Shown: one piece after another, positions 1-64,000 of the stretch
Layout: every line of letters begins with the position of its first letter
Position numbering within the stretch: the stretch's first letter is position 1
Origin: an uncultured bacterium
GTDB lineage: Bacteria > Zhuqueibacterota > QNDG01 > DSAB01
NCBI GenBank assembly: GCA_964651045.1
Contig: CAZYVD010000006.1
Location: 8,570 to 72,569 of the forward strand
Length of the DNA stretch: 64,000 nt
Direction: 5' to 3'
The notes under the pieces: generated by a model
What the model was told of the DNA's origin: nothing
The model's input: the letters and a program-made list of their open reading frames with translations, nothing else
Database searches by the model: none
Translations under genes and position numbers: made by a program

Positions 1-46
1 ATAGAATAAATATAAAAATGATCAGGAATGCTTTTTTAAGCTTCAT
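1..46 (-). CDS. Partial CDS: N-terminus of a secreted or membrane protein whose body lies beyond the window start (MKLKKAFLIIFIFIL...)
   Basis: Minus-strand ATG at 44-46 preceded by a GGAGGA Shine-Dalgarno sequence (51-56). The N-terminus is hydrophobic and signal-peptide-like. The ORF runs off the window edge. Confidence 0.3.
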   Translation of the reverse strand, partial: MKLKKAFLIIFIFIL

Positions 47-541
47 GGTTTCCTCCTATGATATGATGTTTAAATAAGGCTCAATAGATCAGATTATGTT
101 TGATTGAAAATATTTTACTTATTCTACAAAAATAATAATAGAAATTCAAGTGAAAAATAAAATAATCGATACTCGATTTTTTAACCGCATTGAATCAAAA
201 ATAAAGTAACTTTAGTGGAATTGATGTTTTTAAAAATTGGTCGCTGCCCTATAACAGATGTAACAATAAAACAGGAGAATTAATTATGAGCACAACGATC
301 AAATATCTACTCGTTCCCAAACGCCAGTTTTGGAACGATGTTGAAAACCTTTCTATATATATTCTATACGAAAAATATAGTTGTTCTCGTTTTTTTGGAT
401 TGCGCTAGCATGTTGCCGCTTTTAAAAGCGACGCCAAGGCGTCGAAATCCAAAAGTGAATAAAGAAAATTTGACTACTACTAATATCTTCAGTTACATTT
501 TATTTTTAGGTAAAAAGTAACAATGTCTATAAATAATTAAC

Positions 542-570
542 TTGACATTCTTGAAGGATTATATTAATTT
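542..570 (+). promoter_or_regulatory. Sigma-70-like promoter for tRNA-Pro (TTGACA -35 at 542-547; TAATTT/TTAATT -10 near 564-570)
   Basis: Perfect TTGACA hexamer, 16-17 nt spacer and an AT-rich -10, about 20 nt upstream of the mature tRNA 5' end. Confidence 0.35.
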
Positions 571-588
571 ATTTTCAAAAAGCAGCAA

Positions 589-663
589 CGGGGCGTGGCG
601 CAGCCCGGTTAGCGCGCATGACTGGGGGTCATGAGGTCGAGAGTTCAAATCTCTCCGCCCCGA
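589..663 (+). tRNA. tRNA-Pro (anticodon GGG)
   Basis: Manual cloverleaf fold: 7-bp acceptor stem CGGGGCG/CGCCCCG; D-stem GCGC/GCGC; anticodon stem CATGA/TCATG with loop CTGGGGG (anticodon GGG, G37); T-stem GAGAG/CTCTC with T-loop TTCAAAT; discriminator A. CCA is not encoded. Length 75 nt. Confidence 0.85.
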
Positions 664-672
664 CTAAGGATG

Positions 673-711
673 GGGTTCTGATCATATAGATTTTATCAGA
701 ACCCTTTTTTT
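673..711 (+). terminator. Rho-independent terminator after tRNA-Pro
   Basis: 10-bp perfect stem GGGTTCTGAT / ATCAGAACCC with a 12-nt loop, followed by TTTTTTT. Confidence 0.7.
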
Positions 712-737
712 AATCATGCTTAAAGGGGAGTTGAATA

Positions 738-2540
738 ATGACACTTAAACGGTCTGAATTATTAAAAAAATATAAGTGGAAAACGACAGACATTTTCTCA
801 ACAGATAAGGATTGGTACAAAGAGAAGGAAGATCTCATTGAAAAATTTAATGATATTCTTCAATACAGAGGTAGATTATCATCTTCTGCCTCTATGCTAC
901 TGGAGTGTCTTGAATTGAACAGCACTATAGAAAGGAGATTGGGATCTCTTTATGGATATGCATGCTGCAGATCTGATGAGGATTTGAGAAATTCAAAATA
1001 TATAGGTATGAAACAAGAGATAGAGCAGGCAATGATAGAGTATTCGTCTATCTCTTCATTCATAGAACCAGAGATAGCACAGATGAGCAGGAATCTAATA
1101 GATGGTTTTATAAAGGAAGATCCATCCCTGAAAAAATATAGTATGAAACTTTTTGATATTTATAGATTAAAACCTCATAAACTCTCTACAGGTGAGGAGA
1201 AAATTCTTGCAAGGGCAAAGATGCTTGCAGATTCTCCATATTCTATATTTTCTATTTTCAGTAATGCAGAATTACCATATCCAGAAGTAAAATTGAAAGA
1301 GGGTAAAAAAGTATTGTTAGATCAGTCGGGATATGCAAAATATAGATCATCCCCGGATAGAAGAGATAGAGAGACTGTTTTTAAAAAGTTCTGGGGTGTA
1401 ATAAATAAATTTAAAGGCACACTTGGTGCAAAGTTATATGCAAGTGTTAAGGGTGATGTTTTTTTCTCAATTTGCAGGGGGTATGACTCATCGCTCAAGG
1501 CAAGTCTTGATGTGAATAACATTCCTGAAGAGATATATCATAATCTTATAAAAAACATAAATAAAAACCTTGATACTTTCCATCGCTATCTTTTGCTAAG
1601 AAAGAGATTATTGAATGTGGAAAGGCTTGAGTACTGGGATATTTATGCTCCTGCTGTAGTGGAGCTTGATTTTAAATTTTCGATCGATGAAGGATGGGAT
1701 ATTATCGAAGATTCACTGAGTTGTCTCGGTCCGGAATATCTTTCTGTGCTAAAAATGGCAAGAGGAGGGAGATGGGTCGATGTGTTTCCATCTCCTGGCA
1801 AGAGATCTGGTGCATACTCAAATGGAGCTATCTATGATGTTCATCCATTTATTCTTTTGAACTATAATGAAGATTACAAGGATGTGACAACTCTTGCTCA
1901 CGAGCTGGGACATGCAATACACAGCTATTTTTCAAATAAAAATCAGCCCTTTGCCACTGCCTTTTATCCAATATTTATTGCGGAGGTCTCTTCAATAATC
2001 AACGAACTGTTGTTAACCAGAACCATGATTCAGAGAGCCGGGAAAGATGATGTGAAACTTTCCCTTCTTGTGGAGTACCTAGATGGTTTCAAGGGCACAC
2101 TCTTCAGACAGACAAAATTTGCAGAATTTGAACTACTTATTCATGAGATGGTTGAAAGGGGAGATACATTAACAGGAGACAATCTTACCAGTATTTATGG
2201 AAACCTTCTACGAAAATATTATGGACACGTAAAGGGTATTTGCCACATAGATGATCTCTTTATGACTGAATGGGCAAATATTCCACATTTTTATATGAAT
2301 TTCTATGTTTACCAGTATGGTGTATCTTTTACAGCAGCAGTTGTTATGGCTGAGAGCATTATGAGGGGTGAGCAGGGAGTGGTTGAAAGATACTTGCACT
2401 TTCTATCTGCTGGAGGATCCGACTATCCAATCGAGATATTAAAGAGGGCAGGTGTAGATTTGACTTCAAATCAACCCTTCGAGAGAGCAATTGAGTCGAT
2501 GAATAGTGCTATGGATGAGATCGAATCGTTAATAGGATAG
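738..2540 (+). CDS. pepF: Oligoendopeptidase F (M3B family metallopeptidase)
   Basis: 600 aa. Zinc-binding HEXXH motif (TLAHELGHAIHSYFS) with the downstream Glu typical of M3 peptidases. RBS AGGGGAG upstream. Confidence 0.85.
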   Translation: MTLKRSELLKKYKWKTTDIFSTDKDWYKEKEDLIEKFNDILQYRGRLSSSASMLLECLELNSTIERRLGSLYGYACCRSDEDLRNSKYIGMKQEIEQAMIEYSSISSFIEPEIAQMSRNLIDGFIKEDPSLKKYSMKLFDIYRLKPHKLSTGEEKILARAKMLADSPYSIFSIFSNAELPYPEVKLKEGKKVLLDQSGYAKYRSSPDRRDRETVFKKFWGVINKFKGTLGAKLYASVKGDVFFSICRGYDSSLKASLDVNNIPEEIYHNLIKNINKNLDTFHRYLLLRKRLLNVERLEYWDIYAPAVVELDFKFSIDEGWDIIEDSLSCLGPEYLSVLKMARGGRWVDVFPSPGKRSGAYSNGAIYDVHPFILLNYNEDYKDVTTLAHELGHAIHSYFSNKNQPFATAFYPIFIAEVSSIINELLLTRTMIQRAGKDDVKLSLLVEYLDGFKGTLFRQTKFAEFELLIHEMVERGDTLTGDNLTSIYGNLLRKYYGHVKGICHIDDLFMTEWANIPHFYMNFYVYQYGVSFTAAVVMAESIMRGEQGVVERYLHFLSAGGSDYPIEILKRAGVDLTSNQPFERAIESMNSAMDEIESLIG

Positions 2541-2542
2541 TC

Positions 2543-3586
2543 TTAAGAGGCCTCATTTAGCTTTTTCTTAAGCTGTTCTATCTTCTCTTTATATTTTTTA
2601 TTATCAGGATCTTTTTGAAGGAGATTTTCAAATACCTCTATTGCCTTTGCATACTGTCCCTGTGCCTCATATATTTCGCCAAGAGTAGGACTAACGATTT
2701 TTGCTTCACTCTTTTCTTCTTTATTTGATTTTACTTTTTCAGTTTCCTCAGGTCTTTGTTCTCCCTCTTCTATTTCTGACTCCTCTTCAAAAAATGATGT
2801 CAAATCTTCATCCTGTTTTAAATCTGAATCCTTTTTCTCTTCTGTGGGAGTAGTCGAGATCTCATCTTTGTTTTTTTCATCTGCAAAGAAATCAAATGGA
2901 AGATCTATATGATCGGAAAATCCTTCTGATGGAGTCTCTTGTTCTACCTTTTCTTCAGTTTCCAGAACATCCGGTTTGTTTTCTTCAACAGGAATATCGA
3001 ATAGAAAATCCTCTTCAGAACTTTCCAGAGTATCGCTCAGTGAATCATCCCTGGTTTCTTCCAGGAGATCATTCTCATCTTCTATAAAAATCTCATCAAG
3101 CTTTTCTGTAATATCTTCTTCTATTTCTTGGGATTGATCTCCAATAAGCTCTTCATCCTTTTGTTCTTTCAAAGGCTGCTGTTCTCTTTCACTCATTTTC
3201 TTTAATATCTGTCTTATCTCTTCGGTCAATGGATCGATGTTGAGAATATCTTTGTAGTATATTGTTGCCTTGTTTTCCCATCCCATCTTCAGCATCAGAT
3301 CTCCAAGCTGTTTATATGCGGATATGTAGTGGCGGTCGTAAGAGAGAACCTTTTTAAATTCAGATTCAGCCTTCTCCCAGTCTTCGATTGCCAGATAGGC
3401 TTTGCCAAGAACATAGTTGCCAGTAATGTATTCGGGATTGTGCTCTATACCATTTTTACACAGTTCTATTGCTTCGTCGAATCGGTTTTCTTTTAAATAG
3501 TAGTCTGCGAGTCTGGCAAATAGAATCGAATTTGGATTGTCTTTGACTCGATTTTCAAGATACTGAATAATTCTATCTTTATCCAT
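2543..3586 (-). CDS. TPR-repeat protein with a long central acidic (Glu/Asp-rich) low-complexity region
   Basis: TPR-like repeats at the N-terminus (ARLADYYLKENRFDEAIELCKNGIE...) and C-terminus (LGEIYEAQGQYAKAIEVFENLLQKDPDN). The middle about 150 aa is strongly acidic. Convergent with pepF. Confidence 0.6.
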   Translation of the reverse strand: MDKDRIIQYLENRVKDNPNSILFARLADYYLKENRFDEAIELCKNGIEHNPEYITGNYVLGKAYLAIEDWEKAESEFKKVLSYDRHYISAYKQLGDLMLKMGWENKATIYYKDILNIDPLTEEIRQILKKMSEREQQPLKEQKDEELIGDQSQEIEEDITEKLDEIFIEDENDLLEETRDDSLSDTLESSEEDFLFDIPVEENKPDVLETEEKVEQETPSEGFSDHIDLPFDFFADEKNKDEISTTPTEEKKDSDLKQDEDLTSFFEEESEIEEGEQRPEETEKVKSNKEEKSEAKIVSPTLGEIYEAQGQYAKAIEVFENLLQKDPDNKKYKEKIEQLKKKLNEAS

Positions 3587-3611
3587 TACTAAAACCTCAT
3601 ACTAATTCAAA

Positions 3612-4748
3612 TTATCTATTAATGGATTTGATAATATTTGATAGTATGGGTAGACTTTCTGGTGATTTTGATATGGCTTGAATGTCTTCATTGTTTCCTG
3701 AATTGTACGCATACTTTTCGAAGTAATAATTTTCCTCACTCAATTTTGGTACGTAAACATGATCCGCTTGCGATTCAAACTCATAAGATGTTCTGAATGC
3801 TATGGCTGTGAGATCGAGATTTAATTCTCTTCCAAGAGAGGATTCAATATTCAGAAGCTCATCAGTCTGGTAGAGAAGAGAACCATCAACTTCTATTATT
3901 ATCGTTTTGTCACTCTTTATTGTAATGAAGATGTCGTTATACTCACCCTCGCCAGTTCTTATCAGAGGTGATGAGCCTTTAGAATCTTCTTTAAGAAGAG
4001 TCCAGCGGGAATCAAAGCCATCGAAATAGTAGGCAAGAAGTGCCCAGTTTGTCGTGTCGTCCGGATATATTACGAAAAAGTAGCTTTTTACAGCAACCAC
4101 ACCAATATCGTTAACTTGAAAGTTTATTCCATAATATCCTGCAGTGTCTGTTTCTGTCGATCTTGCTATTTTCATGTTTATTTTGTACTCGGGCTTGAGA
4201 AATGGGTTGAATGTATGCTGAATATCTCCGTCGTAGAGGTTTTTGTTTCCCTTTATGTGCATTGCACTGTCTGCGATCCAGAAATCGCAGTAATGTTGAT
4301 ACCAGTGTGGGAGCGTATCTGTAAATGTGTCATAGAATATGCCCTTTACCTCGATGTTAACATTTTCCGATACTGAGTCGATTCCGTCAGATATTGTTAC
4401 ATCTATTCTATATGTGCCATCCTCATATGGTGCAGTCCAGTCGATTGAATCAGATTTTGTCTTTGCGGCTAGCATGGCTGAATATTTTTTTAGCATGCTT
4501 TTACTCGTATTTAGTGTGCCGCCGCTGCATGACCAGTAGTATTTGAGATTATCATTATCTTCATCTTCAACAGTAACCTTTATGTTTGAAACAGCACCCT
4601 GACCGAGAGAAGAGGGTCTTGCTACGAGTGTTATGATGTCAGGCGTGTGGTTTTCGCCAGGATTTGTGCTGTTTTTTTTGCTGCAAACAATTGTAGACAT
4701 AATTGTCAGGATCACTATGATTGATTTGGCGCTCTTCCACAATCTCAT
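3612..4748 (-). CDS. Hypothetical secreted protein or lipoprotein, possibly with an Ig/PKD-like domain
   Basis: N-terminal signal peptide (MRLWKSAKSIIVILTIMSTIVCSKK). No catalytic motif recognised. Confidence 0.45.
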   Translation of the reverse strand: MRLWKSAKSIIVILTIMSTIVCSKKNSTNPGENHTPDIITLVARPSSLGQGAVSNIKVTVEDEDNDNLKYYWSCSGGTLNTSKSMLKKYSAMLAAKTKSDSIDWTAPYEDGTYRIDVTISDGIDSVSENVNIEVKGIFYDTFTDTLPHWYQHYCDFWIADSAMHIKGNKNLYDGDIQHTFNPFLKPEYKINMKIARSTETDTAGYYGINFQVNDIGVVAVKSYFFVIYPDDTTNWALLAYYFDGFDSRWTLLKEDSKGSSPLIRTGEGEYNDIFITIKSDKTIIIEVDGSLLYQTDELLNIESSLGRELNLDLTAIAFRTSYEFESQADHVYVPKLSEENYYFEKYAYNSGNNEDIQAISKSPESLPILSNIIKSINR

Positions 4749-4831
4749 GTTCAGTCCCTTTTCTTTGATGGTTTTCCAAGTCTAACAAATATAGATATAA
4801 ATATCTCTATTAACAAGGATTTTTTATCCGT

Positions 4832-5326
4832 CTACCAGCCAGATACCAGACGGTTGATTATTACCTCTTTTAGTTTCTCTACAGCCTCTTTTATTCCATC
4901 GTCGCGGTTAACTCCTTCATATCTGCCCCATTCACTGAATTCTTCCTCCCAGAGAGTCTTTCTTTTTTTAATGTCTTCAAATGTAACTCTGACGGTGATA
5001 AAAATTCTGTAATCCGATGCTCTCTCTTGCTGGTCGTATTGTCCTGCCTGTTCCCGTACATCTACAATGATTCCCTTTAATACTGAGTCTACGCCGCGAG
5101 GGCCGGATATCTTCAAGGTGTTGTCCTTAGTGATTCCATCGATGATGGCGTCTGTAAGCTGTTGATCTATTCCAAATTCGGCAGTCTTATCTTCGAATAG
5201 AGGCACATTAATGGTTTTTATGTGTGAAGGTATTGTGGACCCCGAAAAAGAATAGATTCCACATCTGGTTATTATGAGAACGAGATAGATTGATGTTATG
5301 ATAAATGCTGTCTTTATTCTATTCAA
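4832..5326 (-). CDS. Hypothetical exported protein, last gene of the EBP operon
   Basis: 164 aa with an N-terminal hydrophobic segment. Its start overlaps the upstream EBP gene by 8 nt. Confidence 0.45.
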   Translation of the reverse strand: MNRIKTAFIITSIYLVLIITRCGIYSFSGSTIPSHIKTINVPLFEDKTAEFGIDQQLTDAIIDGITKDNTLKISGPRGVDSVLKGIIVDVREQAGQYDQQERASDYRIFITVRVTFEDIKKRKTLWEEEFSEWGRYEGVNRDDGIKEAVEKLKEVIINRLVSGW

Positions 5327-6473
5327 GATTGTACTCCTTCAATTTCCTATATAGAGTTCTTTCGCCAATGCCGAGCGCTTTTGCAGCCTTTTTGCGGTTG
5401 CCTTTATAGATTTTAAGAGCCTTTTCTATGTTAATCCTTTCCATCTGTTTTATATTTAATGTTTCTTCCTTATTTTCTTTTGCTGCTTCTTCGGTAATCT
5501 CGGCATGAAATGGGTACTTGAATTTAGGTTCTTTAAATTCTACTCCTTTTAATGTTGATATCATTGAACGAATATCTTCAATGGCCATCCGAATTTCAAC
5601 TAAGGCCCTGTATATTAATTCTCGCTCAGCCTGATCAGATGATTTGTGAAGAACTACAGGTAAATTCTTACTGATATTTTGCCTCTGTCCTATGTGTTGT
5701 TCTAAAAGAGCCCTGTCAATCAATGCTCCGCGATTCAAGATTATTACACGTTCTATGACGTTTCGGAGTTCCCGTATATTACCGGGCCAAGGATATTCCT
5801 CCATGAGTTGAAACCCGTCTTCTGTGATTCCCCTGCATTTGATTTTGTTTGTCCTGCACACATCCTCTGCAAACTTCACAGCCAATATTCTAATGTCCTC
5901 TTTTCTCTTTCGAAGAGGAGGTATGAAGATTCTGACAGCGTTTAGTCTGTAGAAAAGGTCTTGCCTGAATTCTCCACGTTCGACTGCCTGTTCAAGATCT
6001 TTGTTTGTTGCTGCAATAACCCGTACATCGACCTTTTTAATTTTATCGCCACCAACCTCCATATACTCCTTTTCCTCGAGTACACGAAGAAGTTTAACCT
6101 GGGTCTGAAGCGACATTTCTCCTATCTCATCGAGAAATATTGTTCCTCCATTGGCTGTTTCAAAATATCCCTTTCTCGATTCTACCGCACCTGTAAACGA
6201 TCCTTTTGCATGACCAAACAATTCACTCTCTAATATTCCTTCTGGAATAGCACCACAGTTTACAGTTATCATTGGTTTGTCTTTTCTTGGGCTTAGGTTG
6301 TGAATTGCTCTGGCAGCCATCTCTTTTCCAGTACCGCTTTCACCGGTTATCAGGACTGTGATGTTTGTTGGTGCAACCTGCTTTATTATTTCCAGCACAG
6401 AACGAAACGATTCGGATCTGCCAATCAGTCCCATATCTTCAGGCAGAATATTTTTATTATCATTTTGCTTCAT
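5319..6473 (-). CDS. Sigma-54-dependent transcriptional activator (EBP) without a receiver or sensory domain (PspF-like architecture): AAA+ core plus C-terminal Fis-type HTH
   Basis: Walker [15 protein letters not shown]-type motif (GSFTGA), ESELFGH, and a C-terminal HTH ([19 protein letters not shown]). Only about 20 aa precede the AAA+ domain. Confidence 0.85.
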
Positions 6474-7205
6474 CTATACCTCTGTTATATATCCATCGTG
6501 TGTAAAAATTACCATGTTCTCGAGACCCGCTTCCTTTTGAGCCTCGCCTTCAGCCTCGGGTTTTATATGTGATATTAAGATGCGTTCTATCCCCTTTGAT
6601 TTTGCATAGTAAACTATCTCTTCCATTTCGATATGTGTATATTCTGTTATTAATAAATCAGGATTCAGATCATCTCTTTTGAGGTGATCGAGAGAGTTTA
6701 CATCGGATGTCAATAGAACGGAACCACCATTCTTTTCTGATATTAAAAGGCTAAAGCTGTTGTATTTTTCTTCTGAAGGAGGAATATGATCATTAGGTAT
6801 TGGACTTATCATAACTTCCTTACAGTCGATTCTATCTCGGGAGGTCATGGATTGTATATAGATTTTATATTCCCATCTATCTGGATATATCTGAAAGTAC
6901 TTTAAAATACTCTCAAATCCAGGTCTGGTTCCTTCTGGTATGTATATTCTGAGCGATTTTCTTCTATCCATGAGATGCATAAACTGAAGCAGTGGAAAAA
7001 GTCCTGCTATGTGGTCGGGATGTGTGTGGGTGATTATAATGTATTCTATTCTATTCTGATCTATTCCAAGACCCGCGAGTTGCCCGCTAGTTCCCTCACC
7101 TGCATCAATGAGTAATTGAACCTTGCCTGTATCAAAAAGATACCCGGAACCGTTTCTATCCGGTACAGGAACTCCAGACCCTGTTCCAAGAACGATTACC
7201 TTCAA
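6474..7205 (-). CDS. MBL-fold metallo-hydrolase
   Basis: HxHxDH motif (ITHTHPDHIAG). The stop abuts the EBP start codon. Confidence 0.7.
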   Translation of the reverse strand: MKVIVLGTGSGVPVPDRNGSGYLFDTGKVQLLIDAGEGTSGQLAGLGIDQNRIEYIIITHTHPDHIAGLFPLLQFMHLMDRRKSLRIYIPEGTRPGFESILKYFQIYPDRWEYKIYIQSMTSRDRIDCKEVMISPIPNDHIPPSEEKYNSFSLLISEKNGGSVLLTSDVNSLDHLKRDDLNPDLLITEYTHIEMEEIVYYAKSKGIERILISHIKPEAEGEAQKEAGLENMVIFTHDGYITEV

Positions 7206-8126
7206 CTATTTATTCCTCCTAAAGAAATTAATTGTTCGTTTTATTCCTTCATTAAAATTGACTTCCGCTTTCCAGTCAAGCATTTTTTCTGCCTTTTTAG
7301 ATGAGATTACGCTTCTTCTCTGTTCCCCAGGCAGAGCCCTGCCGTGTTTTTCTTTAACACCTGAACCAGAAATCTCTTTTATTATCTTGAAAATCGTGTT
7401 TACATCTGTCTCTACGCCTGTTCCAATGTTATATATTTCATTTCTCTTATCATTAAGTGCCTTTAGATTTGCTTTGGCAACATCCGCAACATATATGTAG
7501 TCTCTTGTCTGTTTGCCATCGCCATTTATGACAGCCTGCTGATTGTTGAGGAGTTTGTGTGCAAAGATGGCTATTACTCCGGCTTCTCCGAACGGATTCT
7601 GTCTTGGACCATATACATTAGAATAGCGCAGTATTGTATAATTTAACCCATATTCTATGTTATAGAAAAACAGATATTTCTCTACCGTTAATTTTGTAAT
7701 TCCATAAGGTGATACGGGGCGAAGGGGATGTGTCTCGTCACACGGGTAACTTTCCTGCTCGCCATAAACTGCTCCTCCTGTGGAGGCAAATATGAATTTT
7801 TTTATATCATACTTTATACAGTTTTGAAGTATGTTTAGACTTCCCTTGACATTCACATCGGCATCAAAAAGTGGATCTGCTACTGATTTTCTAACATCCA
7901 TCTGGGCGGCCTGGTGGCAGATAGCATCAAATTTTTCTATTTCAAATATCCTGTCTACTTCTCTGGATCTGATATCGATTAAATAGAATTTTGCCTTTGT
8001 GTTTAAATTTTCCATTCGTCCTGTTGAGAGATTGTCAATCACCACCACATCATGCCCAGCATCGATAAATGTGTCTACAATATGGGAACCAATAAAACCT
8101 GCTCCACCGGTTACTAAAATTTTCAT
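7206..8126 (-). CDS. NAD-dependent epimerase/dehydratase (UDP-glucose 4-epimerase-like SDR)
   Basis: N-terminal Rossmann motif MKILVTGGAGFIGSH and a YxxxK-type SDR active site (SPYGITK). Confidence 0.8.
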   Translation of the reverse strand: MKILVTGGAGFIGSHIVDTFIDAGHDVVVIDNLSTGRMENLNTKAKFYLIDIRSREVDRIFEIEKFDAICHQAAQMDVRKSVADPLFDADVNVKGSLNILQNCIKYDIKKFIFASTGGAVYGEQESYPCDETHPLRPVSPYGITKLTVEKYLFFYNIEYGLNYTILRYSNVYGPRQNPFGEAGVIAIFAHKLLNNQQAVINGDGKQTRDYIYVADVAKANLKALNDKRNEIYNIGTGVETDVNTIFKIIKEISGSGVKEKHGRALPGEQRRSVISSKKAEKMLDWKAEVNFNEGIKRTINFFRRNK

Positions 8127-8140
8127 AATTTATTCTCCGA

Positions 8141-9067
8141 TCAGTTTGAGGCTTCTTTAACTACTCTATTTCGTAGTGTACCTATTTCAGATATGGTGAC
8201 TTCAATTAGATCACCATCTACAATTGGACCTACTCCATGTGGAGTTCCTGTTGCAATTATATCACCCGGTTCAAGAGTCATGAATCGTGAAAGATATGAA
8301 ACGATATCTGGAATTTTAAAAATCATTTTAGATGTAGAACTCTTCTGCCTGATTTTTCCATTGACCTTGAGATTAATATTGAGTGAGTGGGGATTATCGA
8401 TTTCGTCCGAAGGAACAATATATGGTCCAACAGGACAGAATGTATCGATACTCTTTGATCTAAGCCATGGCCTTTTTTGGGCAATGTCTTTTTTCTGCAT
8501 GTCGCGAGCAGTAATATCATTGAGAATTGTATATCCAGAAATATAAGACAATGCATCTTTTGCAGCAATATTTTTACATCTCTTGCCCACAATCAATGCG
8601 AGTTCCGCCTCATGATCGACTCTTGTATTGAGCCATTCTGGAATTATTATATCTTTATCGTGTGGTATGAGTGACGAGGGAGCCTTGGAAAAGAAGATTG
8701 GTTCGTCAGGTATTTCATGATCGAGCTCTTTAGCATGTTCTCTGTAATTTCTTCCGAGACAGATTATTTTTGTCGGACGGCTTATCGGCAGTTCATATTT
8801 GGGAGTTGTTTCAATAAGGAGCTGCTCCTTTTTGGCGGATACCCATGATTCAGAAAGAATTTCCCTTATCACAGAACCGGAGCAGTATCCCATTTCAACC
8901 AACACTTGGAGAAACGAAAAATCGATCGGCTTGCGTATCCCCTTTGCATGCTGATAAATCTGAAAGGCAAGAGTGAGATTAAAAGTTCCATCCGATGTAT
9001 GAACACCAATCATACTCCCTTGGTTCTCATCCAAGAATGAAAATATTTTTATGTTTGACTTTTCCAT
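8141..9067 (-). CDS. Fumarylacetoacetate hydrolase (FAH) family protein
   Basis: FAH-domain motifs (KIICLGRNYREHAKEL; metal-binding acidic residues). 308 aa. Confidence 0.7.
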   Translation of the reverse strand: MEKSNIKIFSFLDENQGSMIGVHTSDGTFNLTLAFQIYQHAKGIRKPIDFSFLQVLVEMGYCSGSVIREILSESWVSAKKEQLLIETTPKYELPISRPTKIICLGRNYREHAKELDHEIPDEPIFFSKAPSSLIPHDKDIIIPEWLNTRVDHEAELALIVGKRCKNIAAKDALSYISGYTILNDITARDMQKKDIAQKRPWLRSKSIDTFCPVGPYIVPSDEIDNPHSLNINLKVNGKIRQKSSTSKMIFKIPDIVSYLSRFMTLEPGDIIATGTPHGVGPIVDGDLIEVTISEIGTLRNRVVKEASN

Positions 9068-9170
9068 TTATCCATCCTTCTTTTATCTTTTAATTTATAA
9101 TAATTATATATTTTGATTTTTTCAAGAAAAATTTATATTATAAAAAATACCAATCTATAAGGAATCGAAT

Positions 9171-9848
9171 ATGGTTGCAAAGAATACACTAAATGAGAAG
9201 TGGTTTGATAAAAAAAGAAAAGAGATGGTCCAACATCAAATTATTGCACGAGGAGTAACAGATACTCTGGTAATTAAGGCAATGATGAAGGTTAAGAGAC
9301 ATCTATTTGTTCCTTCTGAAATTAAGAAATACAGTTATTCTGATGAACCTCTGCCAATAGGTTATGAGCAGACCATATCGCAGCCATATATTGTTGCATA
9401 TATGACGGAATCTTTGAAGCTTAAGGGTAGTGAAAGGGTACTGGAGATAGGAACTGGATCAGGATATCAGGCTGCTGTTCTGGCTGAAATTGTGAAAGAG
9501 GTTTATACAATTGAGATAGTAAAACCTCTGGCTGAAAATGCAGAGAAGATTTTGAGTAGACTCGGTTATTCGAATGTTCATGTCAGATGTGGAGATGGAT
9601 ATAAAGGGTGGCCAGAAGAAGCCCCATTTGATGCTATTATTATAACTGCTGCTCCTCCAAAAATTCCAGAACTTCTTGTGGATCAACTCAAACCTGGTGG
9701 TAGAATGGTAGTACCTATCGGGACCTGGTATCAGGAGCTTGTTCTGCTTATAAAAAACAAGGATGGTAGTGTCGAGAAGAAGAGGCTGCTTCCTGTTCGT
9801 TTTGTACCAATGGTTGGTGAGATCCAGAAGAAAAAGAAGAAAAAATAG
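9171..9848 (+). CDS. pcm: Protein-L-isoaspartate O-methyltransferase
   Basis: SAM-binding motif VLEIGTGSGYQAAVLAE and PIMT-like length, with an unusual C-terminal KKKKKK tail. Confidence 0.85.
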   Translation: MVAKNTLNEKWFDKKRKEMVQHQIIARGVTDTLVIKAMMKVKRHLFVPSEIKKYSYSDEPLPIGYEQTISQPYIVAYMTESLKLKGSERVLEIGTGSGYQAAVLAEIVKEVYTIEIVKPLAENAEKILSRLGYSNVHVRCGDGYKGWPEEAPFDAIIITAAPPKIPELLVDQLKPGGRMVVPIGTWYQELVLLIKNKDGSVEKKRLLPVRFVPMVGEIQKKKKKK

Positions 9849-9937
9849 ACTGCTGCAAATTGGATACATCTTCTGAAACAAATTGTAGTGTATTACGTCT
9901 ATTAATATATGAATCATAAAAAGATGAGGATTTATAA

Positions 9938-10645
9938 ATGGTAGAGAGAAAAAATTCTAACGGCAAATCTAAGCGTCTATACAAATCACGAAAAGATAAG
10001 ATGATAGATGGTGTGTGCGGAGGATTTGCAGAATATTTTAATATAGATGTCACACTGATCCGTATAGTATGGGCTCTGTCTTTGTTGATTAATGGATTGG
10101 GTCTCATTGCCTACATATTGGCAATGATATTTGTACCAGTAAATCCTTTGCATAAGAAGGAAGGAGTGGAGGAGAATAAGAGCAGATCTACTCCAGCAAT
10201 CATATGGGGTTCAATACTAATAATTATTGGATTTATTTTTCTTTCAAGAAGGATCGATCTATTCCCGTTTTATTGGGATTTTCCATGGAACTTTCATTTT
10301 TACCGATGGTGGATAGTACCCTATGGAATATTGTTCCCTATAGTATTGATTATTCTTGGAGTATTATATATAATTCACATAACTAAAGGGGAAAAAGATG
10401 TTAAGGTTGAATCCAAAAGAAAAAATAGCTCGACAGGTAATAGAAAGCTTTATAGGTCGAATGAAGATAAGGTAATAGGCGGAGTTTGTGGAGGATTGGC
10501 CAGATATTTTAATCTTGACGCTACATTGCTTAGAATTGGACTGGCTACTGTTGCGATTGTAACAAATATATTTTTTTGGGGCGTTATATATTTAATATTT
10601 TTAATAGTGTTACCGCACAATGTAGAAGATAGTTTAGCCAAATAA
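9938..10645 (+). CDS. Membrane protein with two tandem PspC domains
   Basis: PspC-type motifs occur twice (RLYKSRKDKMIDGVCGGFAEYFNIDVTLIRI and KLYRSNEDKVIGGVCGGLARYFNLDATLLRI), each followed by a TM helix. Confidence 0.75.
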   Translation: MVERKNSNGKSKRLYKSRKDKMIDGVCGGFAEYFNIDVTLIRIVWALSLLINGLGLIAYILAMIFVPVNPLHKKEGVEENKSRSTPAIIWGSILIIIGFIFLSRRIDLFPFYWDFPWNFHFYRWWIVPYGILFPIVLIILGVLYIIHITKGEKDVKVESKRKNSSTGNRKLYRSNEDKVIGGVCGGLARYFNLDATLLRIGLATVAIVTNIFFWGVIYLIFLIVLPHNVEDSLAK

Positions 10646-10663
10646 ATTTTCGGGAGATTCGAT

Positions 10664-11179
10664 ATGTCTAAATCAAGAGGTTCGGTAATTCCGGGTATAA
10701 TTTTAATAATAATAGGAGTATGGTTTCTTAGCCGCCATTTCTATCCAGTTGAGATTGTATGGGTTAATACATATCCTATTGTTTTCATTCTCTTTGCCAT
10801 ATTTCTGATTTTCAATGGATTGAGAAGGCCAAACACTTCTAATATGTTCTGGGGAGTCTTCTTTCTATGTATAGGAGCTTTTTTTACTCTAAGAAATTTT
10901 GGAATCATCCCATTTTTTTATACAGATGAATACTGGCCCATCTTTCTTGTTGCACTTGGAATATCTTTTATATCTATGTTTATTGTAAGGCCGAGTGATT
11001 GGGGTGTCTTAATACCAGGTTCGATTTTACTCTTTTTTGGAGTTGGTTTTTCAATGAGAACTTTTAACGGTTTCTTCTGGGGATGGGGAGAATTTATGGG
11101 AATTTATTGGCCAGTGATTCTTATTGTGATTGGAGCAGGAATATTAATAAGCAGTCTTCATAACAAACCTCGTGAATAG
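10664..11179 (+). CDS. Multi-pass membrane protein of unknown function, co-located with the PspC-domain gene
   Basis: 171 aa with 4-5 hydrophobic helices. 18-nt gap from the PspC gene. Confidence 0.5.
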   Translation: MSKSRGSVIPGIILIIIGVWFLSRHFYPVEIVWVNTYPIVFILFAIFLIFNGLRRPNTSNMFWGVFFLCIGAFFTLRNFGIIPFFYTDEYWPIFLVALGISFISMFIVRPSDWGVLIPGSILLFFGVGFSMRTFNGFFWGWGEFMGIYWPVILIVIGAGILISSLHNKPRE

Positions 11180-11309
11180 TCTCTTAATTCATATTTTTTA
11201 CCTGTATCTTTTTTGTTACAAAAATTTAAAAAATTTTCTCTTGATTTTAAAATAATAATAATTTACCATTAAATGGTATAGTATATTCATTTAGGTATAT
11301 ATTAGTAAA

Positions 11310-13790
11310 TTGATTAAATTTTTGAAAAATAATAAGGCTGGAATAAAGAAGGCTTATGACTCGTTTTTTGAATGGGCCGCAGGAAAAGAGTTCTTTCCAG
11401 ATAATGTCATTTCCCAGAAATATACACAAAAAGTTCTAATAGAGATTCAGAAGAGAAGTCTTGCAGATCAGGTTATTCTACTATCGTGGAATATGGAGGA
11501 TGAAAAGTTTAAGATATATGGGATTTCTCCAGTAAATGATAAAATAAAAATTGGTTCAAGGCTTCTTAAACTATTAATTAAGAAGTTATATATTGAGAAG
11601 AAGATATTATACTGGGATGATCTATGGGAAGATGAATTGATAAGAAACAGCCTGAAGAAAGTAAATCTTCAAACAATTATTATTTCACCGCTTTCTATTT
11701 CTAAATATTTTATAGATATACTAATCATTATCGATTATTCTGAATGGAGTGCTACCAATCAGGTAACAAATTTTATTTCATATGTATCATCGGTTCTTGC
11801 GCTTGCCGTGCATAACAATCGTCTTTACAATGAACTCGTGGCAAAGAATAGTGAATTGAGAGAGTGGACTCGGAATGTTGAAGAGCGAATTGAGGAGGGC
11901 GCAAAAAAATTAGTCGAAAAAGAGGCAAAATATCAGGCCCTGTTTGAGGGAGCGAATGATGGGATCGTGGTACACGACAAGAATGGAAAGATAATCGAAG
12001 CAAATCGTGTTGCATGTGTTTTGTTTGGCGTTGATAAGAGTAATCTCATTGGTTCGAGCATTAATAGATTTGTAGAGTCTAGTTACCTGCAGCAGCATAA
12101 GAGTTTTTTTGATCAGGTATTAAAGGGCGAGAAGGTAATGCCCTTAGAGACGGTCATGAGAAAAGAAGACGGGAGCATCTTTCATGCCGAATTAAGCAGC
12201 AGGGGTGTTCAATTTCAAGGCCGTGATACGATTCAGACATTTATTAGAGATATAACACTACGGAAAAATCTTGAGAATAGCCTGCGTGAATCAAAAGAGA
12301 AATATAGAAGTTTTATTGAATCTTCTCTGGTTGGTGTGTTTATAATGCGAAATGGTCTAATACAATTTGTAAACAGCAGGTTTGGGGAGATAACAGGATA
12401 CAACAAAGATGAATTGATAGATTATTGTTTTTATGATCTTGTTGTTCCTGAGGAGAAAGAGGTAGTAACCAGACGTGAGGAGGAGAAAGAGAGAGGAGAG
12501 AGGATATCCGATCACTATCAGACAAGACTGGTAAACAAAAGCGGTGAGGAAATATGGATTGAAATACATTCCCGTCGTGTGGTTCTTGATGGACGAGCAG
12601 CAATTCTTGGAAATGTGATAGATATAACACAGAGAAAGAAACTCGAAATTCAGCTTCTTGAGACAAAGAAGTTAGATTCGATCGGTACATTGGCAGGAGG
12701 AATTGCTCACGATTTCAATAACCTGCTGGGTGGTATATTGGGCTATGCATCGTTGATACTGAGCGAGATTTCAAAAGATCATCCATTCTATAACGATATA
12801 AAGGCCATAGCCGACACTACAAAAAAGGCTGCTGAACTGACAAATAGATTGCTTGCATTTGCAAGAGGCGGAAAGTATCAGGTTACAAATATCGATATAA
12901 ACAGGATGATCAGAGACATTGTTGTAATCTTATCACACACTCTTGATCGTTCCATTGAATTGAAGACAAATCTGGCCACAGATCTAAAAGAAGTGAAAGG
13001 CGATTCGCAGCAAATACATCAGGCTATTTTGAATATATGTTTGAATGCGAGTGAGGCAATGACAGGTGGTGGTGTGATAACAATAGAGACCTCGAATGTA
13101 AAGATTAAGAATAGTACAGATTTAGAGCATCTTGAGTTAACGTCAGGGGATTATGTAAAGATATCTGTTTCAGATACTGGCATTGGAATGGATGAGGATA
13201 CTAAATCGCGTATATTTGAGCCATTTTTTACAACAAAATCCACAGGGGAAGGATCTGGTCTTGGAATGTCAATGGTCTATGGTATTGTTAAAAATCATGG
13301 AGGTGCAGTAACAGTAGATAGCGAATATGGAAAGGGAACAAAGATTACGATCTTTCTTCCAGGCTTGATGAGAGTAAAGGAGAAGTTCAAGAAAGAGACA
13401 GTCGTAAAGAAAGAGAGAAAACAGCCAGGAAAGATACTTATGGTGGATGATGAGAAAATAATTCGGGAGGTTGGCAGAAGAATGCTGGAGAAGGGAGGAT
13501 TTGAAGTGATTTTAGCAGAGGATGGTGAGAGGGCAATAGAAATATATAAAAAGAATAAGGGAGAAATAGATTTAGTAATATTGGATCTGATCATGCCGAA
13601 GCTGAGCGGTAAGGAGACATACAACAGATTAAAGAGCATTGACAGCCAAATTCGGGTAATCTTTACAAGCGGATATCGTCGTAAAGACAGACCCGAATTG
13701 TTTTATCTTGACGAGACCCATTTTATTCAAAAACCCTTTCAGACAGAATTACTCTTGAAAAAGGTAAAAGATCTATTACAAATAGAATAG
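11310..13790 (+). CDS. Cytoplasmic hybrid sensor histidine kinase (GAF/PAS sensors, HisKA, HATPase_c, C-terminal receiver)
   Basis: H-box GGIAHDFNNLLGGILGYASL, G-boxes (DTGIGMDE, GEGSGLGMS), and receiver ILMVDDEKII...DLVILDLIMP. Confidence 0.85.
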   Translation: MIKFLKNNKAGIKKAYDSFFEWAAGKEFFPDNVISQKYTQKVLIEIQKRSLADQVILLSWNMEDEKFKIYGISPVNDKIKIGSRLLKLLIKKLYIEKKILYWDDLWEDELIRNSLKKVNLQTIIISPLSISKYFIDILIIIDYSEWSATNQVTNFISYVSSVLALAVHNNRLYNELVAKNSELREWTRNVEERIEEGAKKLVEKEAKYQALFEGANDGIVVHDKNGKIIEANRVACVLFGVDKSNLIGSSINRFVESSYLQQHKSFFDQVLKGEKVMPLETVMRKEDGSIFHAELSSRGVQFQGRDTIQTFIRDITLRKNLENSLRESKEKYRSFIESSLVGVFIMRNGLIQFVNSRFGEITGYNKDELIDYCFYDLVVPEEKEVVTRREEEKERGERISDHYQTRLVNKSGEEIWIEIHSRRVVLDGRAAILGNVIDITQRKKLEIQLLETKKLDSIGTLAGGIAHDFNNLLGGILGYASLILSEISKDHPFYNDIKAIADTTKKAAELTNRLLAFARGGKYQVTNIDINRMIRDIVVILSHTLDRSIELKTNLATDLKEVKGDSQQIHQAILNICLNASEAMTGGGVITIETSNVKIKNSTDLEHLELTSGDYVKISVSDTGIGMDEDTKSRIFEPFFTTKSTGEGSGLGMSMVYGIVKNHGGAVTVDSEYGKGTKITIFLPGLMRVKEKFKKETVVKKERKQPGKILMVDDEKIIREVGRRMLEKGGFEVILAEDGERAIEIYKKNKGEIDLVILDLIMPKLSGKETYNRLKSIDSQIRVIFTSGYRRKDRPELFYLDETHFIQKPFQTELLLKKVKDLLQIE

Positions 13791-13807
13791 CGAATTAATC
13801 AGCAATG

Positions 13808-13825
13808 TTGGAACGAGGTTTGCAG
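13808..13825 (+). promoter_or_regulatory. Candidate sigma-54 promoter (TGGAAC-N5-TTGCA) upstream of the second hybrid kinase
   Basis: GG and GC dinucleotides are separated by exactly 10 nt. The -12 TTGCA is perfect and the -24 has one mismatch. It lies 80 nt upstream of the 13906 start. Confidence 0.45.
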
Positions 13826-13905
13826 AAGATACTTAAGAATAGAATATTTTGAAAATATCCTTCATCTATAAAAATTTAAATATCGGGATGGCAAAAAACT
13901 GATTA

Positions 13906-16344
13906 ATGAATATTATTGCTGAAAAAACAGAGAGTTATGTTCCTCAAATTCCAGAGAAAGTTTACGAGGAAATTTATTCAAAAGCAGATATTGCATATCT
14001 TTTGCTTGATTGTGAGGGAAATATTGTCTCTTCAAATGTCACTGCTCAGGAAAAAATTGGATATGAAAGAGAGGAATTAATAGGAAAAAAATTCCTTTCA
14101 TTAATAGATGAACGCGATAGAAGAAGAGTTGAAGAAATTTTTCTAAAATGTGTGGAAAAAGGATATGTTAGAGATGAAGAGGCCGCGATAATAAGCAGGG
14201 AAAAAACTAGAATATGGGTAAAGATAAATGGACTTTCACTTAATGAGGGTCAAGAGCAGAGGTTTGTTAGATTCTTCATAAAAGATGTATCTGATCTTGT
14301 TGCAGAGAAAAAACAGAAAAAGCTTCATATTCTATTTACAAATCTCTTCTCTGGAAGACCCATTTCCGAGAAGCTTCTTCAGAAGACTGTTGTAGAAATA
14401 GAACAAGCATTGGGAAGTATATGTACAGGTTATGTTTTAAAGAAAAAAGGGAGAGACAACATCTTACTGTGGACCAAAAATGATGGTACGGATGGCTCGC
14501 AGCAGAAATTTAAAAAATGGTCATTTGAAATATGGAACAGGTTGTTTAACATCTCAAAGGCAAAGAAGGCTGGTGAGCTTACCAGCTTTGGTGGTGTTAT
14601 CATAAGGTCTTTGTCAGATTTTATGGCAAAGGTTCAGTCTGAAAAAGAGAGTGACTTGATAGTTTTTCTGGCAGAATATGAAACGGTTGTCTTGATTCCT
14701 GTAATTATCAGCGAATCAACATATGGCTTCTTGATATTGATCTACTCTGAAGAAACAAGATGTAATAAAAAAGACATCGAGTTTTTGGAGTCTGTTTTAT
14801 CAATATTTAGACGGAAGGATGATCGTGATGTAAATAGCAAACCGATATTCAATGAAAAGGCCTCTGCACTAATGAATTTGCCGATTGTAGGGGTAATTTG
14901 TGTTCAAAATGGAAAGATCAAATATGTAAATAGTTGGATCGAACGTTTTTTAGAATCGAAGCAGAATGAAATAGTTGGAAAAAGTCTGCTGGAATTTGTT
15001 TCTCCAGATTCTCATAAGATCCTGCAGGAGATATCTAAAGAAGCAGATCCTGGCAGTAGAAAAACAAGCCAGGAGATAGTCGTAATAACTGGAAATGGAA
15101 AGCAGAAGTATGTGGAATGTGCATTAAACAAGATGGGATTAAATGGAGATATAATCGAATTTTGGTATTGGGTAGATAGGTGTGAGAGCCATAATCTTCA
15201 GAATCAGCTCATACAGGCCAGAAAGATGGAAACGCTCGGAATGCTTGCAGGCGGGATTGTACACGATTTCAACAATCTTCTTGCCAGCATAATCGGATAT
15301 AGTTCTCTGCTCAGAGAGGAGATTGGCGAGGATAGTCCGCATTATGAAGACATAAAACAGATCAATGCAATTTCAGAAAAGGCAGTAGAGCTTACATCAA
15401 GACTAATGGCTCATACACAGGGCGATTCCTATATCATAGACAATCTGGATGTAAATCAGCTAATAAAAGAGGTTGCTGGGATATTATCACGTACCCTGAA
15501 TAAAAACATATCAATAAAGGCCGAACTTAATCCCGATCTTGCAAAGATTAAGGCAGATGCAAGTCAGATTCAACAGGTGATATTGCAGATAGCATTAAAT
15601 TCGCGGGACGCAATGCCCGATGGCGGAAAGATTGTATTTAAGACAGATAACATTGTTTTTAAGGAAGACAACCCATATAGAAACAAAGGTGTAAAGCCCG
15701 GGAAATATATACAGATCATAATCAGCGATACTGGAAAGGGGATGAGTTGGCAGGTAAAGGAGAAGATTTTTGATCCCAGTTTTACTACAAAAGGTACACC
15801 TTCGGTTGCAAGGGGAACAGGTCTTTCTGTTGTAAAGGATATAATTGAAAAACATAACGGATTTGTATCTGTATTCAGTGAAAAATTAAAGGGTACGGTA
15901 TTTAAGATATATCTTCCGGCAAATGAAGAACAAAAGCTGGAGTCGACTTCCATTGCCTCTAAGAAACTGAGCACAGGTGAGGAGAAAATTTTGCTTGTCG
16001 ATGATGAAGAAGTACTGAGGGAAACAGCACGCAAGATGTTGACAAGATATGGATATAAAGTAATAAGTGCAGAGAGCGGACCAGAGGCAATATCGATTTA
16101 TAAAAAATACAATGACAAGATAGATCTTATAATTTTAGATACATTCATGCCCGGCATGCGGATCGATAAAATATTGAAATGGATAAAGAAGTTAAATCCA
16201 CAGGCAAAGGTGATTGTTGCTGCCGAAAGGGGAGAGAGGAACAACTTTGAGGATGAAATAGGAGATAAACTATCTGGAGTGGTTCTGAAACCATTTCAGG
16301 TTCGTCCACTGCTTGAAAAGGTGCGTTCAGTTTTGAACGCCTGA
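13906..16344 (+). CDS. Cytoplasmic hybrid sensor histidine kinase, paralog of the upstream kinase (PAS, HisKA, HATPase_c, receiver)
   Basis: H-box GGIVHDFNNLLASIIGYSSL; ATPase G-boxes (DTGKGMS, GTGLSV); receiver ILLVDDEEVL...DLIILDTFMP. Confidence 0.85.
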   Translation: MNIIAEKTESYVPQIPEKVYEEIYSKADIAYLLLDCEGNIVSSNVTAQEKIGYEREELIGKKFLSLIDERDRRRVEEIFLKCVEKGYVRDEEAAIISREKTRIWVKINGLSLNEGQEQRFVRFFIKDVSDLVAEKKQKKLHILFTNLFSGRPISEKLLQKTVVEIEQALGSICTGYVLKKKGRDNILLWTKNDGTDGSQQKFKKWSFEIWNRLFNISKAKKAGELTSFGGVIIRSLSDFMAKVQSEKESDLIVFLAEYETVVLIPVIISESTYGFLILIYSEETRCNKKDIEFLESVLSIFRRKDDRDVNSKPIFNEKASALMNLPIVGVICVQNGKIKYVNSWIERFLESKQNEIVGKSLLEFVSPDSHKILQEISKEADPGSRKTSQEIVVITGNGKQKYVECALNKMGLNGDIIEFWYWVDRCESHNLQNQLIQARKMETLGMLAGGIVHDFNNLLASIIGYSSLLREEIGEDSPHYEDIKQINAISEKAVELTSRLMAHTQGDSYIIDNLDVNQLIKEVAGILSRTLNKNISIKAELNPDLAKIKADASQIQQVILQIALNSRDAMPDGGKIVFKTDNIVFKEDNPYRNKGVKPGKYIQIIISDTGKGMSWQVKEKIFDPSFTTKGTPSVARGTGLSVVKDIIEKHNGFVSVFSEKLKGTVFKIYLPANEEQKLESTSIASKKLSTGEEKILLVDDEEVLRETARKMLTRYGYKVISAESGPEAISIYKKYNDKIDLIILDTFMPGMRIDKILKWIKKLNPQAKVIVAAERGERNNFEDEIGDKLSGVVLKPFQVRPLLEKVRSVLNA

Positions 16345-16376
16345 TAATTTTCAAAATGAAAGTTTTTAAATCTCTC

Positions 16377-16408
16377 TCTCGTGTAGATTTTGCACGAGAA
16401 TTTTTTAA
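16377..16408 (+). terminator. Rho-independent terminator after the second hybrid kinase
   Basis: 7-bp stem TCTCGTG/CACGAGA with a 9-nt loop, followed by ATTTTTT. Confidence 0.5.
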
Positions 16409-16530
16409 TCAAATTTTTAAAAAGTTTACAGATTATAATTTTATTAATATCAATATACTACAAGCATTGTTATAGTAGTGATATAAGGAGTGCATCAGGG
16501 TTCCATGATATTGTAATTTTATAAAATCTG

Positions 16531-16547
16531 TGGCATGATTTCAGCAT
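16531..16547 (+). promoter_or_regulatory. Weak candidate sigma-54 promoter (TGGCAT-N5-CAGCA) upstream of the small kinase and NtrC-type regulator operon
   Basis: Correct GG-N10-GC spacing. The -24 has 5/6 matches, but the -12 has A instead of T before GC. About 40 nt upstream of the likely start at 16586. Confidence 0.3.
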
Positions 16548-16567
16548 ATAGAATTTAGAAGTCATAT

Positions 16568-17287
16568 ATGTTAATTTGGAGGAACATGGGATTAAACAAA
16601 AAAAATTTTCAAAGATTTGTTTCAAAAGAGGCGACTAAAATAGATACTGGTTTCATCTCTGATGTGATCCACAAGATAAAAAATGGACTGGGTGGAATAG
16701 GCGGATTCGCTGCATTAATAGACAGAGACATGCAGGAAAATGATCCCAATAAACGTTTAATTAAATCGATTCAGGATGGTGTGAAAAAGGTAAACGAAAT
16801 AGCAATTACTCTTATGATGATTGTTCGTGACCTAGAGCCCAACATGGAAAGAATCGAACTAAAGTCATTTTTCAAAGAAATAAGGATCCCAAAGGAGTAT
16901 ACAAACAGCGGTAGAGGCTACATTATAAAACCCGAAATAAACAATGGATCTATAAAGATATCTGCAGACCCCGATTTTTTGCAGAAGATGATTTTATACA
17001 TGATAAGATTTATTGAGAAAGTAGAGGCAAAAGTGGATAGAATATTTGTTGATGTTGTGAATAAAAAGAGGTGTTGTGTGGAATTTTATGTTTCAGAGAA
17101 AGACGAATCGGTCAATTTGGATGAGAATCTATCGAGATTAATCAAGAGTTCGGAGCCGCTAGAAGCAAGACTATATCTTGGTGTTGCAGAAAAACTTGTT
17201 AAGCTTTTTAATGGAGATATATATTTTGAATCATCACGTAAGGGTGATAAGAGATTTATAATTCGATTTAACTGCAGGAGTGTTTAA
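16568..17287 (+). CDS. Small cytoplasmic histidine-kinase-like protein (HisKA-like H-box plus degenerate HATPase_c); the true start is probably the ATG at 16586
   Basis: H-box-like ISDVIHKIKNGLGGIGGFAALI. The C-terminal G2-like segment is LYLGVAEKLVKLFNGDIYFES, but no clear N-box Asn or DxGxG. GGAGG RBS before the 16586 ATG. Stop overlaps the start of the downstream regulator (TAATG). Confidence 0.5.
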   Translation: MLIWRNMGLNKKNFQRFVSKEATKIDTGFISDVIHKIKNGLGGIGGFAALIDRDMQENDPNKRLIKSIQDGVKKVNEIAITLMMIVRDLEPNMERIELKSFFKEIRIPKEYTNSGRGYIIKPEINNGSIKISADPDFLQKMILYMIRFIEKVEAKVDRIFVDVVNKKRCCVEFYVSEKDESVNLDENLSRLIKSSEPLEARLYLGVAEKLVKLFNGDIYFESSRKGDKRFIIRFNCRSV

Positions 17288-18660
17288 TGGCTGAAGATCA
17301 CAAAAGAATACTGGTTTTAGATGATGAAGAGATGATTCGGGACCTTCTTCAGGAGACGTTTCAAAAAAGAGGATATGAAGTCGATGTTGCAGTAAATGGA
17401 AAGGAATCATTGAGAAAACTCGAGAAGGCATCTTACAATCTATTGATAACAGATTTAAGACTACCCGACATAAGTGGGATGGAGATACTTTCTGAAGTCA
17501 GAAAAAAGTATCCAGAAATGGGTGTTATAATGATTACTGCTTATGGTTCTATAAGAAATGCTGTTAATGCAATGAAGGAGGGAGCATTCGATTATATCGC
17601 AAAGCCATTCAATCTTGATGAGATGGAAATGGTTGTTGAGAAGTTCTTCAAGTATCAGAGTCTGATAGATGAAAATATATATCTCCGTTCAGAACTTGAT
17701 AAGAAGTACAGTTTTGAGAATATAATTGGCAAAAGCGAATCGATGCAGCGAGTCTATGAAACTATTCGCATGGTTGCAAGAAGCAAGGCAACTGTACTTA
17801 TTCAGGGAGAGAGCGGGACTGGAAAAGAGCTTGTGGCAAGAGCAATACATTACAACAGTCCGAGAAAACACGGTCCATTTATAACAACAAATTGTGCTGC
17901 TCTTCCTGAAGGATTGGTGGAAAGTGAGTTGTTTGGACATGAAAAGGGAGCATTTACAGGAGCCTATAGAACAACAAAAGGCAGATTTGAGATGGCAGAC
18001 GGCGGGACCCTTCTTCTGGATGAGATAAGTGAGATAAGTCTTGGACTTCAGGCTAAACTCTTGAGGGTTCTCCAGGAGCGAGAGATCGAGAGGGTTGGCA
18101 GTGGAAAATCAATTCCAATAGATGTTAGGATAATTGCTACAACAAACAAGGATATTGAAAAAGAGATAGAGGAAAAGAGGTTTCGTGAGGATCTATATTA
18201 TAGATTAAACGTTGTCCCAATTAAGCTGCCCAGTATTGCAGAAAGGCGTGAGGACATTCCTCTATTGGTGCAGCACTTTTTAAAACTGTATTCAAGAGAG
18301 AATGGAAAGCCAGAGAAAAGAATCTCTGAAGAGGCTATGAGAATGCTCACTGAGAGAGATTGGCCAGGAAACGTCAGAGAGATTGAGAACTGTATTGAAA
18401 GGGCAGTTGTAATGTGCCCACCCGATGTAGAGGTTCTTGAAAAGGAACATTTTTTCCTTCAGGATTACCCAACCAGTGATAGCCAGTTGCACTCTTCGCT
18501 AAAAAACATGACATTAAGAGAAGTAGAGAAACATTTGATAATTCAGAGATTGAGAGAAAATAAAAATAACAGAACAAAGGCTGCTGAAGAACTGGGTATA
18601 AGCGTTAGAACATTGAGAAATAAGATCAATGAATATAAAAAAGAAGGGATCAAACTGTAA
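17287..18660 (+). CDS. Sigma-54-dependent two-component response regulator (NtrC family: receiver, AAA+, Fis-type HTH)
   Basis: Receiver (ILVLDDEEMI...LLITDLRLPD), Walker [22 protein letters not shown], and a C-terminal HTH. Confidence 0.9.
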   Translation: MAEDHKRILVLDDEEMIRDLLQETFQKRGYEVDVAVNGKESLRKLEKASYNLLITDLRLPDISGMEILSEVRKKYPEMGVIMITAYGSIRNAVNAMKEGAFDYIAKPFNLDEMEMVVEKFFKYQSLIDENIYLRSELDKKYSFENIIGKSESMQRVYETIRMVARSKATVLIQGESGTGKELVARAIHYNSPRKHGPFITTNCAALPEGLVESELFGHEKGAFTGAYRTTKGRFEMADGGTLLLDEISEISLGLQAKLLRVLQEREIERVGSGKSIPIDVRIIATTNKDIEKEIEEKRFREDLYYRLNVVPIKLPSIAERREDIPLLVQHFLKLYSRENGKPEKRISEEAMRMLTERDWPGNVREIENCIERAVVMCPPDVEVLEKEHFFLQDYPTSDSQLHSSLKNMTLREVEKHLIIQRLRENKNNRTKAAEELGISVRTLRNKINEYKKEGIKL

Positions 18661-18777
18661 CCAACAGGCAAAAATGTCCTTGTCAGGGCAAAGCTTTCCT
18701 TAAAAATATTCTATCCAGAAGAACAAAAACCCAATTTAATTAAGTAAAAACATAGAGATAGACATATAAATATAAAA

Positions 18778-18794
18778 TGGCACAGATGTTGCCA
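18778..18794 (+). promoter_or_regulatory. Strong candidate sigma-54 promoter (TGGCAC-N5-TTGCC) embedded in the inverted repeat AAATGGCA...TGCCATTT
   Basis: Perfect -24 TGGCAC and -12 TTGC with canonical spacing, 52 nt upstream of the receiver-PAS-HisKA gene and immediately downstream of the NtrC-type activator. Confidence 0.6.
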
Positions 18795-18846
18795 TTTACC
18801 ATAATAGTGCTATAAATGCTTAATTAACAAATGAAAGGATGTATAA

Positions 18847-19923
18847 GTGAAGAAGAAAAAGAACCAGAGGATTATCTACATTGATGGGGATAAAAAGTAC
18901 CAGAAAATGGCTAAAAAGGTATTTGCCAAGGAGGGATATAATATTTCTATATGCAGTAATGGGGAAGAGGGGTTGATGAGTATTTCTAAAGGCAAGCCTG
19001 GTGTGGTGATAATAGATTATAATCTGGGAGACATAACTATCGAGGAGTTTTATACTCGTTTTCTTACTGATAAGCGTTTTAAAAAGATGTATGATATTCC
19101 TTTCATAGCACTAGTAAACAATGGAGATGTAGACAAATCGAAACTTTACAGCTTGGGGTTCAGCAGATGTTTCAGTAAGCCGTTCTACCCCAGTCAGCTT
19201 CTTGATTTTGTAGAAGATGTATTAATATCTCATAATTTGAGAATGGAGGAGTATAATTTCTGGGATACTATTCATGATGCAAAAGATTTTTTAGAAAATG
19301 TTGTGGAAAGCTCTGTAGACCCAATAGTAACAACTGACACAAGAGGAATAATAACATACTGCAATGCTGCTAACGAGGAGATGCTGGGTTATAGTTTTGA
19401 AGAGCTCGTTGGTCAGAGGGCAAGCATAATACTTCATGAAGGGGCAAGCGAGCTGCTCAAGATAGCTTCTTTCTTAAAGAAGAATAAAAAACTTAGGAAC
19501 TATAAGACTTATGCTATCAAGAAGGATGGAAAGAAGATTCCGCTTAATCTTTCAATGTCACTGATGAGAAATGGTGGTGGGAGGGTGATAGGAGTAATAG
19601 CAATTGGGAAGGAGATGAGTGGAGACGAATCGATAGAATATGATGCTCAGGAGTCTGATAGATTAGCAACAATAGTAGAGACAGCAGTGGCTGTAAATCA
19701 TGCCATAAATAATCCATTGGTTCCGATATTAGGCAATGCACAGTTTCTTCTTCAGAATGAGAATATTGTAGACGAAGATATAAAAAAGAGATTACGTGTT
19801 ATAGTAAATAATGCATTGAGGATTCGTGACATCACACAGAAACTGGCTAGGGTTACTCATCCTGTTACCAGAGAGTATTCTCGCGGTACACGAATGCTTG
19901 ATATTGATGCTTCAGCCTTTTAA
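18847..19923 (+). CDS. Receiver-PAS-HisKA protein lacking an ATPase domain (phosphotransfer or phosphatase-type signalling protein)
   Basis: Receiver with conserved Asp (VVIIDYNLGD) and Lys (SKPF); PAS (PIVTTDTRGIITYCNAANEEMLGYSFEEL); HisKA-like H-box (AVAVNHAINNPLVPILGNAQFL). The ORF ends with no HATPase_c. Confidence 0.7.
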   Translation: MKKKKNQRIIYIDGDKKYQKMAKKVFAKEGYNISICSNGEEGLMSISKGKPGVVIIDYNLGDITIEEFYTRFLTDKRFKKMYDIPFIALVNNGDVDKSKLYSLGFSRCFSKPFYPSQLLDFVEDVLISHNLRMEEYNFWDTIHDAKDFLENVVESSVDPIVTTDTRGIITYCNAANEEMLGYSFEELVGQRASIILHEGASELLKIASFLKKNKKLRNYKTYAIKKDGKKIPLNLSMSLMRNGGGRVIGVIAIGKEMSGDESIEYDAQESDRLATIVETAVAVNHAINNPLVPILGNAQFLLQNENIVDEDIKKRLRVIVNNALRIRDITQKLARVTHPVTREYSRGTRMLDIDASAF

Positions 19924-19970
19924 AAAAAAATTTTTATTTATTGAATTATCGATCTGAAGATGAGGTGATA

Positions 19971-20936
19971 TTAAACCCTTAATTCACCATCTTTTATTAT
20001 TATATGTTCATCTATTGTTAGGGTTGGTTTGAGCAGCACTGCATCGAAGTGGCAGCATATATCATTCCTTCCACCGAACGAGACATTATTTCCAAACCCA
20101 ATATGCACTGTACCGAGTACCTTTTCATCTTCGAGAGTACATCCTGTAAATTTTGCATGAGGATTTGTTCCTATCCCTATCTCTGCGATTTTTCGAGCGT
20201 CTTTCCCAAACGGTCTAATGAGTTTGCGTACGATCTGTGCTTCACTATCGCCAGATATTCGAACAACATACCCATCCTTTACTGACATCTTGATCGGGTT
20301 TACTATTTTACCGATACCTGGAAATGAACCATCTATAACCAATGTTCCGTTTGCAGAACCTGGTACAGGAGCGGCACATCCCTCTCCTGCAGGTAGGTTT
20401 GAGAACTGACCAGGCTCGTGAATCATGCCGGTGTCAGGATATCCCTTCATTTTGGATATAGATAATACTAAATCCGTTCCCTGCTTTGTGGTTAGATGTA
20501 CGGATCGTCCAATTGTTAAAATGTCTGCAAGCTTACGGCTGCGATTTTTTATCTCCCTGTAGTTTCCATTCATTGTTCTAGTAAGAGCCTCGGGAGTAAT
20601 GCCAGGGAGGCTTGCGATACGTGCCCCGTTCTTTGATGCTCTGCGTCTTGCCATTGTGTGAGAAAGAGATCGACTTGTAATGAGAACTATGACTTCGGAG
20701 TTGTTCATAAATGTTGCAACAGATTTTGAAGGTTCACCATAACCTGTCAATTCAGGTAGTATGATGAGGTTGGAATTTTTTGAGATATTTTTTGCCGATT
20801 GATAGAATCGATAGCCTAATTCTTGAAGAGGAGAGTCTGCAACAATAAGAATCGTTTCGTTCCTCTTCAGGTTCAGACAGTCCTTCAGTGCAGAGTGAAT
20901 AGCACGATTTAAATCTGCCATATAGGAAACTTCCAA
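19971..20936 (-). CDS. M29-family (AmpS/PepS-like) aminopeptidase-like protein; the true start may be the ATG at 20921
   Basis: Segments resembling aminopeptidase T/S motifs (EIGIGTNPHA..., DEKVLGTVHIGFG). 321 aa is shorter than canonical M29 enzymes. Confidence 0.45.
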   Translation of the reverse strand: MEVSYMADLNRAIHSALKDCLNLKRNETILIVADSPLQELGYRFYQSAKNISKNSNLIILPELTGYGEPSKSVATFMNNSEVIVLITSRSLSHTMARRRASKNGARIASLPGITPEALTRTMNGNYREIKNRSRKLADILTIGRSVHLTTKQGTDLVLSISKMKGYPDTGMIHEPGQFSNLPAGEGCAAPVPGSANGTLVIDGSFPGIGKIVNPIKMSVKDGYVVRISGDSEAQIVRKLIRPFGKDARKIAEIGIGTNPHAKFTGCTLEDEKVLGTVHIGFGNNVSFGGRNDICCHFDAVLLKPTLTIDEHIIIKDGELRV

Positions 20937-20946
20937 AATTAAATAT

Positions 20947-20979
20947 AGAAGCAGCCTTTAATAGATAAAGGCTGCTTCT
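20947..20979 (-). terminator. Perfect 13-bp hairpin (AGAAGCAGCCTTT / AAAGGCTGCTTCT, 7-nt loop) between the PqqD-like gene and the aminopeptidase gene; candidate terminator or attenuator
   Basis: Starts 3 nt after the PqqD-like stop. On the minus-strand transcript it is followed by AUAUUUAAUUUU. Confidence 0.4.
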
Positions 20980-20981
20980 GG

Positions 20982-21335
20982 TCAGTGAGTTTCAATATAT
21001 CTGATTAGTTTATAGTGATTCAGAATATGGAAAAACATGCCGAGCCGTTCATATACTGGATCGACGTCTTCACCAAATTCTTGCTTTAGCGAAAGTGCAA
21101 TCTCTTCAATTTTCAGCCTTCCGTTGCATCTCTCCCAAACGAAGCTTCCAAATCTGTCCAGCTTTACGTTGTAGTACAATCCCTTTCCCAGTCTTTTGAT
21201 AAGCAGTTTTAGAAGCCTGTTCCGAGTCTTAGGCTGCCAAAGAGATATTGTGCCATCTTCGTTTCTGACCCAGTCTACCGCATGGATCGGTGTAAGGTCT
21301 AGAAGATTTTTTTTATTAAGCTCTTTTTTTCCCAT
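20982..21335 (-). CDS. PqqD-like protein (RiPP recognition element, RRE fold), stand-alone
   Basis: C-terminal half matches the PqqD pattern (LDRFGSFVWERCNGRLKIEEIALSLKQEFGEDVDPVYERLGMFFHILNHYKLI). The start overlaps the OPT transporter gene by 20 nt. Confidence 0.5.
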   Translation of the reverse strand: MGKKELNKKNLLDLTPIHAVDWVRNEDGTISLWQPKTRNRLLKLLIKRLGKGLYYNVKLDRFGSFVWERCNGRLKIEEIALSLKQEFGEDVDPVYERLGMFFHILNHYKLIRYIETH

Positions 21336-23346
21336 TTGCCAGAGGTATATTGATCAAGATAAATGCAAGTATAGCAAAGACGACCAGCGCTAACCAGGGA
21401 TTTCCACCCTTTATTATCTGGGGCATGATTGATTTTCCTCCGCCTATCACAACTGTTGCGGCAATTATAATTCCCATCAGTGCCTCACCAGCGATTAGTC
21501 CAGATGCAAGCAGAACTCCAGTATTTTCGGTCCTCTCCTTGTTCAGCTTTTTCTTTTCCATGATGAGAGTGGTGATCCACTTAATTATTCCACCAATGAA
21601 TATGGCGAATGTTGTGTGGAGAGGAAGATACATTCCAACAGCAATCAGCATTGGGGAAGGTGCACCAATAAGAATAAGTCCAATTGAAAATAGAGCACCC
21701 ATTATCACCAATGGCCATGCCATACCACCTGTGATGATGCCCTGACTGAGCATTGCCATCAGACCTGCTTGAGGTGCGGGAAGCAGTTCGCCCCCAATTC
21801 CACCCATCTCGGCATATCCTGTATGGAGAAGCTGGAGTACAAGGGCCATGACAAGTGCTGCTGCAATGACGCCAATCATTACACCCATCTGCATGTACCG
21901 CGGAGTTCCTCCAAGAATGTGTCCTACCTTTAGATCCTGCATAATATCACCTGCAACGCCGCTCGAACAGCAGACCACTGCCGCGACACCAAGAACTGCA
22001 GCAATTCCAAATGCACCCTTTACTCCAACGATAACCATTAAGAGTGCAGCAACTATTAATGTTGAGAGTGTCAGACCTGATATGGGGTTGTTACTGGACC
22101 CGATGGTTCCAACAAGGAATCCGGCAACAGCAGCGAATAGAAATCCTGCTATTGTCATTACAAGGGCTGCTATTATAGCACCGACTATGCTGTGACTGAA
22201 ATAGTAGTAGAGAATTGCTATTGGAATAACCAGAGCGATGATTGAGATAATGGTTATAGAGTATGGTATGTCTTTCTCGAGTCTGTTGGTCTCCTGTTCA
22301 GGTGTCTTTTTACCAATCTTTTTAAGGTCTTGGAATGCACGGACCATCCCTGTGCTGAGAGATTTACGCATCTTAAAGAGCGTGTAAAATGCTCCAACCA
22401 GCATTGCACCTACTGCAAGAGGACGAACCTGAGAAAACCACACTGCATTGGTAATATCCAGCCAGTCGGCTCCTTCAGAGACAAGGTTTTGATAGTTTCC
22501 ATTGATAAAGATGAAAAGGGGAACAAGCATAAGGTGCCCAAACACTCCTCCTGAGAAGACGATCGAGGAGAGCTTTGGCCCTATGATATAGCCGACACCG
22601 AGCATTGCTGGCGATGCGGATGGTGATTCGATGAAAATTCCACCACTTGGATTTGATGCCGGAGCAACACTCTTCATGTCGCTGTTTAGGAGCTGAAAAT
22701 TTCTTACAACAGGAAGGCTCCAGAACTTCTCGACATAGCCACGGATCAACTGAAATCCGAAATTATTTCTGAAGAGTTCGAATAGTCCAGCTATACCGAT
22801 AGCACCAAATACATATTTTGCACCTGTTGCACCGCTCTGACCTGCCTTGACGATTTCAGCGCAAGCAACACTTTCAGGAAATGGCAGAGACTTATCTTCG
22901 ATGAGTACTCTACGTAGAAATATTACAAACAGTACTCCGAGAATGCCGCCTACCAGCATCAGTGCAGTACTTTCCCAGTAGTGTATGTTGTCCCATATGT
23001 TTTCACCGGATACAGGATTCTTAGCGATTAAGAAGGCAGGTATTGTAAAAATCGCACCTGCAACCAGTGCTTCACCAACGGCTGCCGTTGTTCTACATGT
23101 GTTTTCTTCGAGTACTGTGCCGCGAAATATCCGCAGTATCGCCATTGCCATTACTGCTGCAGGGAATGTAGCTGCCACTGTCATGCCTGCTACAAGGCCA
23201 AGATATGCGTTTGCCGATCCGAGAATGATAGAAAGAATAGCACCTACGATGAGAGCCTTGAAAGTAAACTCTCTCATTTTTGTCTCTGCAGGAACATAGG
23301 GCTTGAATTCTTCAGAGACATCTGCAAGTTTCTTTTCTTTTGCCAT
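21316..23346 (-). CDS. OPT-family oligopeptide transporter
   Basis: 676 aa with about 16 TM segments. N-terminal region typical of bacterial OPT proteins (FTFKALIVGAILSIILGSANAYLGLVAGMTVAATFPAAV). Confidence 0.75.
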   Translation of the reverse strand: MAKEKKLADVSEEFKPYVPAETKMREFTFKALIVGAILSIILGSANAYLGLVAGMTVAATFPAAVMAMAILRIFRGTVLEENTCRTTAAVGEALVAGAIFTIPAFLIAKNPVSGENIWDNIHYWESTALMLVGGILGVLFVIFLRRVLIEDKSLPFPESVACAEIVKAGQSGATGAKYVFGAIGIAGLFELFRNNFGFQLIRGYVEKFWSLPVVRNFQLLNSDMKSVAPASNPSGGIFIESPSASPAMLGVGYIIGPKLSSIVFSGGVFGHLMLVPLFIFINGNYQNLVSEGADWLDITNAVWFSQVRPLAVGAMLVGAFYTLFKMRKSLSTGMVRAFQDLKKIGKKTPEQETNRLEKDIPYSITIISIIALVIPIAILYYYFSHSIVGAIIAALVMTIAGFLFAAVAGFLVGTIGSSNNPISGLTLSTLIVAALLMVIVGVKGAFGIAAVLGVAAVVCCSSGVAGDIMQDLKVGHILGGTPRYMQMGVMIGVIAAALVMALVLQLLHTGYAEMGGIGGELLPAPQAGLMAMLSQGIITGGMAWPLVIMGALFSIGLILIGAPSPMLIAVGMYLPLHTTFAIFIGGIIKWITTLIMEKKKLNKERTENTGVLLASGLIAGEALMGIIIAATVVIGGGKSIMPQIIKGGNPWLALVVFAILAFILINIPLANGKKRA

Positions 23347-23466
23347 TCAATTCTCCTTATTGTTGGTTTTGAAGTAATCCTCATCGGAAGGAAAAGTATT
23401 TTAAAAATAATTTTAATTACTATAAATGTCAAGTGAAAATTTCAGAGTGTGAGGGGAATTTATTGA

Positions 23467-23494
23467 TTGACTTTTTTAAAAAAAAGATTATATT
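23467..23494 (+). promoter_or_regulatory. Sigma-70-like promoter for ecfT (TTGACT-N16-TATATT)
   Basis: Near-consensus -35 and -10 elements with a 16-nt spacer, about 40 nt upstream of the 23533 start. Confidence 0.35.
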
Positions 23495-23532
23495 TTACAA
23501 AAGAATAAAACAAATTCGATTTCTAAAACATT

Positions 23533-24333
23533 TTGATCAAGATTCAGGACATAACTCTGGGACAATTTGCTCCACGAGAATCTATTATTCATAGGTTAGA
23601 TCCCCGGACAAAAATATTAGGTTCCTTTTTTTTAATGATAATGATACTATTTACCAATAGATGGGAAGTTATACTGCTATATTTTGTAGTAGTATCTTTA
23701 TTTTACATCTTATCAAAATTAAATTTGACATTAGGTTTAAAGAATCTTAAACCCTTTATCTGGCTTTTTTTAATAACAATCTTGCTTCATACTCTATTTT
23801 CCGATGGTAAGGTACTATTCAGCGTGCCCCTATTATCGATTAATGCTACTCGCGAGGGTCTTGTTAAGGGAATCTTTTATACATTAAGAATCATTGTAAT
23901 AATGCTTACTGCAACTCTTCTAACACTGACAACATCTCCCATGTCGATTACAGATGCTATAGAGAAATTTTTAAGACCCTTCAGGAAATTAGCCATTCCT
24001 TCTCACGAGATTGCAATGATGGTATCATTGTCCTTAAGGTTTATTCCAATATTAATAGATGAGGCTGATAGAATAAGAAAGGCTCAGGAGTCGAGAGGCG
24101 CACGATTTGGCGGCAATATTGTCCAGAGAATCCGCAGTATCATTCCTGTGTTAGTTCCGCTTTTCATATCAACCTTCAGGCGTGCAAATGATCTTGCACT
24201 TGCAATGGATTCCAGATGCTACAGGGGAAGTGAAAACAGGACAAATTATTTTCTTCTTAGATTTGGAATAAATGACTATATTGCCGTTGTAATCTTAATA
24301 ATAACATGTATTCCAATCTTTATATTCAGATAA
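23533..24333 (+). CDS. ecfT: Energy-coupling factor transporter transmembrane (T) component
   Basis: CbiQ/EcfT family features (RLDPRTKI near the N-terminus, 5-6 TM helices, conserved Arg-rich cytoplasmic loop). Confidence 0.7.
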   Translation: MIKIQDITLGQFAPRESIIHRLDPRTKILGSFFLMIMILFTNRWEVILLYFVVVSLFYILSKLNLTLGLKNLKPFIWLFLITILLHTLFSDGKVLFSVPLLSINATREGLVKGIFYTLRIIVIMLTATLLTLTTSPMSITDAIEKFLRPFRKLAIPSHEIAMMVSLSLRFIPILIDEADRIRKAQESRGARFGGNIVQRIRSIIPVLVPLFISTFRRANDLALAMDSRCYRGSENRTNYFLLRFGINDYIAVVILIITCIPIFIFR

Positions 24334-24357
24334 TTTAGATTAAAAACAGGAATCTTA

Positions 24358-25083
24358 ATGAAGACCATAAAGTTGATCGTTGAATATGATGGTACAGAAT
24401 TCTCTGGATGGCAACTGCAACCAGAAAGAAGAACCGTTCAGGGAGAGATCGAGTCTGCACTCGAATCTCTTACCGGAGAGCAGATAAGGGTTGTTGGTTC
24501 AGGGAGAACAGATGCTGGTGTCCATGCACTTGGTCAGGTAGTAAGTTTCAGATCGAATCGTGATCTGCCTGTATCAGCATTCAGAGATGGATTAAATTCC
24601 TACCTTCCCGATGATGTTAGAGTATTATCTGCAGAAATTGTTAGCGACTCTTTCGATGCAAGAAGAGATGCAATAAGAAGAACTTATCGGTATATATTTT
24701 CTAAGAGAGAGAGAGTCATAGGAAGAAACTATTCCTGGTATCCGGGTAGCAGGTTAGATTTAAGAAAGCTAAAAAGGGTATCAAGAAATCTATTAGGGGA
24801 GAAAGATTTTTCCTCATTCTGCAAAAACGATGATGATTGTACTACTCGTGTCTTTACTATTAAATGGAGGGAGATGGAAGAGGAGATTCATTTTGAAATT
24901 TCGGCAGTACGCTTTTTACATAACATGATTAGAATAATCCTTGGAACTCTTTTAGAGGTCAACAGAGGAAGAATAACTCCAAAGAGGTTTAAAGAGATAA
25001 TCGATTATCGGGATCGTACAATGGCAGGGCCAACAATACCGCCTCACGGTCTGTATCTTTTAAGAGTAGAGTATAACAAATAG
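24358..25083 (+). CDS. truA: tRNA pseudouridine(38-40) synthase
   Basis: [15 protein letters not shown] and the catalytic-Asp motif [15 protein letters not shown]. Confidence 0.85.
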
Positions 25084-25093
25084 GGGAGGAAAG

Positions 25094-25750
25094 ATGAAAT
25101 TTTTTATTGACACGGCAAATGTTGATGAGATTAGAGAAGCTGCAGATCTCGGTGTACTCGACGGGGTAACTACAAATCCGACTCTGCTTTCAAGAGAGAT
25201 TAAAAGAACAGGTGAGGAGTCTGATAAGATTCTGAAAACGATCTGCCAGATAGTTAAAGGGCCTGTAAGTGCAGAAGTGATCTCATTGGAAGTTAATGGG
25301 ATGGTGGAAGAGGCGAGAAGGCTTGCAGCGCTTGATGAACACATTGTGATTAAGATTCCCATTATTAAGGATGGACTTAAAGCTGTTAAGAGGCTGTCGA
25401 GTGAGGGAATAAAGACAAACGTAACATTGATATTTTCTCCGACTCAGGCTCTTCTTGCAGCAAAGGCAGGTGCAACATATGTCAGTCCATTTGTGGGAAG
25501 GCTTGACGATATAGGTCACTTTGGGATGGAACTCGTTGATCAAATAGTAAATATGTTTGATAATTATGGTATAGATACAGAGGTAATAGTGGCAAGCATC
25601 AGAAATCCGCTGCATGTTATAGATGCTGCGATGATCGGTGCCGATATTGCGACAATACCATTTGCAGTAATTGAGAAAATTTTAAAACATCCACTCACAG
25701 ATTCAGGAATAGAAAGATTCCTAAAAGACTGGGAAAAGATTAAAAAATAG
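25094..25750 (+). CDS. tal: Short-type transaldolase / fructose-6-phosphate aldolase
   Basis: [16 protein letters not shown]...GVTTNPTLL; 218 aa TalC/FsaA class with Schiff-base Lys region. Confidence 0.85.
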
Positions 25751-25770
25751 ATTTAGAAGGATATATTTTT

Positions 25771-26937
25771 ATGCATAAATTAAAAAGATTGTTGTTTATA
25801 TTGTTGTATATAGTTGTTGTTCTTCTTTTTCCACTATCGGAGTGTGGAGGTAGTGGGGAGGAGGGCAACAGGGATACGGTGATCAAGGCAGGTTCCACTG
25901 CGATAGAAATACCCATTCGTTCAAATAGTAAGAATTTATCCGATGATTCAATTACCACATCACGTGAAAATGCGATTACGCGTGCAGTGCAACAGATAAG
26001 TCCAACAGTGGTCGGTATAACCGTTTTTTCAATACAGAAACGCAGGATAGATCCGTTGTTTTCATATTTTATTCCGGAAAAGGTCCAGGGATTTGGATCG
26101 GGATTTTTCATCTCACCAGATGGATTGATATTGACAAACGAGCATGTAATACACAATGCTCAGAAAATTTTTGTGACAACGACCGCTCAAAAACAGTATG
26201 AAGCAGAGCTTGTTGGCAAGGATGCATTGTATGATGTTGCTTTACTTAAAATTGAGGGAGAAAATTTTCCTTACATAAGACTCGGAAATTCTGACGATGT
26301 TATTATAGGTGAATGGGTAATAGCACTTGGTAATCCGTTTGGACTATTTCAAATCGGTCTTAAGCCAACAGTGACCGTTGGAGTTGTGAGTGCTACTGGC
26401 ATGGATTTCAAATCGAGTATAGAGGGCCGTTCGTACGAGGATATGATTCAGACAGATGCTGCGATAAATGAAGGGAACAGTGGAGGTCCGCTTGTAAATA
26501 GTCTTGGACAGTGCATAGGAATAAATACCTTCATTTTTACTGGGAGCAAATATTCTGAAGGATCCGTGGGAATAGGTTTTGCAATACCGATCAATAGAGT
26601 AAAACAAATTTTACCGGATCTGAAGCGTATAGGTAGAGTCAATAGACCATACCACATTGGTATAAGAGTTGAAAATATTAATTGGGTTGTAGCGTTTATG
26701 CTTGGCATATCTCAGAGGGACGGAGTAATTGTATCAAAGGTCGAAAAAGACAGCCCTGCAGAAAGAGCTGGTATCAGAAGAGACGACATTATTGTGGAAA
26801 TAAACGATATGAGAGTTCATAATAGATCAGAGTATGAGAGAATAATAAATTCTATAGATTTTGCATCAAGCCCTAAATTGAAGATGATAATATTCAGAAA
26901 CGGAAGGCTTTATGAGGCAGCTATCTTACTGGATTAA
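25771..26937 (+). CDS. Periplasmic serine protease of the HtrA/DegP family (trypsin-like S1C plus PDZ)
   Basis: Catalytic GNSGGPLVN motif, signal peptide and a C-terminal PDZ-like region. Confidence 0.8.
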   Translation: MHKLKRLLFILLYIVVVLLFPLSECGGSGEEGNRDTVIKAGSTAIEIPIRSNSKNLSDDSITTSRENAITRAVQQISPTVVGITVFSIQKRRIDPLFSYFIPEKVQGFGSGFFISPDGLILTNEHVIHNAQKIFVTTTAQKQYEAELVGKDALYDVALLKIEGENFPYIRLGNSDDVIIGEWVIALGNPFGLFQIGLKPTVTVGVVSATGMDFKSSIEGRSYEDMIQTDAAINEGNSGGPLVNSLGQCIGINTFIFTGSKYSEGSVGIGFAIPINRVKQILPDLKRIGRVNRPYHIGIRVENINWVVAFMLGISQRDGVIVSKVEKDSPAERAGIRRDDIIVEINDMRVHNRSEYERIINSIDFASSPKLKMIIFRNGRLYEAAILLD

Positions 26938-26958
26938 AAAATTAGGGAGGATAAAGAA

Positions 26959-28239
26959 ATGAAGAATATTCTAAAAATTTTAGTTGTCACAATTCTTTTA
27001 GTGGTACTTACTGTACCTCTTGGGGCGAGCGATACGAGAATAAAGGGTCTTGGATATTTGACAAACTACTATGTAAGGGATCCGTACAACATATGGCTTT
27101 TCCCTTCCAATATTATTGGCTATAAAAATATGATATTTGTAGATTCAAAGATTGACACTACATTGTGGAGAGGCGGCATTCATTTTCCTATTGCTAGTAC
27201 TGTGACAGTGGGAATATATCTAAGCAACGATGTAGAAAAAATATATTATACAGATACAGAGTTTAAATTTGATCCCTTTGACAGGAAAGATTATTTTCCA
27301 AATCTGGACAAAGATGAAGTCTCCCATCAATTTACAATATTTAGTGGATTCGAATTGACAAACATGGATATTGGATTGTTGATATCATCTTTCAGCTCAA
27401 GATTTACATATAACTATACAAATCCTGCCGATACAACTGCAGAAGTATATGAAGACAAATTAAGTTCGCGTCTATATTCTGTTGGAATTGACTATAAGTT
27501 AAACGAAAGAAGCAGAATGGATGCATCGGTTTTTTATTACTCTGGCGGCTTTTCTCATACTCATTCTGTGGGTCTCTTTGGTGACACTACAAAAGTAAAA
27601 CAGCCAGAAGGGTACAACGGTTATGGAATAAACTGCAGGCTCTTTTATGTGTTGAACAAGAATGCGGTGCTCGTACCATTTGCTGGATATTTTACAGGGG
27701 GAGTAGGCTACAAAAATCTTATAAAAACGGGAAATATATATGATACTTATGTTGATAAAATCAGCAGTTACAGGGTGGGTATAGGCGTTGATATTATTCC
27801 CAGGAAAAAGAGTCTTGTTACAATTGCTGGAGGCATAGAGAGTCAATCTGGTAGTTTAGAGGTTACAATGTTTAATGGAAATCCTCCAGTAACGGGTTCG
27901 ATTTCTGAGAAGGCATTTCCATTTTTAAGTGTTGGTTTTGAAACAAGGCTTCTTAAGTGGCTTGAGGCGCGTTTTAGTTTTTATGAACTGCTTAAATCTT
28001 TCACAGAGAAGTCACCGGGAGTAAACAGCAATCTTGATGAAGCAACAATTACAGGAAGCAGTTATGCAGCAAGATTTGGACTCTCGTTTCATTTCAGACG
28101 TATCGATATCGATACCCTTATCGATACAAACACTGCTGCAGATTTTATTCATTATGGACCCTATTTGCTTGGGGGAAAAAGTTATTCAGGAAGAGGGTTC
28201 TTTACAAATATTTCTATAACATATAAATTTAAGGAATAA
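26959..28239 (+). CDS. Putative outer-membrane beta-barrel protein of unknown function
   Basis: Signal peptide; alternating-hydrophobic beta-strand pattern; aromatic-rich C-terminus. Confidence 0.4.
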   Translation: MKNILKILVVTILLVVLTVPLGASDTRIKGLGYLTNYYVRDPYNIWLFPSNIIGYKNMIFVDSKIDTTLWRGGIHFPIASTVTVGIYLSNDVEKIYYTDTEFKFDPFDRKDYFPNLDKDEVSHQFTIFSGFELTNMDIGLLISSFSSRFTYNYTNPADTTAEVYEDKLSSRLYSVGIDYKLNERSRMDASVFYYSGGFSHTHSVGLFGDTTKVKQPEGYNGYGINCRLFYVLNKNAVLVPFAGYFTGGVGYKNLIKTGNIYDTYVDKISSYRVGIGVDIIPRKKSLVTIAGGIESQSGSLEVTMFNGNPPVTGSISEKAFPFLSVGFETRLLKWLEARFSFYELLKSFTEKSPGVNSNLDEATITGSSYAARFGLSFHFRRIDIDTLIDTNTAADFIHYGPYLLGGKSYSGRGFFTNISITYKFKE

Positions 28240-28269
28240 ATTGTGATTTAAATTAAGTTCGGAGGAAAG

Positions 28270-29565
28270 TTGATAGCCAGATATACTCTTCCCAGAATGG
28301 GAAGAATATGGACTCTTGAGAATAAATACAGAAAGTGGCTTGAAGTAGAACTGGCTGTATGTGAGGTTCAGGCAGAGAGGGGTGTAATACCCAGGGATGC
28401 CTGGATTGAGATCAGGGAGCGGGCCAGATTTGATGTAAAGAGAATAGATGAGATAGAGAGTGAAGTAAAACATGATGTTATAGCATTTCTTACAAATGTT
28501 GCAGAGAATGTCGGTCCCGCTTCTCGCTATATACATGCTGGAATGACCTCTTCTGATGTTCTTGACACTGCTACTTCTATTCAGATTAAGGAGGCTGGTG
28601 AGGTTTTAATAGAAGATCTAATCAAGCTTAGAGAGGTGTTGAAAAAGAGGGCACTGGAATTTAAGGATACTGTATGTATTGGAAGGTCACACGGTATTCA
28701 TGCAGAACCAATCACTTTTGGGTTGAAGATGGCACTGTGGTTTGATGAGGCAGGCCGGAATTTGAAGAGGCTTAGAGATGGAATAGAAAATGTGGCTGTA
28801 GGTAAAATCTCAGGAGCGGTTGGAACATTTGCCCATCTCGATCCGGAGATAGAAGAGAGGGTATGCTCAAAACTTGGATTAAAATATGCACCCGTTTCTA
28901 CTCAGGTAGTCCAGAGGGACAGACATGCACACTTCATGATGGTACTTGCAGTTATTGGAGCCAGCTTGGAGAAAATATCTGTTGAACTGAGACATCTTCA
29001 GAGAACAGAAGTGCTTGAGGCAGAGGAGTTTTTCTCAAAGGGACAGAAAGGGTCATCGGCAATGCCGCACAAGAGAAATCCCATTACATGCGAAAGGATT
29101 TCAGGACTTGCAAGGGTTCTTCGGGCAAATGCAATTGCAGCATTGGAGAATGTTGCCCTCTGGCATGAGAGAGATATATCTCATTCATCTGTTGAGCGGA
29201 TCATACTTCCTGACTCAACCATACTATTAGACTATATGTTGAACAAGAGTTCAGAGCTGATAGAGAATCTGATTGTGTATCCGGAAAAAATGAAACAAAA
29301 CATGGACATTACAAAAGGATTGATATTTTCGCAGCCGCTGCTTTTAAAACTGATAATGAAGGGTATCACAAGAGAGAAGGCATATGAAATGGTTCAGAAT
29401 GTGGCAATGAGATGCTGGAAATCAAAAATGTACTTTTTAGCCGCAGTCAGTGAAGATGAGAATATCAGGAAGATATTGACAGATGAGGAGATCAAAGAGT
29501 GTTTCAATCTCAAAAATCAGCTTAGAAATATGGATTACATTTTTAAGCGTTGTGGTATATTATAA
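28270..29565 (+). CDS. purB: Adenylosuccinate lyase
   Basis: N-terminus MIARYTLPRMGRIWTLENKYRKWLEVE and the fumarate-lyase signature (SSAMPHKRNP). Confidence 0.9.
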   Translation: MIARYTLPRMGRIWTLENKYRKWLEVELAVCEVQAERGVIPRDAWIEIRERARFDVKRIDEIESEVKHDVIAFLTNVAENVGPASRYIHAGMTSSDVLDTATSIQIKEAGEVLIEDLIKLREVLKKRALEFKDTVCIGRSHGIHAEPITFGLKMALWFDEAGRNLKRLRDGIENVAVGKISGAVGTFAHLDPEIEERVCSKLGLKYAPVSTQVVQRDRHAHFMMVLAVIGASLEKISVELRHLQRTEVLEAEEFFSKGQKGSSAMPHKRNPITCERISGLARVLRANAIAALENVALWHERDISHSSVERIILPDSTILLDYMLNKSSELIENLIVYPEKMKQNMDITKGLIFSQPLLLKLIMKGITREKAYEMVQNVAMRCWKSKMYFLAAVSEDENIRKILTDEEIKECFNLKNQLRNMDYIFKRCGIL

Positions 29566-29574
29566 GATTGGAGG

Positions 29575-30291
29575 TTGCTTTTGGAGATAACAAAAGGTAA
29601 ATTATTGTATGAAGGAAAATATAAGAAGCTATACTCTACTGGAAGTGATGATTTTCTGATTCTTCACTTCAAGGATAATGCATATCTGGCAAGGAATGAA
29701 AAGACAACGATTAAAAACAAGGGAACAAACAACTGTAAGATTTCGGCATTACTATTCAAATATTTTGAGAGTCATCACATTCCAACTCATTTTGTTGAGC
29801 TCTTCAAATCAAATGAAGTTGTAATAAAGAGGTGTGATATATTTGATTTTTTTGTAAAGGTGTGGAATATTTCCGCAGGATCGTTTTCAAGCAGATATAA
29901 GATCAAAAAGGGTGAGGCACTGAACATGCCGATCATTGAATACTATTTGAAAAGGGAAGAACTCAATTATCCCATGATCTCAGCAGATTATATAATTGCA
30001 ATGGGGATTGCACAAGAGGAGGAGTTAAGAACCATTAATCAACTATCTAAAAAGGGCAATGCTGTTATTAAATCTTTTTTTGCAAGAAGATCTCTCGAGT
30101 TGTGTGAAATAAACTTTGAATTTGGTAAACACAAAAATAAAATAATGTTGACAGACGAGATATCGCCCGATACTTTTTATTTTATCGATTCATCTTCAAA
30201 AGAAAAGATGGACAACAGAGAATTGATAGCAAAGTCGCAGAACAGGCCTGAGGCCTATTTAACATTAACAAACAGAATATGTGCAAAATGA
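29575..30291 (+). CDS. purC: Phosphoribosylaminoimidazole-succinocarboxamide (SAICAR) synthase; TTG start
   Basis: LLYEGKYKKLYST...ILHFKDN... conserved SAICAR synthetase N-terminal region. RBS TTGGAGG. Confidence 0.8.
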   Translation: MLLEITKGKLLYEGKYKKLYSTGSDDFLILHFKDNAYLARNEKTTIKNKGTNNCKISALLFKYFESHHIPTHFVELFKSNEVVIKRCDIFDFFVKVWNISAGSFSSRYKIKKGEALNMPIIEYYLKREELNYPMISADYIIAMGIAQEEELRTINQLSKKGNAVIKSFFARRSLELCEINFEFGKHKNKIMLTDEISPDTFYFIDSSSKEKMDNRELIAKSQNRPEAYLTLTNRICAK

Positions 30292-30950
30292 AAACGAAAT
30301 CAATATTTAAACAATCTCTCCCTATATTGTGTGTAGAGGTGATATTGACATCTGTATCGATTTTAATTTATCTATGGATTAGATCGTTTTTCATTTTATT
30401 AATTTGTATAGTGTTTGTAATTTTTATAATAGCAACGATTTACTTTTTCAGAAATCCAGAAAGAAATATAATAAAGGGAGAGGATCTGATTCTATCACCG
30501 GCAGATGGGAAAATAACAGATATAAAGAAGTCTGATTCTCTCCCTGTTTCAGAGAATAGATTCCAGAGATTGAGTATATTCCTTTCCTTATGGAATGTAC
30601 ACGTCAATCGAATACCTGTCTCAGGAAGAGTCATATATATGGAACATAGGGAGGGGAGTTTTTTACCCGCATTTCTTAAAAAGTCGGGATCAAAGAATCA
30701 GCAGACAATAATAGGAATAGATGGAAGTATAGGGATTGTCTATATTAAACAAATAGCAGGACTGTTTGCACGGAGAATTGTTTGTGATCTTAATATTGGA
30801 GACTATGTGGAACAGGGGCAGCTCTTTGGGATGATAAAGTTTGGATCAAGGATAGATCTTTATCTGCCTGGATCTGTGACATTAGTGGTAAACATAGGAG
30901 ACAGGGTGGTTGCTGGTGAGAGTATCATCGGAAGGGTTTACAATGGATAG
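30279..30950 (+). CDS. psd: Phosphatidylserine decarboxylase (small-type proenzyme)
   Basis: Psd family motifs including the FGSR self-cleavage site near the C-terminus. Overlaps purC by 13 nt. Confidence 0.7.
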   Translation: MCKMKTKSIFKQSLPILCVEVILTSVSILIYLWIRSFFILLICIVFVIFIIATIYFFRNPERNIIKGEDLILSPADGKITDIKKSDSLPVSENRFQRLSIFLSLWNVHVNRIPVSGRVIYMEHREGSFLPAFLKKSGSKNQQTIIGIDGSIGIVYIKQIAGLFARRIVCDLNIGDYVEQGQLFGMIKFGSRIDLYLPGSVTLVVNIGDRVVAGESIIGRVYNG

Positions 30951-31671
30951 AATAGATTTTTTTCTTCCGAGCATGTTCACTGCTCTAAATCTATTTTTTG
31001 GGTTCTTTTCGATCGTAAGTGTTATCGAAGGGAACTTAAGTGCTGCAGCATGGTATATAATTTTAGCAGTTCTATTTGATGGGATGGATGGAAAACTAGC
31101 TCGGTGGGCCGGGAGCGAAACAAAAATGGGGTATGAGTTTGATTCATTTGCTGATTTTGTGTCTGCAGGAATAGCACCTGCATTATTGGCTTACAGAGGA
31201 GGTCTATACTCATTTCATATTTTTGGTATGTTTATCTGCTTCCTATTTGTATTTTGTGGATGTTATCGACTGGTAAGATTTAATGTTATACAGGGAGGAA
31301 GTAGGGAGGAGGGTTATATAGGACTACCAATTCCAATAGCTGGTATAACTATAGCTTCACTGTGGATATTCGATCCACCATTTAAGTGGCATATATTTTC
31401 TGGGGAGTGGGTGATTGTTATAATTTTTCTGGCTCTTCTCATGGTGAGCAGTGTCCATTTTCAGTGGCCAACTATTGATTTTAAAAGAGGATGGAAGAAG
31501 AGAGCCTCCTCATGCGGAATACTCTTTGCAATATTGATGATGGCCCTTTATCCAAACTGGACTCTTCTACCCATATTTATTTTTTATATAATTCTATCAT
31601 TGAAGTCATGGTTTATTGATTACTTAAAGGGAAATGTAAAATTGAAGGAATTTTTCATAACCACGAGATAA
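30910..31671 (+). CDS. pssA: CDP-diacylglycerol--serine O-phosphatidyltransferase (CDP-alcohol phosphatidyltransferase family)
   Basis: D(G)xxAR...G...D motif: DGMDGKLARWAGSETKMGYEFDSFADFV. Confidence 0.8.
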   Translation: MLVRVSSEGFTMDRIDFFLPSMFTALNLFFGFFSIVSVIEGNLSAAAWYIILAVLFDGMDGKLARWAGSETKMGYEFDSFADFVSAGIAPALLAYRGGLYSFHIFGMFICFLFVFCGCYRLVRFNVIQGGSREEGYIGLPIPIAGITIASLWIFDPPFKWHIFSGEWVIVIIFLALLMVSSVHFQWPTIDFKRGWKKRASSCGILFAILMMALYPNWTLLPIFIFYIILSLKSWFIDYLKGNVKLKEFFITTR

Positions 31672-31677
31672 TGAAGA

Positions 31678-31890
31678 ATGTTTGGTTCAATCGGAACATA
31701 TGAAATTTTCATAATACTCTTAATTGTTCTTCTTCTCTTTGGAAGCAAGGAAATGCCAAAGATTGCAAGAAAGGTAGGCAAGAGTATAAATGACTTAAAG
31801 AGAGCAACACAAGACATACAGGATGAATTTAAAAACATATTGGATGAGGATGATGATGAGCATAACGACAGAGATGATTTATTAGGATAA
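31678..31890 (+). CDS. tatA: Twin-arginine translocase subunit TatA/E (copy 1, acidic C-tail)
   Basis: TM helix plus hinge FGSKEMPKIARKVGKSINDLKRA. Confidence 0.75.
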   Translation: MFGSIGTYEIFIILLIVLLLFGSKEMPKIARKVGKSINDLKRATQDIQDEFKNILDEDDDEHNDRDDLLG

Positions 31891-31918
31891 TTTTTTAAAT
31901 ATTAGGAGGATACTAATA

Positions 31919-32128
31919 ATGTGGCCAGGACATATGGAAATAATAATAATCGTACTCGTTATTATTCTTCTGTTTGGTGCTAAAAAGATCCCTGAACTTG
32001 CCAGGGGTCTGGGGCGTGGTATTAGAGAATTCAAAGATGGGATGAGAAGCATAAACGATGAAACAAAAGAGTTAAAGGATGGAATGGAGAAGGGAGAAGA
32101 GAATAGACCAGAGAACAAAGAGAAGTAG
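31919..32128 (+). CDS. tatA: Twin-arginine translocase subunit TatA/E (copy 2, possibly TatB-like)
   Basis: LLFGAKKIPELARGLGRGIREFKDG. Confidence 0.75.
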   Translation: MWPGHMEIIIIVLVIILLFGAKKIPELARGLGRGIREFKDGMRSINDETKELKDGMEKGEENRPENKEK

Positions 32129-32255
32129 ATGAATATGTATGGATAGTGAATTAATTTGGCAATATCTTGTTCACATTACTCCTGCTTTTTGTTGATCAGA
32201 ATTTATGGATAGATGAGTATTCGGCTATCCACAATACTTTTTTAAATTTATTGTT

Positions 32256-32756
32256 TTGCATAGGAGTTTTATCATGGTATTGAAGGTTATAACCATTGAG
32301 AAACCCGATGAGATAAATTTCATTTTAGGTCAGTCACACTTTATAAAAACAGTGGAAGATATTCATGAGGCAATGGTACAGACTGTTCCCGAAATAAGGT
32401 TTGGGTTGGCGTTTTGTGAGGCATCAGGACCCCGTCTAATCAGATATACAGGGACAGAAGAATCATTAATAGAACTGGCAAAGAGAAATGCAATGAAAAT
32501 CGGAGCAGGGCACAGTTTCATTCTTTTTCTTAAGAATGCATTTCCAATAAATGTAATGCCGGTATTAAAAAATCTTCCGGAAATATGCAGGATTTTTTGT
32601 GCTACTGCCAACACTACTCAGGTAATAATTGCGGAAAGTGATCAGGGTAGAGGAATACTTGGGGTAATTGATGGCAATTCTCCATTAGATGTAGAAGGGG
32701 AAGATGACATAATAAAGAGAAAAGAATTCTTGCGAAATATAGGATACAAGCTATAA
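32256..32756 (+). CDS. Small conserved protein, possibly adenosine-specific-kinase-like (PF04008-like); function uncertain
   Basis: About 160 aa with no TM. Assignment is from weak recall of the family pattern only. Confidence 0.3.
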   Translation: MHRSFIMVLKVITIEKPDEINFILGQSHFIKTVEDIHEAMVQTVPEIRFGLAFCEASGPRLIRYTGTEESLIELAKRNAMKIGAGHSFILFLKNAFPINVMPVLKNLPEICRIFCATANTTQVIIAESDQGRGILGVIDGNSPLDVEGEDDIIKRKEFLRNIGYKL

Positions 32757-32758
32757 TT

Positions 32759-33511
32759 ATGGACGAGAAAAAAGATTTAAACGGCTCACAAAAGAAGATT
32801 CCCGATACTACCCTTCAGACTCTTGCAAAGAATCTATATAGAGAGACTTTCAAATATGGTTTCTCAAAGACCGATTACGTCAGATTTGTAAATGTCTTAT
32901 TGGATTATGCGATGGGACCTGAGGGAGAAAAAGATAGAAAAAATAATAATCAACAATCCAGCAGAAAATCTTTTGACATATCATCTCCCGCAACACTTCC
33001 TTTAAAGGGAAAACGCATAATAATAAGAAGTTTTGATGAAAAGAGCGATCGAAAGATTTTGAGTGAGTGGGTAAAGGATGATAAGGGGCGCCAGTTTCTA
33101 ATATCTAGAACCACTGCAAAAAAGATCACACTGAATAGGCTATTGGAAGGCGAGGAGAACATAATAGGCATAATAACACTTATAGATGGGACCCCTATTG
33201 GCGCGGTTGCCTTTCTGGATTATAATGTTCAACATTTCAGAGCAGAACTGAGAAAGTTGATTGGAAGAAAAGATATGCGCGGAAAGGGTTATGCGAAGGA
33301 GGCTTCAGAGATGTGGATTCGATATGGATTTTCTACACTGGATTTGGAAAAGATATATTTAAATACTTTTGATACAAACATAAGAAACATAAGGTTAAAT
33401 GAAGAGCTTGGTTTTAGAGTAGAAGGAATACTGCGCAAGGAAGTATTTGTAGATGGTGAGTATAGGGATGTTCTGAGGATGGGACTTTGCAAGGAGGATA
33501 TTGTTAGATAA
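32759..33511 (+). CDS. GNAT-family N-acetyltransferase with an N-terminal extension
   Basis: Acetyl-CoA-binding motif (RGKGYAKEA) in the C-terminal half. Confidence 0.55.
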   Translation: MDEKKDLNGSQKKIPDTTLQTLAKNLYRETFKYGFSKTDYVRFVNVLLDYAMGPEGEKDRKNNNQQSSRKSFDISSPATLPLKGKRIIIRSFDEKSDRKILSEWVKDDKGRQFLISRTTAKKITLNRLLEGEENIIGIITLIDGTPIGAVAFLDYNVQHFRAELRKLIGRKDMRGKGYAKEASEMWIRYGFSTLDLEKIYLNTFDTNIRNIRLNEELGFRVEGILRKEVFVDGEYRDVLRMGLCKEDIVR

Positions 33512-33515
33512 ATAA

Positions 33516-34625
33516 CTATTTTGTTACTTTTTTTATGGCCTCGATTAGTTTTCTTGAGATCTCTTTTTTATAATAAGTAAAATTCTTTTTAGAATCTTCA
33601 ATTAAATCCGCCCATAGAAGTGATCCTGAAGTTGGATCAATCATTCTGATTGAGACCGAATGAACTATTAACTTCTCACCGTATGATTTATAGCTGAATC
33701 TAACCTTTGTAGCAATTATTGCATCAAGATTAAACATGGGGGCTCCACGCATGGCTATATCCATTTTTGATATCTGGTCAATAGATGTATAAGTTTTAGA
33801 GGATGATTTGTTTAATGATTCTTCTTCATATTTTACATAAAGAGAATCGTATATCTTGTTCCAGTTTATTACTTTTATTCCTGAATTTATCAAGGAGATC
33901 TTTATTGCTGTGTTAAGCTCTTCTTCAACCAAATTTTCATTTTTGATTATTGTAACCCTACTTATCGACTTTTGTGGTTCTTCATTCTTAATGATTTTAT
34001 CAATATCGGTAAGATCGACATTCTTATTACTTGTGGCTTGAATTTCCTCTAAATCACCACTCAAAACATTTACCTGATCTCCTGCCTTTTCATGTTTAAC
34101 CCTTGGCAAGAGCAGTAGCGTACCAACTCCAATGGAAAAATATTTATGATCTTTATTGATAAAAGATGCACCTCCTTTTAGTAAGACTTTTAGAGATGCT
34201 GAAATAGGAATTTCTACCCCTAAGATTCCCCTTAATTCTCCCTGAATTTTCTCATTACTAAATATATGCCATTGATTGTTGATATCGCGAGTGACCTCTC
34301 TGTGGAAACAGTAGGATGCTCCATATCCTGTAGAAAGGAAAAATGGACCAAAAAGCTTCAACCGCAGCATTGGAATTATAGAGAAACGAGTATGAAGTAT
34401 ATAGCCCCCATTTCCCGAAATGGGAGGATAACTTCTCATTGTTCCATCAGCACTTATTAAAAACCAATTTGATGAAATAGAAATTTCCGGGGCTGCTGTT
34501 ATTATCCATCTGTTACTGAGGTTGTTGTTGCAGCCCCTTATTCCAAGATAGATCTGTCCCCTAAGACACCCCCATATTAGGGATGTGAAAATTATCAGAA
34601 TTAGGTAGTGGCTTCGTCGATACAT
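33516..34625 (-). CDS. Hypothetical exported protein
   Basis: N-terminal hydrophobic signal; no recognised motifs. Confidence 0.4.
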   Translation of the reverse strand: MYRRSHYLILIIFTSLIWGCLRGQIYLGIRGCNNNLSNRWIITAAPEISISSNWFLISADGTMRSYPPISGNGGYILHTRFSIIPMLRLKLFGPFFLSTGYGASYCFHREVTRDINNQWHIFSNEKIQGELRGILGVEIPISASLKVLLKGGASFINKDHKYFSIGVGTLLLLPRVKHEKAGDQVNVLSGDLEEIQATSNKNVDLTDIDKIIKNEEPQKSISRVTIIKNENLVEEELNTAIKISLINSGIKVINWNKIYDSLYVKYEEESLNKSSSKTYTSIDQISKMDIAMRGAPMFNLDAIIATKVRFSYKSYGEKLIVHSVSIRMIDPTSGSLLWADLIEDSKKNFTYYKKEISRKLIEAIKKVTK

Positions 34626-34836
34626 TATTCCCCCCGCGGCAGAATCAAAACAGTACTTGAATCATTGCAAATACTTTGCCAAATAAAAAATAGTCATTTA
34701 TTATATATATAATCTCTAATAAATTAATAAGTTATCAAAACTTATGAAATGAATATTCTAAGATTGATATATGGCTGGATATTTACCAGTAATAGAATAG
34801 TGCCATTTCCCTGAAACAAGATAGATATTCAATTCT

Positions 34837-35724
34837 TCATGAATGCAGTTCTGAGAGTATATCAATAGAAATTTCGAATAACTCTTCAGGCGTAAATTTT
34901 TCCCCCTCATGTTCTGGCGGATCTGCATCCCATGAATTTGCTGCGATTGAATCGTTTGCTATTAAAAGGGCAGCAATATTTTTTTTATAGAATTTCGCTA
35001 TAGAGAACAGGGCAGATGATTCCATATCAACGGCCAGACAGCCTTCACACTTGAGTCTTTTAATCTTCGAAGGAGTCTCTCTATAGGGTGCATCTGTTGT
35101 CCATACCTTTCCAATGCGATAATCTATCGATCTTGAGGCAAATATATATTCTATCAAATCTGTTAAATGTTTTGAGGGGTATGAATATCGTTTTGGCTCC
35201 TCATAATGAAAAGATGTGCCCTCATCTCTAACGGCTTCATTTGGTATTATGATTTCTCCCCTTTTAATGCTTTCATTTACTATTCCAGCTGGGCCAAAAG
35301 AGAGTATCCATTTCCCGCCAAGTGAGATTGTCTCATCCAGAAAACAGCCGCTTTGAGGTGCTCCAACGCCTGGATATATAAATGAGAATTTTTTACCGTT
35401 CTTCTCAAATATATAATAGGGATGTTTTTTGTTTATTTTATCAATTACTGCAGGCCTGTATTTATCCTTTATGTATCTATATATGTATGGGTAAAATCCG
35501 AATATACAATATTCTGGAAGAGTTATACTTTTGATTTTTGATTTTATGGTGCGAAATCGTATGAAATCGCTTGCCTTCAAGACAGATTTCTCATCAAGAT
35601 CTGATTTTAAAAGTTCAATCTCTTTCACGAGATTAATCCATATTAAATTTACATATAAGATAAATAAATTGATTGTGAAGCACAAGAAGGAATTTAAATC
35701 ACAATAGTACGATTTCACTTGCAA
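34837..35724 (-). CDS. Nucleoside phosphorylase (PNP/UDP/MTA nucleosidase family) domain protein with an N-terminal extension
   Basis: C-terminal motif VDMESSALFSIA resembles the catalytic (V/I)EMEGAA motif of MTA/SAH nucleosidases and futalosine hydrolases. Confidence 0.55.
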   Translation of the reverse strand: MQVKSYYCDLNSFLCFTINLFILYVNLIWINLVKEIELLKSDLDEKSVLKASDFIRFRTIKSKIKSITLPEYCIFGFYPYIYRYIKDKYRPAVIDKINKKHPYYIFEKNGKKFSFIYPGVGAPQSGCFLDETISLGGKWILSFGPAGIVNESIKRGEIIIPNEAVRDEGTSFHYEEPKRYSYPSKHLTDLIEYIFASRSIDYRIGKVWTTDAPYRETPSKIKRLKCEGCLAVDMESSALFSIAKFYKKNIAALLIANDSIAANSWDADPPEHEGEKFTPEELFEISIDILSELHS

Positions 35725-35868
35725 AATTCATTAATATGATATATATTTTTTTCCCGTAAAATGTGATAAATAATCGGCCAGGATTATTATAATACTAACA
35801 GAACAGGAGGATCGCTTAACATATTGTACTATAATTACTTAGCATTAATAAAAAAATTTTTTATTTTC

Positions 35869-35884
35869 TGGCAATATATTTGCA
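35869..35884 (+). promoter_or_regulatory. Strong candidate sigma-54 promoter (TGGCAA-N5-TTGCA) upstream of the OmpA-like/YbgF-TPR gene
   Basis: GG-N10-GC spacing exact. The -12 TTGCA is perfect and the -24 is TGGCAA. It lies 40 nt upstream of the start at 35925. Confidence 0.5.
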
Positions 35885-35924
35885 TAATTAATAACGAATC
35901 GATTTATGCCTGTGGGAGGATATT

Positions 35925-37277
35925 ATGAATTTCAAGAGTGGTATTTTAATTTTCTTCTTTTTGCTGATTCCATTCTACCTTAATGCGCAGAATTTTTTTG
36001 ATAAAATTACCCATCCAGATGAATTTGGTGTTGGGTTTGTCGCTACACACCAGGATGGCCTTGGAGCGACAACGGCGGCTGGTCCTGGCGGTGAGATATT
36101 TTTAAAATATAATATTTCACCAAGAGTATTTTTTACCTTTGGCGGTGGAATAAGTACAATAACAGATGAGCTATTGAAATCTAACACTTTTACTACAACC
36201 CTTCTACCAAATGTTGAATTAAAACTCGGTGTAAATCTAATCAGATATGGTAATTTTAAGCCGTTTATTTTTGGTGGATTACACGCTTTTGGTTGGAAAT
36301 CCACCGTAACTGTTGCTACTATATCGAGTTCGACCGGTCCATATTACGATGGAGGTGTAATTATTGGTGGTGGTGCAAGTTTACGAGTAAACGATAAATT
36401 ATCTATTTTTGCAAGCGGTGATTATCGGTATAATTTAACAGCTTCTGTTGATCCTAAACCGCAGTATTATACTGCAAAAGGTGGAATATCATACGCCATG
36501 GGTTACCAGCCATCGGTTAAAAAGGAGGAGATAGAGTATCCACTGAATAAGGATGAACTTGTACTTGAGGATCTGTTTAAGGAAGAAAAGAGTGGGGATG
36601 TAACTAAAGAGGATCAGGATGCACTTTCACTGCTTTTCCAGTCAGAGACAGATACAGAGACGGCTGCTGCTACCGAAGAGGGTTATTATGATAATACTCT
36701 TCCCACAAAGAGTTATCCAAATACAGAAATTGGCAAGTTAATGGAAACAATAGATGATTTAAAGTCCACAATAGAGAAGCGTGAAAAACAGATTATGGAA
36801 CTCCAGGATCAGGTGAGAGCAAACGAAAAAGCAATAGCTGAAATAACAAGGAGAAGCGCTGTCCAGTATACAACAGGTTCTTCAGGATCGTTTGGAGTAG
36901 AAGATACAGAAATGTTCAAACAGAGATACAAGCTTGGACTTCAAAATTTTTATAACAAAAATTTTAATGAGGCAATAAAGATTTTCAGTTCACTTTTGAG
37001 TTCTAATCCAGATCATAGATTGGCAAGCAATTGTCAGTACTGGATCGGTGAATGCTACAATGCAATGAAAGATTATAGAAAGGCTATTGAAGCATTTACG
37101 CAAGTACTAAATTACAGATATTCATATAAACTCGATGATGCTTTATTGATGAGCGGAATCTGCAACCTTAAGATTGGAAATAGGATTACAGCAAGAGAAA
37201 AATTCCAGGAGCTGCTCAGCAGATTTCCTGAAAGCGAATATGCACCAAAGGCAATAAGATATCTTGGAAGATTGTAG
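35925..37277 (+). CDS. Envelope protein: N-terminal OmpA-like beta-barrel region, central coiled coil, C-terminal YbgF/CpoB-type TPR domain
   Basis: Signal peptide; Gly/aromatic-rich beta-strand region; coiled-coil segment (KLMETIDDLKSTIEKREKQIMELQDQVRANEKAIAEI); TPR repeats with the YbgF-like end (ESEYAPKAIRYLG). Confidence 0.55.
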   Translation: MNFKSGILIFFFLLIPFYLNAQNFFDKITHPDEFGVGFVATHQDGLGATTAAGPGGEIFLKYNISPRVFFTFGGGISTITDELLKSNTFTTTLLPNVELKLGVNLIRYGNFKPFIFGGLHAFGWKSTVTVATISSSTGPYYDGGVIIGGGASLRVNDKLSIFASGDYRYNLTASVDPKPQYYTAKGGISYAMGYQPSVKKEEIEYPLNKDELVLEDLFKEEKSGDVTKEDQDALSLLFQSETDTETAAATEEGYYDNTLPTKSYPNTEIGKLMETIDDLKSTIEKREKQIMELQDQVRANEKAIAEITRRSAVQYTTGSSGSFGVEDTEMFKQRYKLGLQNFYNKNFNEAIKIFSSLLSSNPDHRLASNCQYWIGECYNAMKDYRKAIEAFTQVLNYRYSYKLDDALLMSGICNLKIGNRITAREKFQELLSRFPESEYAPKAIRYLGRL

Positions 37278-37301
37278 TTTAGAATAACAAGAGACAGGAG
37301 A

Positions 37302-37332
37302 GGCCGTAAAAGTAAATTTTACGGCCTTTTTT
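37302..37332. terminator. Bidirectional rho-independent terminator (10-bp stem GGCCGTAAAA/TTTTACGGCC, then TTTTTT)
   Basis: Perfect 10-bp stem with a 5-nt loop and flanking T/A runs, between convergent transcription units. Confidence 0.6.
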
Positions 37333-37334
37333 AA

Positions 37335-37870
37335 TTAAATCCTTTTCAATACAATCAAGGCAGTATCATCCATTTGAGGAGAATCTCCTCTGTGAATTTT
37401 CAGAGATTTAATGATTGAGTCAAAAATTTCATTTGCTGGATTATCTCTATTTAAAATGATCGTTTCAAGGAGTCTGTGCTCTCCGAAAACTACTCTTATT
37501 CTGGGTTTAGTGCATCTGCTACTCCATCGGTGTAGATGATCTAAGCCATTTAAAAAACAGTTGTCTCATCTGGATATATTAGGATTTTCTTTTAGAAGGA
37601 GCTTTTTCTGAATAATCGAGGCAAGACGATTCTCTCCTGCATGCGTAGAAGCGGTTGTTCCTCTTTGTATAGTCGGGCATTTTCAATTATCTGAGCAGAT
37701 TGAGCAGCAATGATGGAGAGTATTCTTTGATCGTCACTTGTAAATTTTAATCCATACTTCTCATTTATTACGGTAAGAATTGGTATTAACTCTGATTTAA
37801 GAATCGATGGTACACAGATTAAGGATTTTATTAAATCATTCCAATCTATCCCTATGCTAGTTTCAATTTT
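37335..37870 (-). pseudogene. Decayed remnant of a GAF-PP2C (SpoIIE/RsbU-type) serine phosphatase gene: no start codon, internal frameshift and stops
   Basis: Minus-strand translation gives a GAF-domain tail (ILSIIAAQSAQIIENARLYKEEQ) and then, in a different frame, PP2C C-terminal motifs (IIYTDGVADALNPE ... DDTALIVLKRI-stop). An in-frame TGA lies upstream and there is no ATG. Confidence 0.45.
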
Positions 37871-37929
37871 TCATTTTCACGAAGAAATTTATTTATCTAT
37901 TGTGTCATGCTGGCATTTAAAAAATGTAA

Positions 37930-38733
37930 TTAACCTTTATTAACTCCACCAGTCGATTTAAATTCTTCTTCCCATTTTTTATCGCTCTCCCTTTTCTTTT
38001 TATATCCTAATACGGCTATCCATATGCTGATTTCATATAAGAATATTAATGGGAATGCCATTAACAGTTGACTGAGGGGGTCTGGAGGTGTAACAATTGC
38101 ACCAAAAATAAAGATCAGCACTATTGCATATTTGCGATATTTTCTCATAAAAGTGGGTTTTAATATGCCTGTGCGAGAAAATACGAATGATAGTATTGGA
38201 AGTTCAAATATAAGCCCGGATACCAGAATCAGTCGAAGTACGAAGCTCATATACTCGTTTATGTTTATTGTGGCTTCGATTGTTTCTGTCCCCATGCTGA
38301 ATAGAAATGGAAGAACCGTGGGTATCAAAATAAAGTATGCAAAGCAGAGTCCAACAAGGAAGCAGAATGTGGTTACCAGAAGAGAGGGAAGAAAAAACTT
38401 TTTTTCCTTTGGCAGAAGACCTGGTGAAATAAATTTCCATATCTGATAAAAAATTACTGGAAGGGATACTATTATTCCCGATACTAATGCTATCTGCATT
38501 CTGACCATAAGCATTCCTGTAGGTTTGAGGAATATGAGTTTTGCAGGCTCTCTTAATCTGTCGTTGGGGAGTGTCAGAAGTTTCAGCACCTTTCCAGTAA
38601 AAGGGAATGACACAAATGTGAACAATGCAACAGAGCCGAGACTCTTTAGTATGCGCCATCTCAGCTCTTCGAGGTGATCGAGAAAGGGCATCTCAATTTT
38701 ATTGTATTCATGTTTTTTTTCTTTCCGTCTCAT
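37930..38733 (-). CDS. tatC: Twin-arginine translocase subunit TatC
   Basis: MPFLDHLEELRWRILKSL... six TM helices; 9-nt gap after rnfA. Confidence 0.85.
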   Translation of the reverse strand: MRRKEKKHEYNKIEMPFLDHLEELRWRILKSLGSVALFTFVSFPFTGKVLKLLTLPNDRLREPAKLIFLKPTGMLMVRMQIALVSGIIVSLPVIFYQIWKFISPGLLPKEKKFFLPSLLVTTFCFLVGLCFAYFILIPTVLPFLFSMGTETIEATININEYMSFVLRLILVSGLIFELPILSFVFSRTGILKPTFMRKYRKYAIVLIFIFGAIVTPPDPLSQLLMAFPLIFLYEISIWIAVLGYKKKRESDKKWEEEFKSTGGVNKG

Positions 38734-38742
38734 TATAAATAA

Positions 38743-39378
38743 TTACACTTTTAGCCCAGAAAATCCAAAGAATGCGAGTGACATACAGCCGGCCATGATA
38801 AAAGCAATTGGAGCTCCACGCATTGCTTTTGGGACCCTGGCCAGTTCGAGCCTCTCTCGAAGGCCTGCCATGAGGATAAGTGCAAGCGTGAATCCGATAC
38901 CAGAAGTAAATCCATTTACTATGCTTTGAATGAAGCCATATTCTGAATCGATATTCAGCAGCGATACTCCGAGTACGGCACAGTTTGTTGTTATTAGAGG
39001 CAGGTAGATTCCGAGCGACCTGTACAGTCCTGGACTTATCTTCTGTATGACCATTTCTACAAATTGAACAAGTGCGGCAATAACAAGAATAAAAGAGATT
39101 GTTCTAAGAAATGTCAAATCTGGTGGTGAACCATTACCTTTTAAAAAGATTTTATAAATAATATTGTTGGAACTCGGAACGAGGCAGTAGTTGTATATAC
39201 CCCATGTTGCCATGGAGGCCATTGTCATTACAAAGATTACAGCCATTCCCATTCCGAGTGCAGAATCGAGCTGTTTTGATACGCCAATGTATGGACAAAT
39301 TCCTAAAAATTTTGAAAGTACAAAATTTGATACAAATATGGCTCCGATTGCAATTATGATTAGAGATTGAAATTCCAT
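38743..39378 (-). CDS. rnfA: Rnf complex subunit A
   Basis: VSNFVLSKFLGICPYIGVS... RnfA/NqrE family pattern. Confidence 0.8.
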   Translation of the reverse strand: MEFQSLIIIAIGAIFVSNFVLSKFLGICPYIGVSKQLDSALGMGMAVIFVMTMASMATWGIYNYCLVPSSNNIIYKIFLKGNGSPPDLTFLRTISFILVIAALVQFVEMVIQKISPGLYRSLGIYLPLITTNCAVLGVSLLNIDSEYGFIQSIVNGFTSGIGFTLALILMAGLRERLELARVPKAMRGAPIAFIMAGCMSLAFFGFSGLKV

Positions 39379-39380
39379 TT

Positions 39381-39986
39381 TTAACCTCTCAAATTGTTTT
39401 TACGATTTTCGATCCAATTGAAAAATCCCATTAAGAAACCGATTGTAAGAAATGCTCCTGGTGCCAATATCATGAGTAGAGCAGGCTGAAAGTTCTGGCA
39501 AAATACTGTTATTCCCAGCCATGAGCCGTTTCCAAGTATTTCCCTGAATGTGGCAATTGTAATGAGGGCAAGGGTAAATCCTATGCCCATACCAAGACCA
39601 TCCAAGATTGATAAAAATAGGCTATTTTTGCTTGCAAAGGCTTCGGCTCGTCCAAGAATAATACAATTAACAACTATGAGAGGAATAAAGATTCCTAGAG
39701 ATTTGTGAAGTGCTGGTGCAAAGGCTGCCATTGTGAGTTCTACTATTGTAACAAATGTAGCGATGATCGTTATGAATATTGGTATTCGAATCTTTTCTGG
39801 CACCAATTTTCTTATTATTGAAATCACAGAATTGGAACCAAGGAGGACAAAGGTTGCCGCGCTTCCCATTCCGATAGCGTTTTCAACAGAATTTGAAACT
39901 GCAAGTACAGGGCAAAGGCCCAGCATGAGCCTGAACACCGGGTTGCTCTTTGCTATTCCCTTTGAAAATTCCTTCCATACAGACAT
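39381..39986 (-). CDS. rnfE: Rnf complex subunit E
   Basis: NPVFRLMLGLCPVLAVSNSVENAIGMG... RnfE/NqrD pattern. Confidence 0.8.
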   Translation of the reverse strand: MSVWKEFSKGIAKSNPVFRLMLGLCPVLAVSNSVENAIGMGSAATFVLLGSNSVISIIRKLVPEKIRIPIFITIIATFVTIVELTMAAFAPALHKSLGIFIPLIVVNCIILGRAEAFASKNSLFLSILDGLGMGIGFTLALITIATFREILGNGSWLGITVFCQNFQPALLMILAPGAFLTIGFLMGFFNWIENRKNNLRG

Positions 39987-40015
39987 ATCATCTCCTCATC
40001 AAATATATTATATTG

Positions 40016-40609
40016 TTAATTTCGTTTTCTTATTCTATTTAGAAAGTTTGTTACACTGTCTCTGACTGCATCAGTGATGGCTCTTGAAGTGATAGTTGCT
40101 CCTGTTATCGATTCGATGGTTCCGCCATCCTTATCGACAGCAATAGTTGCTGCATCCATTCCGGCAAATTGTGCCTGAAACCATGGTGTAGATTCGCCCT
40201 TACGAATTTCTTCGCACTTTGTTCCCAACCCTGGAGTCTCTTTCTGAGAGAGAACGTTTATCGCCAATATTCTACCGGTAGAATCAAAACCAACCACTGC
40301 TCTGATCTTACTGGAATATCCGGTTGCAACTACAGGAAGTGCATATCCGATAAACTCTTTTTTATCTTTATCTCTATATCCCTCATAGTAGACAGATTGA
40401 TCTCGATTATCAACTGGAATAATAATGCCGTTCTCTGTTCCAGAAAGCACGATCGATAGTGAAAGATCTAGTGCTTTCTTTTCCTGCTCCAGAATTCTGG
40501 GTTTTGTGATGTTGTTCACCCATGATAGCGATCCAGCACCGATTAGTGTAACGAGCATTAAAATAAATCCGAATTTTATGATTTCTTTCATAGAATTATT
40601 TACCTCCAA
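40016..40609 (-). CDS. rnfG: Rnf complex subunit G (covalent-FMN protein)
   Basis: FMN-attachment motif TGATITSRAITDAV; single N-terminal TM. Confidence 0.75.
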   Translation of the reverse strand: MEVNNSMKEIIKFGFILMLVTLIGAGSLSWVNNITKPRILEQEKKALDLSLSIVLSGTENGIIIPVDNRDQSVYYEGYRDKDKKEFIGYALPVVATGYSSKIRAVVGFDSTGRILAINVLSQKETPGLGTKCEEIRKGESTPWFQAQFAGMDAATIAVDKDGGTIESITGATITSRAITDAVRDSVTNFLNRIRKRN

Positions 40610-41621
40610 ATACTTTTGGCTTGGTATAACGATCGAGAAGGGGTGTGGTTAAATTCATCAGCAAAATAGAATATGATACTCCCTCAGGATATCCACCCCA
40701 TAGTCGAATGATTACTGTCAATATTCCGCATCCAGTGCCAAAGATGAGTCTGCCTTTGAATGTAACAGGTGTTGTTACCATGTCTGTTGCCATAAAAAAT
40801 GCACCCAAGATTAATCCGCCAGAAAGAATGTGAAAGAGTGGATTGCCAGTAAACATTCCTTCTGTTCCTCCAAATATCCATGTAAGCAGGGCTACGGTTC
40901 CAATATAGGAGAAAGGAATTTTCCATCCTATTATTCTTTTATACATGAGGATAAAGGCTCCTATAAGAAGAAGCAGAACAGATGTTTCTCCAATACATCC
41001 TCCAACTTTTCCAAGAAAAAGATTTCCACTAGAACCGTACAGCTGGGATATAGCCTGAGCAGCCTCTGTAACTTTTTCAGTTGAAAATTCAGATCCGTGG
41101 ATCAGAATTTCTCTGCTGTGTTTAAAGACATTTAATGGGGTTGCAGTTGTGAGTGCATCGATTCCAGAAAGTGTTCCACCAGCTGGAATTGTTTTAAATA
41201 CTGTCATATTTATTGGCCATGATGCCATTAGAAATGCCCTACCAATCAGGGCAGGATTCATTGGATTGTAACCGAGTCCGCCGAAAGCCATCTTGCCCAC
41301 TGTTATACCTACGAAACTACCAATTGCAGGGAGCCAGAGCGGAACCTCTGGAGGAAGGTTGTAGGCAAGCAGGATTCCAGTAATTATTGCGCTTCCATCA
41401 AACACCCCAACAGGACGTTTCATAATGAGCTGGCAGACCAGTTCTGTTAACATTGCAGAAGCAACAGAGATTGAAATTACCCAGATGACTCTGACACCAA
41501 AGAGATATACTGCTCCGGCACCGGCTGGAAGTAATGATAAGACTACCCAGTACATAATTTTTGGAACAGAATCTCTGTCTTTGATGTGGGGAGAAGAAGA
41601 TATAAAGAAACTTTTATCCAT
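40596..41621 (-). CDS. rnfD: Rnf complex subunit D
   Basis: SSSPHIKDRDSVPKIMYWVVLSLLPA... RnfD/NqrB family. Confidence 0.8.
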   Translation of the reverse strand: MDKSFFISSSPHIKDRDSVPKIMYWVVLSLLPAGAGAVYLFGVRVIWVISISVASAMLTELVCQLIMKRPVGVFDGSAIITGILLAYNLPPEVPLWLPAIGSFVGITVGKMAFGGLGYNPMNPALIGRAFLMASWPINMTVFKTIPAGGTLSGIDALTTATPLNVFKHSREILIHGSEFSTEKVTEAAQAISQLYGSSGNLFLGKVGGCIGETSVLLLLIGAFILMYKRIIGWKIPFSYIGTVALLTWIFGGTEGMFTGNPLFHILSGGLILGAFFMATDMVTTPVTFKGRLIFGTGCGILTVIIRLWGGYPEGVSYSILLMNLTTPLLDRYTKPKVFGGK

Positions 41622-41647
41622 ATGAACAGATCCTCCAATATGGTTTT

Positions 41648-42976
41648 TTATGAAGCCTCATTTGCAATTTTGTTGTATTGTGCCTTACCGAATTTTATCC
41701 AGTGGACAAGATTTCTCTTTGCAGGACAGATGAAGCTACACGTACCGCATTCAATACAATCGAGAAGGCCCATTGATCTTGCCTCATCATATCTGCCATA
41801 TTCCACATAGGTTGCAATATGATTTGGCATGATTCTCATAGGGCAGACATCTACACATCGTGCACAGCAGATGCATACTCCCTCGGGTTTAAGATCACTA
41901 TCTTTTTTCCCCAGTACTAATATTCCAGAAGTACCTTTGATTACTGGTACTTCATCTGTCACCTGAGATATGCCCATCATTGGGCCGCCGTTTATCAATT
42001 TTCCGGCAGTCTCGCTATACCCACCACAGAAGTCGATAAGATTTTTAAATGGTGTTCCGATTCGGACGAGTAGATTTTTAGGAGTCTTTATTCCAGGGCC
42101 TGTTACTGTCACGACCCGTTCTATAAGTGGCTTATTTGATGATACTGCATCATATATTGCTAAAGATGTGCCGACATTATGCACAAGACAGCCTACATCC
42201 ATTGGAAGCTTTCCAGGAGGAACTTCGCGTCCGGTAAGAGCTTTTATCAACTGTTTCTCTGCACCCTGTGGATATTTCACGTTTAGAGAAACAACAGAGA
42301 TAGATTTCGTTGAAGCGGTCTTGGCCCTCATTATTTTTATTGCATCCTGTTTGTTTTTTTCTATCCCGATGATTGCCCTTTTTAAATTGAGAATTTTCAT
42401 TATGATTTTCAGCCCCTTTAATATTTCATCTGTCCTTTCCAGCATGAGACGGTGGTCACTGGTCAGATATGGTTCACATTCTGCACCATTCAATATAAAT
42501 ATATCGACTGGTTTATCTTTTGGAGGTGAGAGTTTTACATGGGTTGGAAATGCTGCTCCACCCATACCTGCAAGTCCAGCCTTCTGTATTCGGTTCTTCA
42601 TATCATCGACCGATAATTTCATATAATCTTTATCGAACTTAATCGAGCTAACCCATTTGTCATTTCCGTCACTCTCGATAACAACAGAGAGAACATCTGT
42701 ACCAAGCGGGTGAGGCCTTGGTTCTACAGCAGTAACTGTTCCAGAGATAGATGCGTGTGGTGGAACAGAAACAAATGAGTTACACTTTCCAACAGGTTGA
42801 CCGGTTTTTACACTATCTCCCTTTTGTACGATTGGTTCTGCAGGAGAACCTATGTGTTGCTGCAGAGGAATAATAACCTTCTCAGGAAGGGGCATTGTTT
42901 CAATTTTTTTGTTCTCTGTAAGATCTTTTTCTTCAGGTGGATGCGCACCCCCTCGAAAAGTTTTCCTTCTCAACAT
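41648..42976 (-). CDS. rnfC: Rnf complex subunit C (NADH-binding, 2x[4Fe-4S])
   Basis: N-terminal GGAHPP motif; two ferredoxin-type cysteine clusters (CICCARCVDVCP and CIECGTCSFICP). Confidence 0.8.
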   Translation of the reverse strand: MLRRKTFRGGAHPPEEKDLTENKKIETMPLPEKVIIPLQQHIGSPAEPIVQKGDSVKTGQPVGKCNSFVSVPPHASISGTVTAVEPRPHPLGTDVLSVVIESDGNDKWVSSIKFDKDYMKLSVDDMKNRIQKAGLAGMGGAAFPTHVKLSPPKDKPVDIFILNGAECEPYLTSDHRLMLERTDEILKGLKIIMKILNLKRAIIGIEKNKQDAIKIMRAKTASTKSISVVSLNVKYPQGAEKQLIKALTGREVPPGKLPMDVGCLVHNVGTSLAIYDAVSSNKPLIERVVTVTGPGIKTPKNLLVRIGTPFKNLIDFCGGYSETAGKLINGGPMMGISQVTDEVPVIKGTSGILVLGKKDSDLKPEGVCICCARCVDVCPMRIMPNHIATYVEYGRYDEARSMGLLDCIECGTCSFICPAKRNLVHWIKFGKAQYNKIANEAS

Positions 42977-42986
42977 GGAGACTCCT

Positions 42987-43457
42987 TCATTTTGAATTTA
43001 ACTTTTTTGATTCTGAAAGTTCTTTCAATTCCTTGAGAAATTCTTCCTTGTCTTTAAATTTTCTATAAACAGATGCAAATCTTACATATGCTACTTCGTC
43101 GATTTCCTGAAGATGTCTTGATACAAGTTCGCCTATAGTGCGGCTGTCTATCTCCTTTACAAATTCGGAGTTTATTTCAGATTCTATCTTTTGTACTATC
43201 TCCTCTATTTTTTCAATCGATATTGGACGTTTATTACATGCTATTTCTATTCCTCGCATAAGTTTTTTCCGATCATATTTCTCACGCCTTCCATCCGACT
43301 TTATAACATAAATCGATTTATCTTCAACTTCTTCAATTGTGATAAATTTTTTTCCGCACTCAGTACACAGTCGTCTTCTTCGTATTACCCTTCCACTGAA
43401 TCGTGATCTTGAATCCACAACCCTGTCGTTATCTTTTCCGCAGTATGGGCATCTCAT
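42987..43457 (-). CDS. nrdR: Transcriptional repressor NrdR (zinc ribbon plus ATP-cone)
   Basis: MRCPYCG...CTECGKKF zinc ribbon followed by an ATP-cone. Confidence 0.85.
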
Positions 43458-43960
43458 TTTTCATCTATCTCTATTTTGATAATTTCAAGATCGCTCTGAT
43501 CTACTATAGACTTTGCAAGCTTATCCGGATATCCTTCGAGATAGTATACCTTCTTTATTCCCGAATTGATAATCATTTTTATGCATATTGAACATGGATA
43601 ATGAGTAGAATAGAGCACACTATTTTTTATTGATATACCGTGTGTTGCAGCCTGAATTATTGCATTCTGTTCGGCATGGATTCCTCTGCACAGTTCATGT
43701 CTTTCACCGGATGGAACATTGAATTTTTCTCTAAGACAGCCGGTCTCTGAACAGTGGGGGAGATTTCTTGGTGCACCATTATAACCAGTAGCAAGGATTC
43801 TTTTGTCCATTACAATGATTGCACCAACCTTACGGCGAAGGCATGTAGATCTTGTTGCCACAAGGCGTGTGATCTGCATGAAATAGGAATCCCAGGAGGG
43901 ACGTGTCGAAGAACCTTTCTTTTTCATATCAAATTCTGGTATATAAGAAAATTCTCGCAC
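43454..43960 (-). CDS. dCMP/cytidine deaminase-family zinc enzyme (ComEB-like)
   Basis: HAEQNAI ... PCSICIKMI zinc-binding motifs. Confidence 0.8.
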
Positions 43961-45219
43961 AGAGAGCGAACTTCGTTTCTGACCGATTCGAGCTCTTTTT
44001 CATTATCAATGTTTGATAACACTCTGTGTATCAAATCTCCTATTCTCTTCATCTCCTCTTCTTTCATGCCTCTTGTGGTGAGCGCTGGAGTACCAATTCT
44101 TATTCCGCTTGTCACAAATGGACTCTTTGTATCGAAGGGGATCATATTTTTATTGACTGTTATCCCGGCCTTTTCTAATGCCTTTTCTGCGCTTTTACCT
44201 GTTATTCCCTTTGCAGATAGGTCGACGAGCATGAGATGATTGTCTGTTCCTCCTGATACAAGATTGTATCCATGTTCTATCAATCTTTCTGCAAGCGTTT
44301 TTGCATTTTTAATAATTTGTTTACAGTATTCTTTATATTGCGGCTGAAGATTTTCACCAAATCCCACTGCTTTTGCTGCTATTACATGCATCAGAGGGCC
44401 GCCCTGAATTCCTGGCATTACGACTCCATCGATGACTTCTGACAAAAGTTTTGTTCTTCCAGATTTTGGGGCAACTATTCCCATCGGATTTTCACGATCC
44501 TTGCCTATAAGGATCATTCCTCCTCTCGGCCCCCTCAATGTTTTGTGTGTTGTTGTTGTAACTATATCGCAGACTGGAAGTGGATCGGGATGAAGGCCTG
44601 TTGCAACAAGACCTGCCGGATGAGCAATATCTGCCATTAGATATGCTCCAATGCTGTCGGCAATTTCCCTGAATTTTGAAAAATCGATTGCTCTTGGATA
44701 TGCACTTGCGCCAGTTACAATCAGTTTTGGTTTATGCTCTTTTGCCTGCTTCCATACCTGATCGAAATCTATAGTACCTGTTTCTTTTTTCACACCATAA
44801 GAGACGAAGTTGTACAGTTTTCCAGAAAAGTTTACAGGACTGCCGTGAGTTAAGTGGCCTCCGTGTGCAAGATCCATTCCAAGAACAGTATCTTTAGGAT
44901 TAAGAAAAGCCATATATACAGCCATGTTTGCCTGAGAACCAGAATGAGGCTGAACATTTGCATATTCACATTTAAAAAGCTTTTTTGCCCTTTGTCTTGC
45001 TAGCTCTTCGGCACTGTCGACAAATTCACAACCACCATAGTATCTGTGTCCCGGATATCCTTCTGCATATTTGTTGGTCATGACACATCCGAGTGCTTCG
45101 AGAACTGCTTCGCTAACAAAATTCTCAGAGGCTATTAACTCGAGCTTGTAGTTTTCGCGATCGATTTCTCCTCTTATTGCATCATAGATTTCAGGATCTT
45201 TTTCTTTAATTTTATTCAT
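43924..45219 (-). CDS. glyA: Serine hydroxymethyltransferase
   Basis: 431 aa; PLP-lysine region ([14 protein letters not shown]); highly conserved SHMT N-terminus. Confidence 0.9.
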
Positions 45220-45306
45220 AGCACAACCCCTTGTTAGTGATGGTTATAATCATTAAATGGGACTTATGTCCCATTTAATATTAGATATCATTGAAATATA
45301 GAAGTA

Positions 45307-45747
45307 TCATCTATTGGTTAATCTATGAATTTTCTGGATTCTTCTCTCATGACGGTTGCCGGGTTGAAAGGATGTTGATAGAAATGTTAGTGCTATTTTT
45401 TCGGCCACAGAATGGTCGATGAATCGAGCACCCATTGTGAGAATATTTGCATTGTTGTGAATCCTGCTGAGACGCGCGATTTCTTCACTATAACAAAGTG
45501 CCGCTCTGATTCTCGGTATCTTGTTTGCTACTATAGACATCCCGATCCCGGTACCGCATATCAAAATACCATATTCAAATTTACCGCTAGAAACTGCATT
45601 TGAAACTTCTACCCCAATCTCTGGATAGTCTACTGGCTCGGAGGAATATGTACCAAAATCTTTGTATGATATATTGTTCAGTTTTAGAGTTGATACTATC
45701 CTTTTTTTTAAATCAAATCCCGCATGATCCGATCCGATAGCGACCAT
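45307..45747 (-). CDS. rpiB: Ribose-5-phosphate isomerase B
   Basis: MVAIGSDHAGFDLKK...; RpiB/LacAB family; 146 aa. Confidence 0.85.
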   Translation of the reverse strand: MVAIGSDHAGFDLKKRIVSTLKLNNISYKDFGTYSSEPVDYPEIGVEVSNAVSSGKFEYGILICGTGIGMSIVANKIPRIRAALCYSEEIARLSRIHNNANILTMGARFIDHSVAEKIALTFLSTSFQPGNRHERRIQKIHRLTNR

Positions 45748-45759
45748 AAGAGTGACCCG

Positions 45760-47025
45760 TTATTTGATCCAGTTATAGCACGGTTTGTTTGGGGTTCTCT
45801 GGTGTTTATGCATAAAATAATCTTTATCCTGTGGGATTTGGGATTCCACGTTCTTTATTTTTATCTCTGCTTCAGGTCTCCATTCGAGATCTTTTAACGC
45901 CTTTTTATATTCATCGTAGGCCATTTTGTACACTAGTTTGTCATTGAAATCGATTTTTCCGCCGCAATCTTCTACGCACCTATCGGCAGATCTTTCATAG
46001 ATCATACCTTTTGTTATGTGTGCAAGGCCATAGTCCGGATCAATCCTCAGTGCACGATTTACCTCCCTCATGGCCTGAGAGTATCTATTCATTAGACTAT
46101 AGCTTATGGCAAGATTACAAATGTTCTTTTTGTCCTTTGGATCGAACGCAAGTATCTTCTTATATGTTGATGATGCATCGAGATATCGCTCAAGCTCCTC
46201 ATAAGACTTTCCAAGCATCTCGAGTGCGATCTTATTTTCACTATCTTTCTGGGTTATAAAGATTAGCTGATCCACGGCTTTTTCGAATTCTCCAATGTCA
46301 AAGTAATTCTTTGCAAGATCGAGCCTGAGCCTCAAGTCATCTGGAAAGCGTTCAACCATTTTTTCACGCTGGGCAATAAGAGCATCTATGTTATCTGTAT
46401 GTGCCAGAAGATTGTCCAGTGTCTCCTGAACTGCCTTGTTGGTCGGATCCATATCAACAGCCTTTTGATACACAGCTATTGCATCATCAATTTGTTCATT
46501 TTTGACATACAATTCTCCAAGATCTCTGTAATAGCTCAAAGAATCGGGCTGTAGCTGGATGAGTGTCTTATACTCATCGATGGCTTCTGATATTCTGCCC
46601 TCTGTTTTATATATCCAGGCAAGCATCTTATGGTTATATGGATCTTTCGGATTTCTCTTGACCCCAAGAGAGTATGCCCACTCTGCACTGTCCTTTAGGC
46701 CTAATTGGGTGTAGCATGTGCCCAGACGTTTGAAGACTATGTGCTGATATATACCGGTTGTGTCTTCTTCAGCAAGCTGTTTGTAGTACTTTTTTGCCCT
46801 TGCATAATCACCGTGCTTGTACGGTTCGTGTGCGAAACTTCTCAACAGCATAAGATGCCTTTTGTGTTCTTTGAATAGTGAATCCTGCAGGGCCTTTCTC
46901 TCCTCTGGTGTGAGTTCTCTGGGTTTTGAACCTGCGCATCCATTAAAGACTAAATTCAATGAAGATATGATGATTAGAAGTATGAGGGCTACGGCGAACA
47001 GCTGAATTTCTCTTTTCATCTTCAA
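45760..47025 (-). CDS. TPR-repeat lipoprotein
   Basis: Signal peptide with Cys (LVFNGCAG) and multiple TPR repeats. Confidence 0.6.
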   Translation of the reverse strand: MKMKREIQLFAVALILLIIISSLNLVFNGCAGSKPRELTPEERKALQDSLFKEHKRHLMLLRSFAHEPYKHGDYARAKKYYKQLAEEDTTGIYQHIVFKRLGTCYTQLGLKDSAEWAYSLGVKRNPKDPYNHKMLAWIYKTEGRISEAIDEYKTLIQLQPDSLSYYRDLGELYVKNEQIDDAIAVYQKAVDMDPTNKAVQETLDNLLAHTDNIDALIAQREKMVERFPDDLRLRLDLAKNYFDIGEFEKAVDQLIFITQKDSENKIALEMLGKSYEELERYLDASSTYKKILAFDPKDKKNICNLAISYSLMNRYSQAMREVNRALRIDPDYGLAHITKGMIYERSADRCVEDCGGKIDFNDKLVYKMAYDEYKKALKDLEWRPEAEIKIKNVESQIPQDKDYFMHKHQRTPNKPCYNWIK

Positions 47026-47151
47026 TTTTCTCCTCCTTAGAAGATACTTTACAGAAAATTATATTTTTAATTTTAATAAAATTATTAAATAAAATCAAGT
47101 GGAAAATAGAGGGGCTTTATGCCTAAAAATTTCGCATCTTAACGATTCTCA

Positions 47152-48363
47152 TTAATATCTTCTTGTGAACCATTTTTCTCCACCTGAAATTCCTATCGAC
47201 AACCTGAACAAATTCTCAGACAGTCCATTAGTCTTTAATGATCCTCTCCTTCCAAAACAGAATGCAATGTCGAGTCTATCTGTAAATTTAGATAAAGGAA
47301 ACCCAAATCCAAAAGTTACCCAGTGCTCGGAAATAATTTTTTCATTTTGATCTTTAGAGAAGTACGGCTGGTAATAATACCCAATCCTGCATGAAATCTT
47401 TTTAAGATATGAATTTGCATCGTTGTTTCCCTTATATTCTGCTCCTATCGAATATCTATAGATACTGTTTGTACCAGAGATTTTTCTGTCGTTTATAGAA
47501 AGTTCTGTCCAGTCTCTTCTATATATCTCAAGACCAATTAATCCATATTTGCTTATATTAAACGTTGTGCCTACTCTCCATGAAGAGGGGAAATCAATCC
47601 TGCCTGTCCACGTACTATCTTTTGTGACTCTATTATTTATGATGTCAGTTATATACAGCCCCGTCCTGTTTTTTAATGAAGATTGCGTTGTGTAAGTTGC
47701 ACCTATAGTAACAAAATTTACCGGTCTGATGATTATCCCTGATTGATATCGTATACCCCAGTTTTCTGTATGAAATTGGTTTGAAGAAGTCTTAAAGTCT
47801 TCTCCATGAAATTCTGTGGCCCATTCTTCAACAATTGTTCCAAAAATATAATTCAAGGAGATTCCTATTGAGAGAAAGGACTTCAAGGAAATGTATGTAG
47901 CAAATTTAAATGTGCTCAATCCTCCCGAGCCTGTAATATACTTTGAATAGGACATGCCATCTTTCGATTTATCGAGTCTTAAATTGTAATCGACTCGTGT
48001 GATGGGCTGCATGCCGATAGAAAAACCATGACCCTTTCCAAGTGGTACTACAAATGTAAAACCATCAAAGTTTGCATAGGTCGATCTGGCACTTCCATTG
48101 TGGTCTCTGTAGTCGTTGTTTTCACAAAAATATTGAACAGATATTGAGCTGAATTTCAGTCCGGAAAGTGCAGCATGATTTACTCTCGAGATGTGAAGAG
48201 AATCACAAAGTGCGGCCGAGATTCCACCCATGCCCATTGATCTTGAACTGGTAAAGAAGAATGGTATGCCCACTCCTTTTGATGAGAGTACGGTTCCAGC
48301 TTCTATATTTTGAAAAAAGAGCAGGAAGATTAAAATGAATAAAATTTTAGTGTTTCTTAACAT
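47152..48363 (-). CDS. Outer-membrane beta-barrel protein, possibly FadL/TodX/OmpP1 family
   Basis: Signal peptide; N-terminal hatch-like motif (MGMGGISAALCDSLHISRVNHAALSGL) reminiscent of the FadL NPA region; C-terminal aromatic residue. Confidence 0.4.
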   Translation of the reverse strand: MLRNTKILFILIFLLFFQNIEAGTVLSSKGVGIPFFFTSSRSMGMGGISAALCDSLHISRVNHAALSGLKFSSISVQYFCENNDYRDHNGSARSTYANFDGFTFVVPLGKGHGFSIGMQPITRVDYNLRLDKSKDGMSYSKYITGSGGLSTFKFATYISLKSFLSIGISLNYIFGTIVEEWATEFHGEDFKTSSNQFHTENWGIRYQSGIIIRPVNFVTIGATYTTQSSLKNRTGLYITDIINNRVTKDSTWTGRIDFPSSWRVGTTFNISKYGLIGLEIYRRDWTELSINDRKISGTNSIYRYSIGAEYKGNNDANSYLKKISCRIGYYYQPYFSKDQNEKIISEHWVTFGFGFPLSKFTDRLDIAFCFGRRGSLKTNGLSENLFRLSIGISGGEKWFTRRY

Positions 48364-48385
48364 ATTAAATTCTCCAGAATAGATA

Positions 48386-49570
48386 TTAAAAGCGACTCGA
48401 TGGTGGTAATGTGTAATAGATATCGAGCCTTGGCATTAAGGCCGAGTCGGCAGATGTGGAGAAAAAGAAACGAGTGAACTGTTCTTTATTTTCACTTTTT
48501 ACCTTCAAAACCAGGCCGTAATTTTCTTCTATGCCTTTGATCCATGTCTGAACCATGTGGGTTATATTTACACCTGCAGAGTCTTTATATACAGATCCAA
48601 CATATGTAATATATTGATTGTATTTGACAGAAGGAAATGACCAATCTGGATCGTATATCGGATATGCCTTTAGCTCTAATGTGTCTTGATTATCAGGAAA
48701 CGAAAGAGATGTATCTGTCGTAAGATGGACAACGGCACGATTTAATATAGCCTTCTCTGGAATAGAGTCGAGGTTGAAGGAGAGATAGATACAGTAGCCA
48801 GTTGTAGTACTCAGTACCAGTCTATCGGATGTTGGTTCTATGTATTCATATATCAAAGAGACATCTTCTGCAGTGCCTCTTTGAAGAGTATCTTTGGTTG
48901 TATCGACAGTCATATATATTGTGATGTTCGGTTCTGGTGTAGAATCTGAATTTGCTTCTTCGCTGAACAGTTTAACCATGAAGTTATCATCCTCAGAGGT
49001 TATCAGGAAACCATAGTCCTGGTTTTTATCAGAAAGCCATTGTTCTACAGTAGCAGGTGGAAGAAAAAAACATATTGAGTCGTCATCCGCATTTATTCTG
49101 ACGGTGTCGATTGGCTGGCCGGTCATGCTTGTCATTATATACTGGAGAGTATTCCAATCCATTTCTGAATCTTCCCATGGAGTTTGCACTATATAGATAT
49201 TAGCATCGACTGAGCCTGTTTTTGCACCTAAGATTTCGTCGATATATAATTTAACAAATGCGCTGTCAACAGAACCAGAATCCTGAAAGTTTGCAAATTT
49301 TATTAATGAATAGGCCTTTCTGCCCATGTACTTACCAAAGTAGAGACGAGAACTATTTCCTGTATTGAAAGAAATCTGAAAGAATGTATCAGAGGATGAT
49401 GGATATATCAAAAGATGATTTTCTGATCCATAGCTGTCTCTTTCAAAGAAATCGCTTCCGATTGGGTTATTTGCATTTCGGGAGCAGTAGATAAGGAAGA
49501 GCAGAATCCATATAATCACGCCAGGTACAATTTGAAATTTTTTCATTCGACTCCCCATTTTTGTCTGCAT
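48386..49570 (-). CDS. Hypothetical secreted protein
   Basis: Signal peptide; no recognised domain. Confidence 0.4.
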   Translation of the reverse strand: MQTKMGSRMKKFQIVPGVIIWILLFLIYCSRNANNPIGSDFFERDSYGSENHLLIYPSSSDTFFQISFNTGNSSRLYFGKYMGRKAYSLIKFANFQDSGSVDSAFVKLYIDEILGAKTGSVDANIYIVQTPWEDSEMDWNTLQYIMTSMTGQPIDTVRINADDDSICFFLPPATVEQWLSDKNQDYGFLITSEDDNFMVKLFSEEANSDSTPEPNITIYMTVDTTKDTLQRGTAEDVSLIYEYIEPTSDRLVLSTTTGYCIYLSFNLDSIPEKAILNRAVVHLTTDTSLSFPDNQDTLELKAYPIYDPDWSFPSVKYNQYITYVGSVYKDSAGVNITHMVQTWIKGIEENYGLVLKVKSENKEQFTRFFFSTSADSALMPRLDIYYTLPPSSRF

Positions 49571-49625
49571 TGAATAATTAGTTTACTATTTTTTTATGAA
49601 TTTGTCAAGTATCACACCCATTGAT

Positions 49626-50399
49626 TCAATTAAATCTTTCTTTCTTTATTTGGTTCCAGATTTTATCCATTTCTTCAAGCGATACATCTTTCAGGTCTTT
49701 TCCTTTATCTTCAAGAATCTTTTCTATAATCTTAAAGCGGTCAATGAACTTATCTACCGCCTTACGGAGGGCCGCTTCTGGATCTATTCTAATGAATCTC
49801 GATACATTTACTATTGAAAATAGAATGTCTCCCAGCTCTTCACTTATTTTGTCTCTGTCGTCTTCTTCGAGTGCCTTCTCGAATTCTTCAAACTCCTCTT
49901 TTACCTTATTTACAGCTGGTTTAAAATCTTTCCAATCAAAACCAACTGCAGATGCCTTCTGCTGAACTCGATATGCACGTTGAAGGGATGGAAGGGTTTT
50001 GGGAACTCCATCCAATACAGATGAGCCTTTTTCTTTTTTCTTTATACGCTCCCAGTGAACTCGCTGTTCCTCTGAGCTTTTTATATCTGCAATGCCAAAT
50101 ACATGTGGATGTCTCCTTATCAGTTTTTTGTTTATTGTATCGATGACATCCTCGATAGTGAAACTTTTCTCCTCTTTTGCAATCTGAGAGTGAAAGACTA
50201 TCTGCAGGAGAAGATCACCGAGTTCCTCTTTAAGCTCATCAGAACCACCAGACTCAATACTTTCGATCACCTCATACGTCTCCTCAAGGAGAAATGTGGT
50301 CAGCGAACAATGTGTCTGCTCCCTGTCCCATGGACACCCATCTGGTCCCCTGAGTCGGGACATGATCTCTATTAGTTTTTCGAATTTTTTACCTGTCAA
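49626..50399 (-). CDS. mazG: Nucleoside triphosphate pyrophosphohydrolase MazG
   Basis: Two MazG EExxE-type repeats (LLEETYEVIESIE..., ELGDLLLQIVFHS...; second copy EELGDILFSIVNVSR). Confidence 0.8.
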   Translation of the reverse strand: MTGKKFEKLIEIMSRLRGPDGCPWDREQTHCSLTTFLLEETYEVIESIESGGSDELKEELGDLLLQIVFHSQIAKEEKSFTIEDVIDTINKKLIRRHPHVFGIADIKSSEEQRVHWERIKKKEKGSSVLDGVPKTLPSLQRAYRVQQKASAVGFDWKDFKPAVNKVKEEFEEFEKALEEDDRDKISEELGDILFSIVNVSRFIRIDPEAALRKAVDKFIDRFKIIEKILEDKGKDLKDVSLEEMDKIWNQIKKERFN

Positions 50400-50547
50400 A
50401 ATTTCTCCTTTTTAATAATAAATCACTTAAACTAATTTCTCTATTTTTATTTGAAATTGCAAGGGAAAAGTAGTCGGGAAAGGCCTTGATTATTAAAATG
50501 ATGTTGGTTATATTTTCTCGATAGTAAATTAATTTGGAGAGATAATA

Positions 50548-50754
50548 ATGCTGGGCAGAAGGCTTCCAAAAGTAAGGCGTTTTTCCTACCAGCCTTACTA
50601 CTATGATCCTGAGAAAGAGGAGAGAGAGGGAAGGAAGATTAAATTCAGGCGGATGAGGTCTTCAAAGTCAGTGAAGCGACGTTCTCTAATATGGCTTTTT
50701 ATAATACTTGCATTTATAATCTATTTCATAATCATGCTGAGAAGAATTGGATAG
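50548..50754 (+). CDS. Small basic single-TM protein upstream of mutL
   Basis: 68 aa; Arg/Lys-rich N-terminus; C-terminal TM (LIWLFIILAFIIYFIIML). 12-nt gap to mutL. Confidence 0.3.
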   Translation: MLGRRLPKVRRFSYQPYYYDPEKEEREGRKIKFRRMRSSKSVKRRSLIWLFIILAFIIYFIIMLRRIG

Positions 50755-50766
50755 TAGAACTGTTCT

Positions 50767-52476
50767 ATGGGATCAAAGATAAATGTACTTCCTGAAAGTG
50801 TAATGCGGCGAATTGCAGCCGGGGAGGTAGTTGAAAGGCCTGCCTCTGTTGTTAAGGAACTGATCGAAAATTCTATCGATGCTGGAGCCACAAGTATATC
50901 TCTATATATAAAGGGAAGCGGGATAGACCTAATATGCGTAACAGACAATGGAGAGGGAATGAGTCAGGAGGATGCTCTAATATGCTGTAAGAAGCATGCC
51001 ACGAGTAAGATCTCAAATTATGAAGATCTTGAAAGAGTAACTACCATGGGATTCAGGGGAGAGGCACTATCAAGCATAGCTGCTGTATCGAGGATGGAGA
51101 TAACAACGCGTACAGATGATGAGCAGGAGGCTACTCGTATCTATATTGAAGCTGGCAGGATTGGTGAGGTTTCGAAGGTGGCTGCAAACAGGGGAACCAA
51201 GATTGTTGTAAAGGATCTATTTGGTAATGTACCTGCGAGAAGAAAATTTTTAAAAAGTCCAGCTACAGAGTTGAGACACATTGTTTCAGTATTCAGAAGG
51301 ATAAGTATTGCGTTTCCAGAGATCGATTTTTCTCTTTTTGTGGAAGATCAGAAGACCCTTGACCTGAGGAAAAGCTCACTTAAGGAAAGATTGAAGGAGC
51401 TTATAACAGAACATAATTTTAAAAGATTGATTCATTTCGATTCTCAGTTTTCGGGTATCAGGATTAAGGGCTATATAAGCCGCTTTGAACATTCTGGAAA
51501 AAGCAGGACCAATCAGATGATTTTCTTGAATAATAGATATATAGTAAGTAAGAGTCTAACTCACGGAATTTTATCAGCTTACGGTCCATCGGCTGAGAGA
51601 AGTATATATCCTCAATATTTCATATTTCTGGAGATGGATCCCAGCCAATTTGATGTCAATGTCCATCCAACAAAGATAGAGGTAAGGTTTCGTGATGAGA
51701 AGTATGTCCATGATGCATTGAAAAGGTCTGTACAAAATGTGCTAAAGGAGTCTGTATCGCTACCCGACTTCAGGGTTGTAAAGGGGAGTAGAAGTGGTTC
51801 GAGTAGTTTAAGATTTACCCGAAAAAGTCGAGGGAATTCTGCTCAACTTACACTGATAGCTCAGAGCCCCGGGCTAGAAGTAAATGAAAAGGAGTATTTA
51901 TCAAAAGAGGTAGAAAAACCGCTTCTCTGGCAGATTCACAATAAATATATACTCTCACAGATAAAGAGCGGTCTCACAATCATAGATCAGCATGTTGCAC
52001 ATGAAAGAATTATATATGAAAGCGTGATTCAGTCGAGAAGCAGAGATTCCATTCCATCCCAGCAGCTTCTTTTTCCCCAGACAATTCAATTAGAACAGAA
52101 CGATTACGAAGTATTGATTGAGATATTACCACATCTTGAAAGGATTGGGTTTGGACTCAAAGATTTTGGTGGAAATACAGTTGTCATAGAGTCTATTCCA
52201 ATGGATGTTAAGGCTGGAAGAGAAAGAGAAATACTTACTGAAATAATAGAATCTTATAAGAACGATAGAAGTGGCATAGAGGATGTATGGGATACTGTTG
52301 CAAAGACTTTTGCCTGCAAGGCAGCAGTAAGGGCGGGAGATCCATTGAAGTATCATGAAATGGCCTCACTCGTTGATCGTCTGTTTGCAACAAAAGAACC
52401 ATATTTCTGTCCTCATGGAAGACCCATTATTATAAATCTAACCCTTGATGAAATTGATAAGAGATTTGGTCGTTAA
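50767..52476 (+). CDS. mutL: DNA mismatch repair protein MutL
   Basis: GHKL ATPase N-terminus (RIAAGEVVERPASVVKELIENSIDAGAT) and a C-terminal dimerisation domain. Confidence 0.9.
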   Translation: MGSKINVLPESVMRRIAAGEVVERPASVVKELIENSIDAGATSISLYIKGSGIDLICVTDNGEGMSQEDALICCKKHATSKISNYEDLERVTTMGFRGEALSSIAAVSRMEITTRTDDEQEATRIYIEAGRIGEVSKVAANRGTKIVVKDLFGNVPARRKFLKSPATELRHIVSVFRRISIAFPEIDFSLFVEDQKTLDLRKSSLKERLKELITEHNFKRLIHFDSQFSGIRIKGYISRFEHSGKSRTNQMIFLNNRYIVSKSLTHGILSAYGPSAERSIYPQYFIFLEMDPSQFDVNVHPTKIEVRFRDEKYVHDALKRSVQNVLKESVSLPDFRVVKGSRSGSSSLRFTRKSRGNSAQLTLIAQSPGLEVNEKEYLSKEVEKPLLWQIHNKYILSQIKSGLTIIDQHVAHERIIYESVIQSRSRDSIPSQQLLFPQTIQLEQNDYEVLIEILPHLERIGFGLKDFGGNTVVIESIPMDVKAGREREILTEIIESYKNDRSGIEDVWDTVAKTFACKAAVRAGDPLKYHEMASLVDRLFATKEPYFCPHGRPIIINLTLDEIDKRFGR

Positions 52477-52482
52477 GAGGCG

Positions 52483-53406
52483 ATGAACAGAAGAATTGCA
52501 CTCTTGATTGTTGGTCCAACAGCATCGGGTAAATCTGAACTAGCCCTGAGAATATCTGAACTTTTAGAGTGTGAGATAGTTTCGGCCGACTCTCGCCAGA
52601 TCTTTCGTTATATGGATATTGGAACAGCCAAACCATCTGTCGAGGAGAGAAAAAGAGTGGTTCATCATTGCATCGATATAGTAGATCCGGATGAATATTT
52701 TAGTGCTGGAGAGTATGGCAAGATTGCACGAAACATAATCGAAGATATATTAGATAGAAAAAAGATTCCAGTAGTAGTAGGGGGGTCGGGGCTCTATATA
52801 AGGGCATTGGTAGAGGGAATATTTGAGGGAGATTATAGGGATCCGCAGTTAAGAGAGGAGTTGAAAAAAAAGATATCGAGCTGTGGGATCGATGAGGTAT
52901 ACAATGAGCTGAAGAAAGTCGATCCAAAAACAGCATCAAGAATACATCCAAATGATAAGAAAAGGATCATAAGGGCACTGGAAGTATTCAGGCTTTCCGG
53001 ACAACCCATGTCGAAAATGCAAGAAGAGAGAACAATTGCTGCCAATTTTAAGACACTATTTTTCGGACTGAAGTGGCCGAGAGAGCAGCTCAATAAAAGA
53101 ATAGATTTAAGAGTAGAAAAAATGTTAAAATGGGGCCTTATTGATGAGGTGAGAAGATTAAGATCGATGGGTTATGATCTGAGATACAACAGCATGGATT
53201 CTGTAGGATATAAGGAGCTGTTTCGATATCTCAATGGAGAAATTAGCCTTGAGGAGGCGGTTAACAGTATAAAGAGAAATACAAGACGCTTTGCCAAAAG
53301 ACAGATGACATGGTTTCGAAAGAATGGTAGAATTATATGGATTGAATTGAAAGAGCCTGTTGATTGGCATGATGTGGCAGTCCATGTAGTCGAATCTATT
53401 AAATAA
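52483..53406 (+). CDS. miaA: tRNA dimethylallyltransferase
   Basis: P-loop IVGPTASGKSELAL and DSRQIFRYMDIGTAKP. Confidence 0.9.
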   Translation: MNRRIALLIVGPTASGKSELALRISELLECEIVSADSRQIFRYMDIGTAKPSVEERKRVVHHCIDIVDPDEYFSAGEYGKIARNIIEDILDRKKIPVVVGGSGLYIRALVEGIFEGDYRDPQLREELKKKISSCGIDEVYNELKKVDPKTASRIHPNDKKRIIRALEVFRLSGQPMSKMQEERTIAANFKTLFFGLKWPREQLNKRIDLRVEKMLKWGLIDEVRRLRSMGYDLRYNSMDSVGYKELFRYLNGEISLEEAVNSIKRNTRRFAKRQMTWFRKNGRIIWIELKEPVDWHDVAVHVVESIK

Positions 53407-53408
53407 AT

Positions 53409-54128
53409 CTAAATAAATTTTTCACGTTTCTGTAGAAGAAATAGTGCCCACAGAACTGATATGATGGTTCCAATGGCAAGATATATCCTGTTTTCCAATA
53501 TAATGCCTGACCATATTGCTTCATTTATATCGGATGGGAGGTAGAATGGATTTAAAAATACGTTCCACTTGCTGCGTATTAGTATTCCACTGCCAATCCA
53601 GAAACCGAGTCCGATTATAATCATCAATACAGCCGTGCCATACCCATTTCTAACCATTGATGAAAACATAAAGGCAAGAGCACCTATAAAGCATATAGGA
53701 AACATGAGATGAAAGACCATCTCTATGATGGGAAAGGTTACGATTGCAATGTAACTCATGATACTTAGTAATAAAAGTATTAGTGCTACGATTACATAGA
53801 TCTGGATCAATCGAACAAGCCAGACCTTGTACCGATAGTTGGCAATCCCAAATATTATTTCAATCATCTGATAATCTACATCGTTTTGAATTCCAAATGT
53901 GGTTGGATAGAATATGATTAAAATACCTGGAAAGAGAAGCCAGTAATATACCATTCCTGATGATGGATTTGAATCGGAGAATAGATTAGCAATAACTATT
54001 ATCATGAAAAATAGTACTGCTCCAGTCAGGAAAAAGATAAACTTATTTGAGAATATTATTTTAAGATTATAGCGAAATATCCTGAAACAAAGATCGATAC
54101 TATTTTTTAGAAATTTTTGTGATTTCAT
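53409..54128 (-). CDS. ABC-2-type transporter permease
   Basis: 239 aa, 6 predicted TM helices. The start overlaps the ATPase-containing upstream ORF by 4 nt (ATGA). Confidence 0.6.
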   Translation of the reverse strand: MKSQKFLKNSIDLCFRIFRYNLKIIFSNKFIFFLTGAVLFFMIIVIANLFSDSNPSSGMVYYWLLFPGILIIFYPTTFGIQNDVDYQMIEIIFGIANYRYKVWLVRLIQIYVIVALILLLLSIMSYIAIVTFPIIEMVFHLMFPICFIGALAFMFSSMVRNGYGTAVLMIIIGLGFWIGSGILIRSKWNVFLNPFYLPSDINEAIWSGIILENRIYLAIGTIISVLWALFLLQKREKFI

Positions 54129-57100
54129 TGTTCTTGACTCACCATAGATGATTTTTCCTTTAACAACCAGAGATATGCATCTTCGAGTGTTGGAAGAACA
54201 CTCTTTGCATTCTTATATGGTTTTTTCTCTGATATGCATCTCACTCTTATTTTCTTGCCATCTCGCATGTGATGAACAACCAGCATACTCTTTCTTAGAG
54301 ATTCAAACTCTTCTAAATTTACCACAAACTGCCAGACATGACCTCTTGCAATGTGGGTCATATCAACAGGATTGCCGAGATATTTTAACTCTCCCTTATT
54401 TAGAACGGCTACTTTGTTACAGGAACTCGAGATGTCCTCTATAATATGAGTAGAGAATATTACAACTCTGTCGCGGCTTAGCTCCACCAAAAGATTGCGG
54501 AATCTTATACGCTCCCTGGGATCGAGTCCTGCTGTGGGTTCATCCACCACTAAAATGCGCGGAAGATGAAGAAGGATTTGTGCAATTCCAATTCTCTGTT
54601 TCATTCCTCCTGAGAATGATCCTATTCTATCATGTTTGTGCTCATCCATATGAACCGCAGAGAGCACATAATCAACTCTTTTCTCTCTTTCTTTTCTATC
54701 TATTATGTTTTTTAGGATTGCCTGATAGTTAAGAAATTCCCAGGCAGTCATATTCTCATAGGCTCCAAACTCCTGTGGAAGGTATCCAATCAGTCCCTGA
54801 AGTTCCTCTCTATATTTATTTACATCCAGGCCATTAATCCATATTTTCCCATAACTCTGTTCCAAAATGCCGCATATTATTCTCATTAGAGTGGTCTTTC
54901 CTGCACCGTTTGGGCCAAGCAGTCCAAACATTCCGCTTCCAATTTCGACAGATATTCTGTTTAATGCTCTGAATGGCCGTTTTTTTCTTCCAATGAAGGG
55001 TATCAACTGAACAAATCTGTAGAATCCTTTTCTCAGCCCACTGAGTTTTCCATCTATTCTTGCGATGTTTATCTTTTTACTATGAATTCTGTTGGATGTA
55101 GTGTAGATTATCAGCAGGAACGACCATATGAATCCGATCAAAAGAACCACTCCGATATTGTGCCACTTCATTTGAAATATTATCAAATTAATTAGTGGGA
55201 ATCCCCAGAAAAAAGATCTATCAATCGTATTTGCCAGTTTTTTATTCGAGCGGTTGGTAAGATAGAGTCGAATTGGATGGAGGAGAAAGAATATATAAGT
55301 GTAAAGCAGGTGAGAGAGTATGAAGATCCACAATCCACTGCGAATATAGAAATAGATAAAGTAGATAAGAAATCCGAGTAGAGGTATCTTCCAGAGATAT
55401 GAATCAAAATCTCTCAAAGAGAGGTAGGCCTTTGCAGTACCAGAATGTTTTTCGATTCTTTCGCCTTTCTTCCATTCCCTGATAAACCTGCTCTCACGGT
55501 CATAGATCTTTACTAGATTCTGTATCTTTATGATGATCTTTTCGTCTCTTCCTATAAGCCTTGTCTTTGCCTGTCGGAGAGAAGTCATAATAAAATATGT
55601 CAGGGCAGGTATTGTTACAACAGATGAAACAGATGCAATGATTTTCCATATAAAATTGTGAATGTTGTTAAGTATGAACCAGAAGCATAATATGAGCAGA
55701 ATGAGGTGAAAAATTTTAATCTTCCAGTTCAGGCTCTTTTCCCAGTTTATTGCATTCTCCATTCCAGAATAGAATGTTGGAATAATTATTAATGTAAGAA
55801 GCGTGGAGAGTGAAAGTCCGCCTATTACTGTAATAGCAAATGGTGCTCCTATCTGTGTGACATATTCAGCCTTTCCGAGTGCAAGTGGAATCATTGCAGT
55901 TATGGTGGTCACGGCAGTTATCGTTATTGGACGCAGCCTGGCCTGGCCTGCAGTAATCAACGCCCTGTTTCTTGTGAATCCTCTCTTCCTCAGTATTCTT
56001 GTGTAGTCGATCAGGATGATGGAGTTGTTTACAACTATTCCGAGCAGAATTATGAATCCCATGAGAGTGTTGGCATTAGATAGACCGTGACCGGTAAAAA
56101 TAAGAAGCCAGAATGAGCCTGCAGCAGCAAATGGAATTGAAAACATTATTACAAGGGGAAGATAGAAAGATTCGAAAACCGCTGATAGAATCATGTAGAT
56201 CAATATAAAGGCTGCACCTATTAGATAGTAGAACTCTGTTAGCTCAGTTTCATCATGCAGAACCTCAAGTGCAATGCCAGCAGGCACTCTCATCTCAGAT
56301 ATCAGGTTGTCGATCTTTTCTCTTGCCGCTTTGAGCAGTCCTTTGGATTGATTTATTTCATCAAGAAATTTGTATACAACCTCGATCTGTCTCTCCTGAT
56401 TTACTCTTCTTATGCTGCCGAGTCCAGATGCAAATACGATATTTGAAATATGTTGTAGCTGACTGACGCTTCCACCAGCTCCTACTATGGTCAGATTCCT
56501 GAGATCGTCGATTGTCTTGTTCTTTTTCTCCTCCTGACTTGTGCTGATGATTATCTCATATTCTTCATTTCCCTGTTTGAAAACCATTCCAGATGGGAAC
56601 TGATTCTGGAAGGTTGAGAGTTCTCTTGAAACAGAAATCGCATCGATTCCAAAATGACTCGTAATATACTTGTCAAAATAGATGTGGACCTCCGGTCTCT
56701 CTTTGGAGATATTCATCCTGACCCAGTCGATCTCGTCTATGTTTTCAAGAAAATATTCTATATCTTCTGCCGTCTTTTTCATTCTATTAAAATCTCTTCC
56801 CTTGATCACTATTCTTTCTCTTTGAGTGCCAATCCCAAGCATTCTCAGAAAACCTTCTCCAGGGTTGATTGTTCCGCCTCGTTTGGAGCCTGCAAAAGTG
56901 ATCTGAGGCTGTTCGAATGTGATATCGCCAAGGTAAAAGTCATCTATTCTTTTTTTAATATCGTTTTTAATTTGTGCAACAGTTCGATTCTTAATTTTTT
57001 CAAAATTATCTTTAAGAGTAATTGTTATTGTTGCCTCACCAGCATCTATTTTACTGATCACTTCCTCTTTTTCCTCTAAACCCTCCAGCCTTTTTTCAAT

Positions 57101-58861
57101 CTCGACCACTGCGAGATCGGTACTTTCCAGTGTTGTTCCTTCCGGCATTGTAAGTGACAGGTTGAATTCAGGGGTCTCGATCTCTCTTGATACATCAAAA
57201 CTAAGTGCAAGGCAGATAAAAACACTCAGGATAGTAAATATTGAAGCGCCTATCAAGGTGCGAACAGGATACCTCATACACGATTTTAAGAGAAGAGTAT
57301 ATATTTGTATGATGCGGCTGTTCTGGGATATATGCCTGAAAACAGAGTTAGAAATATCAGACCTTCGGGTCAGATAGTAATGTACAACCATTGGAATTAG
57401 AAACAGAGCAACGATTAAGGATACAAACAAGGTGGAGATTATTGATATGGAAACATGACGGCCGAACAGCTTAATAAAAAAATTTGATGTAAATGCAAAT
57501 GGAACAAATACAACTACTGTTGTAAGAGTTGCAGCAAAAATTGACCGCCACACCTCTCGTGTCCCCTGAATTACAGCTGTATCCCTTTCCTTTCCCCTGG
57601 ATACTAATCTGTAAATGTTTTCAAGAACAACCACACTGTTGTCTAGGAGCATTCCTATTGCAAGGGCCATACCGACCATTGTCAATGTATTTATTGTGAT
57701 ACCAAAACCATAGAAAAGGTTAAATGTTGTGAATACTGAAATGGGTATTGCAAGTGCTATGACAAACACGAGTTTTAAATTTTTTAAAAAGATCCACAGT
57801 ATTGCTACAGCCAGAATACCACCCACTATTGCAAGCTGTATGATTAGTTTTATGTTTTTCTCCATTATTTCGGCAGTGTTTGACTGGATGATTATCTCTA
57901 TATCCTTATATTTCAGTCTTTCATTGAGTTTCTTGATGAGCTCTTTTGTTGTATGTGAGAGGTCGATTAAGTTAACTCTCTGATCACGAATGAGTCTTAC
58001 AGTAACCGCTTCCTTTCCATTGACTCTACTTATAGATGTTTCCTCTTTTACCCCAAAATTTATATCAGAAACATCTTTTAAAAAGATAGGTCCGGTGTTG
58101 GATATAACAATATTTTCGAGATCGCTAATCTTTTCATATTCGGCAATAACATTTACATAATATTTTTTATTACTGTTGTAGAGGCTTCCTACAAAGCTTC
58201 TATTTTGTCCATTCTGAAGAATAGCAGACCTTATTTGATATGGCGTTATCCCTAATGCATGGCATACATCTTCGTCTATCACTATTTCAACAGATTTTTC
58301 TCTGCCTCCATATACACTAACGCCAGCAATCCCGTCTACAGTTTCGAGTTCACCAACTATCTCTTGGTCAGTGATGTTCCTGACCCTGTCTACGCCTCCA
58401 CTGCCTCGTACCTGAAGCTCCATAAAGAGATTTGACAGTTGTTCTGTGTCGATTTTTATGACATTTACAACAAATTCATCAGGCAATGATGATTTTATTT
58501 CATTGACCTTTTCCTGAAGCTTTAGATAGGCATATTTTATATCAACATTCTGCCTGAAGTAGAGAGTTATCGTGCCCCTCCGACTATCTATAAATGTTTG
58601 TATCTCCTCGATTCCCTCAAGAGTGCTGATTGCACCTTCTAATGGAATAACTGCCTGTGTTTCGACATAGGATGGTGTAACTTCGAGTAGTGTATTGATC
58701 TGAACAATCAGTAAAGGGAGTTCGGCATCTGGATAGAGTTCAACAGCAAGATTTCTATATGATATATAACCAAGCATGGTCAGACCTACAAACACCATGC
58801 TGATAAATGTCTTTCTTGTCAGGATCAATCGAGATAGGAGGCTTTTTGTTATCTTTTCCAT
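54125..58861 (-). CDS. Fusion protein of 1578 aa: complete RND (AcrB/HAE-type) efflux permease (about aa 1-1035), a 2-TM linker, and a C-terminal ABC-transporter ATP-binding domain (about aa 1108-1578) interrupted by a membrane-helix insert
   Basis: N-terminal 12-TM RND architecture with two large periplasmic loops, a TM4-like AIGMLLDNSVVVLENI and a last TM ending IIIPTFY. It continues without a stop into Walker A GLLGPNGAGKTT, Q-loop YLPQE, signature FSGGMKQR, Walker B ILVVDEP, D-loop AGLD and H-loop FSTHII. The ORF is continuous in the six-frame track. Confidence 0.7.
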   Translation of the reverse strand: MEKITKSLLSRLILTRKTFISMVFVGLTMLGYISYRNLAVELYPDAELPLLIVQINTLLEVTPSYVETQAVIPLEGAISTLEGIEEIQTFIDSRRGTITLYFRQNVDIKYAYLKLQEKVNEIKSSLPDEFVVNVIKIDTEQLSNLFMELQVRGSGGVDRVRNITDQEIVGELETVDGIAGVSVYGGREKSVEIVIDEDVCHALGITPYQIRSAILQNGQNRSFVGSLYNSNKKYYVNVIAEYEKISDLENIVISNTGPIFLKDVSDINFGVKEETSISRVNGKEAVTVRLIRDQRVNLIDLSHTTKELIKKLNERLKYKDIEIIIQSNTAEIMEKNIKLIIQLAIVGGILAVAILWIFLKNLKLVFVIALAIPISVFTTFNLFYGFGITINTLTMVGMALAIGMLLDNSVVVLENIYRLVSRGKERDTAVIQGTREVWRSIFAATLTTVVVFVPFAFTSNFFIKLFGRHVSISIISTLFVSLIVALFLIPMVVHYYLTRRSDISNSVFRHISQNSRIIQIYTLLLKSCMRYPVRTLIGASIFTILSVFICLALSFDVSREIETPEFNLSLTMPEGTTLESTDLAVVEIEKRLEGLEEKEEVISKIDAGEATITITLKDNFEKIKNRTVAQIKNDIKKRIDDFYLGDITFEQPQITFAGSKRGGTINPGEGFLRMLGIGTQRERIVIKGRDFNRMKKTAEDIEYFLENIDEIDWVRMNISKERPEVHIYFDKYITSHFGIDAISVSRELSTFQNQFPSGMVFKQGNEEYEIIISTSQEEKKNKTIDDLRNLTIVGAGGSVSQLQHISNIVFASGLGSIRRVNQERQIEVVYKFLDEINQSKGLLKAAREKIDNLISEMRVPAGIALEVLHDETELTEFYYLIGAAFILIYMILSAVFESFYLPLVIMFSIPFAAAGSFWLLIFTGHGLSNANTLMGFIILLGIVVNNSIILIDYTRILRKRGFTRNRALITAGQARLRPITITAVTTITAMIPLALGKAEYVTQIGAPFAITVIGGLSLSTLLTLIIIPTFYSGMENAINWEKSLNWKIKIFHLILLILCFWFILNNIHNFIWKIIASVSSVVTIPALTYFIMTSLRQAKTRLIGRDEKIIIKIQNLVKIYDRESRFIREWKKGERIEKHSGTAKAYLSLRDFDSYLWKIPLLGFLIYFIYFYIRSGLWIFILSHLLYTYIFFLLHPIRLYLTNRSNKKLANTIDRSFFWGFPLINLIIFQMKWHNIGVVLLIGFIWSFLLIIYTTSNRIHSKKINIARIDGKLSGLRKGFYRFVQLIPFIGRKKRPFRALNRISVEIGSGMFGLLGPNGAGKTTLMRIICGILEQSYGKIWINGLDVNKYREELQGLIGYLPQEFGAYENMTAWEFLNYQAILKNIIDRKEREKRVDYVLSAVHMDEHKHDRIGSFSGGMKQRIGIAQILLHLPRILVVDEPTAGLDPRERIRFRNLLVELSRDRVVIFSTHIIEDISSSCNKVAVLNKGELKYLGNPVDMTHIARGHVWQFVVNLEEFESLRKSMLVVHHMRDGKKIRVRCISEKKPYKNAKSVLPTLEDAYLWLLKEKSSMVSQEQ

Positions 58862-58897
58862 AACCTGCCGATCGATTTTCTGGTAAGGATCAGAAAT

Positions 58898-61800
58898 CTA
58901 TTTTTTCCTTATCGATGTTCTGGCGATTTCCAGCACATTGTAGACACATGGAATCACCAGTAATGTAAGTAGGGTAGAGGTGACAAGTCCACCGATTACC
59001 GCCAGAGCCATGGGAGCCCTCAAGGCTGCTCCCTCCCCAAAGCCAAGTGTTAAAGGAAGGAGTGCGAGTATTGTTGTAAGGCTAGTCATTATTATGGGTC
59101 GTATTCTTCTCTGGCCAGCTTCTGTGATTGCTTCCTCTATTGAAATTCCTTTTTCCCTTAGTCTGGTTATTGCATCTACAAGAATTATTGAATCATTAAC
59201 AGCAATACCAACGAGCATTATGATTCCAATTACAGCAATGATATTAAGTGGTTTCCCAATTATAAAGAACATCAGTATGGCACCAACAACTGCTAATGGG
59301 ATAGTTAAAATTATTGTAAAGGGATGAACAAGAGATTCGAATGTTGATGCAAGAACCATATAGACTAAAATTACAGAGAGTATCAGTGCAAAGCCAAGGT
59401 TTCTCATGGCAACTTTTCGCTTCTGTTCTGCCCCTGTGATCTCATACCGGTAGTCGGGAGGAAAATCGATAGAACCAAGCTTCGATTCTATCTCGTGGAT
59501 TATGTGATTAAATGGACGAGAGCTCTGGATATGTGCGCTCACCTGTCCGATCCTTGTCTGGTTTCTTCTGAGTATTTTTTTAGGCGCTCTTGTAATTCTT
59601 ATTGATGCAACATCATCGAGGAGTATTTTTCTATTACCGCTTGTAAGTTCGATATCCCTGAGTTGATCTATACTAACATCGGGGAGGCGTATTGTGATGT
59701 CTTTTAATTCACCTTCCGATTCCCATTGACCTGCACTCTTGCCCATCAGCCGATCTCTGAGCTGAGATGTTATCTGATTTACTGTTATATTATACACTCC
59801 TGCTCGCATTCTATCGACAACTACTTCTATCTCAGGAGCACCCTCTTCGAAACTTGTCTCAACATTAAACAGCTCTTTTATCTCGATCATTTTGTTTTTT
59901 ACCTGCTCTGTAAGCTCTTCTATGACAGAGAGCTCTTTTCCCTTTACCTCTACAACAACAGGAGCAGACTCTGTTCCTGTTACAGTCTGAAGGGCTGTCT
60001 GATCCTGAATGAATTTGACCTCAAGATCTGGAATATTTTGAGCGATTGTACTGAGGTTTTCTATTATTTCTTCTGAGGATTTTTCTCTATCTGGTCTTAA
60101 TACTATTTTTATTAATGCACTGTTTTCACCCTCAAGGATAGAGTTCTCTGTGCTACCAAAACTCTCCGAAGGTCCTATCCTTGCATATAGAGTCTCAAGG
60201 TCTTTTCCGATTGCCCTGCGGAATAGATTTTCAACATTATCTACAACTTGTTCCGTACGACGCAGCTCTGTTCCCTCTGGGAGGATCAGTTCCACAGAAA
60301 ACTGTCCCGAATCTATATATGGAATAAATTCGCTTCCCACTATTGGGAAAAGAAGTACTCCTGTTGCTATCAGTGCAGCAGCCGCTGCTATAACATACCA
60401 CTTTATTTTAAGGACTCTTTCAAGAAATTTTTTATACCATTCGAAGCGAATTGATTTCCCTACAGTAGAGACATTTTTGCGGAGAAATTTTGAGGTGAGC
60501 ATTGGAATTACAAGAATGGCAACAATTAGTGAAGAGAGAAGGGAAAAGGCAACAGTCAATGCCTGATCTTTAAACAACTCTCCTGCAGCATGGTGAATGT
60601 AAACAATTGGAAGAAACACAACGATTGTTGTTATTGTGGAAGCTGTTATTGCACCACCGACCTGTGCTGTTCCTGTAACTGATGCCTCGCGGATCGAGAG
60701 ACCGGACTCAATGTTTCGAAATATGTTTTCCATTACAACTATTGCATTATCAACAAGCATACCGGCTCCGAGTGCAAGTCCACCGAGTGTCATTATGTTT
60801 ATGGTCAATCCTGTGAAGTACATAAGGTTGAATGTTGCAACAATCGACATGGGAATGGCAAGGCTTATGATTGCAGTTGTACCGATCCTTCTGAGAAATA
60901 CATATAGTATGACTACTGCAAGTATGACTCCAATGAGGCCAGTTTCTTTTACCTCGTTTACTGCCTTCTGGATAAAGTCACCCTGATTTTGAATTATTGT
61001 GAATTCATAGCCAGGCAGTGCCTTTTTAATAGATTCTAATACCTTTTTTAACTGATTTACAGCGTTTATTGTATTGAATTTGGTTTCTTTATATATGGAG
61101 AGTCCAAGACAGCGTTTTCCATTTACACGAACAATATTTATCGGTTCTTTATTTGACAGATTCACTTCTGCTACGTCTTTTAAAAATATTGGGACCCTTT
61201 GTGCTGAACTATCCTGCAATGAAATTTCTTGGTAATTTTGTTGACTTCTGTAGTCTATTATCAGATTTTTTATATCATCAAGTGATTGAAATTCTCCAAT
61301 TCCCTTTATTATGTATTGAGTACCCATTTCAACAATTGTTCCGCCAGATATGTTTCTATTTATGCTCTGGATTCTGTTTGTTATAGTTTCTGGATAGATT
61401 CCATAGGCCCTGAGCAGATATGGATCGGTCCTGATTACTACCTCTTTTTCTTCTTTACCTGAGATTTCTACCTCTGCTATTCCTTCGAGTCTTATCAGTT
61501 CGTTTCTAATATAGTTTTCGGCAATCTTACGAAGGTCATCCATATCGTCGATGTCTGGATTGTACATGCCTACTATCATTACAGGTTCTTCGTTTGGATT
61601 GTGCTGGGTTATGTTGAGTAGATCTATATTTGAGTTTTGGCTGTACCCGGTAAGCGCCTTCTGAAGGTCAAGGAAGGCTTCTTCCATGTCTGCATCGTTT
61701 TGATACTCTACTGTTATCTGTGCAGAGCCCACTTTGGATATAGAAGAGACCTGAATCACCTTTTTCTGTCTTATTGCTATAGACTCTATGTTTCTTACAA

Positions 61801-62032
61801 ACTGATACTCTATTTCTTCGGGTGGCCTTTCGCCTGCCTTTAGTTCTATAAAGATTCTTGGATTATTGAGATCAGGAAAGAGATCTATTCCGAGTTTTTT
61901 AAAGGAGATATATCCGAGTAGAAATATACCAAGGACGACCATTAAGATTGTAATCGGATAGTTTACAGAAAATTGTGTGATTTTTTTCATGTTATTAAAA
62001 AATCCCCATTCCAAATGAACGATTGGCTGCAA
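58898..62032 (-). CDS. RND efflux permease (AcrB/HAE1-like), first of two tandem RND genes
   Basis: 1044 aa; 12 TM helices with two periplasmic loops; TM4 motif ALGAGMLVDNAIVVMENIF; canonical C-terminal end after TM12 (VIPCVYNVL). Confidence 0.85.
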   Translation of the reverse strand: MQPIVHLEWGFFNNMKKITQFSVNYPITILMVVLGIFLLGYISFKKLGIDLFPDLNNPRIFIELKAGERPPEEIEYQFVRNIESIAIRQKKVIQVSSISKVGSAQITVEYQNDADMEEAFLDLQKALTGYSQNSNIDLLNITQHNPNEEPVMIVGMYNPDIDDMDDLRKIAENYIRNELIRLEGIAEVEISGKEEKEVVIRTDPYLLRAYGIYPETITNRIQSINRNISGGTIVEMGTQYIIKGIGEFQSLDDIKNLIIDYRSQQNYQEISLQDSSAQRVPIFLKDVAEVNLSNKEPINIVRVNGKRCLGLSIYKETKFNTINAVNQLKKVLESIKKALPGYEFTIIQNQGDFIQKAVNEVKETGLIGVILAVVILYVFLRRIGTTAIISLAIPMSIVATFNLMYFTGLTINIMTLGGLALGAGMLVDNAIVVMENIFRNIESGLSIREASVTGTAQVGGAITASTITTIVVFLPIVYIHHAAGELFKDQALTVAFSLLSSLIVAILVIPMLTSKFLRKNVSTVGKSIRFEWYKKFLERVLKIKWYVIAAAAALIATGVLLFPIVGSEFIPYIDSGQFSVELILPEGTELRRTEQVVDNVENLFRRAIGKDLETLYARIGPSESFGSTENSILEGENSALIKIVLRPDREKSSEEIIENLSTIAQNIPDLEVKFIQDQTALQTVTGTESAPVVVEVKGKELSVIEELTEQVKNKMIEIKELFNVETSFEEGAPEIEVVVDRMRAGVYNITVNQITSQLRDRLMGKSAGQWESEGELKDITIRLPDVSIDQLRDIELTSGNRKILLDDVASIRITRAPKKILRRNQTRIGQVSAHIQSSRPFNHIIHEIESKLGSIDFPPDYRYEITGAEQKRKVAMRNLGFALILSVILVYMVLASTFESLVHPFTIILTIPLAVVGAILMFFIIGKPLNIIAVIGIIMLVGIAVNDSIILVDAITRLREKGISIEEAITEAGQRRIRPIIMTSLTTILALLPLTLGFGEGAALRAPMALAVIGGLVTSTLLTLLVIPCVYNVLEIARTSIRKK

Positions 62033-63082
62033 TCATCTTATTATCTTGACTCTTGAACGATTCTTAAGTGCTTCGAATCCCTTTATTATGAGTCTCTCAT
62101 TTTCCTCCAGTCCCTTTATGACTTCAACTTCTTCGGGATTTTCAAGGCCTGTGGTTATGGTCCTTTCTACAGCAACTCCCTTTCTAACTATAAATACTGT
62201 TTTTCCTCTTCGCCTCGACAGTATTATATCTTTTGGAATTACTATTGCACTATCCTTTCTTGCAACAATTATCTCTGCTTTGACAAACATGCCTGGTTTT
62301 ATGATTAAATTTTTATTGTCTATGATCATTGCTACTTTGAATGTCCTTGTCTCTGCATTTATCGCTGGTGAGACTTTCGTGATTTTACCAAGGAGGGTAT
62401 CTTCCTGTAGTGAGTAGTTGGTTATTCTAACGCTCTGTGATAAAGAAACTCTTCCCATCTCCTTTGCTGGAAGATTTACCTCCAGATAAAGCTGGTTGTA
62501 GTTCATAAGCCTTACCATTAACTGATTTGCCTGAACCCTGACCATTGGAGTGTAATATGGAAGATCTACGATAATTCCATCGAATGGTGCAGTTATGCTC
62601 ATTTTTGCTATTTGCAGAATTGCGTTATCGTAGTTATATTTTGCATTTATGTAGGCAAGTTCGGAATTTTTAAGCTCTCTGAGAGTCACTCCGCCTTTTT
62701 CATAGAGGGATTTTTGTTTTTCATATTCTCTTTTTGATATGTCAAGATTTAATCTTTTCGCCTCGATTGCTATGTTATTCTCATACTCCTCATCTTCAAG
62801 CCTGATCATGACCTTTCCTTTGGCTACCCAGTCACCAGGACCATACGGTCTCCCCGTATTTGGATTCATAAGGAGATTATAACGCCCAGAAATTTCAGAT
62901 TTGAGCGATACCTCCTTTATTGCCCTCACTGTTCCTGTCGATGTGATGAATTCTTCGATAGATTTTGGTTTTATCTCAACTACCGAAACCGGCACTGCTA
63001 TCTCGGTTTCGATGTTTGGCTCCTGTTTTCCACAGTTCAGCAGAAGAATAAAGACAGCCAGTAATAATGCTCTTTTCTTCAC
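62033..63082 (-). CDS. RND-type periplasmic adaptor (membrane-fusion protein, HlyD family); lipoprotein
   Basis: Lipobox LLLNCGK; coiled-coil hairpin plus lipoyl and beta-barrel regions. The stop abuts the RND start. Confidence 0.8.
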   Translation of the reverse strand: MKKRALLLAVFILLLNCGKQEPNIETEIAVPVSVVEIKPKSIEEFITSTGTVRAIKEVSLKSEISGRYNLLMNPNTGRPYGPGDWVAKGKVMIRLEDEEYENNIAIEAKRLNLDISKREYEKQKSLYEKGGVTLRELKNSELAYINAKYNYDNAILQIAKMSITAPFDGIIVDLPYYTPMVRVQANQLMVRLMNYNQLYLEVNLPAKEMGRVSLSQSVRITNYSLQEDTLLGKITKVSPAINAETRTFKVAMIIDNKNLIIKPGMFVKAEIIVARKDSAIVIPKDIILSRRRGKTVFIVRKGVAVERTITTGLENPEEVEVIKGLEENERLIIKGFEALKNRSRVKIIR

Positions 63083-63093
63083 CTGTTTACTCC

Positions 63094-63999
63094 TTATTTT
63101 ATTATTGATGGAACCACAGATTCATCCTTTTCAAAATCATATAGTGACTGGATCTTCATGTTCAGGAGTTCGAGTTTGTAGCTGATAAGTGAATTTATAA
63201 GGCTTTGCTTTTTTTGGGAAAGTTGTGTCTGATATAGCTGAAGGTCCATTCCTGTGAGGTCACCATTATTGTAGCGTTCAAGATTGATATCATAAGTCCG
63301 CTGCGCGTTTTCGACATTTTTCCTTGCAAGTTCGATCTGGGTTTCGAGGTTCTTGAGGTTGCGGTAAACATTTCTGATTGCAATAATAATGTTTTTCTTC
63401 TCATCATCTAAGTCGAGTTTGCTGACCTCTATTGTTGCCTCAGAGGCCTTTATTCTCGATCTTTTCTCGCCCCAGTCAAAGAGTGGAATATTAAAAGAGA
63501 GGGCCACTCTTTGATTTTTTGTTGGAACATTGTAAATGTCTTGAAATTTTTCATCTGTGCCGATGATTCCATACGAAAGATTGACCGTTCCCTTGAACTC
63601 ATTAATTGCCGATGTTCGTATTAGATTGAAATATGCATTTTCAATATCGATCTTTTGTTGTCTCAACTCCATTCTGTATTTCAGCCCGTGATCTATTGCC
63701 TTTTGCAGGTCGATCTTTATCGGTTGATAATTGACGTCCGCTACTACATCGATCTGCTCAAAGAGGGATATTCCGATTAATTTTTTTAAATTATCCTTTG
63801 CATTCTCAAGAGATACTTCACTGTTCTGTACTTGCGATTTGCTTGAAGCAACATTCAATTCTGCCTGATAGAGCTCCTCCAATGGGGCAAGACCAGCATT
63901 TACTTTATTTTGTGTTATCTCATAATTTTTTTCATAGTTTTTGAGTTCTTCTTTTGCTATTTCAAGGCTCATTCTTGCCTGGTATACTGTAAAAAAACT
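63094..63999 (-). CDS. TolC-family outer-membrane efflux protein; partial, with the N-terminus beyond the window end
   Basis: Coiled-coil-rich repeats typical of outer-membrane factor (OMF) proteins (LLNMKIQSLYDF..., ELARKNVENAQRTYDINLERYNNG). The reading frame is open to the window edge. Confidence 0.7.
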   Translation of the reverse strand, partial: SFFTVYQARMSLEIAKEELKNYEKNYEITQNKVNAGLAPLEELYQAELNVASSKSQVQNSEVSLENAKDNLKKLIGISLFEQIDVVADVNYQPIKIDLQKAIDHGLKYRMELRQQKIDIENAYFNLIRTSAINEFKGTVNLSYGIIGTDEKFQDIYNVPTKNQRVALSFNIPLFDWGEKRSRIKASEATIEVSKLDLDDEKKNIIIAIRNVYRNLKNLETQIELARKNVENAQRTYDINLERYNNGDLTGMDLQLYQTQLSQKKQSLINSLISYKLELLNMKIQSLYDFEKDESVVPSIIK

Positions 64000-64000
64000 C

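What the first reader, a model, noticed from the sequence alone, without database searches (positions are those of the whole stretch)
53409..63999. Efflux locus in which an RND pump is continuous with an ABC ATPase: TolC - MFP - RND - RND::ABC-ATPase - ABC-2 permease
On the minus strand the genes run in this order: TolC-like OMF (partial), lipoprotein adaptor, a conventional 1044-aa RND permease, then after only 36 nt a 1578-aa ORF. That ORF begins as a second complete 12-TM RND permease and continues without any stop into a full ABC nucleotide-binding domain carrying Walker A, Q-loop, signature, Walker B, D-loop and H-loop. It is followed, with a 4-nt ATGA overlap, by an ABC-2-type permease. 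Tripartite RND systems (proton-driven) and tripartite ABC systems (MacAB-TolC-like, ATP-driven) are normally distinct. Two RND genes in tandem behind one adaptor recalls the MdtABC arrangement, but I know of no described covalent RND-ABC ATPase fusion. If the fusion is real, the locus may be a hybrid-energised or dual exporter.
Basis: partly seen in the sequence, partly recalled or inferred. Interest (0 to 1): 0.85.

Follow-up and report, generated by a model that had tools for sequence, protein, structure and literature searches.

The report
Conserved RND pump fused to ABC ATPase
A drug-pump-type membrane protein that normally runs on the proton gradient is joined here, in one 1578-residue chain, to an ATP-burning motor domain, and the same five-gene pump locus recurs across several bacterial phyla, so the fusion is real, apparently undescribed, and could couple two energy sources in one export machine.

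Summary
On the minus strand lie OMF (partial), lipoprotein adaptor, RND1, a 1578-aa RND2::ABC-ATPase, and a 239-aa membrane protein that overlaps it by ATGA.

The fusion is not an assembly artefact:
- The identical protein is on 5 contigs.
- Fused proteins of 1550-1590 aa define 19 separate 50%-identity clusters.
- The same five-gene operon occurs in the cultured Labilibacter sediminis CG51, in Bacteroidales MAGs, in Calditrichaeota and in Melioribacteraceae.
- A few lineages are split. One of these is a real fission that leaves a remnant of the ATPase's first strand on the RND gene. Another is only a frameshift.

New anatomy:
- RND2's TM12 is followed by two extra TM helices.
- The ATPase domain is itself interrupted: strand beta1 is separated from the rest by about 170 aa containing four TM helices.

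Both RND paralogs keep the TM4 Asp and TM11 Arg, and all ATPase motifs are intact.

The most likely function is an ABC-2 exporter tethered to an RND1/RND2 pump that shares one adaptor and one outer-membrane duct, giving two-step export. This mechanism is inferred, not shown. I found no literature on the fusion; databases carry only automatic names.

The parts
63094..63999 (-). Outer-membrane factor (TolC-like), 3' part only. The gene runs off the window end; the full gene is 489 aa in L001.
   Evidence: Pfam OEP E 2e-34 and TIGR01844/01845. In frame to 63999. Full length seen in L001.
62033..63082 (-). Periplasmic adaptor (MFP), 349 aa, a lipoprotein with lipobox LLNC.
   Evidence: TIGR01730 RND_mfp 183.7 bits, above the 94.9 cut-off. 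HlyD_D23. N-terminus read.
58898..62032 (-). RND1, a conventional 12-TM RND permease. The maximal ORF is 1044 aa; the likely start is Met15 at 61990, giving about 1030 aa.
   Evidence: ACR_tran 18-1034, E 6.5e-221. TM4 'VDN', TM10 'VND' and TM11 'RIRPIIMT'.
55754..58861 (-). RND2 domain of the fusion protein (aa 1-1036), a complete RND permease 28% identical to RND1.
   Evidence: ACR_tran profile 2-1018 of 1021. Best solved relatives are MdtB, ZneA and CmeB. D407 (TM4) and R975 (TM11) are kept; the AcrB K940 position is Asn.
55541..55753 (-). Extension of two extra TM helices (TM13 and TM14, aa about 1044-1095), returning the chain to the cytoplasm.
   Evidence: Hydropathy. AF2 helices 10-30 and 34-59 of the 542-aa query. 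Conserved in all fused homologues and retained on the RND gene in the split form L004.
55499..55540 (-). NBD strand beta1 with the A-loop Tyr (KIIIKIQNLVKIYD, aa 1108-1121).
   Evidence: Modelled as a strand (E73-84). Splicing it onto the rest of the NBD extends matches to profile positions 1-3 of several ABC ATPase models and raises their scores. Split-form proteins start just before it.
54980..55498 (-). Insertion inside the NBD. It consists of an invariant amphipathic helix (RFxREW, aa 1125-1136) and then four TM helices as two hairpins (aa about 1158-1262). No family match.
   Evidence: Alignments A1 and A2 give invariant R, R, E, W. AF2 helices 89-104 and 122-226. Hydropathy. A profile of this region finds only this family: 142 hits among 1.84 billion representatives.
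54125..54979 (-). Rest of the ABC ATPase (aa 1295-1578) plus stop codon. Contains Walker A, Q-loop, signature, Walker B with catalytic E1441, D-loop, H-loop H1472, and a C-terminal beta-rich domain.
   Evidence: ABC_tran E 2e-28. Best NCBIfam matches are GldA and DrrA-type, below their cut-offs. Foldseek best matches are TM_1403, NosF and ABCA4/7/3 NBDs. Motif coordinates.
53409..54128 (-). A 239-aa six-TM protein with the type V (ABC-2) ABC permease fold. Its start overlaps the fusion gene's stop (ATGA).

Best explanation
**What it is**
This is a conserved five-gene envelope export module of FCB-group bacteria: OMF, lipoprotein adaptor, RND1, RND2::ABC-ATPase and a type V ABC permease. RND2 is a complete RND permease. 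Two extra TM helices lead from its C-terminus to an ABC nucleotide-binding domain. That domain is itself anchored in the membrane by a four-helix insertion between its first and second strands.

**How it most likely works**
Two copies of this ATPase, together with two copies of the downstream 239-aa permease, would form an ABC-2-type exporter physically tethered to the RND assembly. The proposed steps are:
1. The ATP-driven ABC module moves substrate out of the cytoplasm or the inner leaflet.
2. It delivers the substrate next to the proton-driven RND1/RND2 pump.
3. The RND pump expels it through the shared adaptor and outer-membrane duct.

A heterotrimer with two RND2 and one RND1 (as in MdtB2C) would reconcile the threefold RND symmetry with the twofold ABC symmetry.

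**Shown versus inferred**
- Shown: the architecture, its conservation, intact catalytic motifs, the permease fold and a consistent topology.
- Inferred: the assembly, the stoichiometry, substrate hand-off and use of both energy sources. The substrate is unknown.
For: **The fusion is real and conserved**
- The identical protein is on 5 contigs.
- There are 19 full-length clusters of 1550-1590 aa, always with the linker at about residues 1030-1295.
- The same operon occurs in Labilibacter sediminis CG51 and two Bacteroidales MAGs, in Calditrichaeota and in Melioribacteraceae.

**The ABC module looks complete**
- All NBD motifs are invariant across the family.
- The NBD is of the ABC-2/type V class.
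- The downstream protein has the type V permease fold.
- That protein's most conserved stretch (F78-K101) is the loop between TM2 and TM3, where type V permeases carry the NBD-coupling helix.

**Topology is consistent**
- Even numbers of added helices (2, then 4) keep every NBD piece cytoplasmic, with basic loops on the inside.

**Both RNDs look functional**
- Both give full-length ACR_tran matches, and both keep the TM4 Asp and TM11 Arg.

**The split variant keeps both membrane pieces**
- In the genuine split variant the 2-TM extension stays on the RND and the 4-TM insertion stays on the ATPase. This suggests the helices dock the two parts rather than merely link them.

**Precedents in the literature**
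- MdtB2C1 heterotrimers (PMC7015380).
- Inner-membrane pumps feeding trans-envelope pumps (PMC4338810).
Against: - There is no experimental or co-folding evidence that the ABC module and the RND touch beyond the covalent link.
- The AF2 model of the linker plus NBD has only moderate confidence (pLDDT 75, pTM 0.51), so the helix packing is not established.
- Neither RND is an MdtB or MdtC orthologue, so the 2:1 stoichiometry is a guess.
- Both RNDs lack the AcrB-type D408 and K940, so proton coupling is assumed from partial conservation only.
- The six extra TM helices have no known role.
- Rare split forms show that covalent linkage is not strictly required.
Confidence: 0.45

Rival explanations
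1. Co-assembly without hand-off. The RND pump and the ABC-2 exporter are two independent transporters that share the adaptor and the outer-membrane duct (or only share expression). The fusion merely fixes co-localisation and stoichiometry. Substrates and energy cycles are separate.
For: Each module looks self-sufficient: complete RNDs and a complete NBD with a type V permease. Rare lineages encode the two halves separately. ABC-2-type exporters operating with adaptors exist in E. coli (YbhGFSR; my own knowledge, and PMC7190983 listed).
Against: The fusion, the 2-TM extension and the 4-TM insertion are conserved across phyla at about 55% identity, which is hard to explain by co-expression alone. 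The linker region occurs in no other protein family. Even the split form keeps both membrane pieces.
Confidence: 0.25
2. ATP-energised RND. ATP binding and hydrolysis in the fused, membrane-anchored NBD drives (or is required for) the conformational cycle of RND2 through the extra TM helices. The RND would then be wholly or partly ATP-powered, and the 239-aa protein would serve as a coupling subunit.
For: The NBD is covalently joined to TM12 through TM helices and is itself membrane-inserted, an arrangement suited to transmitting force within the membrane. Both RNDs lack the AcrB residues D408 and K940, which are essential in AcrB (their essentiality is my own knowledge).
Against: The TM4 Asp, the Glu of the VxEN motif and the TM11 Arg are kept in both paralogs, including the unfused RND1, so there is no RND2-specific loss of charged relay residues. 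NBDs work as dimers while RNDs work as trimers. The presence of a bona fide type V permease gives the NBD an ordinary partner.
Confidence: 0.15
3. Regulatory NBD. The ATPase acts as a nucleotide-sensing gate or an assembly factor for the RND pump, for example by controlling adaptor or duct engagement, rather than transporting anything itself.
For: The NBD carries a C-terminal beta-rich domain like the regulatory domains of TM_1403, NosF and ABCA NBDs. MacB-type ABC proteins act by mechanotransmission rather than by transport across the inner membrane (PMC5985334, listed).
Against: The catalytic Glu, H-loop, Q-loop and signature are invariant, as expected for a working motor. A conserved six-TM permease partner is always present.
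Confidence: 0.1
4. Artefact. A misassembly, sequencing frameshift or lost stop codon joins two separate genes in this window.
For: Some database relatives are fragmented (L003, L007), and shorter proteins of 480-950 aa dominate the hit list.
Against: Those fragments are frameshifts of otherwise continuous sequence: the 652 aa and 931 aa pieces in L003, and L007 is continuous in the +1 frame. The identical 1578-aa protein is on 5 contigs, one 1574-aa cluster member is seen on 27 contigs, and the fusion is present in a cultured isolate and in other phyla.
Confidence: 0.01

Closest known systems
MdtABC / MuxABC-type RND systems (two RND paralogs behind one adaptor; MdtB2C1 heterotrimer)
   Same: Two tandem RND genes follow one adaptor gene. 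The best solved relative of RND2's N-terminal half is MdtB. A heterotrimer would explain why two paralogs always co-occur.
   Different: Neither RND reaches the MdtB or MdtC equivalog cut-offs (267-377 bits against 1584 and 1774). RND2 carries 6 extra TM helices and an ABC ATPase. An OMF gene and an ABC permease gene are part of the operon.
Type V (ABC-2) ABC exporters with separate NBD and six-TM permease: NosFY, Wzm-Wzt, DrrAB, GldAFG, PmtCD, and the ABCG/ABCA transmembrane domains
   Different: The NBD is interrupted by a 4-TM insertion after strand beta1 and is fused to an RND. The permease matches no ABC2_membrane sequence family. NCBIfam scores for the NBD are below the subfamily cut-offs.
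MacAB-TolC (tripartite ABC efflux pump, type VII)
   Same: An ABC ATPase is encoded together with an adaptor and a TolC-like duct. It is a possible ATP-driven contribution to trans-envelope export.
   Different: MacB has an N-terminal NBD fused to a 4-TM permease with a large periplasmic domain (PMC5985334, PMC8277102). Here the permease is a separate six-TM type V protein without a large periplasmic domain, and the periplasmic machinery is supplied by RND proteins.
AcrAB-TolC-type HAE-1 RND pumps
   Same: Both RNDs give full-length ACR_tran matches. The adaptor is an RND_mfp lipoprotein and an OMF is present. The TM4 Asp (D407) and TM11 Arg are conserved.
   Different: AcrB D408 is Asn here, and AcrB K940 is Asn in both paralogs. 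Scores are far below the RND_permease subfamily cut-offs. RND2 has 14 + 4 TM helices and a cytoplasmic ATPase.

Membership tests
RND superfamily permease (Pfam ACR_tran) | Full-length match to the 12-TM, two-periplasmic-loop profile above the gathering score | tested here: met
   RND2 scores 524 bits over profile 2-1018 of 1021. RND1 scores 736 bits over 1-1020. The cut-off is 28.
RND superfamily permease (AcrB-type HAE-1) | AcrB proton-relay residues D407, D408 (TM4), K940 (TM10) and R971 (TM11) | tested here: not met
   D407 and R971 equivalents are present. D408 is Asn and K940 is Asn in both RND1 and RND2, and across 19 full-length homologues. NCBIfam RND_permease_1 and _2 scores (317-586 bits) are below the 1250 cut-off.
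RND superfamily permease | Functional trimer driven by proton-motive force | not testable with these tools
   Needs biochemistry or structure determination.
MdtABC/MuxABC two-RND systems | Two RND paralog genes in tandem after one adaptor gene | tested here: met
   The order MFP-RND1-RND2 is seen in the window and in L001, L007-L009, L011, L088 and L089.
MdtABC/MuxABC two-RND systems | Orthology to MdtB and MdtC (NCBIfam equivalog cut-offs) | tested here: not met
   RND1 scores MdtC 376.7 and MdtB 374.8. RND2 scores MdtB 267.6 and MdtC 234.7. The cut-offs are 1774 and 1584.
MdtABC/MuxABC two-RND systems | B2C heterotrimer | not testable with these tools
   Stoichiometry is known only for E. 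coli MdtBC (PMC7015380, citing Kim et al. 2010).
ABC ATPase (Pfam ABC_tran) | Walker A, Q-loop, signature, Walker B with catalytic Glu, D-loop and H-loop | tested here: met
   ABC_tran scores 100 bits against a cut-off of 25. All motifs are invariant in 26 homologues.
ABC ATPase | Contiguous NBD fold, with beta1 directly followed by beta2 | tested here: not met
   About 170 aa with four TM helices separate beta1 (aa 1108-1121) from the rest of the NBD (from aa 1295). The splice test restores profile positions 1-15.
Type V / ABC-2 exporter | Six-TM permease with the type V fold (N-terminal interfacial helix, TM1-TM6) | tested here: met
Type V / ABC-2 exporter | Sequence match of the permease to an ABC2_membrane-type family | tested here: not met
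   No Pfam or NCBIfam family at E <= 0.01. No precomputed Pfam hit in 120 homologues.
Type V / ABC-2 exporter | NBD of the DrrA/GldA/NosF/ABCA class | tested here: inconclusive
   The best NCBIfam hits are GldA (174 bits, cut-off 402.6) and DrrA (161 bits, cut-off 312), both below cut-off. The best structural matches are TM_1403, NosF and ABCA4/7/3.
MacB-type (type VII) tripartite ABC pump | NBD fused N-terminally to a 4-TM permease with a large periplasmic domain | tested here: not met

The most novel reading that the evidence does not exclude
The fused, membrane-inserted ATPase is mechanically coupled to RND2 through the six extra TM helices. ATP hydrolysis and the proton gradient would then jointly drive one trans-envelope export cycle. 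This would be the first RND transporter whose cycle depends on ATP, and the first ABC domain with transmembrane helices inserted inside its catalytic fold.
Probability: 0.15. Interest if true: 0.9.

Novelty: new variant of a known kind. Interest (0 to 1): 0.72.

Why it matters
RND and ABC tripartite pumps are treated as separate classes with separate energy sources. The 2021 Chem Rev review of tripartite systems mentions no fusion between them in the part of its text held in the library.

A covalent RND-ABC protein conserved across several FCB phyla would be a natural experiment on three open questions:
- How inner-membrane transport and trans-envelope transport are coupled.
- How a twofold ABC motor can be matched to a threefold RND.
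- Whether an NBD can work with transmembrane helices inserted in its fold.

It also defines two unnamed protein families: the 239-aa permease with more than 3000 homologues, and the linker/insertion region. Because the operon occurs in a cultured isolate (Labilibacter sediminis CG51), genetics and cryo-EM are feasible.

Tried and rejected
1. I tested whether RND2 alone has lost its proton-relay residues, which would have pointed to ATP drive. This is rejected. RND1 and RND2 both have TM4 'DN'. TM10 is 'NN' in RND2 and 'ND' or 'NN' in RND1 orthologues. The TM11 Arg is kept in both.

2. I checked whether the 'split' homologue in L007 counts as evidence for separate genes. This is rejected. The sequence is continuous in the +1 frame, so it is a frameshift. 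The 931-aa P0046 is likewise the distal fragment of a frameshifted fusion.

3. The genome-contig scan with the linker-only alignment A2 failed because no stretch was conserved enough. Genome-level counts are therefore small, and I relied on the exhaustive profile search instead.

4. The afdb50 fold library was not available.

5. The Rfam scan of the window found only one tRNA at 589-663 and no riboswitch near the operon.

6. Six full-text literature searches and a term search within the 2021 Chem Rev review found no description of an RND-ABC fusion. Paywalled literature and TCDB could not be checked.

7. I could not inspect model coordinates or PAE. Whether the 2-TM extension packs against the 4-TM insertion therefore remains open.


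Full report
**1. Observation**

The minus strand of 53409-63999 carries five genes:
- a TolC-like OMF cut by the window end (63094-63999, in frame to the end);
- a 349-aa adaptor (62033-63082) with a lipobox LLNC;
- RND1 (58898-62032 as the maximal ORF);
- a 1578-aa ORF (54125-58861);
- a 239-aa ORF (53409-54128).

The 36-nt gap before the long ORF, and the ATGA overlap after it, are read directly from the sequence.

Pfam places ACR_tran on residues 10-1032 of the long protein (profile 2-1018 of 1021, E 7e-157) and ABC_tran on 1301-1444. All six ATPase motifs are present.

Three minor corrections apply:
- RND1 most likely begins at Met15 of the maximal ORF.
- The 239-aa protein matches no sequence family.
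- The junction is more elaborate than a linker (section 3).

**2. The fusion is real and conserved**

- The identical 1578-aa protein is recorded on five contigs, including a Logan assembly and a JGI metagenome, with the same neighbours.
- A search with the last 542 residues found thousands of relatives. Many carry both ACR_tran and ABC_tran.
- The listed relatives were all shorter than 950 aa, which first suggested splits. P0046 (931 aa) turned out to be the distal piece of a frameshifted gene: 652 aa plus 931 aa lie next to each other on a long-read contig.
- A profile of the linker alone was run exhaustively against 1.84 billion cluster representatives and found only 142 proteins. Nineteen of them are full-length proteins of 1550-1590 aa with the linker always at about 1030-1295. 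The rest are fragments or a few proteins of about 500 aa or about 1130 aa.
- Of 136 retrieved proteins containing the junction motif, 106 span it and 26 exceed 1400 aa.
- Complete loci show the same five-gene order with a fused protein in every case:
  - Labilibacter sediminis CG51, a cultured strain, 1576 aa;
  - two Bacteroidales MAGs, 1589 and 1567 aa;
  - a Calditrichaeota contig, 1575 aa;
  - a Melioribacteraceae genome, 1576 aa.
- Automatic annotation already reflects the architecture. JGI names it 'multidrug efflux pump subunit AcrB/ABC-type multidrug transport system ATPase subunit'. NCBI TLX78312.1 is 'ATP-binding cassette domain-containing protein'.

**Split variants exist but are rare**

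- L007 is only a frameshift, because the sequence continues in the +1 frame.
- L004, L005 and L006 are three assemblies of one lineage and show a true fission:
  - The RND gene (1101 aa) ends in 'LRINI*', followed in frame by 'LVVKIYDG'. This is a remnant of the ATPase's first strand, interrupted by TAG.
  - A duplicated 'EYIKSDEPLRIKVQNVVKIYD' with a new ATG then starts a 483-aa ATPase gene.
  - This points to a fused ancestor.
  - The RND keeps the two extra helices and the ATPase keeps its four.

**3. Anatomy of the junction**

The alignment of 26 homologues, the AF2 model (pLDDT 75) and hydropathy agree on the following order after RND TM12:
1. two TM helices (aa about 1044-1095);
2. a cytoplasmic segment, 'KIIIKIQNLVKIYD' (aa 1108-1121), modelled as a strand;
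3. an invariant amphipathic 'RFxREW' helix;
4. four TM helices arranged as two hairpins (aa about 1158-1262);
5. 'RPFRALNRISVEIGSGMFGLLGPNGAGKT' and the rest of the NBD.

The segment at 1108-1121 is the NBD's strand beta1 with the A-loop Tyr. Splicing it directly onto residue 1292 extends matches to profile positions 1-3 in several ABC ATPase models and raises their scores:
- GldA matches 3-212 instead of 16-212.
- LptB matches 2-222 instead of 17-222.
- GlcV gains 14 bits.

The ATPase domain is therefore interrupted by a four-helix membrane insertion. Even helix numbers and basic cytoplasmic loops keep all NBD pieces on the cytoplasmic side. No Pfam family covers the extension or the insertion, and the profile search finds them in no other protein family.

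**4. The ABC module**

- The NBD's best family matches are GldA and DrrA-type ATPases, both below their cut-offs.
- Its best structural matches are TM_1403, NosF and the ABCA4/7/3 NBDs, which belong to the ABC-2/type V class and carry a C-terminal domain.
- The 239-aa protein has more than 3000 unnamed homologues without Pfam hits, from Bacteroidota, Calditrichota, KSB1, Ignavibacteria relatives and others.
- Its most conserved stretch (F78-K101) lies between TM2 and TM3, where type V permeases carry the NBD-coupling helix. The role of this stretch is an inference.

**5. The RND parts**

- RND1 and RND2 are 28% identical. Both give full-length ACR_tran matches.
- The best solved relatives of RND2 are MdtB, ZneA and CmeB.
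- Relative to AcrB, both paralogs keep D407 and R971 but have Asn at D408 and at K940.
- TM10 reads 'NN' in RND2 throughout the family, and 'ND' or 'NN' in RND1 orthologues.
- There is therefore no RND2-specific degeneration that would single it out as ATP-driven. I considered that idea and dropped it.
- Neither protein reaches the MdtB or MdtC equivalog cut-offs. The resemblance to MdtABC is one of gene arrangement.

**6. Mechanism**

Shown:
- a complete RND pair with adaptor and duct;
- a catalytically intact ATPase, membrane-anchored and covalently attached to RND2;
- a type V permease partner;
- conservation of all of this across phyla.

Inferred (my best explanation, confidence about 0.45):
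- Two RND2::NBD chains and two permeases form an ABC-2 exporter tethered to an RND1/RND2 assembly.
- A 2:1 heterotrimer, as in MdtB2C1 (PMC7015380), would supply exactly two NBDs.
- The ABC module moves substrate from the cytoplasm or inner leaflet to the RND. The RND then expels it through the shared adaptor and OMF.
- This would be a hard-wired version of the two-stage efflux network described for Gram-negative bacteria (PMC4338810).

Rivals:
- independent pumps that merely co-assemble (0.25);
- an ATP-energised RND (0.15);
- a regulatory NBD (0.10);
- an artefact (0.01).

The substrate is unknown.

**7. Comparison and novelty**

The parts belong to known superfamilies: RND, ABC ATPase, type V permease, MFP and OMF. 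Three things appear undescribed:
- the covalent RND-ABC fusion;
- the 14-TM RND;
- the TM insertion inside an NBD.

Six full-text searches and a term search within the 2021 Chem Rev review of tripartite systems found nothing on them. Only open-access literature could be searched, and TCDB could not be checked.

I rate this as a new variant of known kinds, real and widespread, with a cultured host available for experiments.

Noticed in passing
L001 1-4265 (just beyond the window's right end, upstream of the OMF gene): A second ABC system precedes the operon. It consists of a DrrA/GldA-type ATPase (302 aa) and a 1110-aa protein with an N-terminal multi-TM domain, a weak M1-peptidase-like region and a Golvesin_C domain. 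The large protein is conserved upstream of the OMF gene in L009 and L011 (34-36% identity). L007 also has a large gene (1169 aa) in that position, but I did not compare it.
   Followed up: partly
L004 9060-9130 (also L005 and L006): A gene fission of the fusion protein is caught in the act. A TAG stop sits inside a remnant of the NBD's first strand. It is followed by a duplicated copy of about 20 aa of that strand with a new ATG, giving an 1101-aa RND and a 483-aa ATPase.
   Followed up: yes
L004 3072-5414: In the split-form lineage, six small ORFs (one with a Polbeta nucleotidyltransferase domain, typical of toxin-antitoxin pairs) lie between a 954-aa gene of unidentified family (no Pfam record; it touches the contig end) and RND2. 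This suggests an insertion into the operon.
   Followed up: no
window 61942-62032: The start of RND1 is ambiguous. The maximal ORF starts at TTG (1044 aa), gene callers chose a Met giving 1014 aa that would truncate TM1, and the Pfam match favours Met15 (about 1030 aa, start 61990).
   Followed up: partly
window 50767-53406 (+ strand): mutL (569 aa) and miaA (307 aa, IPPT) converge on the end of the operon. miaA ends 2 nt from the stop of the 239-aa gene, so there is essentially no room for a separate terminator between the convergent genes.
   Followed up: no
window 589-663: A single tRNA gene is the only Rfam match in the whole window.
   Followed up: no
L007 9780-10060 and L003 494-7132: Several database 'short' homologues are fragments created by frameshifts in MAG or long-read assemblies, including RND1 in L003 split into 463 aa and 176 aa. 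Protein-length statistics for this family in public databases therefore understate the fused form.
   Followed up: yes

What the first reader, a model, noticed from the sequence alone, without database searches (positions are those of the whole stretch)
55097..55756. About 270-aa membrane-embedded linker and insert between the RND domain and the Walker A of the fused ABC domain
After the last RND helix (…IIIPTFY) come two extra predicted TM helices (IFHLILLILCFWFILNNI; IIASVSSVVTIPALTYFIM). Next is a segment that looks like the first beta-strand of an ABC NBD (IIKIQNLVKIYDRE). Then comes a roughly 100-aa insert with 3-4 strongly hydrophobic helices (WKIPLLGFLIYFIYFYI..., LWIFILSHLLYTYIFFLLHP..., IGVVLLIGFIWSFLLIIY), and only after that the canonical ...ISVEIGSGMFGLLGPNGAGKTT. 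A TM insert inside an NBD is highly atypical. It could anchor the ATPase to the RND membrane domain, or it may represent a cryptic extra permease half.
Basis: seen in the sequence. Interest (0 to 1): 0.6.

Follow-up and report, generated by a model that had tools for sequence, protein, structure and literature searches.

The report
Membrane hairpins splitting an RND-fused ABC ATPase
A 1578-residue protein joins an RND efflux pump to an ABC ATPase whose first strand is cut off from the rest of the domain by four membrane helices; this layout recurs in many uncultured bacteria, is unnamed in databases, and suggests a pump using both proton and ATP energy.

Summary
ORF 54125-58861 (-) encodes an RND permease (aa 10-1032) fused to an ABC ATPase. 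Between them lie a two-helix hairpin (TM13-14), then strand beta1 of the ATPase with its A-loop tyrosine (aa 1110-1123). A 173-aa insert (aa 1124-1296) with four membrane helices follows, and only then beta2 and Walker A.

Four results place beta1 in the ATPase:
- Excising the insert in silico lets alignments to ABCA1/3/4 run through beta1, adding 12-23 bits. A reversed-beta1 control gains far less.
- AlphaFold2 (pLDDT 86) models aa 1111-1120 as a strand and the insert as helices.
- The layout is kept in 15 full-length relatives 1550-1590 aa long.
- Two independent gene splits in relatives both cut between TM14 and beta1.

The insert matches nothing else among 1.84 billion representative proteins. 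The downstream 239-aa gene folds like a type V (ABC-2) permease, so the insert is probably a membrane tether, not a hidden permease. The operon is OMF, adaptor, RND1, RND2-ABC, permease. How the ATPase and the RND pump work together is inferred, not shown. I found no literature on this architecture.

The parts
55766..58861 (-). RND permease domain of the fused protein (RND2, aa 1-1032)
   Evidence: Pfam ACR_tran aa 10-1032, E 6.9e-157, profile 2-1018/1021. The best solved relative is MdtB. It is 28% identical to the upstream RND1.
55586..55714 (-). Extra helical hairpin TM13 (aa 1050-1067) and TM14 (aa 1074-1092) after the twelfth RND helix
   Evidence: KD hydropathy is 2.29 and 1.89. AF2 helices span aa 1046-1066 and 1070-1099. 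The hairpin is conserved in 15 full-length relatives. In the split forms it stays with the RND gene.
55493..55534 (-). Displaced strand beta1 of the ABC NBD, with the A-loop aromatic residue Y1120 (IIKIQNLVKIYDRE, aa 1110-1123)
   Evidence: Chimera test and reversed control. AF2 strand at aa 1111-1120. I1111 and K1118 are invariant; L1116, V1117 and Y1120 are at least 90% conserved. Gene fissions cut just upstream of it.
54974..55492 (-). 173-aa insert in the beta1-beta2 loop of the NBD (aa 1124-1296). In order: amphipathic helix RFIREWKKGERIEKHS, hairpin TM15/TM16, a basic cytoplasmic turn, hairpin TM17/TM18, and a basic helix-plus-loop segment leading into beta2
   Evidence: AF2 helices at aa 1125-1140, 1149-1155, 1158-1172, 1176-1203, 1207-1233, 1236-1261 and 1274-1285, with pLDDT mostly 80-94. 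No Pfam match at E<0.1. Only 89 hits among 1.84 billion representatives, all in this family.
55274..55393 (-). First inserted hairpin, TM15 (aa 1157-1173) and TM16 (aa 1177-1196), joined by the turn RSG
   Evidence: The motif W-x-x-P-L-x-G-F-x-I-Y-F is conserved.
55103..55210 (-). Second inserted hairpin, TM17 (aa 1218-1234) and TM18 (aa 1236-1253), joined by a one-residue turn
   Evidence: W1219 is invariant.
54128..54973 (-). Remainder of the NBD (aa 1297-1578). It runs from beta2 through Walker A (54890-54916), Q-loop (54773-54784), signature FSGG (54605-54616), Walker B with the catalytic Glu (54539-54556), D-loop (54521-54532) and H-switch (54446-54457) to a C-terminal beta-rich domain
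   Evidence: Pfam ABC_tran aa 1301-1444. Motif positions. Foldseek best hits are 4yer (TM_1403), NosF, LptB and ABCA NBDs. NCBIfam GldA and DrrA match from profile positions 16 and 6 onward.
53409..54128 (-). 239-aa membrane protein whose start overlaps the stop of the fused gene (ATGA); it is the probable type V (ABC-2) permease partner of the NBD
   Evidence: No Pfam or NCBIfam match. It has 3136 homologues. It lies downstream of the ABC part in every relative examined. AF2 pLDDT is 84. The top 45 Foldseek PDB hits are all type V ABC permeases, including PmtCD, NosY, ABCG2, ABCG5/8 and ABCG25, with TM-scores 0.5-0.67.
58898..62032 (-). RND1, a second unfused RND permease paralogue (1044 aa)
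   Evidence: Pfam ACR_tran E 6.5e-221. It is present upstream of RND2 in L007 and L008.
62033..63082 (-). Periplasmic adaptor (membrane fusion protein), 349 aa
   Evidence: NCBIfam TIGR01730 RND_mfp, E 4e-54, above its cutoff.
63094..64000 (-). TolC-like outer membrane factor, cut off by the end of the window
   Evidence: NCBIfam TolC and NodT profiles match from profile position 130 onward. The reading frame stays open to the window end.

Best explanation
**What it is.** The stretch is a membrane-tethering module made of three helical hairpins. It joins an ABC-2-type (ABCA/GldA/DrrA-like) ATPase to the C-terminus of an RND permease.

- The first hairpin (TM13-14) extends the RND domain.
- The chain then returns to the cytoplasm and forms strand beta1 of the ATPase, including the A-loop tyrosine that stacks on ATP.
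- It re-enters the membrane as two more hairpins (TM15-16, TM17-18) inserted in the beta1-beta2 loop.
- It comes back to complete an otherwise canonical, catalytically intact NBD.

Both ends of beta1 are therefore pinned to the membrane, which holds the beta-subdomain of the NBD against the cytoplasmic face next to the RND2 protomer.

**How it probably works.** The actual ABC permease is the separate 239-aa type V protein encoded next. The whole operon (OMF, adaptor, RND1, RND2-ABC, permease) would then build a composite efflux machine. An ATP-driven type V exporter moves a hydrophobic or amphiphilic substrate out of the cytoplasm or inner leaflet. It hands the substrate to a physically attached RND/adaptor/OMF pump, which expels it across the outer membrane. 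By analogy with MdtB2C, a 2:1 RND2:RND1 heterotrimer would supply exactly the two NBDs needed for an ABC dimer.

**Shown:** domain order, the split NBD, conservation, intact ATPase motifs, the permease-like fold of the neighbour, and operon conservation.

**Inferred:** the tether role, the physical complex, the stoichiometry and the two-stage transport.
For: **Split NBD.**
- Removing aa 1124-1293 extends alignments to ABCA1/3/4 through beta1 and adds 12-23 bits.
- The reversed-beta1 control adds only 3-5 bits.
- The AF2 model (pLDDT 86.2, pTM 0.69) has a strand at aa 1111-1120, seven helices in the insert and beta2 at aa 1297-1307.
- No strand is modelled directly before beta2.
- NBD family profiles start matching only at profile positions 2-16.

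**Topology.** Four inserted helices return the chain to the cytoplasm. K+R counts are 36 inside and 2 outside.

**Selection.**
- The insert motifs RFxREW, WxxPLxGF, W1219, G1271, R1277, P1288 and G1291 are conserved or invariant in 120 sequences.
- They are recognisable in representatives down to 26-30% identity.

**Module boundary.** Two independent fissions both fall between TM14 and beta1. One is a 68-nt tandem duplication in L001-L003; the other is an ATGA overlap in L007. Both leave the 4-helix insert with the ABC gene.

**Active ATPase.** Walker A, the Q-loop, the signature, Walker B with its Glu, the D-loop and the H-switch are all present.

**Separate permease.** The 239-aa neighbour is always downstream and folds like type V ABC permeases.

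**Operon.** OMF-adaptor-RND1-RND2(ABC)-permease recurs in a Melioribacteraceae MAG and in a further uncultured genome assembly.

**Precedents.** The MdtB2C heterotrimer is described in PMC4462101. The beta1-beta2 loop also tolerates an insert in CFTR NBD1 (PMC2217481).
Against: - No experiment or multimer model shows that the extra helices contact the RND domain, the 239-aa protein or each other. Model coordinates and PAE were not available, so the beta1-beta2 pairing and the packing of the six helices are inferred from DSSP states and confidence only.
- The type V assignment of the 239-aa protein rests on fold matches with weak E-values (0.01-1), although the hits are consistent. It has no sequence-family match.
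- An RND trimer and an ABC dimer have mismatched symmetry, and the 2:1 solution is speculation.
- The substrate is unknown.
- Both RND paralogues lack the AcrB-type D408 and K940. Their energy coupling is therefore uncertain, and an ATP-driven or ATP-gated RND cannot be excluded.
Confidence: 0.6

Rival explanations
1. Energy or signal coupling device. The hairpins flanking beta1 and the A-loop transmit conformational changes between the RND2 transmembrane domain and the ATP site. ATP hydrolysis then drives or gates the RND cycle, or RND cycling controls the ATPase. On this reading the module is more than a passive tether.
For: - The insert begins three residues after the A-loop tyrosine Y1120, and TM14 ends 17 residues before beta1, so the ATP-stacking strand is held between two membrane anchors.
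- All 15 full-length fused relatives and the window protein have TM4 'DN' and TM10 'NN'. They lack the AcrB D408 and K940 equivalents.
- The cytoplasmic parts of the insert are strongly conserved (RFxREW; the G1271...R1277...P1288.IG segment), beyond what a simple anchor needs.
Against: - The unfused paralogue RND1 also lacks D408 and K940, and its TM10 Asp is not conserved (L007 has 'VNN'). The deviant relay is therefore a trait of this RND clade and not specific to the fused protein.
- A complete ABC transporter (NBD plus type V permease) is encoded, which needs no RND to have a function.
- No ATP-coupled RND is known (own knowledge).
Confidence: 0.2
2. Cryptic permease. The six extra helices (TM13-18) are themselves part of the ABC translocation pathway, as an unrecognised transmembrane domain.
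For: Six helices is the usual count for an ABC half-transporter domain. The helices are conserved and confidently modelled.
Against: - A dedicated protein with a type V permease fold is encoded immediately downstream in all relatives examined.
- Profile comparison of the insert with that family gives probability 0.5%.
- There is no Pfam match and no relative outside this architecture among 1.84 billion representatives.
- The periplasmic turns are only 6, 3 and 1 residues, and no coupling-helix-like cytoplasmic loop is apparent.
- In the split forms the six helices are divided between two genes.
Confidence: 0.12
3. Artefact or misreading. Either the long ORF results from a lost stop codon or mis-assembly, or the beta1-like peptide is a chance resemblance and the NBD simply lacks its first strand.
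For: - The genome is AT-rich (GC about 38%), which favours Ile/Phe/Leu/Lys-rich sequence.
- Some relatives carry the RND and ABC parts as separate genes.
Against: - Fifteen cluster representatives 1550-1590 aa long have the same order of parts, including GC-rich genomes.
- The same fused gene (1576 aa) occurs in a Melioribacteraceae MAG.
- The real beta1 scores 9-18 bits above the reversed control against three ABCA proteins.
- AF2 models it as a strand.
- The split forms are derived: one arose by a 68-nt tandem duplication of the beta1-coding segment itself.
Confidence: 0.02

Closest known systems
CFTR NBD1 regulatory insertion (residues 404-435)
   Same: [quoted passage not shown]
   Different: The CFTR insert is about 30 residues, soluble, mobile and phosphorylated. 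The insert here is 173 residues, contains four predicted membrane helices in two hairpins, is confidently modelled and is conserved across phyla.
ABC-2 / type V exporters with a separate NBD and permease (NosFY, PmtCD, DrrAB, GldAFG; ABCA and ABCG in eukaryotes)
   Same: The NBD is closest to ABCA1/3/4, TM_1403 (4yer), NosF, GldA and DrrA. The neighbouring 239-aa protein folds like NosY, PmtCD and ABCG permeases. The gene order is NBD then permease, with overlapping stop and start.
   Different: - The NBD is split by membrane hairpins and fused to an RND permease.
- The permease matches no ABC2_membrane sequence model.
- The system sits in an OMF-adaptor-RND operon.
MdtABC-TolC (heterotrimeric MdtB2C RND pump)
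   Same: Two divergent RND paralogues are encoded in tandem behind one adaptor. MdtB is the best solved match of RND2. In MdtB2C the two subunits divide the labour (PMC4462101).
   Different: - RND1 and RND2 are only 28% identical and are not orthologues of MdtB/MdtC, because NCBIfam scores fall far below the cutoffs.
- One paralogue carries an ATPase.
- Stoichiometry is unknown.
MacAB-TolC (type VII ABC tripartite pump)
   Same: An ABC ATPase is joined to four membrane helices and works with an adaptor and an OMF to expel substrates across the outer membrane (PMC5985334 abstract).
   Different: - In MacB the four helices follow a contiguous NBD and carry a large periplasmic domain.
- Here the four helices sit inside the NBD, with periplasmic turns of 1-3 residues.
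- Here the periplasmic work would be done by RND domains.
- No sequence similarity was found.

Membership tests
ABC transporter nucleotide-binding domain (Pfam PF00005; ABC-2/ABCA-like subgroup) | Walker A, Q-loop, signature, Walker B with catalytic Glu, D-loop and H-switch, in that order | tested here: met
   GPNGAGKTT 1316-1324, YLPQ 1360-1363, FSGG 1416-1419, ILVVDE 1436-1441, AGLD 1444-1447, FSTH 1469-1472. PF00005 E 2.1e-28.
ABC transporter nucleotide-binding domain (Pfam PF00005; ABC-2/ABCA-like subgroup) | N-terminal strand beta1 carrying the A-loop aromatic residue | tested here: met
   IIKIQNLVKIY aligns with ABCA1 'VSIQNLVKVY' and 'ILEIKELTKIY' once the insert is removed. The reversed control loses 9-18 bits. 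Y1120 is at least 90% conserved. AF2 models a strand.
ABC transporter nucleotide-binding domain (Pfam PF00005; ABC-2/ABCA-like subgroup) | A contiguous soluble domain, with beta1 and beta2 joined by a short hairpin loop | tested here: not met
   173 residues with four hydrophobic helices separate beta1 (ending at 1123) from beta2 (starting at 1297).
RND permease, AcrB/HAE1-like (Pfam PF00873) | Full-length 12-helix permease with two large periplasmic loops | tested here: met
   ACR_tran covers profile 2-1018 of 1021, E 6.9e-157. The protein aligns end to end with ZneA, CmeB and AdeB-type chains.
RND permease, AcrB/HAE1-like (Pfam PF00873) | AcrB-type proton relay D407, D408 (TM4), K940 (TM10) and R971 (TM11) | tested here: not met
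   TM4 reads LDN (D kept, the second D replaced by N). TM10 reads VNN (K replaced by N). The TM11 R is kept. This holds in the window protein, in all 15 full-length relatives and largely in RND1.
Type V (ABC-2) ABC permease, for the 239-aa neighbour | Sequence match to an ABC-2 membrane family model | tested here: not met
   No Pfam or NCBIfam match, even at E up to 10.
Type V (ABC-2) ABC permease, for the 239-aa neighbour | Six-helix type V fold with an N-terminal amphipathic helix, encoded next to an ABC-2-type NBD | tested here: met
   The AF2 model (pLDDT 84) has an N-terminal helix plus six long helices. The top 45 Foldseek PDB hits are all type V permeases, with probability mostly 0.75-1.0 (two lower), TM-score 0.4-0.67 and weak E-values of 0.01-1. 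The gene start overlaps the NBD stop codon.
MdtB2C-like heteromeric RND pump | Two RND paralogues in one operon with a single adaptor | tested here: met
   RND1 58898-62032, RND2 54125-58861 and the adaptor 62033-63082. The same arrangement is in L007 and L008.
MdtB2C-like heteromeric RND pump | Obligate 2:1 heterotrimer | not testable with these tools
   This needs biochemistry or a multimer structure. MdtB/MdtC equivalog scores are far below their cutoffs.
MacB-type (type VII) ABC transporter | Contiguous N-terminal NBD followed by four helices that bear a large periplasmic domain | tested here: not met
   The helices lie inside the NBD and their periplasmic turns are 1-3 residues. No MacB-family hit to the insert.

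The most novel reading that the evidence does not exclude
This may be the first RND pump mechanically coupled to ATP hydrolysis. Two RND2-ABC protomers and one RND1 would form a heterotrimer. Its two membrane-clamped NBDs dimerise on ATP. Through the hairpins that flank the A-loop strand, they drive or gate the conformational cycle of RND protomers that lack the classical Asp-Asp-Lys proton relay. The attached type V permease feeds substrate from the inner leaflet. The result would be a single machine using both ATP and (possibly) proton-motive force.
Probability: 0.15. Interest if true: 0.9.

Novelty: new variant of a known kind. Interest (0 to 1): 0.72.

Why it matters
RND pumps and ABC exporters are the two main engines of efflux across the Gram-negative envelope, and they are treated as separate machines with separate energy sources. 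Here both are encoded in one polypeptide in a conserved family. The family is widespread in uncultured Bacteroidota, Ignavibacteriota (Melioribacteraceae), Latescibacterota and Krumholzibacteriota; relatives of the linked 239-aa permease also carry KSB1 and Calditrichota labels.

- **Linked two-stage efflux.** The physical link makes the long-discussed cooperation between inner-membrane exporters and tripartite pumps directly testable in one complex.
- **A new kind of NBD insert.** An NBD can apparently accept four membrane helices in its beta1-beta2 loop, next to the ATP-stacking residue. I am aware of no precedent for that.
- **Annotation gap.** Current annotation hides all this. Sources name these proteins 'efflux RND transporter permease subunit' or 'ABC-type multidrug transport system ATPase subunit'. 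The insert and the 239-aa partner have no family model.

Tried and rejected
2. **Third word-indexed homologue search with the insert alone.** It returned nothing, although one search had found more than 120 relatives covering it. I treat this as a limit of the word index, not as absence. The exhaustive phmmer search is the valid count.
3. **Genome scan with the insert as a single protein.** It confirmed only three loci, two Latescibacterota and one Krumholzibacteriota. This is too few for a taxonomic census.
4. **Internal duplication among the three hairpins.** hhalign gave 72% probability over 29 columns for TM13-14 versus TM15-16 and under 6% for the other pairs. I regard this as hydrophobic bias and do not claim it.
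5. **Degenerate proton relay specific to the fused RND2.** Rejected as a specific argument. RND1 also lacks D408 and K940, and its TM10 Asp is absent in L007.
6. **Literature searches.** Searches for RND-ABC fusions and for the co-occurrence of ACR_tran and ABC_tran found nothing relevant. The library lacks most subscription papers, so prior mention cannot be excluded.
7. **Model coordinates and PAE.** These are not exposed, so strand pairing and helix packing could not be measured.
Full report
**Observation**

The region lies inside a 1578-codon ORF on the minus strand, 54125..58861.

| Element | Residues |
|---|---|
| End of the last RND helix, IIIPTFY | 1025-1031 |
| Extra hydrophobic helix TM13 | 1050-1067 |
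| Extra hydrophobic helix TM14 | 1074-1092 |
| IIKIQNLVKIYDRE | 1110-1123 |
| Hydrophobic helix | 1157-1173 |
| Hydrophobic helix | 1177-1196 |
| Hydrophobic helix | 1236-1253 |
| Walker A | 1316-1324 |

Pfam assigns ACR_tran to aa 10-1032 and ABC_tran to aa 1301-1444. Nothing is assigned to the 268 residues between them. The finding's coordinates 55097-55756 correspond to aa 1036-1255. The full unassigned stretch is 54974-55765.

**Is IIKIQNLVKIYDRE the first strand of the NBD?**

With the native sequence, alignments to solved NBDs start only around aa 1289-1297. NCBIfam NBD models (GldA, DrrA, LptB and others) match only from profile positions 6-17 onward, so the usual first strand is missing at its usual place.

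I then deleted aa 1124-1293 in silico. Alignments to ABCA1, ABCA3 and ABCA4 now ran through the segment at high posterior probability. It pairs with ABCA1 NBD1 'VSIQNLVKVY' and with NBD2 'ILEIKELTKIYRRKRKP'. A control with the 14 residues reversed recovered only a small part of the gain.

| Target | Native | Insert removed | Reversed beta1 control |
|---|---|---|---|
| ABCA1 | 165.6 bits | 188.7 bits | 170.3 bits |
| ABCA3 | 182.6 bits | 194.7 bits | 185.6 bits |
| ABCA4 | 169.5 bits | 188.7 bits | 174.5 bits |

AlphaFold2 on aa 1033-1578 with 120 aligned sequences gave mean pLDDT 86.2 and pTM 0.69. The model elements, in protein numbering, are:

- a beta-strand at aa 1111-1120
- helices at 1125-1140, 1149-1155, 1158-1172, 1176-1203, 1207-1233, 1236-1261 and 1274-1285
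- beta2 at aa 1297-1307
- no strand directly before beta2

All other strands of the model belong to the NBD. The partner of 1111-1120 must therefore be in the NBD sheet. I could not inspect coordinates, so this last step is an inference.

Y1120 sits where the A-loop aromatic residue sits in ABC NBDs and is at least 90% conserved.

**Anatomy and topology**

The insert between beta1 and beta2 is 173 residues (1124-1296). In order it contains:

1. a basic amphipathic helix (RFIREWKKGERIEKHS)
2. hairpin TM15/TM16, joined by RSG
3. a basic cytoplasmic turn
4. hairpin TM17/TM18, joined by one residue
5. a basic segment with a helix, leading into beta2

Four spans are needed to bring both ends back to the cytoplasm. 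Lys+Arg counts are 36 in the predicted cytoplasmic segments against 2 in the periplasmic turns. With TM13-14 there are three hairpins, all with periplasmic turns of 6 residues or fewer. The rest of the NBD has every catalytic motif.

**Conservation and distribution**

A search with aa 1032-1578 found relatives of 54-66% identity that cover the linker, the insert and the NBD. Those with a source name are labelled Bacteroidales, Prolixibacteraceae, Draconibacterium, Odoribacter, Latescibacterota or Spirochaetales. They are annotated only as 'efflux RND transporter permease subunit' or 'ABC-type multidrug transport system ATPase subunit'.

An exhaustive phmmer search of aa 1095-1300 against 1.84 billion cluster representatives gave only 89 hits. 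Every full-length hit is a protein of 1550-1590 aa. Aligning 15 of them shows the same order of parts. The conserved motifs in the insert are RFxREW, WxxPLxGFxIYF, an invariant Trp at 1219, and G1271/R1277/P1288/G1291.

The insert has no Pfam match. Profile comparison with the downstream permease family gives probability 0.5%.

**Gene fissions mark the module boundary**

In three metagenome contigs the unit is split into an 1101-aa RND gene and a 483-aa ABC gene. The junction is a 68-nt tandem duplication of the beta1-coding segment. Copy one ends the RND gene with a TAG inside beta1. The ATGATG start of the ABC gene is the Tyr-Asp codon pair of copy one read in a shifted frame. Copy two supplies an intact beta1.

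In another genome the split is an ATGA overlap exactly after TM14.

Both events leave TM13-14 with the RND gene, and beta1 plus the four-helix insert with the ATPase gene. This is independent evidence that beta1 and the insert belong to the NBD module.

**Surroundings**

The minus-strand genes form a tight operon:

| Gene | Coordinates |
|---|---|
| TolC-like OMF, running off the window | 63094-64000 |
| Adaptor | 62033-63082 |
| RND1 | 58898-62032 |
| RND2-ABC | 54125-58861 |
| 239-aa membrane protein, start overlapping the preceding stop | 53409-54128 |

The same order occurs in a Melioribacteraceae MAG, with a 1576-aa fusion, and in a further genome assembly.

The 239-aa protein has 3136 homologues and no family model. 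It follows the ABC part in every relative examined, at 54% identity in L001. Its AF2 model (pLDDT 84) has an N-terminal helix and six long helices. Its top 45 Foldseek hits in the PDB are all type V ABC permeases (PmtCD, NosY, ABCG2, ABCG5/8, ABCG25, ABCA). The E-values are weak but the probabilities are high and TM-scores reach 0.67. The NBD itself is closest to ABCA, TM_1403, NosF, GldA and DrrA. A conventional permease partner therefore exists.

**Mechanism**

*Shown:* a catalytically complete ABC-2-type NBD is covalently joined to an RND permease through three membrane hairpins, two of which interrupt the NBD at the beta1-beta2 loop.

*Inferred:*

- The hairpins act as a tether that pins the beta-subdomain of the NBD to the membrane beside RND2.
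- The NBD dimer works with two copies of the 239-aa permease as a type V exporter. It passes substrate to the attached RND/adaptor/OMF pump.
- RND1 and RND2 (28% identical) form a heterotrimer like MdtB2C (PMC4462101). A 2:1 ratio would supply exactly two NBDs.

*Main rival:* the hairpins are a coupling device that links ATP hydrolysis to the RND cycle. The insert starts three residues after the ATP-stacking tyrosine. The fused family also lacks the AcrB D408 and K940 equivalents. However, RND1 lacks them as well and its TM10 Asp is not conserved, so this argument is weak.

The 'cryptic permease' reading is disfavoured by the dedicated permease gene, by the minimal periplasmic turns and by the lack of any homology.

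**Comparison with known systems**

- MacB joins an NBD to four helices, but in series and with a large periplasmic domain.
- Full-text searches for RND-ABC fusions found nothing. The library is incomplete.

**Verdict**

The insert is a family-specific, membrane-embedded interruption of an NBD within a conserved RND-ABC fusion. I rate it a new variant of known kinds. Confidence in the architecture is high; confidence in the proposed function is moderate to low.

Noticed in passing
L001:7941-8074 (also L002, L003): A 68-nt tandem duplication of the beta1-coding segment splits the ancestral RND-ABC fusion into two genes. Copy one carries a TAG stop. The ABC gene's ATGATG start is the Tyr-Asp codon pair of copy one read in a shifted frame. 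This is a clear case of gene fission by duplication.
   Followed up: yes
L007:7990-8010: A second, independent split of the fusion lies exactly after TM14 ('...AFI*' / 'MTSLR...') with an ATGA stop/start overlap. It could be a real fission or a one-base sequencing error in the MAG.
   Followed up: partly
window 57640-57645 and 56023-56031 (RND2 TM4 and TM10); window 58898-62032 (RND1): Both RND paralogues deviate from the AcrB proton relay. TM4 reads 'DN' instead of 'DD', and TM10 reads 'NN' (RND2) or 'ND' (RND1) instead of 'KN'. The TM11 Arg is kept. RND2 shows this pattern in all 15 full-length relatives. The RND1 TM10 Asp is missing in L007.
   Followed up: partly
window 53409-54128 (-): The 239-aa membrane protein belongs to a family of more than 3000 sequences with no Pfam or NCBIfam model, annotated everywhere as hypothetical. 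The predicted fold is a type V ABC permease. The family appears to lack any family model.
   Followed up: partly
L001:1967-4309: In this relative, six small genes (78-119 aa, one with a Polbeta nucleotidyltransferase domain) sit between the upstream 954-aa gene (probably RND1) and RND2. They look like an inserted toxin-antitoxin-like cassette inside the operon.
   Followed up: no
window 49626-53406: The operon ends convergently, two bases from the stop of a miaA-like gene (52483-53406, +). That gene follows a mutL-like gene (50767-52476, +) and a mazG-like gene (49626-50399, -). These names are my reading of the translations, not tool-checked. The same IPPT-family neighbour is seen on contig L009, which carries an identical 239-aa protein.
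   Followed up: no
window 63094-64000 (-): The TolC-like OMF reading frame is open to the end of the window, so the 292-aa ORF listed is a truncated view of a longer gene.
   Followed up: yes
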